Assembly (NCBI RefSeq): GCF_004010195.1
Contig: NC_057754.1
Location: 907,318 to 956,106 of the forward strand
Origin: Chiloscyllium plagiosum
Taxonomy: Eukaryota
Length of the DNA stretch: 48,789 bases
Direction: 5' to 3'
The position numbers and the translations under genes are program-made. This document shows, in pieces, positions 1 to 48,789 of the stretch (positions are counted from its first letter, which is position 1; the number at the start of each line of letters is the position of its first letter). Below the pieces are notes generated by a model. The model was given only the letters and a program-made list of their open reading frames with translations. It was not told where the DNA came from and did not search any database.

Positions 1-59
1 ACTGTGCTAAGGAGGAGTCCATAAATAGATGGCAAGGCACATCTCTGTTTGCCCCTGGA

Positions 60-215
60 GTCATAGAGTCATACAGCATGGAAGCAGACCCTTCAGTCCA
101 GTTCAAGCAGGTTGATCGGATAACCTAAATTAATCTAGTCCCATTTGCCAGCACTTGGTTCATTTCCCTCTAAATCCTTCCTATTCATTTACCCATCTGG
201 ATGCCTTTTAAATAT
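60..215 (-). mobile_element. CR1-type LINE 3' end fragment
   Basis: CATAGAGT tail repeats and same 3' sequence as the copies at 13920, 15137 and 43323. Confidence 0.8.
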
Positions 216-544
216 TCTCCTGCAATTAAAACCCCACCCAGCTTTTTGTTTAAAGAGATGGCTGTCGGGTACCTATGAAACTGTATTTGCCAATGGTGCG
301 CCCATCCCCACAACATTAGTGAGCAGTCCATCAATACCCCAGTCGATAGGCTGACAAACCCACCAGCAATGGACTTCATGGGTAGGAACATTCTGCACAA
401 ATGCATAAGTGTTACCACCATAATTAACACTTCCTATGTTAATACAATGTCCAAATGTGTTACGAGCTAGGTCAATCTGCTATTGTAATGATGTTATAGG
501 ATAAATATTACTACCAAGAAATCGGGGAGAACTCATTTTCAAAT

Positions 545-890
545 TTGGCATCGAGCTCATCCAGCTCAAAGGGCAGATGGGACGTTGGCTCAACTGAAGG
601 ACACTCACTCCAAAGTGCATTATTCCCTCCATATTGACCCTCCTGACAATGCAGCACTATCTCAGGCATGAGCCCATCCCCCAGATGGTATGGTACACTC
701 TCATCCCTGACCACAACTGACAATGCATGCTCCCTGAGGTGTCATCCTATGACTGTGTGGCATTACATGCATTCTGACCCTCCGACAGTGCCTGCTTCCT
801 CAGCACTGACCCACTGATGGTGTGGCGCTCCCTCGGCGCTGACAGTGCAGCATTCCATCAGTGCTGACCCTCCAACAGTGCGGCATAACT
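545..890 (-). repeat. Deu-SINE-like fragment followed by degenerate ~35-bp minisatellite
   Basis: Recurring ctgaccctccgacagtgcagcactccctcagtg-like units; same unit at 18930-19345. Confidence 0.6.
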
Positions 891-924
891 TTGTGCTGCC
901 AATAAGGATATCAGGTTAGATCAT

Positions 925-1130
925 GTGTACGTGTATGGAATGAGCTGCCAGAGGAAGTGGTGGAGGCTGGTACAATTGCAACATTTAAGAGGCATTTGTA
1001 TGGGTATATGAATAAGAAGGGTTTGGAGGGATATGTGCCGGATGCTGTCAGGTGGGACTAGATTGGGTTGGGATATCTGGTTGGACTGAAGGGTCTGTTT
1101 CCATGCTGTACATCTCTATGATTCTATGAC
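925..1130 (+). mobile_element. CR1-type LINE 3' end (~205 bp)
   Basis: Encodes VWNELPEEVVEAGTIATFKRHL; ends in ctctatg-type tail. Confidence 0.85.
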
Positions 1131-2019
1131 ACTGTCTCTAGACTGAGTCTGGAACCAATGACTTTCAGAATCAGATGTGAAAATGCCCACTAAAAGAATC
1201 GCAGCTGATATCTCAGACGGTTAGGTTGATCTCCCAGTGTCCTGACCAGATTCATCTCATGATAGCTCAATGCTATGTCAACCAGTTACTGTTTCAATGT
1301 TGACGTGCAATTACTGCCAATATCATTTCATGTATCATACTCAGTAGCCAATACACAGCCTGACCTCCCCTTTACCTATGCTGCTGCACCATTCCCAAGA
1401 GATACTCGCTTATTTGTGGTGAGAAAGGGAAGTATTCTCTGCACGAGAAATTGCAGGGGTACAGGAGTGGTTTGGGGGAGTGTAGGGGCTGGCCAGCAGG
1501 AGTTAGGTGACATACAGCAACAGATCTAACTTAAGCATTAAGCTTGACATTGCAGCAAGGTAATTGAGGGGTGGGTATGTCATTGCAACTCTCCCATGTC
1601 ACAAAGGGTACTGAAAATCTGGAAGGTTTGTGGGTCAGTTGAACCTTGTAGAATTGTGATTGGAAGATTTCCGTTTTGGAGGGATATAAATGTTTATGAA
1701 ACCAAGGGAGGCTAAGTGGATTGAAAGGGCAGATCAGCTCTGACCTAACAAAGTAGAACAGGCTCAAAGGGCTGAATGATCAACTCCAATTTCTCAATGT
1801 TTCCATAGCCAGAATAACTGAATTCACTTCATTAACAATGAAATTCTATTTTCACATTTTTAAAACCCAGCAATGTTTCTTCTGCAGTTCTACATGAACT
1901 GTGTAATGTGGCCAAGATTTTATCCAATTTTTGTTTTGAAAGTGTGTAGCTGTGTGGAGAGACATGGACTCACGTAAAATAAAACTGTGGGGTTTGAATG
2001 TCTGTTTATGACTGTGTAC

Positions 2020-2720
2020 AAAACCCTCAGCTTCGGCTGTACTGTGTGTTTTCCCTTAACTTTCAAAAAAACCCAATGAAACTGCAGGTGGTGATGGTGG
2101 TGGGGGGGGAGGTTAACACGCTGTCACAGACTGGTGTACCAATGGTGTGTTTTTTTAAAGCATGCGTCTCACAGTACAGGAAGCTTGAGGTTGTGATGTG
2201 TGAACCCTTAACTGGTCTACATGGAGTACGCAGCAGTTTGTGTGTGGGCTGTCTATGGCCTGAGGCCCATGCTGGGAATCACACTTTGTAGCATTAATCT
2301 TCGGCTTATTCAGGGTTAATATAATAAAGGGCTTTTTATATTTACTCACATGTACACACGCACACACATTTAAGTGGGGAAGGGATGGGTGGGGTTAAGG
2401 CGCAAATTATAAGGGGTTTCAGGACCTCACAAGCAGGGGCTGTGCCTGACTTTGTGTGGCTGCTCTGTCAGCTACAGGAGCTTAAGGGGTTAAAGACACA
2501 TTTGTTGAGAGGTTCCGCCCAAATTAAAACAGGGTTTCCTGATTGAGGTCAGCAGGGGCCTTTGTTGTTGTAATGTCCGTTTTTATTTTAATCCCCTTCC
2601 TTGATGTGAATGTGCCTGACATGTTTGCACCAGTGAGTTTTCAGACGACAGGGTGGGGTGGGTAGAGAGCACAGTCAAATCGAACATTAACCTCTCCCCA
2701 TATGCATAAAATGGGAGGGG
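2020..2720 (+). other. Candidate structured intronic RNA domain (tandem long hairpins)
   Basis: Multiple nested inverted complements read by eye (see findings); no recognisable repeat family. Confidence 0.55.
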
Positions 2721-3044
2721 AAAAAAAAACTTCTCTGAGCAGGAGCCAATTTCTATGACAGTCGGGTTTCGTTCCTGTCCCAGTTGATCTCCATTTCTCC
2801 GCCCCCACCATTTTGCTTCTCCTTGGACCTGGCCTTTTGTGTTGCAGTCTTGGGGGAGGGAACTCATTCCTGATATCACCCAGAACACACGACTTTTTCC
2901 TGTGTCATAGTGTTCAGGAGTTGGAAGCCCTAACTAATTTCTCCTCTGACCATGCCTCTCCAACCCTCTCAAAGGCAAGGGAGACGGAGGTCAATTATTC
3001 TGCATCTCACCAATGTGTTTTTTTATTATGTTAAAAAGAACCCG

Positions 3045-3195
3045 AAGATTGAAGATGCTGGAAATCAGAAACAAAAACAGAAATTGCTGGAAAAACTTGT
3101 TCTGAGAAAAGGTCACTGGACCTGAAACATCCACTTTCCACAAATGCTGTCAGACCTGTTGAGTTTTTCCAGCAATTTCACGTTTTTGTTGCTAT
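3045..3195. mobile_element. Penelope-derived fragment with inverted arms around a degenerate hammerhead core
   Basis: Perfect 18-bp inverted repeat 3080-3097 / 3162-3179; AGGTC-actg-GACCT-GAAAC between the arms. Confidence 0.65.
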
Positions 3196-3734
3196 TTCTT
3201 TCTGCCTTTTATAAGATATATACGGAGATATATCTTTCATAAAATGTGGGCATCGGTGTAGGTCAATGTCCTTAATTGCCTTCAGGATTGACAGCTGCCT
3301 CTACCTTGAACTGTTGGAGTCTGTGGTGTAATTGAGTGCCTCGCTGGACTGTTCTAGAGGGCACTAAATGGTCAACCATGTTTCTGTGGATCTGGAGTAA
3401 CATCTGGGTGTAAAAGACCTTTGTGAACCAGATGTGTGTTTACAAAAGTCTGGTAGTTTCATGGCCACCATTTCTGACTCTAGCTCTTTAATTCCAGATT
3501 GATTTTAATTAACTCAATATTCATCCTAGCTGCTGTGGTGGGATCGGAGTCATGTCTTTAGATTCTTAGTCTACCAACATAAACCACCGTACTGAACTAC
3601 CCACCAGGATTGGTGCTCTGAAGCAACTCTTTCACTGCTGTTATATGTGAAATAAATTCCAGTGGGGAGGGAGCAGTACAGTTCAGTTGCACTGGATGTT
3701 ACGGAGGAAACCATACTGTCTACTGTAGGGATGC

Positions 3735-3806
3735 TGGAGCAAGGGACATTGTGGGATGTTTTTCCTGCAGTGGAGCAAGGGACATTGTGGGATGTTTTTC
3801 CTGCAG
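3735..3806. repeat. Perfect 36-bp tandem duplication
   Basis: tggagcaagggacattgtgggatgtttttcctgcag occurs twice (3735-3770, 3771-3806). Confidence 0.95.
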
Positions 3807-3899
3807 TCTTGTGAGGTTCCTATTTCTGTTTCAAATGAAACATGCTAATATTTGAAATAAACCAGTGCAAAGATATTTCTTTCATTTCTTTGTTGCCTT

Positions 3900-4260
3900 T
3901 CACCATCTTGGGCATCCCAAAGCTCTTCGAAGCATGATGAACTTCTTGAAAGGTTGTAAGACTGTAGGACATGCAGAAGTCAAGTTATGCAATACAAGCT
4001 CCCATAAGTAGGAAGGAGGTCATGACAAGATGACCTGTTTTTAATTAAATTGTTTAAGGGATTAATAGTGGCTGCGGGGTCATTTATATCTAATCAAGAA
4101 GACATTCAGGGATGTGGTTTGGCACCTCACGTGAAAAGTGAACCCTCCGACAAACCAATACTCCCTCAGTATTGGTGCTTGGAGTGCTAATCTATAGAGG
4201 GAGTTGGACTTGAACCCACAAATTCTGACTGAATGGAGAGAGGACTATTCATTAAGACAG
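3900..4260 (-). mobile_element. Degenerate Deu-SINE-like element
   Basis: B-box-like ggacttgaaccc and ccctccgaca...ctccctcagta core; family assignment from memory. Confidence 0.5.
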
Positions 4261-4689
4261 GATCATTCCAGCAGTGCTTGGGAAATTAAATCTGGGATTT
4301 TTCTGTAGATAGTCTTGTACCACACCATACTACACTGCATTCCACACAAATCACTGAATCTCACAATGTTACATTCAGGTAAGTTGTAGAAATGCCCCAG
4401 GACTTTCATGGACCAACATCTGTGATCTAGCCATGTATTACACTCCAGCTTAAATATTCCTGTTTCCTGTCTAATTCTGCATGGAATTAAATCTAAAAAT
4501 GAGTTGTTTTAAAAACTGATCACTGTACCTAAAACAACAAAATATGTTAAACGTGCAAGCATGGACTTTTTGTATTTATGTACCAAGAAGGAGAAAATGA
4601 TTCATAATTTTTTTAATTAAAAAAATACATAGTTATCTGTTAAACTGAACAGTCTATGGCTTTAGCCCATGGGGCAAAGGGAATTTAAA

Positions 4690-5020
4690 ATTATGAACCA
4701 TGTTGATAGGGTAGATGTAACGAAGATGTGTCCATTTGTAAAGGAAACCAAAATGAGTTGGTCATTAATACAAGACAGTCACTGTTAAATCCAATGCGGA
4801 ATTTGGGAGAATTTTTTTTACTCTGAGAATGTGGAACTATCTACCATAGGCAGAGATGAATAGTGTTGGTGCAGTTAAGGAAAATCTGATAAACATAAGG
4901 GAGGGAAGGAGTTGAAAGGTGTGTTGCTAGGGTGGGATGAAGTTGAGTGGGGTGGCTTGGGTGGAGCATGAGCACCAGCACGGTGAAGATGGGCTGAATG
5001 GCTCTCATTCTTGTTCCTCT
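4690..5020 (+). mobile_element. Old CR1 3' fragment abutting the exon acceptor
   Basis: Degraded RT C-terminal sequence and terminal gggctgaatggc motif. Confidence 0.6.
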
Positions 5021-5032
5021 TTCTCTCATTAG

Positions 5033-5150
5033 GAGAGTTTGAAGAAGACTCGAAGCAGCCAGCTCTGGTGGATCAGGAACGGCACCAACTTAAACACAGA
5101 GAGCTCTTCCTGTCACGCCAGTTTGAGTCCCTCCCTGCCACACACATCAG
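5033..5150 (+). CDS. mta2: MTA2 coding exon (BAH region): [38 protein letters not shown]
   Basis: Pyrimidine tract + AG at 5031-5032, GTAATC donor at 5151; translation matches MTA2 as recalled ([24 protein letters not shown]). Confidence 0.95.
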
Positions 5151-6339
5151 GTAATCAAGCAACTTCAAAAGATGGTCATCGGTCACACTAATTCGGGTTG
5201 AATCTGTCACATGGGCAGACATTGTGTTGTTTGTGCCTAAAAATGAGGGCATTTGTATGAAGTTTCCGGCCAGTTACATGAAGTAGGTTGCTTGATTAAC
5301 ATAGGCTAGAACCAGAGGTGAGTAATTACATGGAATTTGAAGTCTTTTGTTTGGGAGTGTGTTTATCTCCGTGAGGATTTCCAGGGAGTCACTGAGTGAA
5401 GGCCCACGCTAAAAGGATCAGGATTCCTACTCCTAATCACTATCCACTTTTACATTAACCCTTGCTTTCAGGTGGTGCTACATACAAGAATAGTCCGGAG
5501 CACTAACTTGAGCAATACTGAGAGACATCCTATCCTGCTCTGAGCCATGTAGACACGTATAAACCCAGCCCATATGAACCTCAGGAATCTTTCTCTGATG
5601 TCCTTAGAAATGGGCTCTGGCCAAGCTGACTGACTTACAAGATCAAGATGCCTGGTTCTCATAGAAAGTGAACACTTCTCCAATCAGAAGTTTGGTTTGA
5701 TTTGATTTGATTTAAAATGTGCCCAACTGTGGCTTAAAAGAATTTGAGAAAGCAGTGTCTACCACATGAGAAATCCATTGTTCTCTGAAGAAGTGAAGCC
5801 AGCTTCTGACATCTCACCCAGCTCTGAACTTGCATAATGCCATCTTATCCAGACAAAATATTTTGCTTTCTATAAACATAGACTAAACCTGTAATAATTA
5901 TACTAAAGCTTCACCAAATTGTACAGGTTGAGGCTTCTCTAAAGTATATAGACTCTAATCGTTGAGTCTATCTGGGTGTTTTAAACTGGGAATTAATGTT
6001 GCACCCTTTCCAAAGTCTCAGTAACCTCATTGTGTAAGGAGACTAAATCTGAACACTGTATTCGAACTGAGGCCCAATCAAGGTCCTGTACATGACAACT
6101 GGTACACTTTGTTTTTGAGTTGTTCTGTCAATAGGGCGTGAATTCTCTTTGCTTAATTTTCACAGAGAAAGAGAAACACATAAAAGCCCCAGATATTGAA
6201 TTTTTTCTTCACTACGGGCTTTAATTCTTTTCCCTGCCCTGAGTAATAGATCACTTGTCAAACCCAGACCTAATCCCATACAGCACATCTTGATCTGCCT
6301 GAAGTAGACTAACATCCTAACAGTTCCAACTCCCACATG

Positions 6340-6940
6340 CATCTTGCTATTATCTACAAACATTTGGCAGATGGAGCATGACATGGGAAAATGTGAACTT
6401 GTCCATTTGGTCAGGAACATTAGCAAAACAACATGTTATTTGAACAAAGACAAACTGCAGAACTCTGAGGTATAGAAGGATCTTGGTGTGCTGATACATC
6501 AGTAATGAAGGAAAGCAAGTGAAATGCTGATGTTTATCGCAAGGAGCATACAATACAAAAGTGGAGAAATTTTACTACAGCTGTATAGGATTTTAATGAG
6601 ACCACTCCTGGGCCCCTGTGTACAGTTTTGATCTCCTTATTTGAAAAGTGATATAATTGCATCAGAAGCTGTTCAGGGAAGGTTCTTTCGACTTATTCCT
6701 GGAATGAAAATGTCATTCAGTGGAGGAAGTTGAAGCACTGGGCCTGCACTTATTGAAGTTTAGAAAATTGAGAGGTGATGTTATTGAAACATAAGATCTT
6801 CCTCCTGTTGATGACCAGGAAAATGTTCTCCTGCAGGGGACAGGGCACAGTTGAAGAGTAAGAGGATTCCTTTTCAAGACACAGATGAAGCTTGAAGGGT
6901 CAGATATCCTAACCCTGCTCCAAAATTCTTTGGTCCTAGA
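6340..6940 (+). mobile_element. Degenerate CR1 RT 3' fragment
   Basis: Remnants of WQM..KCE.VHFG, LLQLYR.L.RP.L and LRGDVIET motifs. Confidence 0.75.
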
Positions 6941-7199
6941 TCATTCTCCCTGTGCTTACATATGACCTGGTAGATCACAGTGAAGGTCCTGAAACCAGTT
7001 TCTGAGACTTGCTTGTAATCAGCAAATTCATAGCAAGGAAGACAGTGTCTGATCAGTGGTCCTCATCTACTAAATTGGTGACATCTTGAATCAGACTATC
7101 ATGCGTGACATCCTTTACTAGTCCCTGACGTAACCTTTGCTTCAGCCCAATCCTGCCCTGTTAAGCCTTCCTTCCTCAGCTACACTTCCTCAGTGTAGT

Positions 7200-8800
7200 C
7201 TGCTGTACGTTAAGGAGATGAAATGCAGTCTGGATGACTCTGCCATACACCCTTGATCAGTTCATAAAAATAATTCAACCTCCAGTTGCCTGCCACTTCA
7301 ATACACCACCGTTATCCTATGCCAACGTTCTGTCCCAGCCCTGCTGCAATACTCCAGCAAGACTCAACACAACTGGAGGAACAGCACTCCATCTTCTACC
7401 TAGGTACCACACAGCCTTCAGGACTCAACATTGAATTTAACAGTTTCAGAGTGTGACCCTCTTGCATGTTGCTTACCTTCACCTCACACCCATAGGTTCT
7501 GTGTGTTATGGGTTGCTCCCTGCGCATCCAACTCATTTCAACCATTCACACATCCCATTAGTTCCCTACCTAGCATTTATCGCTGTGTCAGCTTATCATC
7601 AGCTATCTCTTTGTTTGACTATCCCTTTTTTCTCTTTCTCTTTCTGGGCTCCAGCTGCATGTACTCTATTTACTCCCTCATCAGCATAAATACTATTTCC
7701 CATTTATTTTCAGATCTGACATAGGACTCGAAACATTAACTCTGCTTTTCTGTCTACAGATGCTGCCAGATTTGCTAAGTTTCTCTAGCTGTCTCTTCCT
7801 CACATTCATGTGTAAGGATTCCATTCCATTCTCTCTTTTTCTGTCTCCATCACATCTATTCTGTTTATGGTGCCTTCCATAATGGTGTTTGTGCCATGTC
7901 TGTCTTCTCCCCAACTGTGATGGACAGGGCCTTCATCCATGTCCAATCCACTTTTGGCAGTTCCATGCCCTCCCTTTTGAGTCAGAGTTTCAAAGCTCAG
8001 AAAGAGGCTCTTTGGCACTCTCCTACCACCAAGAAGGATGATGGGATTCCCCATTTTTTAACTTCAGCAGCTTCTGCATTCAAAGATACATCCTCTTGTT
8101 AAATCTGCCACCTCCAGCATGCATTGTTACCAAATGCAGTTCCTGCTCCTCTGTCAGCATTTCCCAGGGTCTGTTCCCAGTGTGACATCTTGGTCCACTT
8201 CTCTATCACCCCTAACACCTCATTTCCATCTAATGACACTTTGCCACACAAATGTAGGAAGTGTAGTATTTGCTGTTTTAACCTCCTTCATCCTCACTGT
8301 CCAAGGCTCCAAACACACCTTCCAGATGAAGCAGCAATTTACTTATATTTTTAATCTAGTCTTGTATTCACTGCTCACAATGTATTGGGGATACCAAACG
8401 CAGGCTGCGTGAATGTTTTGTGAAACACCTGCGCTCCGTCCACAAGTATGACTCTGACCAGTTGATTACCATTCACTACTCCATCTTGCTCTTGTGCCCA
8501 ATTTTAGTTCCTGGTTCTGCTGCAGTTCTCTAGTGAAGGCCAGTGTAAACTGGAGTAACAGTACCTCATTTTCCACTGGAGATCTTACAGCCTTCAGGAC
8601 TCAACATCGAGTTCAGCAACTTCAGACCATCAACTCTGTCCTCCGTTTTGTTTCTTCTGACAACACCCCACTTCCCTCCCCATCTTTGGTTTTATTGATT
8701 TTTCATTCAGCACTATATCCTGTTATTAAAACCTACTATTAACACCTACTTTGTACTGTCTCTCTTGCCACAACTGTTGTCACTTGCTTTGCCTTTTGTT
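7200..8800 (+). mobile_element. Penelope-like element fragments (GIY-YIG endonuclease remnants and terminal sequence)
   Basis: PVACHFNTPP, EEQH..F.LGT.QPSGLNIEF and HTFQ.KQ.FT...NLV-like remnants; terminal gatgctgccaga motif near 7760. Confidence 0.7.
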
Positions 8801-8814
8801 CTGTGACACCAACA

Positions 8815-9500
8815 GAGACACCTAGGGGTTCAGGTACATAATTCTTTGACATTTGCATCACAGGTAGACATGGTGGTTAAGAAGGCATTGTCTTCATTGC
8901 TCATACCTTTGAATATAGGAGTTAAGAAGTCATGTTGAAGTTGTACAGGACATTGGTGAGGCCTCTTCTGGAGTACTGTGTCCAGTTCTGATCACCATTA
9001 TAGGGAGGACATTATTAAGCTGGAGAGGGTTCAGAAAAGATTTACCAGGATGTTGCTGGGAATGGAGAGATTGAGTAATAAGGAGAGGCTGGGACTTCTT
9101 TCATTGGAATGTAGATGTTTTGAGGGGTGGCCTCATAGAGATTTAGAAAATCATGAGTACAGGTAAGGCAAATGGTAAGTGTCTTTTCCTTAGGGTGGGG
9201 GATTTCAAGACCAGGGGCATATTTTTAAAGTGAGAGGACAAAATTTTAAATAAGACATGACTAGCAACGTTTTTACACCGAGTGGATCATGTGTGAAATG
9301 AATTTCCAGAGGAAGTGGTGAATATGGGTACAGTTACAATGTTTAAAAGACATTTGGCTAAGTACAGGAATAAGTTATATTTGAAGGGATATGGGCCAAG
9401 CACAAGCAGGTGGGAGTAGTTTAGTTTGGGATTAAGATTGGCGTGGACTGGTCAGACTGAAGGGTCTGTTTCTGAGCTGTGTGACTCGATGACTCTATCT
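8815..9500 (+). mobile_element. CR1 RT 3' fragment
   Basis: YREDIIKLERVQKRFTRML; ctctat-type tail. Confidence 0.85.
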
Positions 9501-9599
9501 CTAATCTCCCTCACCCTCCAACCATCCCCTTCTCTCCACTTAATAGTTTAGTAACACTCTTACTACGGGCAGCAGTACTTGGTGTGGACAATTAAACGT

Positions 9600-10265
9600 T
9601 AGCTTTGGTGGATATCCATAAATCCTTGAAGTCAGCGGGACAAGTGGAGAAGGCTTTTATTAGTTCAAGACACTGAATACAAGAACAGGGGGGTTATGAA
9701 GATGCTGTATGGATGTTAGTTCAGCCACAGCTGGAGTACAGTGTGAACTTCTGGTCACCGCACTATAGGGAGGATGTGATTGTGCTGTAAGGAGTGAAGA
9801 GGAGATTCACCAGGACGCTGCCTGAGCTGGAGTGATTCAGTGATGAAGAGAAACTGGATGGGCCAGGATTGTTTTCCTTAGAATAGTGAAGGCTGAGGTG
9901 AGGTGGGGGGAGACCTGATGGAGGTGCACAAAGTTCTAAGAAGCATAGACAGAATAGATACAGAGAAACTTTCCCAGTCAGGTCAATAACCACTGGTCAC
10001 AGTTTGAAGGTAAGAGGTAGGAAGTTTAAAGGGAATTTATAGGAAAGACATTTTCACCTGGAGGCTGGTGGGTATGTGGAACTCATTGCCTAAAGGGGTG
10101 ATAGAGACATGAACCCTCAAAACATTTAAGAAGTATTAGATGAATTGAAAGACCACAACACATGGGCCTATGCGCCAAGTACTGGAGAATGGATGGATAT
10201 TTGATGACTGGTATAGACACGATGAGCTAAAGGATCTCTTTCTGTGTTGTTAAACCTCTGATCCT
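9600..10265 (+). mobile_element. Second CR1 RT 3' fragment
   Basis: LEYSVNFWSPHYREDVI and RRFTRTLPEL remnants. Confidence 0.8.
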
Positions 10266-10808
10266 AAGACTAAAGATTGAAAGGTAGAAAAATCTATGAC
10301 GCAAAAAGAAGCTATTGGACTCAATATGTCCATGTTGAATGAGAGAGCTATTCTGCCACATTTTCCTTCCAGCTCTTAGTCTGTACTCTTGTGAGGTTTT
10401 AAAAATGGGATAAAGGTTTTTGCCTCTATCATCCCTTCAAGCACTGAGTTGCAGATCTCCAGCTTCTCCTAACTGAAAATCTACACCAAATTCTCCAACT
10501 CCTCCTACCAATCACTTTAAGCCAGCTGCAAAAGTTGGCAGTCCTTTTGTAATCTTACTTTGTAACCTTTTAATACTTTCTTTAACTGTATAAGACACTA
10601 TTGGGTTCAGTTATAATGTTCTTGATTAACATGGTTAAATAGCGTGCTAATCAATGTCTAGGTTGCCAAATGAAGCTATGATGCAGGAATCAATAAGAGT
10701 AAGAGGCAGCACTTGAGAGAGAGAGAGAGATAGAGAGATCGAGAAAAGAGGAGGGTCTGGAGGTCAGTGTTGCCTGGTTTCTAATTATACGGTTGTTTTG
10801 TTTTTCAG

Positions 10809-10872
10809 AGGGAAATGCAACGTGGCTTTGCTGAATGAGACTGAGCAGCTGAGCGAGTACCTGGATAGAGAG
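10809..10872 (+). CDS. mta2: MTA2 exon: (R)GKCNVALLNETEQLSEYLDRE
   Basis: ttttcAG acceptor, GTAATT donor, 64 nt, phase 2 to 0; MTA motif GKCxVxLLNET. Confidence 0.95.
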
Positions 10873-11701
10873 GTAATTGTCAGCTTGTGGTTGCTCTGTT
10901 ATGTGAAGTACCAGCTTGGGCATAGTTATTCTGGTTTACAGCCATAAATATTAGTTTAACACTCACCTCCAGCTCTTGTGATCTCTGTGCTTCCCATATT
11001 TCAGGTCCCCATGCATCTTAATTCCCTTTTTACCCATCATTGGCAGCTGTGCTTATAGCCTCCTGAGCTCTGGAATTCTGTCTCTAAGACATGCTCTACT
11101 CCTGGATGGGACTCCTATCAACCAAGCTCTGGTGCATAGGTCGTAATATCTTCCAAAACTCCTTCACTTCTAATCCTTGTCATCTTACACTCACTGGGTT
11201 GTTTTTGCTTTGTTAAAAGCATGATGCACATCAGTCATTAGCTCTCTCTTTCCCTTTTTGACTGGGGGAGTGTACAGCAACATCCTTCAGTGTAATTCTC
11301 CGTCATCCTTCTACAAATCAAAAAACAAAGACAATTATTACCACTGCACATATTGCTATAATGCTTTAAAGCAGAATTACCATACACAATATGTTTCTTT
11401 TTCTTATTGTTCTTCATTGGTCCCTTTGAGAGAGGGTCCACCAGAGCTTCTCTTTCATATTAATCTTCTCTGAATGCTCTTCACACATGTCCCAAGTTTG
11501 TAAGGTTTAAATCTATCATTTTGTTTATACTGCTGGGTGGTGCTTTCAAAGTTCAAGTGCATGTGGTTCCAAATGACACACCACTGTTGACACTGAATCA
11601 TTGTATACAGCGTCACATCACAATGTACATGTGGATCTGCCTTTCTGTAAGTGCTTTCTGAAGTGCTTGTTTAGCCATCAGTTATTTCTGTGCTCCTGTA
11701 G

Positions 11702-11819
11702 GATTGTTTCTACTACTCATTGGTGTTCGACCCCTTGCAGAAGACACTGATAGCTGACCAAGGGGAGATTAGAGTTGGGCCCAAGTACCAGGCTGACATC
11801 CCAGACAAACTGGCAGAAG
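11702..11819 (+). CDS. mta2: MTA2 exon (BAH end / ELM2 start): [39 protein letters not shown]
   Basis: ctcctgtAG acceptor, GTAACA donor; ELM2 signature IRVGxKYQAxIP. Confidence 0.96.
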
Positions 11820-12102
11820 GTAACATTTCAGAGAGGTCTGTGTGCATGCGCATGTGTTTGTGTGTCCCTCTCTGCTATGTATTCAAAATAGTCTGCCCAT
11901 GGTGTCTCAGACGTTAGCTGTTTGTAGTGTGGAATCATATTTTGGATTTGTGAATGTATAATAGAGAACAGGGTACTGTCTCAGCAGTCAGAGTACATAC
12001 ACATGAAATGGGGTGTCCCCAGGATAGACAGACAGAGAACAGAACAGAGAAAGCACTGATCCTTGAGAATCTTCACTCCCCCTTTTCCCTTTCACTTTTC
12101 AG

Positions 12103-12205
12103 GTGAGTCAGATAATAGGAACCAGCTGAAAATGGAAACAAAAGTATGGGACCCAGATAATCCACTGACTGATCGGCAAATTGACCAGTTTCTGGTCGTG
12201 GCTCG
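12103..12205 (+). CDS. mta2: MTA2 exon (ELM2): (G)[33 protein letters not shown](R)
   Basis: Long pyrimidine tract + AG at 12101-12102, GTAGGT donor; MTA2-type sequence. Confidence 0.96.
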
Positions 12206-13481
12206 GTAGGTTCCTCCAATTTAAAACTAGTATTGTGCCTTTCACAACTTCAGCTTTTCAGAATTCTTTACTGATGATAGTGTAGCACTCTGTCAGTACT
12301 GCATCGGGAAGGTTGGCCTGGATCAATGATGTGCTAAAGACGCTGGAGTAGGGGAAAGCAGTACTCATTGAGCCACAGCTACTTGGCTCATTGCCCTGAT
12401 GTCACTTTGTGCCATCTTATCAAGTTAACAGCCCAATGGGGAAGCTGAATGAAGGAGGATAGTGAATTATCAGCTTTACTCTTCTAAGTTATGTTCTTAC
12501 ACACAAAGGAAAACAGGCTTGCATTTATATAGCATCTGTCACTATCTCAGCAGCCCAAAGTCCATTACAACCAAAAAAGTGTTTTTGAAATCTTAAAACA
12601 TAAAGTCACAGTGGACATTTCATGCACCACAGCTTATCAGGAACATCAGAATGGTAAAAAAGCCTTGCCAATTGACGGTAGCTTTTTTTTAAACTCAGTC
12701 ATGAGATGTGGGCATCGCTGGCTAAGCTAGAATTTATTGCCCATCCTTAGTCATCCACATTGCTGTGGGCCAGGGATCAGACCAGGTAAGACAGCAGATT
12801 TCCTTCCCTAAAGGACTTTAGTGAACCAGTTTTTTTTTTTGCAGCAATTGACAATGGCTTATATGCTAATTTTTTTTTTGTTTCAGATTTTTGTTAAATT
12901 CAAATTTCACCGAATCTGTCCCAGAACTAGTTTACTAGCCCAGTGATACTATCAGCACAGTGCCACCTTCCTAATATTGACCCATTACTCTCCCTTTTCA
13001 CATGAGCACTGCTAGACTTTTAGCAATCACTTACAAGGGCAGGTGGAACCTGTTTTTTTAATTCTGCGTGACGACTTCTTCAAAAGGGAGTATTGCCTCT
13101 GAACCGGTACCAGGAATGTCAGTCTGGATTTTGGTTTTAGGTCTCCAATCTGGGATTTGTATCAGAATGGTCTGACTTAGGCGGTAAGAGTGTCAAGGCT
13201 GACATCCATGTCTCGCATCTGACTCTTTCTTGCCTGCAGCTTCAGTAAGTGCCACTCCCCAGCTGCAAGAGTGAATCTAGCTTATTATATCAGGTCTCCT
13301 GTGTTACCTGAGGAAACAAAGTGTGGGAGGCTTTGGAGCAGTGTTGTCTGTGGGCCTGTTCCCTTGTCCGTTGAGATTATTATCCTTAAAACAATTGCAT
13401 TTGGAAGTTCTTGCAATTGACTGGTGATTGTGTTTGGCTGGTTCCCTGTATTGATTTAATATTCTTGTTTTCTTCTGACAG

Positions 13482-13581
13482 AGCGGTGGGAACATTTGCC
13501 CGTGCTTTAGACTGCAGCAGCTCAATCAGGCAGCCCAGCTTACACATGAGTGCAGCTGCAGCATCCAGGGACATCACACTG
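13482..13581 (+). CDS. mta2: MTA2 exon (ELM2): [33 protein letters not shown]
   Basis: AG acceptor, GTAATG donor; AVGTF and SSSIRQ are MTA2-type residues as recalled. Confidence 0.97.
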
Positions 13582-13917
13582 GTAATGCCTTTGGCACACT
13601 GCGAGCAATCTTGGGACTGCAGTCATCAGAGGTGCAGGGTATTCAGTGCTTGTGGAATAGTGGCTGCAGGTTTGATATTGCAACTGACCACCGGCAAACC
13701 CAAATAGCTGTTGTGTCTTGGACTACCCAAGCTCTGTAAATGTTCTGCACAAACACCAAACAGTTGACAGTTTGAGGATCCAGGCACTTGTGTTAGAATG
13801 ATACAGCCTACTGATGTCTGAATACCTATTAGTTATTCTTAAAGTCTTGTGCTTTCATCTGCCCAGTCCCACCCTGCACCACTATATAATCATCATTTCA
13901 AGCTGCAGTACAGTAAT

Positions 13918-14128
13918 TAGAGTCATAGAGATGTACAGCATGGAAACAAACCCTTCGGTCCAACCTGTCCATGCCGACCAGATATCCCAACCTAAACTAA
14001 TCCCACCTGCCAGCACCCGGCCCATATCCCTCCAAACCCTTCCTATTCATATACCCATCCAAATGCCTCTTAAATGTTGCAATTGTACCAGCCTCCACCA
14101 CTTCCTCTGGCAGCTCATTCCATACACG
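13918..14128 (-). mobile_element. CR1 3' end (~210 bp)
   Basis: Minus-strand RVWNELPEEVVEAGTIATFKRHLDGYMNRKGLEGYG; tail agagtcatagag. Confidence 0.88.
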
Positions 14129-14408
14129 AAAAGAGCAATATTTAATTCTTTCACTTGCAAACATCCTTAAGTTACATTTTGTTTTGTTTCTGTATGAACT
14201 TGGAATCAAACAATGCAAAAATCGATAACCAACGAATCCGATTAAGTGAAAATATTTGCATTTAAGCTGTCTTATTTCTGAATTTGAAATCCACTGTCCA
14301 ACTAGTGTCTCATTTGATTACAACAAGCGGTATATTGCAGTGAGCTTCTGGTAACGTTTGCATCCCTTTCCTCCACTACATAAAATTTTAACTCTGCTTC
14401 TTTTCCAG

Positions 14409-14597
14409 TTTCATGCCATGGATACGCTACAACGTAACTGCTACGATCTCGCCAAAGCAATGTCAACTTTAGTACCACAAGGAGGGCCTGTATTGTGTCG
14501 GGATGAGATGGAGGAGTGGTCATCGTCTGAAGCTATGCTTTTTGAGGAGGCGCTAGAAAAATATGGCAAGGATTTCACAGACATTAGACAAGACTTT
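14409..14597 (+). CDS. mta2: MTA2 exon (ELM2-SANT): [63 protein letters not shown]
   Basis: ttttccAG acceptor, GTAAGT donor, 189 nt; start of SANT domain. Confidence 0.97.
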
Positions 14598-15136
14598 GTA
14601 AGTTCCCTGTCTTTGGTTCCTTGGCATTGTGTACAGTGTGAGTGTAGGCCTCACACGTATAGTAGAGCAGCTGTGCAGCTAAAGCCAGAGAGGAAGGGAG
14701 AGCTAGAGAAAGGAAGTCTCTTTATTTTTCTTCTCTCTGTCTATCTCTCTCTCTTTTCTCTTTCCCCTGTCCCCCACTTTCTGCACCCCCTACCCTCCGC
14801 TCCCACATTACAATAATCATCCGTGGATTACATCTATTGATAAAACATAATTTGTACTGTATTTTTAGCAAATAAAAAAGAGAGGCTCAGAGATTTAGGG
14901 AGCGAATCCACAACTCAACGGCCAAACTGCTGAAGACATGGCACCATTGGTGACCATCAGTGATATGCAAGAGGCCAGATTTGGAGGAGCACTGAGATCT
15001 TAGAGGGTAGTTTGGCCTGGAAGAAGTTACAGTGATAAGAAGGAGTGTAGGGGCTGAAGAAGGTAATAGGTAGGCAAGGATGTAGGAGCTGGAGAAGGTT
15101 ATAGAGGTGAGGATAGCAGGGGCTGGAGGAAGTTAC

Positions 15137-16715
15137 TTAGTTCATAGAGTCATAGAGATATACAGCACGGAAACAGACCCTTCGGTCCAACTCGTCCATG
15201 CTGACCAGATATCCCAACCCAATCTAGTCCCACCTGCCAGCACCCGGCCAATATCCCTCTAAACCCTTCCTATTCAAAAACCCATCCAGATGCCTTTTAA
15301 ATGTTGCAATTGTACTAGTCTTCGCCACATCCTCTGGTAGCTCATTCCATATGCGTGCACCGTCTGAGTGAAAATGTTGCCCGAGGTCTCTTTTATATCT
15401 TTCCCCTCTCACACGAAACTTATCCTCTCTAGTTCTGGACTCCCCCACCCGGGAGAAACACTTTGTCTATTTATCCTATCCATGCCCCTCATGATTTTAT
15501 AAACCTCTATAAGGTCACCCCTCCGCCTCCCACGCTCCAGGAAAAACAGCCCCAGCCTGTTCAGCCTCTCCCTGTAGCTCAGATCCTCCAACCCTGGCAA
15601 CATCCTTGTAAATCTTTTCTGAACCCTTTCAAGTTTCACAATATCTTTCCGATAGGAAGGAGGCTAGAATTGCATGCAATATTCCAACAGTGGCCTAACC
15701 AATGTCCTGTACAGTCACAACATGACCTCCCAACTCCTGTACTCAGTACTCTGATCAGTAAAGGAAAGCATGCCAAATGCCACCTTCATTATCCTATCTA
15801 CCTGCGACTTGACTTTCAAGGAGCTATGAACCTGCACTCCAAGGTCTCTTTGTTCAGTAACACTCCCTAGGACCTTACCATTAAGTGTATAAGTCCTGCT
15901 AAGATTTGCTTTCCCAAAATGCAGCACCTCACATTTATCTGAATTAAACTCCATCTGCCACTTCTCAGCCCATAGGCCCATCTGACCCAGATCCGGTTGT
16001 AATCAGAGGTAACCATCTTCGCTGTCCACTACACCTCCAATTTTGGTATCATCAACAAACATACTAACTATACCTCTTATGCTCGCATCCAAATCATTTA
16101 TATAAATGATGAAACGTAGTGGACCCAGCACCGATCCTTGTGGCACTCCACTGGTCACAGGCCTCCAGTCTGAAAAACAACCCTCCACGACCTCCCTCTG
16201 TCTTCTACCTTTCAGCCATTCTGTATCCAAATGGCTAGTTCTCCCTGTATTCTATGACATCTAATCTTGCTAATCAGTCTCCCATGTGGAACCTTGTCCA
16301 ACGCCTTTCTGAAGTCCGTATACATCACATCTACTGCTGTGCCCTCATCGATCCTCTTTGTTACTTCTTCAAAAACCTCAATCGAGTTTGTGAGACAGGA
16401 TTTCCCACGCACAAAGCCATGCTGACTACCCTTAATCTGTCACTGCCTTTCCAAATACATGTACATCCTGTCCCTCAGGATTCCCTCTAACACCTTGCCC
16501 ACCACTGACGTCAGGCCACTGGTCTATAGTTCCCTGGCTTGTCCTTACCACCTTTCTTAAACAGTGGCACCACGTTTGCCAACCTCCAGTCTTCAGGCAC
16601 CACACCTGTGACTATCGATGATACAAATATCTCAGAGGCCCAGCAATCACTTCCCTAGCTTCCCACAGAATTCTCGGGTACACCTGATCAGGTCCTGGGA
16701 ATTTATCCACTTTTA
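15137..16715 (-). mobile_element. 5'-truncated CR1 LINE (ORF2 RT, frameshifted)
   Basis: GKSCLTN, DFRKALDKVPH, SGVPQGSVLGP, FVDDTK and ERVQKRFTRM motifs across broken ORFs. Confidence 0.93.
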
Positions 16716-17082
16716 TGGACAACTTGACAAGTTTAGATTGGGAGGTTTCCAGGGGATTAGAGGGAAGGAGGTTGTATGGGTTAGAAGAGATTATAGAGCT
16801 AGGGAAGGAGATTGGATGGGCTGGAAGAGATTACAGAGCTAGGGAAGAGCTGTATGGAATGTTCCCTCCAATTTTCTTTCTGGTTGTATGGGCCTCCATG
16901 TAGTGACTTCAGGAACCAGAAGTCTCTGCTGCAGTCAGTGTACGTAGAATCGTGGAGCAGCTATGAGGGAATGTTGGTTACAGATGCTGGAGGAGGTTAG
17001 AGAGGGAGAGTGGGGCTCTCCATGATGCTCTGTCTCACTCACATTCCCCCTCTCATTAGTATTGTTTCAATCCATTTTGCAG

Positions 17083-17157
17083 TTACCCTGGAAATCGTTG
17101 GCCAGTATAGTCCAATTTTATTACATGTGGAAGACCACAGACCGATACATCCAACAG
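17083..17157 (+). CDS. mta2: MTA2 exon (SANT): [25 protein letters not shown]
   Basis: ttttgcAG acceptor, GTGAGA donor, 75 nt; matches recalled MTA2 peptide. Confidence 0.97.
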
Positions 17158-17709
17158 GTGAGATGGATCTTTTTATTCAGACTGAGTCTGCAGCTAAAGT
17201 AAGTACAGTCTAGAAATTGATCCTGTGAATGTTCATTGTTAATGGGAAAGGTTATCACATTTGCACCAATTTTAATCATATTCCCAAATTAAAGCAAAGT
17301 ACTGCGGACTCTGAATATCTTCCCTAAGGGTCATGAGTCTTTGGAACTGTCTTCCAGAAAATACAGTGGAATGAAAGTCCTTGAATATCCTTAAGGCAGA
17401 GATTGGTAGATTCTTGGTAAGCAGGAAAAGGTTAGCGGGATAGGCAGGAATGTGGAGTAATCAGGTCAGGCATGATTGTTTTGAAAGGCTGAACAGGCTT
17501 GAGGGGGTAAGTGGCGTACTCGTGCTCCAAATTCACATGAAGGAACTTCTTGTCCTCATACGAAATGGCCAGCCACTTACCGTGAAACTGCAACATTAAG
17601 TTGTAGATGACCCAGCTGGCGAAACATTTCCTCGGCACTAGCTTTGTCAAGCTCATGAAGAATGTTACATTTTTCAATTCGATTATCTCTCATTCTACCA
17701 AATTTACAA

Positions 17710-18010
17710 GTTAATCCAGAGACCCAGGTAATGTTCTGGGGACCCGGGTTCAAATCCAGCCACGGCAGATGATGCAATTTGAATTCAGTATAAAAGACAA
17801 TTTTGGAATTAAGAGTCCACAAAGATGACCATGAATCCATTGTTGATTGTTGGAAAAAAGCATCTGGTTCATTAATGTCCTTTAGGGAAGGAAACTGCTG
17901 ACCTCACGTGGTCTGGCCTATGTGGTTAACTCTTAATTGCCCCTTGAGCAATTAGGGATGGGCAATAAATGCTGGCCTAGCCAGCAATGCCTTCATCCCA
18001 TGAATGAATT
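17710..18010 (+). mobile_element. tRNA-derived SINE (5'-clipped head)
   Basis: B-box gggttcaaatcc; 3' end gggatgggcaataaatgctggcctagccagc...tgaatgaat. Confidence 0.7.
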
Positions 18011-18551
18011 TAATTAAAAACTGCAGGGAACATGAGTTTAATCAATTTAATCTCTCTCCCTTGCGCTACCCTTTCTTCCTGGGCTTAATTAGAAAGACAG
18101 GTTCCTTTAATTGACAGTTACTGTGTTTATTTTGGGAACTCCATTTTGTCATTGACTTTTCCATTGGGTATGCCTTGTGTCAGTTGTGTATTGTGTTCTA
18201 AGAATACAGGTGAAAGGCTGTGCCCAGAAATCGTCCTGTCAACTCACGGTCAGCCCATGCCTGGCTTCTGTTTTTTGCCTCTCCAGCCAGGTGTATCGGA
18301 TAAGATACTGACAAGATAAAATCTTCTCTATTTTTGCACTGTTAAGCCTTCATTTCCAAAGCTGTAAGTACCACACCCTCCTGAGCCAAATGGAAGCAAT
18401 TCCCTCCTACACTACCAATGTCCAAGGTTTTTTAGAACTGACCTTCTATCAGAACTGTTCCAGTTCTGAGAACTGCTGTGTCAGAACTTGGTCGTGACTG
18501 TGAGGCAGTATATCACATCACTTTCATAGATATTCTCTCCTTCTGTTACAG

Positions 18552-18610
18552 AAAAGGTTGAAAGTAGCTGAAGCTGACAGCAAACTGAAGCAGGTCTACA
18601 TTCCTACCTA
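18552..18610 (+). CDS. mta2: MTA2 exon: KRLKVAEADSKLKQVYIPT(Y)
   Basis: ctgttacAG acceptor, GTAAGT donor, 59 nt. Confidence 0.96.
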
Positions 18611-18929
18611 GTAAGTGGACACCCAACCCGGAAGTGAACTAAATTAGAAGAATGATTAAATATTAATTATGTCATTTACATCCTGAGAAGCACACTGAAA
18701 ATGTAGACAATGTTGTAATGTAGGAAGCAGCAGCACTTCATTCAAAGTAAGCTCTGACAAACTACTGTGTGATAATGTTAAAACAGACATGTTTGTGATA
18801 TTAACTGAAGTATGCATGTTGGCCACAAAACACAAGGAAACCATCTTGCTCTTCAGGAAGTGTTGCATCAACTTGAGACAGCAAATAATGTATACATTTA
18901 TCACTTCATATGATAGGTAATCTCTGTGC

Positions 18930-19345
18930 TGATCCTTCAATGATGCAGTCCTGACTGCACAGCAATTCTCAGTGTAGAGCCTCTGACAGTGCAGCACTCT
19001 GTCAGTAATGACCTTCCAACAGCACTGTGCTTCCTTAATCCTGACCCTCAAACGTGGTGCTTCCTTATGACAGACCCTCAGATGGTGCAATACTCCCTCC
19101 GTACTGACCCTCCAACAGTGTGACATTCCTTTATTGCTGACCTTCTGACAGTGCAGTGCTTTCTCAACACTGAACCTCCGAAAGTGCGTTGTTTCCGAGT
19201 TCTGACTCTGTGACAGTCCCTCAACACTGACCCTCAGACAATGCAGTGCTCCCTCAGTGCTGACCCTCTGACAGTATGGTGCTCCCTCAAAACTGACCAT
19301 GTAACTGCACGTTGCTTCCACGACCCTGAACCCCTGACAGCAGTA
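18930..19345. repeat. Degenerate ~35-bp minisatellite
   Basis: About 11-12 units of ctgaccctc..acagtgcagtgctccctcagtg. Confidence 0.8.
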
Positions 19346-20914
19346 CTGGTTATAAGCATTGGCCTACCGTTGAACCACAGTTGATATATATGATAATATA
19401 GTCCCACATTTATTGGTGTTTTCATTAAAGGTGAAAACATTGGATTGCCAGATACTTGTCAAGTTCTGATCAAGCTGTGGCATCTCAACCTAAAATTGTA
19501 AATGATACCAGTACAGCAGGGGTACATAGAATTGTCCATGTAGTCCCGCTGCATGCTGTTTCATAATCCCTTGTCATTTATCTCCTTTTTAAAAAACATT
19601 ATAGAATACTCCTCCCTGATTATTTCTGTCCAATAATTCTCTGCCCTAGCAAAATCCAAACAGGCTTTTCTGCTTACTTGGTCGATGTAGCTGATTATGC
19701 TGCACCTGAATTTCCTGTTCTCCTATTAGCACATTGCTCTATTCCTTTCAACTTGAGACCCTCTTTAAAGTCAAACACACAGCCTGGACATGGTGTTCTC
19801 ACTGCAGCCTCAAGAATGGTTTCTACAGATTTATCACACTCTCAGTCTGTACTTCCATTTTGAAGATTCGTCCAGCTGAACCACTCCCTGCTCCTTCATT
19901 CTTCAGGTTGTACCATTTAATAACTCTTCTGTCAAATTTTTATTCTTCCTTCCATAAGGAAATATTTCAAATTAATGTGTATCACTTTTGTTCAACTATT
20001 TTATGTGTCTCAGATCTCTTCAAGTCCTAACTGTTAATCACATAGTGTATTTCTGTGTCATCTACAAATTTGACCACCTCCCAGAACTATTTATTTCTGT
20101 AAATATTCTAGAGAGCAATGATTTCACTCCGATTTCTCAAATCTGAAAAACAGCCATTAAGTTGAAAATAGATCACTGTTCCTTCAGTGTTGTTGGGTCC
20201 AAAACCTGAAATTCCCTCCCTAACATTGTGGATGTCCCAACACCACGTGAACAGCAATGGTTCAAGATGTTAGCTCAAAACCACTTTTAAGAGTAACTAG
20301 GGATGGCCAATAAATGTTAGCCTAACAAGTGATGCCCACATCTCAAGAGTGAAGAAAGAAAAATTATCTTTCCTTGGATTCTTTCCATTTAGCTTGCTGA
20401 CATGGCCACTCTTCCCCCTTTCAGCATCAAACCCATTCACTCAACATTCTTGTGCTCCCAGTTGACATCTCATCTTTAAGTCCTGTCCTTCTGTTCTTCA
20501 TTTCAGTAACCGCCTCCAACTTTACAATCCTCAGAGATTTCAGTGTTTGTTAAACTCTGGCCTCTTGCACGTGACTGATTTCTGTCACTTTACTGTTGGT
20601 ACCTGTGCATTGAGCTGCCAGGACACTAAACTTCTTCAATTCATCTGAGCCCCTCCCCCTCTCTTACTTTGAAGATGCACCTTAAAACTTATCTCTTGGG
20701 CCAAACATGTGGTTGCCTGGCAGGTATTTTGTGGTTTTATTTTGGTCTGAGTACCCACATGTGAAGCAGCCTGGGGTGTTTGACTGCTTTAAAACATTAT
20801 ATAGCTTCAAGCTGTTGTCCTGTCTTTCTATCTGAATAGAAATCCTCATTTCTTATTTCTTCCTCATTGACCCTAACTTCCTCCCAATAATCTATTTATT
20901 TTCTTGCTTTGCAG

Positions 20915-21027
20915 TACGAAGCCCAACCCTAATCAGATTGTATGCGTTGGGACAAAAGGGGGAATGATGAACGGAGCTACGGGATACCAGAAATCTGCAG
21001 CTGGCCTAACTTGCGAGAGCTGTCACA
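20915..21027 (+). CDS. mta2: MTA2 exon: TKPNPNQIVCVGTKGGMMNGATGYQKSAAGLTCESCH (first CxxC of GATA-type finger)
   Basis: ctttgcAG acceptor, GTAAGT donor; KPNPNQI and CESCH motifs. Confidence 0.95.
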
Positions 21028-22320
21028 GTAAGTGGAGGGAAAGCCTTTTAGTCTGGTTAAGGTTCATATTTTATCTGGCATCGGGCAGGATTAAAACCAT
21101 TGTACGGGTTATGTTTCCAGGCGATAATGTTTTACATGCTTAATCCACTTAAAGTTATCATAGGGACAGAGATCTGAAGGTGTGCATGCACAAATCTGTC
21201 AACATAGTGGGACCGGTCAAAGAAGCTGTTTTGTGACACCGATTCTAGACTATTCATGTTAGGATGGATGTCAAGCTTCTGAAAGCGTGTAGAGCAGATT
21301 TTCTAGAGTGGTACAAGGGGTGATGGAGTGGAGAAACATCAGGTTGTTCTCCTGAGAGCAGAGAAGATGAAAAAGGGTGATTGGCAAAGGAACCAGGGAA
21401 AGATGAGAATTTGTTAGGAAAGCAAGTTGTAATCTGGAAGACCTGAAAAGGTAGTGGAAGCAGATTCCTTAGGAATATTTGGAAAGAAATTGGTTAAATA
21501 CATAAAGGGAAACAATTTGCAGTGCTACAGGAAAAGTACAGGAAGATGAGGAATTAATTGGAAATATCTTTCTATGAACTGGCACAGACTTAACATGATT
21601 AATCAACAATGTGACACTGGCTTGTATGCTGAATTTAATTAACTGCATTTACCTACATATAGGCCAACCCATATTTAGCTTGCAATGTCATATAGTATAT
21701 AGACCATGTACTCTGTGAGGTTCTCTTGGCCATTATTGGCTTGCAGCTTATATTCATACAAATACATGCTGTTAAACAGGACCTAGGACAAGTTTTTTTT
21801 TCAAGTAAGGTGCAGCCTATTTCAAAGTGGGAAGCCTCCAGGATTAGGTTTTCACTCTCTATTCCGCAGATGCGTAAGTGGTGCAGGATACTCTGTTAAA
21901 TACCATAAGCAAAGAATGTTGGATCCTTACTCTCTGTCCCTCTGATCTTCACCGCCCTGGATTAGGTGAGAGGGCAGGAAATGTGACAGGTATCCCCATT
22001 CTGGTAAAAGCAAAATATATAATAGAAATCTGAAACTGAAAAACTTTGCAACAGAAAATGCTGGAGAAACTCAGCAACGTGAAGTTGGGATGTTGGGTGA
22101 AAATAGTGGTAGGGCAGAGTATACATTTGTGATAGTCCATCTGGTCTAGTAGCTTCTAGTTGCTTGCCAGTTAGAATCCCCTAGGAAAATGCAGAGAGCT
22201 GTACCCTGATGAATTGGCTACTTTTGGGGAGGGAGAGGCGTGGTACTTGATTAATGTTTAAAGCTATTAGTTTCTTGGTTGGTCAAACACTAATTGCTGT
22301 TGAATTGCCTTGTCCTCCAG

Positions 22321-22463
22321 CCACACAGTCTCCACAGTGGTATGCCTGGGGACCACCCAACATGCAGTGTCGGCTATGTGCATCCTGTTGGATCTACTGG
22401 AAGAAGTATGGTGGCCTAAAGACGCCAACAGCACTTGATGGGGAAAAGTCACGACCTCCTTCA
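22321..22463 (+). CDS. mta2: MTA2 exon (GATA-type finger): [47 protein letters not shown]
   Basis: cctccAG acceptor, GTAAGA donor; conserved finger sequence. Confidence 0.96.
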
Positions 22464-23075
22464 GTAAGATTGCAATGAAACTATCACCTTATTGTCTCAG
22501 AGTAGCATGCAACCCTATCCTTCGCTTTGTACCAAAGAAGCAGTTGTGTGATCATTTAATAATTTGTCTTCTAGTGCATTGTTTGTTGGTAGAGACTTTT
22601 TCTCTCCTTGTAACTGCCTTTCTGTGTAGCTTTCAACTTATAAAAAAAAGGGCCCATATAAAAATGTCTGCCTTTCACTCTGTCTGTGTTTCTCCTCAGT
22701 CTTCCTGTTTGCGCGTCTCTTTCACTTCTCTTTCTCTGACTGTCTAGCTGGGTCCCTCTTCCTCTCAGGCATGGTGTTGCTTTCTGGTGTGCACAATCAC
22801 TCCTTCTGGAGAAATAAAAGGGAAAGAGAAACACTAGAAGTGTAGATTAGTTTGCATTAGTGTAGATAATGTTGAAGGTTCTTTTCCTGATGAAGGTTCA
22901 TTCTTGAACTATTCAGCAGTTTACCACGCTGTGCACTTGTCATTTTCAAATTCCACACTTGCAGTGCCTTTTCTTTCTTTATCGTCCTTGTATCTTTTTT
23001 TTTTATTGTTGTCTTAAAGCACGTTACCTGAGTGGTAGCTTTTCAAACTCTCCATGCTTTTTATTTTGTTTGCAG

Positions 23076-23292
23076 GAGCCCAGATCTAAGGGGTCGTATG
23101 GCCGCCAGGATCCTCAGGGTTTGCTGTCATATAACAGCTCCAAACTCCTGGCCAAGAACCGGCAGACATTCCTCCTCCAGACAACCAAGTTGACCCGTGT
23201 TGCTCGGCGACTCTGCGATGATATCCTCCGGCCGAGGAGGGCAGCAAGACGGCCCTATATCCCTGTCAACATCGGAGCCATCAAGACTGAAT
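23076..23292 (+). CDS. mta2: MTA2 exon: EPRSKG...LLAKNRQTFLLQTTKLTRVARRLCDDILRPRRAARRPYIPVNIGAIKTE
   Basis: tttgcAG acceptor, GTAAGG donor; RRAARRP RBBP4-binding motif. Confidence 0.95.
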
Positions 23293-24342
23293 GTAAGGAG
23301 GCCCTGTCAGTCAAGGACTGGGCAAGTCTTTAAACAAAACATGCTTCTTCACTCTCCCCAATGTGTTGCTTATTGATTACAGCCATGTTGAACAAAGCTC
23401 TGCTTTCTGAAGACAAGCGAAAGAGTGAAGGGATGCCAATCCAGTAATAAGATTTCAACCGAATAGAGGTAGACAAGATGTTTCTGTTGACTGGAAAACC
23501 AGAATTAGGAGCCATCAATATCAGTTACTAATAAATCCATTTGTGCGATCAGGAACAATGTCCTTTACCCAGGCAGTTTTTGTCTATCAGGCGTGAAAAA
23601 TACTTCACATCGCATGCATGCTTACATGATCAGTTAGTGCTATTGCACAATAGTTAAGCGCAAAGTGCACCAAATGGGGATGAAGTTTTACATAACTAAA
23701 TATTTTGTAAGGTCTCAATTCACTGAACAGCTTTGTGTGTAGGTTTAATGTTTGAGGTAGTTGTGAGGTTAACTTTTCTATAGCATTTTGACAAATGGAA
23801 CAAAGTGAAAGATGTGCATGCTACTTAACCTTATCAACTCTTAATGGATATCTTATTAACGAGGAAACATGCTTAATGAAGATATCTGTTTAAAGAAATC
23901 TTTATTCCTGTATGTTCCATGATTAAACCCCCGTGTCAGAGAACTTGCTTACACTACTGATGCTGGAGCTTCAATTAAATAATTAAGAATTTGAATCTCA
24001 AGCTCTCAGGAAAGAATTGGGATACTGGAGTGACAACTTTGCTTCAGAGTTTATGGTACTGGAGGAATAACAACAGGGCGTAGCCAATCAAAACCTGGAG
24101 GTTGATCTGTCTTTCAGTTTAATCATGGCTGATCACAACTCCATTTAGCAGCTTTGGTTGCATAACTATTAGATGCCTAACAAACATATCTATTGGCTGT
24201 AGAAGCTGTGGGTTGTCTTTACCTGCTCACTGACTGACTGACCTGTCCTCCCTCTCGTTTCTCCCCACACAGCAACCCCCAGCGTAGACACACATACACA
24301 TCCCTGCTGTGAGATTTGAAGCTGGTTCTGTTTTCCCCTTAG

Positions 24343-24441
24343 GTGCTGTCAGACTTCCAAAAGCAGCAATAAAACCACTCAGGATCCGGCCTGTGGCACG
24401 GCCTACGTTAGCTAATATCATGAAGGAGTTGGGCGAATTGG
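24343..24441 (+). CDS. mta2: MTA2 exon: (C)AVRLPKAAIKPLRIRPVARPTLANIMKELGEL
   Basis: ttttccccttAG acceptor, GTAAGT donor, 99 nt, phase 1-1; resembles MTA2 CSIRLPKAAKTPLKI. Confidence 0.9.
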
Positions 24442-25222
24442 GTAAGTCACATTTAAGTAATTGAGCTGAGGGGTTAACAATTCCCTCAAGCTTTTTTGTT
24501 TTGATTTTCCCATCTAATTCTAGAACAGTGCCCTTCGGTGACCTCCTCACCTTGGGTATGTGCTGTTTGTGAGCGCGATCCTTGGTGTTTGGTCACATTG
24601 TTGGAGGCCTAAGTTTTCCAGTGCACTGCAGAAAATGCTGCATTATCAGGATGTTATCTATAATGTTTTGATACGTTTTTAACTCCAGTCATTTTATGTA
24701 AGTGTTTTGGGGAGAAAGAGAAAATTGAGATTTTTGATGACTTTCCAAACTGGAAAAATGTCGCTTGGGTTAGGAAAAGTTCCTAAGCAGTCAATCTGGA
24801 AAGTGCTGCTGAACAGACGGTAGAAACAGATTAACTACTTTTCAAAGAGTGAATTGAATAAATATTCAAAGTGGAAAAATGTACAGGGTTACACGGAAGT
24901 GCTAGAAGGAGTGGGCCAAATTTGACAGATTGTTGAAAGAGCCAGCACAGTCTCAGTGGACCAAGTAAGCTTCTGCGCTGCATCATTCAAAATCTTTGAC
25001 TAAACTGAGCTAGTTCCTGTGTGGAAGTGAATGCCCAAGATCCTTATTGTTTTGCACTGTTTCTCCATTGTCTTCCCAATGTCCTGTCCCAACATTCCTA
25101 CCTGAACAAACAATCTCACAGTGTTGTAAAGGTTATGTGACTGTGGATGTGTGCACTGTAATGAGTTGGATGTATGGATAAATGCAGGCTTTATTTTCAC
25201 GCCGAGTATGTTTAAATTGCAG

Positions 25223-25351
25223 CGGCACGTGGTCCAGTGAAGCCAAGGATTCTAAAAGGGAGTGAGACAAACCGAAGCATCCTAAACATTAACCGTGGAA
25301 TGCTGCCCCTGCTGGGGAAACGCACCTTCAGCAAACAAAACGGAGTGGAAA
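25223..25351 (+). CDS. mta2: MTA2 exon: (A)ARGPVKPRILKGSETNRSILNINRGMLPLLGKRTFSKQNGVE
   Basis: aattgcAG acceptor (weak tract), GTAAGT donor, 129 nt, phase 1-1; LGKR...NGVE resembles MTA family. Confidence 0.85.
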
Positions 25352-27842
25352 GTAAGTTGTACGCACTTGTGCTGACTACTCAATACGTTTGCATTCTCAT
25401 CAGAGTCACCATGGTCTCAAAACATGTGTGACCTCATGGAGTTGTTGATGTTGTGTTACTGTCTGAGAGGATATGTGTGTTAATACCTCTTCAGTCACAA
25501 AAGTTTTATATATGTTGAGCACTAGGTATCCCCAACTGCCCGCAAAGACCCACCCAATCTCCCCACCTCCTCGCCAGACTTGATTTCCCTCACCCCCACC
25601 TACCTTAAACACTGCATCACTTACCTGGCCCCCATTCCAACTTGCACCATAGCATCCTGCCCGTGTGACATCTTACTGTGTTTACCGTTGTCATCCTCCC
25701 CATCTAGAGGCGTACCCATTAATGCCTTATCCCACCCAAATGGCACCTTATTCCCCCCTGACCAGTTGGCACCCTAATCTCACACTTGCCTTATGTACTT
25801 ATCATTTGACTGCAGCTGTCAAAATGGCCGACAGAACCTTTTAAATTTCAGAATACAGCAGCTGACTGCTGTGAAAAGGGGGTGTGGTTTGATTCCTCTG
25901 ATAGTTGGTGCTAGAACAGAGCCGTCAAAATGGAAGTACGACTCCATTTCTGAAGAAGCAGTGGTGCAGAATCTCCTCTCGGAAATGTGGAACTCTCTCC
26001 TTTTGTAAAAGAACAGTAGGGAGAGCGAAAGTGGCAATCTGCATGAGATTGCCTGTCCTCAGGACTCGGTGATAACAACTCAAACTCTAAGCTTGGCTAC
26101 TTTAGGGTTTGACCAATCCAACTTATCTGGTCCGATAATCACCTTTTTACACCACCTTTATTGGTTCTGCAATTTCGGCTCATCGAGTCTAGTCAAAATT
26201 CATATCATAAACTGGGCATCTACTGCCTGCGGACTTAAGTTATGGTGTGATTTGATTGAAATGTTGATGATATTAAGAGGAGCCAATGGGTAGATAGAGA
26301 TATTTACAGTTGAATGCATGGGACATTGTCTAAAAAATTAGAGCCAATTCTGTGCACAAAAGATGGTCAAATTTTGAAAGTTTCTTTTGTAGTCCATGCA
26401 ATTTATGCTGGATGAATTGTTAATTTTAAATGTGAGATTGTTAGATTTGTGATAACTTTAACAGAAGTGGGGAGGTGGGGCAAAGGTGGATGTCTGGAGT
26501 ATGTTTCACAGAGCAGTCAGGACCTTCATGCACAGTGGAACAAGCTGGAGGGGCTGAATGACCTCCAAGATTCTTTGCCTTGTGACAATCCACTTAATCC
26601 TACATTATACAATGCAATTCCACATGCTTCCATATAAGAAGTCTGATACTTATCAATAATGTAGTTTTAATGAGTTAATTTTTCCACTGGCGCAACTTTG
26701 TGATTTTGTTATCCTAATAATAGTTCTACTTTATGCTCATATAATTGCTATTCCATTAAGTGAAACTTTTAATTGTTCAATTTGTACCGTTCCATATTGA
26801 TTCCTACTTTTTTTTCTAAAATAAAGATGCATCTCCAAATGTTTCCTTCTGCAGAGCTTACCAACTGGTTAGAGCTTTCTGAAATATATGGATCAGTCTA
26901 CACTGGAATATCTTTTAATTAGTAACTAAACTGACCGTTACTTTAAGGTCAGTTCTATTTCAATAGTTCAGCGATCGCTTTATCTAAATTGACTTGTGCT
27001 TCCTTATTTAACAAGCAAAAATCTAAAGGTCATTATTACCATACGAAGATGATGTCCAGCAGTATAACATCAGCAAACTTCAGGCTGTCTTATTAACCCT
27101 TTCCATAGAGTGTTCTCACATTAATAAGGTAGAACAGGAGTGTAGCACAGATAAGGGGAAGAGTGCTAGGCATTGTGACCCATCTCCACAAGCTGCACTA
27201 ATTGCAGATATTACACTACAGGGAGCAGGAATTCAAATGATGGTGTGTGAGATTTTGCCCATTGACTGGCAGCTTTAAGTTAACAGTAGTGGGCACTCGG
27301 CTTTAGGCACAAGTTGCCCATAACCCACTATCTTTCACTCCAAAACAAAGCAATAGCAACCCAAATTGCCTCTGAGGAAGTAGGAGAGAAGGAGTCCCTT
27401 ATAAATAAGTGGCAAGGTAGCCTGTGGTTCATGCCCTTAGGACTGTGAGTTGGCTTGTCACACACTATCCTTAGGTCCATGTGTGAGGGAGCAACGAAGA
27501 AATGAACCAGTGCAAACATCCTGGTTATGTTCCCTGAAAGATCTTTATTTGGAGGCCCACCACACACTGTGGGTAATTCTGGTGGAGGTGACAGAAGAGT
27601 AGAACATAAACTCCAGTAACAGTACAGAGGACAGCACCTGAACTTTGTTCTTGGGTTTGATCAATGCACAAAGTTGTGTCCGCCTGTTCATCCTGCAGAC
27701 TATGGGGACCGATTAAGGCTGTAACTAGCAGAGTTGTATTGTAGTTTATTTGCTGTTGCTGTGTTTAAATTGGACATTTAGGAAAGTTGTACGCTTGGGA
27801 TTCCCCAGTACTGTTGTATTGAAATCGCAGAAACCTAAGCAT

Positions 27843-28264
27843 AGAATACAATCCCTGCAGTGTGAAGACAGACCATTCAGCCCAACAAGTCTACACCAAC
27901 ACTCCGAAGACCATCCCACCCAGCTATATCCCTGTAATCCTGCATTTTCAATGGCTAACTTACACACCTCTGAACATTATGGGTCAGTCCTGTTGAAGGA
28001 TACTCTCCTGCTCCTCGAATGCTGCCTGACCTGCTGTGCTTTTTCCAGTGCCACACTTTATCAATTCATATTCTAGCATGGCCAATCCACCCTAACCTCC
28101 ACATCTTTGGACTGTGGGAGGAAACCAGAGCACCCAGAGGAAACCCACCCAAACACGGGGAGAACGTGCAAACTCCACACAGACAGTCACCCGAGGGTGG
28201 AGTCGAACCTGGGTCATTGGCGCTGAGAGGCACCAGTGCTAACCACTGAGCCACCATGCCACCC
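27843..28264 (-). mobile_element. HE1-type V-SINE with nested Penelope-end fragment (~27986-28069)
   Basis: Minus strand: A-box TGGCTCAGTGG, B-box GGTTCGACTCC, V-domain tgtgtggagtttgcacgttctcccc; insert carries gctgcctgacctgctg. Confidence 0.88.
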
Positions 28265-28415
28265 TGCAGAGATCTAACCTCAAATGTCATGTGCACTTTG
28301 AATATCTTTTTGGGGTGGAGGAATAATGAGAAAGTTACTTAGTTTTCTATATAATTTGCCATTCCTTTTTGCAAATACACTAACCCTAGTATTTCCATCT
28401 TCTCGTGTTTTTCAG

Positions 28416-28447
28416 GACCACCAAGTCCCATCCACATAAGACAGGTG
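28416..28447 (+). CDS. mta2: Predicted 32-nt microexon: (R)PPSPIHIRQV
   Basis: cttctcgtgtttttcAG acceptor, GTAAGT donor at 28448; phase 1 to 0 joins the exon ending at 25351 to the exon starting at 39532 in frame. Confidence 0.72.
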
Positions 28448-28749
28448 GTAAGTGTTGGATAGCTGTCAACATGACGGTGCAATATGTTATGACATCTCAA
28501 TGGACTAAGCTAAAGTGCTCAATATACAGAGACATTAATTCAAGCAGTCAGGCTTTTCTCAGTCTCAAGAAGCAAGTTTACAAAGTGGATTGTCCATCAC
28601 CTCTGACTGATCAAATGCACTGTATGTTCTCCAGAGAGTAAGACAGGAATTACTGAGCTGGGGATAATGCAAAGGATCCAAACTAGATTTATCCTGTTGT
28701 ACTGGCCGCCTTTGGTTTACCTAGTCTTTTTGTAAAATAAGCCCTCTCC

Positions 28750-29180
28750 CCAGGTGTCCTGAGTTATTGACTGATGTTAATGCAGCTCCCACACACTGTC
28801 ACTCAGTAAACCCCTCCACCCCGTCAAATGTCCTGTGTTACTGACTGGTGTCAATCCAGCTCTGTCACTCAGGAACTCCTCTCCTCCTCAGTTCTCTGTG
28901 TTACTGATGTATCTCTACTGATGTTAATAAATCTCCCTCACACTGTCACTCAGTAATCCCTTTCCCCCTGCACCCTCTGTTCCTGACTTATCTCTGCTGA
29001 TGTTAATCCAGCTCCATCGTGCTGTCACTCAGCAATGCCTTTCCCCCACGCCCTATGTTACCGGCTGGTATCTCTTCTGATGTTAATCGAGCTCTCTCGC
29101 GCTGTCACTGAGTAGCCACTTACCCCCAGTGCCTTATGTTACTGACTGTATCTCTGATGTTAATCCAGTCCCTCGCACGG
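28750..29180. repeat. Degenerate ~70-bp minisatellite
   Basis: About 6 units containing gatgttaatccagctc...ctgtcactcagta. Confidence 0.8.
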
Positions 29181-29679
29181 TGGGGCTCCGTATCTTTTTG
29201 ACCAGCTCATATTTTAAGAGACAATTTCCAGATTGACAATGATTGCCATTTCAAAGCAATTTCTATTCTTTAGACCAAAAATGACATTATTTGATCCATG
29301 TTTTTAATGCTTATATGAACATGTTCAAAACTGACTTCTTTACATATCATGCATTGGGTTATGAAGGAAGATTCTCCTGCAGTGAGATAATGTTTTCTCA
29401 TCCGATCATAGAACACAGCACAAAAACTGATACTCCACTTCACACATGATATGAATGTGAAACCAACCTGATTCTCAACTGATAAATGAAGGAGAAATTT
29501 TATTTGCAGACTGTACTCTTGTTTCAGAATTAAAGGGCGTGTGATAGTTTGCTTGTGGAACAGACTGGAGGGGTGGGTAAGTGACAGGGTAAAAGCCAAC
29601 ACAGACAATCCTTCCTGAAAGCAGCTTGCATGGCAATTGTGTAGTGGTGTTTTCTTTGAGGTAGTAATCTACAGTCAAT

Positions 29680-32623
29680 GTGGTGGTGTCACTGGGCTAG
29701 TAAACTACAGGCAATGTGGTGTCTTCTCTGGGGTAGTAATCCACAGTTGGTGTGACGGTGTTGTCACTGGGCTACTAATCTACAGATGGTGAGAGGTTGT
29801 CACTGGGCTAGTAATCTACAGATGGTGTGGCGGTGTTGTCACTGGGCTAGTAATCTACAGATGGTGTGGCGGTGTTGTCACTGGGCTAGTAATCTACAGA
29901 CGGTGTGGCGGTGTTGTCACTGGGCTAGTAATCTACAGACGGTGTGGCGGTGTTGTCACTGGGCTAGTAATCTACAGACGGTGTGGCGGTGTTGTCACTG
30001 GGCTAGTAATCTACAGACGGTGTGGCGGTGTTGTCACTGGGCTAGTAATCTACAGACGGTGTGGCGGTGTTGTCACTGGGCTAGTAATCTACAGACGGTG
30101 TGGCGGTGTTGTCACTGGGCTAGTAATCTACAGACGGTGTGGCGGTGTTGTCACTGGGCTAGTAATCTACAGACGGTGTGGCGGTGTTGTCACTGGGCTA
30201 GTAATCTACAGACGGTGTGGCGGTGTTGTCACTGGGCTAGTAATCTACAGACGGTGTGGCGGTGTTGTCACTGGGCTAGTAATCTACAGACGGTGTGGCG
30301 GTGTTGTCACTGGGCTAGTAATCTACAGACGGTGTGGCGGTGTTGTCACTGGGCTAGTAATCTACAGACGGTGTGGCGGTGTTGTCACTGGGCTAGTAAT
30401 CTACAGACGGTGTGGCGGTGTTGTCACTGGGCTAGTAATCTACAGACGGTGTGGCGGTGTTGTCACTGGGCTAGTAATCTACAGACGGTGTGGCGGTGTT
30501 GTCACTGGGCTAGTAATCTACAGACGGTGTGGCGGTGTTGTCACTGGGCTAGTAATCTACAGACGGTGTGGCGGTGTTGTCACTGGGCTAGTAATCTACA
30601 GACGGTGTGGCGGTGTTGTCACTGGGCTAGTAATCTACAGACGGTGTGGCGGTGTTGTCACTGGGCTAGTAATCTACAGACGGTGTGGCGGTGTTGTCAC
30701 TGGGCTAGTAATCTACAGACGGTGTGGCGGTGTTGTCACTGGGCTAGTAATCTACAGACGGTGTGGCGGTGTTGTCACTGGGCTAGTAATCTACAGACGG
30801 TGTGGCGGTGTTGTCACTGGGCTAGTAATCTACAGACGGTGTGGCGGTGTTGTCACTGGGCTAGTAATCTACAGACGGTGTGGCGGTGTTGTCACTGGGC
30901 TAGTAATCTACAGACGGTGTGGCGGTGTTGTCACTGGGCTAGTAATCTACAGACGGTGTGGCGGTGTTGTCACTGGGCTAGTAATCTACAGACGGTGTGG
31001 CGGTGTTGTCACTGGGCTAGTAATCTACAGACGGTGTGGCGGTGTTGTCACTGGGCTAGTAATCTACAGACGGTGTGGCGGTGTTGTCACTGGGCTAGTA
31101 ATCTACAGACGGTGTGGCGGTGTTGTCACTGGGCTAGTAATCTACAGACGGTGTGGCGGTGTTGTCACTGGGCTAGTAATCTACAGACGGTGTGGCGGTG
31201 TTGTCACTGGGCTAGTAATCTACAGACGGTGTGGCGGTGTTGTCACTGGGCTAGTAATCTACAGACGGTGTGGCGGTGTTGTCACTGGGCTAGTAATCTT
31301 GTGGTGTTGTGTCACTGGGCTAGTAATCTACAGATGGTGTAGTGTGTGTCACTGGGCTAGTAATCTACAGATAGTGTGGTGTTGTGTCACTGGGCTAGTA
31401 ATCTACAGATGGTGTTGTGTCACTGGGCTAGTAATCTACAGATGGTGTGTTGTTACTGGGCTAGTAATCTACAGATGGTGTGGTGTTGTGTCACTGGGCT
31501 AGTAATTTACAGATGGTGTGGTGTTGTCACTGGGCTAGTAACCTACAGACGATGTGGTGTGTTTCACTGGGCTAGTAATCTACAGACGATGTGGTGTTGT
31601 GTCACTGGGCTAGTAATCTACAGATGGTGTGTTGTTACTGGGCTAGTAATCTACAGATGGTGTGTTGTCACTGGGCTAGTAATCTACAAAAGATGTGGTG
31701 ATGTGTCACTGGGCTAGTAATCTACAGACGATGTGGTGTTGTCACTGGGCAAGTAATCTACAGACGATGTGGTGTGTCACTGAGCTAGTAATCTACAGAC
31801 GATGTGGTGTTGTCACTGGGCAAGTAATCTACAGACGATGTGGTGTTGTCACTGGGCTAGTAATCTACAGATGATGTGGTGTTGTGTCACTGGGCTAGTA
31901 ATCTACAGACGATGTGGTGTTGTGTCACTGGGCTAGTAATCTACAGACGATGAGGTGTTGTATCACTGGGCTAGTAATCTATAGACGATGTGTGTTGTTA
32001 CTGGGCTAGTAATCTACAGACGATGAGGTGTTGTATCACTGGGCTAGTAATCTATAGATGATGTGTGTTGTTACTGGGCTAGTGATCTACAGACGATGTG
32101 GTGTGTTGTTACTGGGCTAGTAATCTATAGACGATGTGTGTTGTTACTGGGCTAGTGATCTACAGACGATGTGGTGTTGTGTCACTGGGCTAGTAATCTA
32201 CAGATGATGTGTTGTTACTGGGCTAGTAATCTACAAAAGATGGTGTGTTGTCACTGGGCTAGTAATCTACAAAAGATGGTGTGTTGTCACTGGGCTAGTA
32301 ATCTACAAAAGATGTGTTGTCACTGGGCTAGTAATCTACAGACGATGTGGTGTTGTGTCACTGGGCTAGTAATCTACAGACGATGTGGTGTTGTTACTGG
32401 GCTAGTAATCTACAGACGATGTGGTGTGTCACTGGGCTAGTAATCTACAGACGATGAGGTGTTGTGTCACTGGGCTAGTAATCTACAGATGTTGTGGTGT
32501 GTGTCACTGGGCTAGTAATCTACAGATGGTGTGGCGGTGTTGTCACTGGGCTAGTAATCTGCAGACTGTGTGATGTTGTCACTGGGCTAGTAATCTGCAG
32601 ACGGTGTGGCGGTGTTGTCACTG
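29680..32623. repeat. 39-bp tandem satellite (gtcactgggctagtaatctacagacggtgtggcggtgtt), left part
   Basis: Homogeneous core of ~36 identical units (~29880-31299), then diverged units. Confidence 0.98.
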
Positions 32624-34580
32624 ACAATAGACAATAGGTGCAGGAGTAGGCCTTTCTGCCCTTCGAGCCTGCACCACCATTCAATATGATCATGGCTATC
32701 ATTCCTAATCAGTATCCTGTTCCTGCCTTATCTCCGTTACCCTTGATTCCACTATCCTTGAGAGCTCTATCCAACTCTTTCTTAAATGAATCCAGAGACT
32801 GGGCCTCCACTGCCCTCTGGGGCAGGACATTCCACACAGCCACCACTCTCTGGGTGAAGAAGTTTCTCCTCATCTCTGTCCTAAATGGTCTACCCCGTAT
32901 TTTTAAGCTGTGTCCTCTGGTTCGGTACTCACCCATCAGTGGAAATATGTTTCCTGCTGCCAGAGTGTCCAATCCTTTCATAATCTTATACGTCTCAATC
33001 AGATCCCCTCTCAATCTTCGAAACTCAAGGGTGTACAAGCCCAGTCGCTTCAGTCTTTCAGTGTAAGGGAATCCCACCATTTCAGGAATTGACCTTGTGA
33101 ACCTACGCTGCACTCCCTCAATAGGCAGAATGTCTTTCCTCAAATTTGGAGACCAGAACTGCACACAGTACTCCAGGTGTGGTCTCACCAGGGTCCTGTA
33201 CAGCTGCAGAAGCACCTCTTTGCTTCTATACGCAATCCCTCTTGTTATGAATGCCAGCATGCTACTAGCCTTCTTCACTACCTGCATGCTTATCTTCATT
33301 GACTAATGTACACTTTCCTTATTCCTGAAGAAGGGCTTATGCCCGAAACGTCGATTCTCCTGTTCCTTGGATGCTGCCTGACCTGCTGCGTTTTTCCAGC
33401 AACACATTTTCAGCTCTGGTGTACAAGAACCCCCAGATCTCTTTGTACTGCCCCTTTACCTAAATTGATTCAATTTAGGTAGTAATCTGTCTTCCTGTTC
33501 TTGCCACCAAAGTGGATAACCATACATTTATCCTCATTAAACTGCATCTGACCACTTACCTAACCTGTCCAGGTCTCCCTGTAATCTCCTAACATCCTCC
33601 TCACATTTCACCCTGCTACCCAGCTTAGTATCATCAGCAAATTTGCTAATTTTATTACTAATACCATCTTCTATATCATTAATATATATTGTAAAAAGCT
33701 GCGGTCCCAGCACTGATCCCTGCGGTACCCCACTGGTCACTGCCTGCCATTCCGAAATGGAGCCGTTTATCACTACGCTTTGTTCCCTGTCAGCCAACCA
33801 ACTTTCAATCCAAGTTAGTTCTTTGCCCCCAATACCAAGCGCCCTAATTTTGCTCATTAACCTCCAATGTGGGACTTTATCAAAAGCTTTCTGAAAGTCC
33901 AGATGCACTACATCTACTGGGTCTCCCTCATCCATCTTCAGAGTTACATCCTCAAAAATTCCAGAAGATAAGTCAAGCATGATTTCCCCTTCATAAATCC
34001 ATGCTGACTCTGACCTATCCTGTTATCCAGATGTGTCGTAATTTCATTCTTTATAATAGACTCCAGCATCTTTCCCACCACTGAGGTCAGACTAACTGGT
34101 CTATAATTTCCTGCTTTCTCTCTCCCACCTTTCTTAAAAAGTGGTACAACATTAGCCACCCTCCAATCCGCAGGAACTGATCCCGAATCTATCGAACTCT
34201 GGAAAATAATCACCAACACATCCATGATTTCTCAAGCCACCTTCTTCAGCACCCTGAGATGTAGACCATCAGGCCCTGGGGACTTATCAACCTTCAAACC
34301 TAACAGTCTCTCCAACACCAATTCCTGGCAAATATAAATTCCCTTAAGTTCAGGTCCTTCAGCCACTGTTACCTCAGGGAGATTGCTTGTGTCTTCCCCA
34401 GTAAACACAGATCTGAAGTACCAATTCAATTCTTCTGCCATTTCTTTGTTCCCTGTAATATATTCCCCTGTTTCTGTCTTCAAGGGCCCAATTTTAGTCT
34501 AAACCATTTTTTTGCCTTTCACATATCTAAAAAAGCTTTTACTATCCTCCTTTATATTTTTGGCCAGTTTACCTTTGTAC
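32624..34580 (-). mobile_element. 5'-truncated CR1 LINE inserted in the satellite
   Basis: KSPGPDGLH, NYRPVSLTS, QHGFMKGKSC, VPQGSVLGP, FADDTK; (ACAATAG)2 tail; CTG on both sides. Confidence 0.95.
33313..33419 (+). mobile_element. Short Penelope-derived insert with hammerhead core, nested in the CR1
   Basis: TGTACA at 33307-33312 and 33420-33425; CTGAAGA-a-GGGC-ttat-GCCC-GAAAC-GTC. Confidence 0.8.
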
Positions 34581-34893
34581 CTGGGCTAGTAATCTACAGA
34601 CGGTGTGATGTCACTGGGCTAGTAATCTACAGACGGTATGGCAGTATTGTCACTGGGCTAGTAATCTACAGACGGTGTGGCAGTATTGTCACTGGGCTAG
34701 TAATCTACAGATGGTGTGGCAGTATTGTCACTGGGCTAGTAATCTACAGACGGTGTGATGTCACTGGGCTAGTAATCTACAGACGGTGTGGCAGTATTGT
34801 CACTGGGCTAGTAATCTACAGACGGTGTGGCGGTGTTGTCACTGGGCTAGTAATCTACAAACGGTGTGGCGGTGTTGTCACTGCGCTAGTAAT
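34581..34893. repeat. 39-bp satellite, right part
   Basis: About 8 further units resuming in register after the CR1. Confidence 0.95.
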
Positions 34894-37005
34894 AACAATC
34901 TGGCTATTGCTGTGGGAGACTTGGTTTTAAAACCATCACAGACAAATGTTGAAAATTGCATTGATTTGATATATTTGGAATTAGAAAATGTTTTAATGGT
35001 GACCGTGAAAAATTGTTGGTTGCTGTGAAAACCCATCTGATGCACTAATGTCCTTTTAGAGAAATAAAGCTGTCATCCTTACAGGTCTGATCTCTGTGAA
35101 TCCAGGCCCACAGCAGCATTGTTAACTCTCAACTGCGCTCTGAAATTCTGAGCAAGTCATTCTGTTGGATCAGAACAATAATGATAAAAGGAATCAAATG
35201 GGGCTGACTACTTGGTATCACTTCGGCACTGGAAATGACACTGGCATGAACAGCCCTGTTGGCCCTGCAAAGGACGTCTTGTTAACATGTGGGGGCGAGT
35301 GCCAACATCGGGAGATCTGTCTCACAGACGTACAGTCATTCTCAGGAAACATACGTAACAGTGTCCCAGACATCACTAAACCTAAGCAGATCCTGTCCCA
35401 CCCACCATGGTAGTGGCACAGTGTTATATAGTTCAGAAGGAGTTGCCTTGGGAGACCTCAGCATTGACTTTGGGCCCCATCAAACATGGGCAAGGAAGCC
35501 TCGTGCTGATTACCACGTATTGTCATTTTCCAACTAACGAATCAATACTCCTCTGTGTTGAACAACACTCGGAGGAAGCACTGAGGATGGCAAGCGTGTA
35601 GAATATACTTTGGGTGGGGTATTTCAATGTCCATCACCAGGAGTGACTCTGCAGGTGCACTGCTGATCGAGCTGGTCAGGTTCTAAAAGACATAGCTGTT
35701 AGACTGGGTCCATGGCATGTGGTGAGAGCACCAACAAGAATAAAAAACAAACTTGACCTCTCAGGTACTAATCTGCTGGCTGCAGATGTGTCTGTCCGCG
35801 ACAGTATCAATAAGAGTGATCACTGCACAATCCTCGTGGAGACAAAGTCCCACCTTCACATTGAGAATACTTGCTACTTGGAATAGATTTTGAACAGATC
35901 TGGTGGCTCAGAATTAGGGAGCTGCTGTGGACCATCAGAGCAACAGAATTTTATTTCCCTACAATCTGCAACCTCATTGCCTGGAATATTTCACACACTA
36001 CCATAACTTCCAAGCCAGGCTGGTTCAATAAAGAATGCAGGAGGATATGCCAGGAGCAGACTCCTGAAAACAAAGTGTCAATCTGGTGAAGCTACAGAAT
36101 ACAACTATTTGTGTTCCATACCGCATGAGCAGCAAGTGTTAGATAGAGCTAAGTGATCCCACACCCAACACATCTGTGCTGTAGGGATTCTGTGACAGTA
36201 AATGCATGGGGTCACCACAACATGCAAGTTTCCCTCCAAGTCTCACACCATCCAACATTCGAAGCGGGTTTGAGCTTCATATCTAAGGAAGGATGTGCTG
36301 GCGTTGGAGTGGGTCCAGAGCAGATTTACGAGAATGATCCCAGGGATGAAGGGCTTGTCATATGAGGAGCGGTTGCAGAATCTGGGTCTGTCCTCGATGG
36401 AATCTAGAAGGATGAGGAGGGCATCTCATTGAAACTTGCAGAATACTGAGAGGACTGGATGGATTGGACATTGAGAAGATGTTTCCATCAGTAGGAGAGA
36501 CTAGGACTTGAAGACACAGCCTCAGAATGAAATGATGACCTTTTAGAACTGAGATGAGTCACTTCTTCAGCTAGTGGATGATGACTGTGGAACTCGTTGC
36601 CGCACAGGGTTGTGGAGGCCAAGTTATTAAGTGTATTTAAGACAGAGATAGATAAGGTCTTGATTGGTAAGGGGATCAAGGGTTGTGGTGGGGAAGGCAA
36701 GAGAATGGAGTTGATAAACATATCAGCCATGGTCAAATGATGGAGTAGACTCAGTGGACCAAATGACCTAATTCTGCTCCTACATCTCACGGTCTTATGG
36801 TCTTACCCTGACTTGGTAATGCATCACTGTTCTTTCAGTGTCACTGAGTCAAAATCCTGGAACCTGCTCCAAAGAGTATTGTGGGTGTGCCAAAGACCGC
36901 AGTGTTTCAAGAAGACAGGTGACCATTCCTTTGTCTAGGGCAATTTGGGATGGACAATAAATGCTGACCTAGCCAGGGATGGCCACATCCCGTGAATGAG
37001 TTTAA
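34894..37005 (+). mobile_element. Degenerate L2/CR1-clade LINE with SINE-like 5' region, interrupted by a CR1 3' fragment (~36260-36805)
   Basis: Endonuclease-like remnants (FNVHHQE, SDHCTILVET, KPGWFNKECR); 3' end gggatggacaataaatgctgacctagccag shared with the SINE at 17710. Confidence 0.65.
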
Positions 37006-37384
37006 AAATTCTGTCTTGCTGTTGAATATTCAAAAACTTACAGAAGCATTGCAAAGAACACTTAATTTACACCTACACAGAAGGTTCCCAGCTTGATTTC
37101 CTGGTCTCAGTTGGGGGAAGTGGAGGCAGTTAAAATTAGCCTCAGAGGCCCTTGCTTGAGCAAGTGACACTGTTTCTGCTTTTCTTCTCTAGCAGGCATA
37201 CTTATTACTTGAGGAAAGCTTCATAATTCAATTGTAATAGCTGCCACAATCAAGCAGCCTGCCTTCTGGACTGTTTGATGGGGGCAGTCCAGAGAATGTT
37301 GAACCACATGCAGTATCTATCTTGCACATGTTTGATGGGGAAAGAGGGGGAAACAACAGTATAGAGGAAGTTTTACTCCATACC

Positions 37385-37790
37385 TAATCCTGTGCTGTCC
37401 CTGTCCTGGGAGTGTTTGTTGGGGATGGTGTGGAGGGAGCTTTACTCTGTAGCCAACCTTCTGCTGTCCCTGTCCCGGAGTGTTTGTTGGGGATGGTGTG
37501 GAGGGAGCTTTACTCTGTAGCCAACCCTCTGCTGTCCCTGTCCCAGAGTGTTTGTTGGGGATGGTGTGGAGGGAGCTTTACTCTGTAACCAACCCTCTGC
37601 TGTCCCTGTCCCGGAGTGTTTGTTGGGGATGGTGTGGAGGGAGCTTTACTCTGTATCCAACCCTCTGCTGTCCCTGTCCCAGAGTGTTTGTTGGGGATGG
37701 TGTGCAGGGAGCTTTGCTCTGTATCCAACCCTCTGATGTCCCTGTCCCGGAGTGTTTGTTGGGGATGGTGTGGAGGGAGCTTTACTCTAT
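37385..37790. repeat. 68-bp minisatellite, ~6 copies
   Basis: Unit ctgctgtccctgtcccggagtgtttgttggggatggtgtggagggagctttactctgtagccaaccct. Confidence 0.95.
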
Positions 37791-38899
37791 CTTGGAGCAT
37801 TAAAGGGTAATATTTAACAGATGTCATAATTTGTAACGGTTTTGAAAGTGAATATGGAAAGACTTTTTTCTTACATGGATAGTCAGTAACCAGAGGAGAG
37901 AGGTTTGAGGTGACTGGCAAAAAGAGCCAGAGAGAAAATAAAGACTTTTTTTTTGATAGTGAATTAGTGCAATTTGGAAATGTTGTCTGATAGGGCAGTG
38001 GAAGCAGATTCAATTGGAACTTCAGAATACTGAGAAAGGAGAACTGTGGACTCCTATGGGGATACAGTGCAGGTAATTGGCATTAATGTTTAGTTCTGGG
38101 CACCAGACGGATACATTGATGTTGGTAGAGGATTTGCAGCAAAGATTTCTCAGACACAAGCATTCAAACTGCAGCCACTGCTTTCCAGATGGTTGAGATG
38201 ATTTTATTGAAGGTTTTGAGACATTGAACAGAGTCAATTCGGTCGGACATCCTGTAAATCAAGGTAGGGATTATGGTTTGGAGACTATTGTCTGAAGGTG
38301 TTAAAAGATCTTGGATTCAGTGGGTCTCTCGCCACTGATCAACCATGATCTCAGCAAATGATAGAATAGACTCGATAAACTGTAGTGCCACCTCCTGTTC
38401 TGAAGCTTCCAATTGTGGATAACCTTTTTAAAAAGCCAGCACAGGCACCGGGGCAGAATCCATGCTGTATGACAGTACATACATCCTGAATTCTTACACT
38501 CGTAATCTATCCAAAGCTTCAGGCAGAGATGCTATCCTTGATCACATGGAAGTATAAGGATAAATGCTGAACAGGAGAGATGCTGAGGGTGCAGCTCTTC
38601 AGGGTCATTGTTAGTTATGTACTCGTACTTCTAAAATGAGGCTTGTCACACACACCTTTATCACATTTACACATGGTGATCTGACTGGGCAAACCTGGGC
38701 AGGTTAATCTGACAGCTCCCTGATCAGGAATGCTACAAGTTTGATTTATGGTCTACCCCCTGCAAGCTGGGCATAAATGCCATTGAACGTTTACAACAGT
38801 TGACCTCAGTAACCTGGACTAGGGACCGGGTGGAGAGAACTATCAAAGAGCCAGCGCCTGTTCTGTGAAAGACATTCTATAATGCAGCTTTGTTATGTG

Positions 38900-39135
38900 A
38901 GCCCTTCCATCATCGTTTCTTCCCACCCCACGTCCACCTCCTGTTATCCCCTTCAACCTCTTCTTTCCCCTACTTTTTCCCTGTTGCCCCACTTCTCCCC
39001 ATTTTCACTCCTCTTCTCTCTCCTCTCTTCTTTATTCCCTACCCTTCCCTCTCCAGAATCACTCCCTGTCATCACACTCATTTATGGATCAATCCAATTT
39101 CTTGTCCTTTTCCTCCTCCCCCTCTCCTCTAAAAT
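38900..39135. repeat. Pyrimidine-rich low-complexity tract
   Basis: Strong C/T bias on the + strand. Confidence 0.75.
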
Positions 39136-39531
39136 TTCCTACCTAGATTTGAAAGTCCTGGAATGGAATGTCTCACTGAGTTTTTTTTAAATTAAAAGCA
39201 TATAACCCTGAGTATTGTAGAATCCCTGTGGGGTCACACTCATTCTTCTCTTTGCTGAAGTGCCAGCCACAGCAGAACAGCCATTCAGCCCATCCGGGCT
39301 ACAATCCATGGTCAGCTCTGTCTTGACATTGTAGCTTGAAGTGAGGTTTGCTTCATTCCTGGGAAGCCTTTGAGAAAAACTATTAGCATGTACGACTACT
39401 AGTTAGTGATTCTATTCATGGGTACCGGTTGGGTTAATATTTCAGTTAATGTAGTCTTTATAATTGACCCACTTAGAATGAGCAGGAAAAGAAAGCTCTA
39501 ATTTTGGTGAAATGCGTTATGACTGTTGCAG

Positions 39532-39680
39532 ACGGCTAGCCCCCATTCAGCCAGTGGCAGACCCTTTTCTGCTGGGGTGAAGACAGAGCGAGGTGGCACT
39601 GAGCCAGCGTTTAAACGGCAGAAATTGAACCCTGGAGATGCCCCTGACCCGATTGTCTTCGTGGCAACAGACCATACCAG
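39532..39680 (+). CDS. mta2: MTA2 penultimate exon: TASPHSASGRPFSAGVKTERGGTEPAFKRQKLNPGDAPDPIVFVATDHT(R)
   Basis: tgttgcAG acceptor, GTGTGT donor; KRQKLNPxDAPxPxVFVAT is MTA2-like. An alternative AG lies at 39549-39550. Confidence 0.9.
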
Positions 39681-40209
39681 GTGTGTACCATGAGATGGAG
39701 GGGAGGGAGGGGGCTTAGGACAAGAAAGAGACAGCCAGAATTGACGGAATGGAAAGATTCTTGACTTCCTTCCTTCCTTCCTTAAATGTGTCTGTGGGTT
39801 AATTGAACATTCGTGGAGGGGGCAAAGGCATATGTTATTAATTGAACCAACCATGTAAAACCATTTTAGGTGAGTTATGAGGTTACGGCCAGGGGGGTTT
39901 GATTTGAAAGTTGTTACTTTTGAGTTTAGTCTTAATGTCCTTGTGATCATATGGGCAGTAGTTTGTATACTAGAGTCAGTTTAACAGCAGAATCAGCTCA
40001 TAAGCACTTACTCCCTGGAGGAAGACCATTCAGTCTTTCAGTACACTCACTGAAATTCATTCAGATCACTCATCTCTACTTATACTTCATTTATCCACCT
40101 TTGCTTAGTCCCTGCAAAAAGGTCACAGATTTAAGCTAACAGACAATAGAGGGGAGATGAGGAGAAATGTGATATGGGGTGCACTGCCTGAAAGCGTGAT
40201 GTAAGCGTT

Positions 40210-40850
40210 TCAATATGCTTTCAGAGGTAATCCACCTCCTGACTCCCCAAAGCCTGCATACCATCAGCAAAGTCCAATTTAAGAAAATGGTGGAACACTC
40301 CCCACTTGCTTGGATGAATGCAGCTCCATCAACACTCAAGAAGCTCAACATCATCCAGAACAACGCAGTCTGCTTGACTGTCACTCCCTCCACCACCAAT
40401 AGCTATATATACCATCTCCAAGATGCAGTGCAGCAATTCAACAAAGTTTCTTTGACAACAAAGCACTTTCTAAGCCAGTGACTTATACTTCCTGGAAGGA
40501 TAAAGGTAGCATACGCATGGAACACAACCACCTGCAAAAGTCCTCTCCAAGTTAAATACCATCCTGATTTAGAAATATATCGTCATTCCTTTAGTGTCAC
40601 TAGGTCAAAATCCTGGAACATCCTCCCTAACAACACTGCATTCCAAAGAAGAGTGAACATGAACTCTGTTTTTTTTCTCCACAGTTGCTGCCAGAGCCGC
40701 TGAGTTTCTCCACTTTGTTTCTATGGCATTGTGGGTATTCCTATACCCCAAGGACTGTAGCCATTCAAGAAAGCAGCCAGCGGCAGCTGGAGATCAGCAA
40801 TAAATCTGGCTTAGACAGGGACACCCATATCCTGTCATCAACAAATTTTA
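40210..40850 (+). mobile_element. L2/CR1-clade LINE 3' fragment
   Basis: EHSPLAWMNAAPSTLKKLNIIQNNA RT C-terminal remnant; shared 3' UTR. Confidence 0.7.
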
Positions 40851-43322
40851 AATAAAAGTTAAAACTTAAAATATGAAACAAAAATGTAGGACATAATAGA
40901 GTGAGGTGGAGGAGCATTGGGACCAATTACATAGATCTTTGAGAGTGGTCTCGGCACAGTGTACTGAACTGCCTCCTTGGTACTTCAGAATGCAATGATA
41001 TCTGTGAATGAAGTTAATAAATAACTTGCACCCACCCTGAGATTCACAAATCCCAAAATATGGTCATTGAGATCAGAAGCATATCTTCTGAGGTGGAGGA
41101 AAATATGGTGGATATTTTTAAAGTCACCACTTTTTAGAAGTAGTTACGTGTTGCACAGCTAATTCCTCACTTGCACACTTAGGGTTCACATTGTGACTCA
41201 CTTGTGCTGCAATTAGGGTGGATGTTGGCTCAAGCTAAGTCTACTGACTCCAGCGTTCTGTAAATCCCATTTACCTACCTATCCTGCAGTCTGTCATGCA
41301 GAATATCTGCACTTCCCCATGTGTGAGGCTAAAAGGTGAGCATCATTAACAATTCAATTACAGAAGAAAACATAAAACAGCTGTACCTGTGTTAATGAAA
41401 CAGGGTAAATACCCTTAAGGACTTCACTGGAGGGTAATATGGCAGAGCACAGATAACATTAAATTAGTGGAGTGATTGGAGCAGACAATTGAAAATTTGG
41501 TCAGAGTTTGGATTTAATGAGTGACTGAAAGAGACGGGGGAGGGGGTGGGAAGTGGTGCACAGAGAGGTTTAGGGAGGTATTCCAGAGCATATAGCCCCA
41601 GGCAGCTGAGGGTGCAGCCACCAATGGTGGAGCAGTGGGAACTGGAGATGCTCAAGAGGCTGTAAAATGATGTGGATAATTGTGGCTGGGCCACTACTAA
41701 TTGCCCTTTGAGAAAGTGGTGGGGGAGCTGCTGCCTTCAGCTGCTGCAGCCCGTGTGCTGTTGGGGGACACACAATGCTGCTGGCCCCAGGATTCTGACC
41801 AAGCGGCAGTGAAAAAACATGGGATGGTGAGTGGCTTGGAGGGGGACTTACAGGAGGTGGTGTTCCCACATACCTTCTGCCCTTGTCCTTCTATATGAAA
41901 ATGGGTTGTGGGTTTGGAAGGTGATGTTGAGAGAATCCTGGTGAGTCTCTCTGAAGACTTATTGGCTGCAGTAAAAACAGTCTCAGTATCTTGGCGCCTC
42001 TCATAGCTATGGTTTGCCATCACTGACATTATCTTGATAACTTTCTTCCTCAGAGTTCAGTATTTTGAATATAATACAATATCCAAAACTGCACACCATC
42101 CTCTTACTGGGGGTCAAACATGCTGTCTACAAATTTACATTCTCTCTTCATTCTCCAAGTCCCATTTATAAAGCTCAAATGATATTGGCCTTTCTCATGT
42201 GTCCGCACCAACATGAACTTTCAGGGGCTTGTACATTTGGTCACCAAGGTTATAATTCATTTTCAACTGCCAATGTTGCTCTTGTTTTCCCTCCTGAAAT
42301 GTATTCCCTCACACCTATCCCCATTAAATTGTAATGGCCACCAAATTAGTCATTCTGCCTAACCCCTCCTGCCTTTCTGAAACCTTTTACACCACTCGCA
42401 CCTCTGAATTCTAATTCTTCAAGATTTCTGCATTGGGTTTAGTGGAAGGTCTGACTGCAGATTGGTGGGAACAACCGTGCCTAGCTAAATGGCCTTTCCC
42501 TATCCCATGGTTCCGTGCATTAAAAGATTACACAGCCTAACAAGGCATTACTCAGCACAGAACCTTGTAACCTCTTCATCAGTGTGTGCTTCCGGTTCCC
42601 ACCACCCATGCAATTTCCAAGCATTCAAAGCCCTACTACCTTGTAATCTCAGGGTCATGTGATTAAAGCATCTGTCATTGTTAGAATTATCTGCTGCTGC
42701 TCCGAGATTCATCAGCTGTTGTGTAAGCTCGTCATGACAGGGAATTGACCCAAGCAAACTGAGAAATACCCAAACTCCGTTAAAAGTACAGCAGCTGCTA
42801 ATAGGTACAGCCTGCTGGGTTACAGCTATCAGTAATTATTGCCTTTCTCAAGAAAGAATGATCTGAATCTTTGAGAATGTTGAGAACATGAGAATTAGCT
42901 GCTTGCTGGGTGGGTGGCAGGGAATTAAAACATTTTGCCCAAATGCTATGCTTTCTCAGTGTGTAGGCTGCTTTGTGTCAGCAGACGTGTGACTTGTACA
43001 GTTCTGGGACATTGCTGCCTCCAGCTGGTTAATTATGATCATTGCAGTCTGTTATTTGTCTGCAGCAAGTGATGTCTTCCTTTTCTGAATGAAAAATAGT
43101 GGCCGTCATTTTGTCTGAAGCCTCACCTTGTTGGCACTTCTCTTCCTTTTCATTTTGCGGTTTTACTCAATCCAGCTTTTCAGTCTTAAGCTGTTACCCC
43201 AAGAATAAATAAATAAATAATACCCCCTTTCCCCACTTTTTGGAACATGTGGTCAGCACATGTCAGAGGGTTGAGGTTGTGCTGAGGTAGGCCAGCTCAT
43301 TTATTTCTCCAATTCTGCCATA

Positions 43323-45000
43323 TAGAGTCATAGTCATAGAGATGTACAGCATGGAAACAGACCCTTCAGTTCAACCCGTCCATGTCGACCAGATATCCCA
43401 ACCCAATCTAATCCCACCTGCCAGCACCCGGCCCTTCCTATTCATATACCAATCCAAATGCCTCTTAAATGTTGCAATTGTACCAGCCTACACCACTTCT
43501 TCTGGCAGCTCATTCCATACACCTACCACCCTCTGTGTGAAAACGTTGCCCCTTAGGTCTCTCTTATACTTTCCCATCTCACCCTAAACCTATGCCCTCT
43601 AGTTCTGGACTCCCCGACCCCAGGGAAAAGACTTTGTCTATTTATCCTATCCGTGCCCCTCATAATTTTGTAAATCTCTGTAAGGTCACCCCTCAGCCTC
43701 CGACGCTCCAGGGCAAACAGCCCCAGCCTGTTTAGCCTCTCCCNNNNNNNNNNNNNNNNNNNNNNNNNNNNNNNNNNNNNNNNNNNNNNNNNNNNNNNNN
43801 NNNNNNNNNNNNNNNNNNNNNNNNNNNNNNNNNNNNNNNNNNNNNNNNNNNNNNNNNNNNNNNNNNNNNNNNNNNNNNNNNNNNNNNNNNNNNNNNNNNN
43901 NNNNNNNNNNNNNNNNNNNNNNNNNNNNNNNNNNNNNNNNNNNNNNNNNNNNNNNNNNNNNNNNNNNNNNNNNNNNNNNNNNNNNNNNNNNNNNNNNNNN
44001 NNNNNNNNNNNNNNNNNNNNNNNNNNNNNNNNNNNNNNNNNNNNNNNNNNNNNNNNNNNNNNNNNNNNNNNNNNNNNNNNNNNNNNNNNNNNNNNNNNNN
44101 NNNNNNNNNNNNNNNNNNNNNNNNNNNNNNNNNNNNNNNNNNNNNNNNNNNNNNNNNNNNNNNNNNNNNNNNNNNNNNNNNNNNNNNNNNNNNNNNNNNN
44201 NNNNNNNNNNNNNNNNNNNNNNNNNNNNNNNNNNNNNNNNNNNNNNNNNNNNNNNNNNNNNNNNNNNNNNNNNNNNNNNNNNNNNNNNNNNNNNNNNNNN
44301 NNNNNNNNNNNNNNNNNNNNNNNNNNNNNNNNNNNNNNNNNNNNNNNNNNNNNNNNNNNNNNNNNNNNNNNNNNNNNNNNNNNNNNNNNNNNNNNNNNNN
44401 NNNNNNNNNNNNNNNNNNNNNNNNNNNNNNNNNNNNNNNNNNNNNNNNNNNNNNNNNNNNNNNNNNNNNNNNNNNNNNNNNNNNNNNNNNNNNNNNNNNN
44501 NNNNNNNNNNNNNNNNNNNNNNNNNNNNNNNNNNNNNNNNNNNNNNNNNNNNNNNNNNNNNNNNNNNNNNNNNNNNNNNNNNNNNNNNNNNNNNNNNNNN
44601 NNNNNNNNNNNTACAGTCTATATCTTTCATATCCTTTTCCACAGTAAATACTGATGCAAAACACACATTTAGTATCTCCCCCATTTTCTGTGGCTCCACA
44701 CAAAGGCCGCCTTGCTGATCTTTGAGGGGCCCTATTCTCTCCCTAGTTACCCTTTTGTCCTTAATATATTTGTAAAAACCTTTTGGATTCTCCTTAATTC
44801 TATTTGCCAAAGCTATCTCATGTCCCCTTTTTGCCCTCTTGATTTCCCTCTTAAGTATACTCCTACTTTCTTTGTACTCTTCTAAGGATTCACTCGATCT
44901 GTACTGTCTATACCTTACATATGCTTCCTTTTTCTTAACCAAACCCTTAATTTCATTTGTCATCCAGCATTCCCTATACCTACCAGCCTTTCCTTTCACC
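43323..45000 (-). mobile_element. CR1 LINE spanning an assembly gap
   Basis: 3' tail at 43323; KENPKGFYKYIKDKRVTRERIGPLKDQ ORF2 segment beyond the gap. Confidence 0.88.
43744..44611. other. Assembly gap (868 N)
   Basis: Run of N. Confidence 1.
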
Positions 45001-45689
45001 CTCCCTTCCTGCACCCCACTCAATTCCCCAGACCCTCCAACAAGGACAAAAAACCTCAAACATGGTTAACTGTGCCTGGGAGCTTCTGCAACAGAGCTTG
45101 CCAAACTGGGAGTCAGGAACCCCACGTGGAGTGGGGAGCTGGGATTTCTGAGTAACAACCACCATGCAGTTCCCACTCAGTAAGTAAGAACAGCCTATGC
45201 TGCTACCCTGTATCTTCTCTGACAGGTCTCTCCCCTGCACCCTGCTCTCTCGGCTTTCATTCGGCGACTTTGACCATGCCTCAACACGGTGGGCAAGTAT
45301 TTGGGAAGTACTCTTTTAGTTTATGATGACGAATTGAGCTGAACTATCCAGAAATTAAAAATTAATCTCCAGGCTGCTGCTGGGTATAGCCAGGAAATAA
45401 ATCATGGGAGCAGTGCACAAACCTGATAGAGTTTTAACTTTAATTCTCTTGCAAAGCTGTAAGGGAAGTACATCGGACGAATGGTTATAGGTTGAAGTCA
45501 GCCTGTGGAGATGCAATAATATATGCACAGTTTCTATCAATACCTTTACCAGGGCTCACTCCCTCTGGGAATGCTATTAGATTAAAGTCCCAAAGTCTAA
45601 ACTAATAACCCAAAGAGTATAAATCACATGGCAGTTTGAGAATTTAAATCCTGGGTTGAAGAGTTGGGGGGGGGGAGAGAGGGGGAAAT

Positions 45690-46490
45690 GGGGAAACTGA
45701 TGAAAACCACATTAATACCATGTGATTGAAGGGTCCCAAGGCAGAAGATGAGGTGTTCTTCCTCTAGGTGTCAGGAGGTTAGGGTTTGGCAATGGAGGAG
45801 GCTCAGGACCTGCATGTCCCTGGTGGAGTGGGAGCTGGAGTTGAAGTGTTCAGCCACAGGGCAGTGGGGTTGGTAGGTGCAGGTGTTCCAGAGATGTTCT
45901 CTGAAACGATCCACAAGTTGGCCTCCTATCTCCCCAATGTAGAGGAGACCACATCAGGTACAATGCATACAGCAGATAACGTATGTGGGAGTACATGTAA
46001 ATTTCTGTCAGATGTGGAAGGATTCCATGGGGCCTTGGATGGGGATGTTCTGTCTACCTCTGAATACCACCTGATGCCTGGAGGAAGGACACCTCATCCA
46101 TACAGGATCAATGTGAATTTCACCAGTTCCCATTTCCCCTCCCTCCACCATATCCCAGTTCCAACTTTCCAACTTGGCACCGCCCTCTTGAACAGCCCTA
46201 CCTGTCCATCTTCCTTCCACCTATCTGCTCCACCCACCCCTCCGACCTATCACTTTCACCCCCACTTTCATATATTTATCACATTCCTTGTTAACTTCGT
46301 CCTCCAGCCCTAATCCCCTCCCATTTGTCTCTCAGCCCCCTTGGCCCACAAGCCTCATTCCTGATGAAGGGCTCCTGCCCGAAATGTTGATTTTCCTGCT
46401 CCTCGGATGCTGCCTGACCTGCTGTGCTTTTCCAGCACTACAGTCTTCGACTCTGATCTCCAGCATCTGCAGTCCTCACTTTCTCCCAGT
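45690..46490. mobile_element. Penelope-like element end with internal inversion and hammerhead core
   Basis: Minus-strand EEHLIFCLGTLQSHGINV (~45700-45760), then plus-strand terminal segment with CTGATGA...GAAA at 46361-46384. Confidence 0.72.
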
Positions 46491-47159
46491 TTAAATCCTG
46501 GCCTTATTAAAAGATCCAGAATGAAAAATGACTGTGAAGCTGTCAGATTGTGACTAAAAATATCTGACTGATTCACCAGGGTAAACTGTTCACATCCTCC
46601 TCTATTTCACACCTAATGTGCTTGACCTGTAAGTTGCTCTCCAATATTATCAAAATCAGCGAGTGATGCTTTCAGCAGGGGGCAGCTAGGGAATGGATCA
46701 ACAATACCAACAATGACCACACCCTGCAGAGGGAGTAGTGACTGTGGCACTGGCTAGGAGCAGCAGTTTTACTGACTTGCCTGAGAAGCTTCCAGCCAGC
46801 TCAGTCAGTGTGTGATTGGCTGTACAGTTTGAGCCATTAATGGAACCTTGTTTTTTATTTGTTAAATATCACTTCTATTTTCTTTCACCAAATTCCATCC
46901 GTCCATTTCTGCTGCTGCTGCTGCCTGAAGATAGCCTTGCCTGCGTGATCTGCTGTCATGGTGCCTCCTTCATCTGCCCCCGTCCTCACACATGGACCAA
47001 CCCTTATCTGCAGCCACTCCTTGGCTTCCATTGTTCAACAGCCACCTTCCTGCTGCTCTCCTCTTCACCGTTGCAGCTCTTCCAGCTCCAATCCAGGGAT
47101 TTCTGGATGTCACTTTTTAACAGTTATTTTTGCTCTTGTAATTTCAGCTACCTCTACAT

Positions 47160-47680
47160 TAGAACATAGACCAGTACAGCACAGGAACGGGCCCTTCGGC
47201 CCATGATGTTGTGCCAAACGTGAAGCCAAATTAAACTAATCCCTTCTGCCTGCCCTTTGTCCATATCCCTTCATTCCTTGCATCTTCTTGTGCTTATCTA
47301 AAAGTTCCTTAAACACCCTATTGTATCTGCCTCCATCATTACCCGTAGCAGTGCATTCCAGACTCCTACCACTCTGTGTAAAAAAAAAAACTCATGTCTC
47401 CTTTGAACTTGCCCCCCCCCCCCCTCAGCTTAAATGCATGTCCCCCTAGTATTAGACACCTCAACTCTGTCTGTCCACCCAATCTATGCCCCTCATAATT
47501 TTATGGACTTCTACCAAGTCTCCCCTCAGCCTCTGCCACTCCAAAGAAAACAGCCTGAGTTTTTCTAGCGCCTCCTTATAGCTTATACCCTCTAATCCAG
47601 ACAGTATCCTGATAAACCTCTCTGCACCCTCTCCAGAGGCTTCACATCCTCCTTGTAATGTGGTGACCAGAATTGAACAC
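47160..47680 (-). mobile_element. CR1 3' fragment
   Basis: agaacatag tail; reverse-strand VQFWSPHYKEDV and LRGDLVEV remnants. Confidence 0.8.
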
Positions 47681-48460
47681 CATTAGTTATGGAGTAAATG
47701 TGGATTTTTATTTTTTAGCATGTGTTAGCATCAGCATCTAAAAGGTCTCTACGTAGATATTTTCTTAGTGTTGAGAGAGGCAGGAAAATCCCTTTTTACA
47801 AGCTCGAGTTTTCTTCCTATTAACACCACCCTCCATCTTCAAAACAAGTATTTCCAGCTAATCCTATCCTTCTATATTCTTTGCTACATATCCTCTCTAC
47901 ATGTTATCATTTCTCCAAAAACGTTTGTTTTTGGAGGGTTACCATTAAAAAATTAGCTTGTTTTAGTTTTAACTTAAGGACAGAATTGACTGGTGGAATC
48001 CTAGACAATAGTGCACTTGGAAACCAAGTGTGCCCCCAGTTACCAGCAGCATCAGAGCACAGAGTGGTTCCTCCGGCTCACAGCAAGATAAGTGATTTAG
48101 CTGCAAAGTTCTGAAGCGTGTAGATTGAACTATGGCATCAACATGAAAATGGGACTCGGCAGTAAAGTGCTGTGGACAGAGCTCTTGCTAAGATCAGAAT
48201 CTCTATCTGGAGAATGTGTGCCAGTAGAGACCAGCTTACCAGGCCGAGAATCTGTCTCTTCAACTCCCAGCTTATGGAGTAACTTCAGAAAAACTGATGT
48301 CTCTTTGTTCCTCATCTTGCTTTCTCCATCAGGGGACTTGCCCAAGATAAGGAACTCACCTTGTTCAGAAATCTGGGTGCATCATTACTGCAGAAACCAA
48401 CCTGAAGAAGTTGGAGTTTTTGACATGAGGTTAACTTCTCCTTGTTTCAATCTTTTGCAG

Positions 48461-48593
48461 GATGATTCGGAAAGCTTTGAGTCAGTCGGAGATGCGGAGA
48501 GCTGCACGAAGACCTTCTGTGCAAGTTAAAGTCAAACTCATGGGTTCAGCACGCTCAGCTGGCCTAGGAGAGCCCATCATCCTGGAGGACTGA
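48461..48593 (+). CDS. mta2: MTA2 last coding exon: (R)MIRKALSQSEMRRAARRPSVQVKVKLMGSARSAGLGEPIILED*
   Basis: cttttgcAG acceptor; second RRAARRP motif and EPIxxED terminus; TGA at 48591-48593. Confidence 0.95.
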
Positions 48594-48611
48594 TCATACT
48601 GGTCTTACATG

Positions 48612-48789
48612 TGCACACACAGACCTGTCTAGGCACATGCACACAGACACAGCACACACCCACCTGTCTAGGTACATGCACACAGACACAGCACACACAG
48701 ACCTGTCTAGGCACATGCACACAGACACAGCACACACACACCAGTCTAGGTACATGCACACAGACACAGCACACACAGACCTGTCTAGG
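48612..48789. repeat. 39-bp CA-rich tandem repeat in the mta2 3' UTR (runs off the window)
   Basis: acc(t/a)gtctagg starts at 48623, 48662, 48701, 48740 and 48779. Confidence 0.93.

Follow-up and report, generated by a model that had tools for sequence, protein, structure and literature searches.

Conserved poly(A) sites in introns attenuate transcription regulators, as set out in the available part of Kamieniarz-Gdula et al. (2019, PMC6458999). Such regulators are known to be dosed through transcripts cleaved prematurely in an early intron. In the examples given there, intron 1 of PCF11 (PAS1) and CSTF3, an AATAAA lies in an early intron of a gene for a regulator of gene expression, as it does in mta2, a chromatin gene, of the carpet shark Chiloscyllium plagiosum. 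The likeness extends to the short isoform, which in mta2 would have a C-terminal extension. There are also differences: i) use of the site and its conservation from fish to human are shown for PCF11 and CSTF3, whereas the mta2 site is a candidate from its sequence; ii) the signals there are in tandem, whereas mta2 has one, a second AATAAA (2323-2328, in the loop of an AT-rich hairpin) being broken by A2323G in a close relative, organism B; and iii) the available text describes no gating hairpin, and MTA2 is missing from its lists, among them five supplementary files on PCF11-attenuated genes, which hold no shark data. A TTTGAA..TGT motif, which also stands behind PCF11 PAS1 in the figure text, was tried and set aside (3 found, 3.18 expected).

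Two further systems bear on the downstream side of the site. In LRP5 and FXR1, G-quadruplexes act as downstream auxiliary elements, according to the accessible text of Beaudoin and Perreault (2013, PMC3675481). In these genes and in TP53, as in mta2, a G tract lies behind an AAUAAA and a GU-rich element. The 3' UTR or the sequence behind the gene houses those tracts, which have been tested, whereas the mta2 tract is intronic and its quadruplex predicted; unlike them, it is at best two-tier, follows the hexamer at a distance of about 120 nt and would tip a 54-bp rod. The poly(A) site of HIV-1 is inhibited by a hairpin (as summarised in the part of PMC3647115 at hand). In both HIV-1 and mta2 an RNA fold covers a 3'-processing element, in mta2 by prediction, but in HIV-1 the poly(A) site itself is in the hairpin, whereas in mta2 the hairpin leaves the hexamer free and pairs a downstream GU-rich tract with an arm that lies 120 nt from it. 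The same portion of PMC3647115 gives an AAUAAA with UGUA upstream and GU-rich and G-rich elements downstream as the standard poly(A) element set; by an ad hoc score all of these (GU/U-rich in place of GU-rich) are found in the mta2 intron. By analogy, the mta2 element would work like a PCF11/CSTF3-type intronic site with a G-rich auxiliary element. The MTA2 literature on intron elements and polyadenylation, in the parts consulted, holds no account of an element in intron 3; genome-wide supplementary tables, such as poly(A) atlases and screens for conserved structures, may list MTA2. Related work consulted for comparison describes, in its available text, no RNA fold gating such an intronic site.

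The hairpin at 2022-2192 is tentatively read here as part of a poly(A) unit in mta2 intron 3, of which it would make up the downstream half and in which its fold may gate premature cleavage. This reading is preferred because three signals, each weak when taken separately, coincide on 300 nt: a poly(A) context, the best non-repeat rod and a substitution-poor block. The poly(A)-signal context just upstream of the hairpin, absent from the earlier note on this DNA, gives the most concrete mechanism.

Host intron and elements of the locus

The window, the whole 48,789-nt stretch that was analysed, carries the shark mta2 gene on its + strand. A 73-aa exon at 23076-23294 matches Chiloscyllium punctatum MTA2 with 100% identity, and the C. 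punctatum MTA2 protein maps to 15 stretches of the window, from 5032 to 48590. An MTA gene had been suspected from the letters alone; it is, specifically, MTA2. Exons 1-3 were not found within the window, so that positions 1-5032 make up the distal stretch of intron 3; 2.8 kb of this intron separate the hairpin from exon 4, which is downstream. Repeats occupy the flanking intron at 58-216 and 750-1133 and as an inverted pair at 3061-3198; the segment 1850-2750 has no second copy within the window. The inverted pair forms the window's strongest non-tandem inverted repeat (3024-3222; arms 3061-3097 and 3162-3198, 89%), which is repeat-like and has a further look-alike at 33371. A 39-nt minisatellite (78 copies at 29682-32623 and 34581-34893) is interrupted at about 32650-34500 by a LINE-like insert, and its internal palindrome gives the strongest folds of the window. 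An assembly gap at about 43745-44610 (868 N in the window) lies inside the last mta2 intron. Two in-frame cassette exons, each specific to one lineage, follow exon 3 and precede exon 4 in shark MTA2 records, within the BAH domain; they differ, with about 27 aa in carpet sharks and 17 aa in lamniform sharks (records P0002, P0189, P0191, P0193; P0183, P0186, P0194); neither maps to 1-5030 of the window.

The elements of the locus, as read from sequence and computation, are:

1885..1887, + strand: candidate 3' splice site (pyrimidine tract and CAG) of a short terminal exon, from sequence
1888..1949, + strand: candidate coding part of the terminal exon, 19 codons and the stop TAG (1947-1949), in the phase of intron 3, from translation
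1902..1948, + strand: two UGUA motifs of CFIm type (1902-1905 and 1945-1948), from sequence
1978..1983, + strand: AATAAA poly(A)-signal hexamer, from a motif scan
1985..2017, + strand: proximal GU/U-rich stretch around the expected cleavage zone, from sequence
1990..2275, no strand assigned: substitution-poor block that takes in the hairpin plus the next 85 nt; CCCTTAAC occurs in it at 2053 and 2205
2025..2046, + strand: 5' arm of the 20-bp outer stem (CCTCA, GCTTC, a 2-nt bulge, CTGTACTGTG), from sequence and folding
2060..2075, + strand: 5' arm of the middle helix (CTTT-C-A7-C-CCA), conditional, with p of about 0 at standard energies and 0.48-0.78 with the G-quadruplex option
2091..2101, + strand: 5' arm of the apical helix (GTGATGGTG, 3 G-U), conditional, from sequence and folding
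2102..2112, + strand: G8AGG tract, loop of the rod, candidate two-tier G-quadruplex or G-rich auxiliary downstream element
2116..2127, + strand: 3' arm of the apical helix, from sequence and folding
2143..2160, + strand: 3' arm of the middle helix, with a variable TG/T run, from sequence and comparison with organisms B and C
2170..2190, + strand: 3' arm of the 20-bp outer stem, from sequence, folding and organisms B and C
5033..5150, + strand: mta2 exon 4 (EFEEDSKQ...PATHIR), which closes the host intron, from protein mapping, the gene being identified by the match at 23076-23294

In a sequence check, every arm claimed for the hairpin was present. Exact reverse complements are formed by 2037-2046 with 2170-2179, 2030-2034 with 2180-2184, and 2025-2029 with 2186-2190; 2060-2072 is complementary to 2149-2160 with one bulged C, and 2091-2099 to 2119-2127 with 3 G-U pairs. 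The G8 run is at 2102-2109 and GGTTAAC at 2111, as had been described. The end of the 5' arm of the outer stem is at the same time the start of a GU/U-rich tract, 2037-2053. The G8AGG tract has a G4Hunter-type score of 2.04, fifth of the 23 + strand sites at or above 1.4, and is two-tier at best, as the sequence has no four GGG tracts. Another G-rich tract with quadruplex potential (score 2.16) is at 2376-2400.

Of the 25 AATAAA on the + strand, the hexamer at 1978 has the highest GU content downstream, on an ad hoc score devised post hoc, and it alone combines two upstream UGUA motifs with a G-rich far element. The outer stem begins 42 nt behind it, and GU-rich and G-rich downstream elements are inside the hairpin. 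The 2037-2053 tract is 54-70 nt behind the hexamer, at or past the usual distance, and the nearer GU tract, 1985-2017, is outside the stem. The substitution-poor block starts directly behind the hexamer. Organism C, the one close relative covering the hexamer, has no listed change in it; an insertion of 24 nt, behind the stop codon, sets the hexamer of organism C further from the UGUA motifs.

Chance, constraint and alternative readings

The alternative that survives best is that of a chance fold-back in ordinary intron DNA, the best among several to be met in any 49 kb, beside one of 25 cryptic AATAAA, which is rather unlikely when taken singly. As a fold, the whole hairpin has a z of -1.41 (21 of 200 shuffles equal) and, with tuned ends, of -2.14 (5/200), a value reached by 6 of 184 untuned 171-nt windows of the same 48,789-nt stretch. 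The minus strand folds equally well (z -1.75). Local complementarity is strong under matched nulls (3/1000, 1/500 and 0/2000 shuffles). With the hairpin's geometry fixed the score is 37-38 against maxima of 23-25 in three shuffled windows, under a null tuned to the hairpin. When the geometry is left free, four scorings find an equal fold-back in 9, 28, 49 and 60 of 60 shuffled 49-kb windows, and a fifth finds 1.15 per shuffled window. In two gapped Watson-Crick scorings, solely repeat-derived fold-backs equal or exceed the hairpin across the window. Its duplex of -30.2 kcal/mol ranks sixth in the window. Chance has against it that a single 300-nt stretch, free of the window's repeats, combines three things: the poly(A) context that ranks first, the top Watson-Crick rod outside repeats and the block poor in substitutions. 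The hairpin is thus real as sequence and the window's best non-repeat Watson-Crick fold-back, but it is not clearly beyond chance in a 49-kb search. The earlier note had called it the least chance-like element of its domain; this holds relative to its neighbours but not window-wide, where shuffles give equals.

Non-tandem fold-backs at 19327-19526 and 24438-24608 match or outscore the hairpin in some tests, and the latter starts where an mta2 exon ends. A direct look-alike, 2035-2061 versus 2189-2213, was rejected as chance-like (262 of 2000 shuffles equal).

Twenty sequencing runs from three organisms contain part of 1850-2750, and 4 of 24 listed runs were compared. Organism C covers 1450-2071 and 2115-2799 and organism B 2150-2960, both at about 97-98% identity; the G tract and the apical 5' arm fall outside this coverage. 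Listed substitutions number 41 of 47 differences in the three main contigs, changes near contig ends being hidden. On this count, the block 1990-2275 has 1 substitution in 369 base-lineages against 40 in 1749 elsewhere (Fisher p 0.004 with post hoc bounds, scan p 0.047). The hairpin alone, with 1 in 171, is not significantly conserved (Fisher p 0.14; 171-nt scan p 0.17), which fits the chance reading. The outer arms show 0 listed substitutions in 60 base-lineages of organisms B and C, a count of little power (1.4 expected, P(0) 0.25). Covariation was not seen within the hairpin in these two close relatives, again with low power. Organism C is without one C of 2024-2026, so that, by eye, the basal bulge is gone and AACCTCA faces TGAGGTT. 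The sole changes inside the rod are in the middle helix of organism C, where G2145C and a 5-nt insertion after 2150 are uncompensated and weaken it; the organism B contig fits from 2150 onward.

The constraint reaches 85 nt past the hairpin (0/166), as would be expected of a constrained DNA element, an intronic enhancer or silencer of clustered TTAA-core motifs beside which the fold-back is incidental. This reading is unlikely. It is favoured by nine GGTTAA/CCTTAA-type matches on either strand in the 700 nt from 2054 (2054-2692), the densest cluster of the window, the next having five. AGGGTTAA, moreover, resembles the ZNF652 site. Against it, two of the downstream TTAA-type motifs are broken in relatives (the one at 2397 in C, the one at 2687 in B), chance alone would give two CCCTTAAC per window, and there is no CpG enrichment. 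The odds of chance or of a DNA-level element are about those of the gated poly(A) unit. The CCCTTAAC motifs look like the U12 branch-site consensus; a U12 intron was rejected within the reach of the window, which has no RTATCCT donor upstream and would hold two CCCTTAAC by chance. Ends of piggyBac or Kolobok elements were rejected as well, the TTAA-flanked motifs being oriented the wrong way.

Partition-function folds gave a divided answer on the helices proposed in the earlier note. The three outer helices are predicted with mean pair probabilities of 0.83-1.0 in all 7 contexts, of 171 to 1261 nt, but the middle and apical helices have p 0.00 in 7/7. At standard energies the full rod is about 1e-4 of the ensemble, at -55.9 versus -59.8 kcal/mol, 3.9 above the minimum, because the G tract prefers pairing with CCCTTAAC. 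The rod becomes the minimum-energy structure under the ViennaRNA G-quadruplex option, with DNA parameters, or when 2102-2112 is forced to be unpaired. It then has 54 pairs, 51 of them Watson-Crick, and is unbranched. The full rod is thus conditional, in these models, on the G tract being unavailable for pairing, through a quadruplex or a protein. A quadruplex bonus of about 4-6 kcal/mol would suffice; that of 22 kcal/mol used by the option is probably too large for two tiers. A z of -6.4 obtained with quadruplex folding was set aside as circular, since shuffling destroys the G run. A long predicted fold at 2348-2624 adjoins the hairpin, with helices at p 0.8-0.96 and the top non-repeat score if G-U is neutral. 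Counted by hand, the 10 substitutions in its helices in organisms B and C comprise 7 that break pairs, 3 that change to G-U and none that is compensatory; the fold looks unconserved because pairs are broken without compensation.

If the rod forms, it could be a functional RNA with a G-quadruplex apex and a job other than in cleavage: it might affect whether intron 3 is spliced or retained, cause pausing, or bind ADAR, Staufen or MTA/NuRD itself. This too is improbable, to the same degree as the DNA element. The unbranched 54-bp structure with the G tract unpaired argues for it (with the G block fixed, 0 and 1 of 500 matched shuffles equal it), as do the lineage-specific cassette exons in intron 3 of shark MTA2 records and the rank of the hairpin in a window-wide scan with the centre unpaired, ninth of 5947 windows and fourth of 30 retested loci. 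The same scan speaks against it, in that 12 of the 30 loci reach z <= -3.5, and so do the inner part alone, equalled by 14 of 500 shuffles, the probably excessive quadruplex bonus, and a raw RNA run (single-cell, poly(A)) in which none of three placed reads crosses the rod.

The hairpin might also go back to an inverted duplication that arose locally long ago, by template switch or as a fold-back element, and that is now worn and neutral. Over their full length the 80-nt arms can be aligned as Watson-Crick complements (score 38, 0/2000 shuffles), and 51 of 54 pairs are Watson-Crick with both strands folding alike, as expected from DNA symmetry. This origin is very doubtful, as the block is substitution-poor rather than decaying and no further copy was seen in the assembled contigs of two relatives (at >= 85% identity) or in the window. 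Depth over 1960-2316 equals one orthologous contig in the two relatives (>= 85% identity), while repeats at 1755-1790 pile up; the arms are therefore no dispersed repeat at that identity. The possibility, raised in the earlier note, that they are inverted copies of such a repeat thus falls away, as judged from the window and two relatives' assembled contigs rather than a whole genome.

A microRNA or other small-RNA precursor, at which the earlier note had hinted, is highly improbable: the stem is long, intronic and on the sense strand, as in pre-miRNAs and structured RNAs of Rfam, but no Rfam family matches at the gathering score (chance matches only, E >= 1.3, in 1800-2900), and the geometry is unlike that of a Microprocessor substrate, with a longest unbroken helix of 10-11 bp, an 11x7 internal loop beyond the basal 20 bp and arms 120 nt apart, where a microRNA precursor has a nearly continuous stem of about 35 bp and a small loop. 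Telomerase RNA, CTE, and H/ACA or scaRNA were rejected for want of an Rfam match.

Reads, proteins and distant relatives

In a single-cell poly(A) run, the region drew 3 reads among 12,955,460 (about 2% of one run), with no pile-up of ends, no polyadenylated end 10-30 nt behind the hexamer and no joints; this count has no exon baseline and is hence weak as a negative. Two non-repeat reads, placed by bin depths at about 1513-1651 and 1834-1915, may form a single pair on the sense strand that ends before the hexamer. Run X20, presumed RNA, is uninformative: its contigs, at 1559-1869 and 2497-2661, are unspliced and leave the hairpin uncovered. The runs listed in a sequencing-run search over 1850-2750 include no RNA run. 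The terminal-exon peptide is absent from stored MTA proteins, including 59 short N-terminal matches and cluster members, and no truncated isoform turned up among these matches and members. Further downstream, 2555-2640 holds about 76 nt without AG, a long pyrimidine-rich tract that ends in CCAGTGAGT at 2630-2638. This motif fits an acceptor (CAG) and at the same time a strong donor (CCA/GTGAGT), and one presumed-RNA contig runs unspliced across it.

Searches for a distant orthologue of the mta2 intron with the exon-4 pattern gave 0 matches in viral contigs and 0 in genome contigs, and whole-protein searches gave none. Metagenomes gave one exon-4 match, a teleost-like mta2 exon 4 (L001) with about 190 nt of upstream intron, which has no match to the hairpin element. 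A plasmid search gave two chance matches of 28 nt only.

A fold that may time cleavage

In the gated poly(A) unit, the transcript would present, in order, UGUA, UGUA, AATAAA, the GU-rich tract and the G tract. Cleavage behind the hexamer at 1978, if it occurs at all, would draw on CstF binding at 2037-2053, and hnRNP H/F would bind the G tract. Once the 3' arm is made, the outer stem would hide the GU-rich element. The predicted accessibility of the 2037-2053 region is 0.56 when the transcript has reached 2060 and 0.00 when it has reached 2195, and 2037-2046 is predicted to be fully paired once it passes about 2190. The outer stem is not the sole mask of the tract, because accessibility is already 0.15 at 2165 via other pairings. 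Cleavage would thus race the fold-back over about 150 nt of elongation. Commitment to cleavage would have to come before the 3' arm has been transcribed by Pol II, or at a time when the G tract is occupied by a quadruplex or hnRNP H/F; the inner rod is predicted to form while a quadruplex or a protein bound to the G run occupies that tract. The product would be exons 1-3 with or without the 19-codon terminal exon, and full-length MTA2 would be lowered.

In its boldest form, the proposal is of a vertebrate-conserved RNA switch, in which a G-quadruplex-capped 54-bp rod conceals or releases the downstream elements of an intronic poly(A) site and, through premature termination, doses a NuRD core subunit, possibly by feedback; this is quite unlikely. 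If the gated unit is false, the locus holds an ordinary chance hairpin, as most 50-kb windows do. If it is true, it would be a compact, mutable switch for MTA2/NuRD dosage, and the locus would test whether the timing of cleavage, while elongation goes on, can be set by a fold-back downstream.
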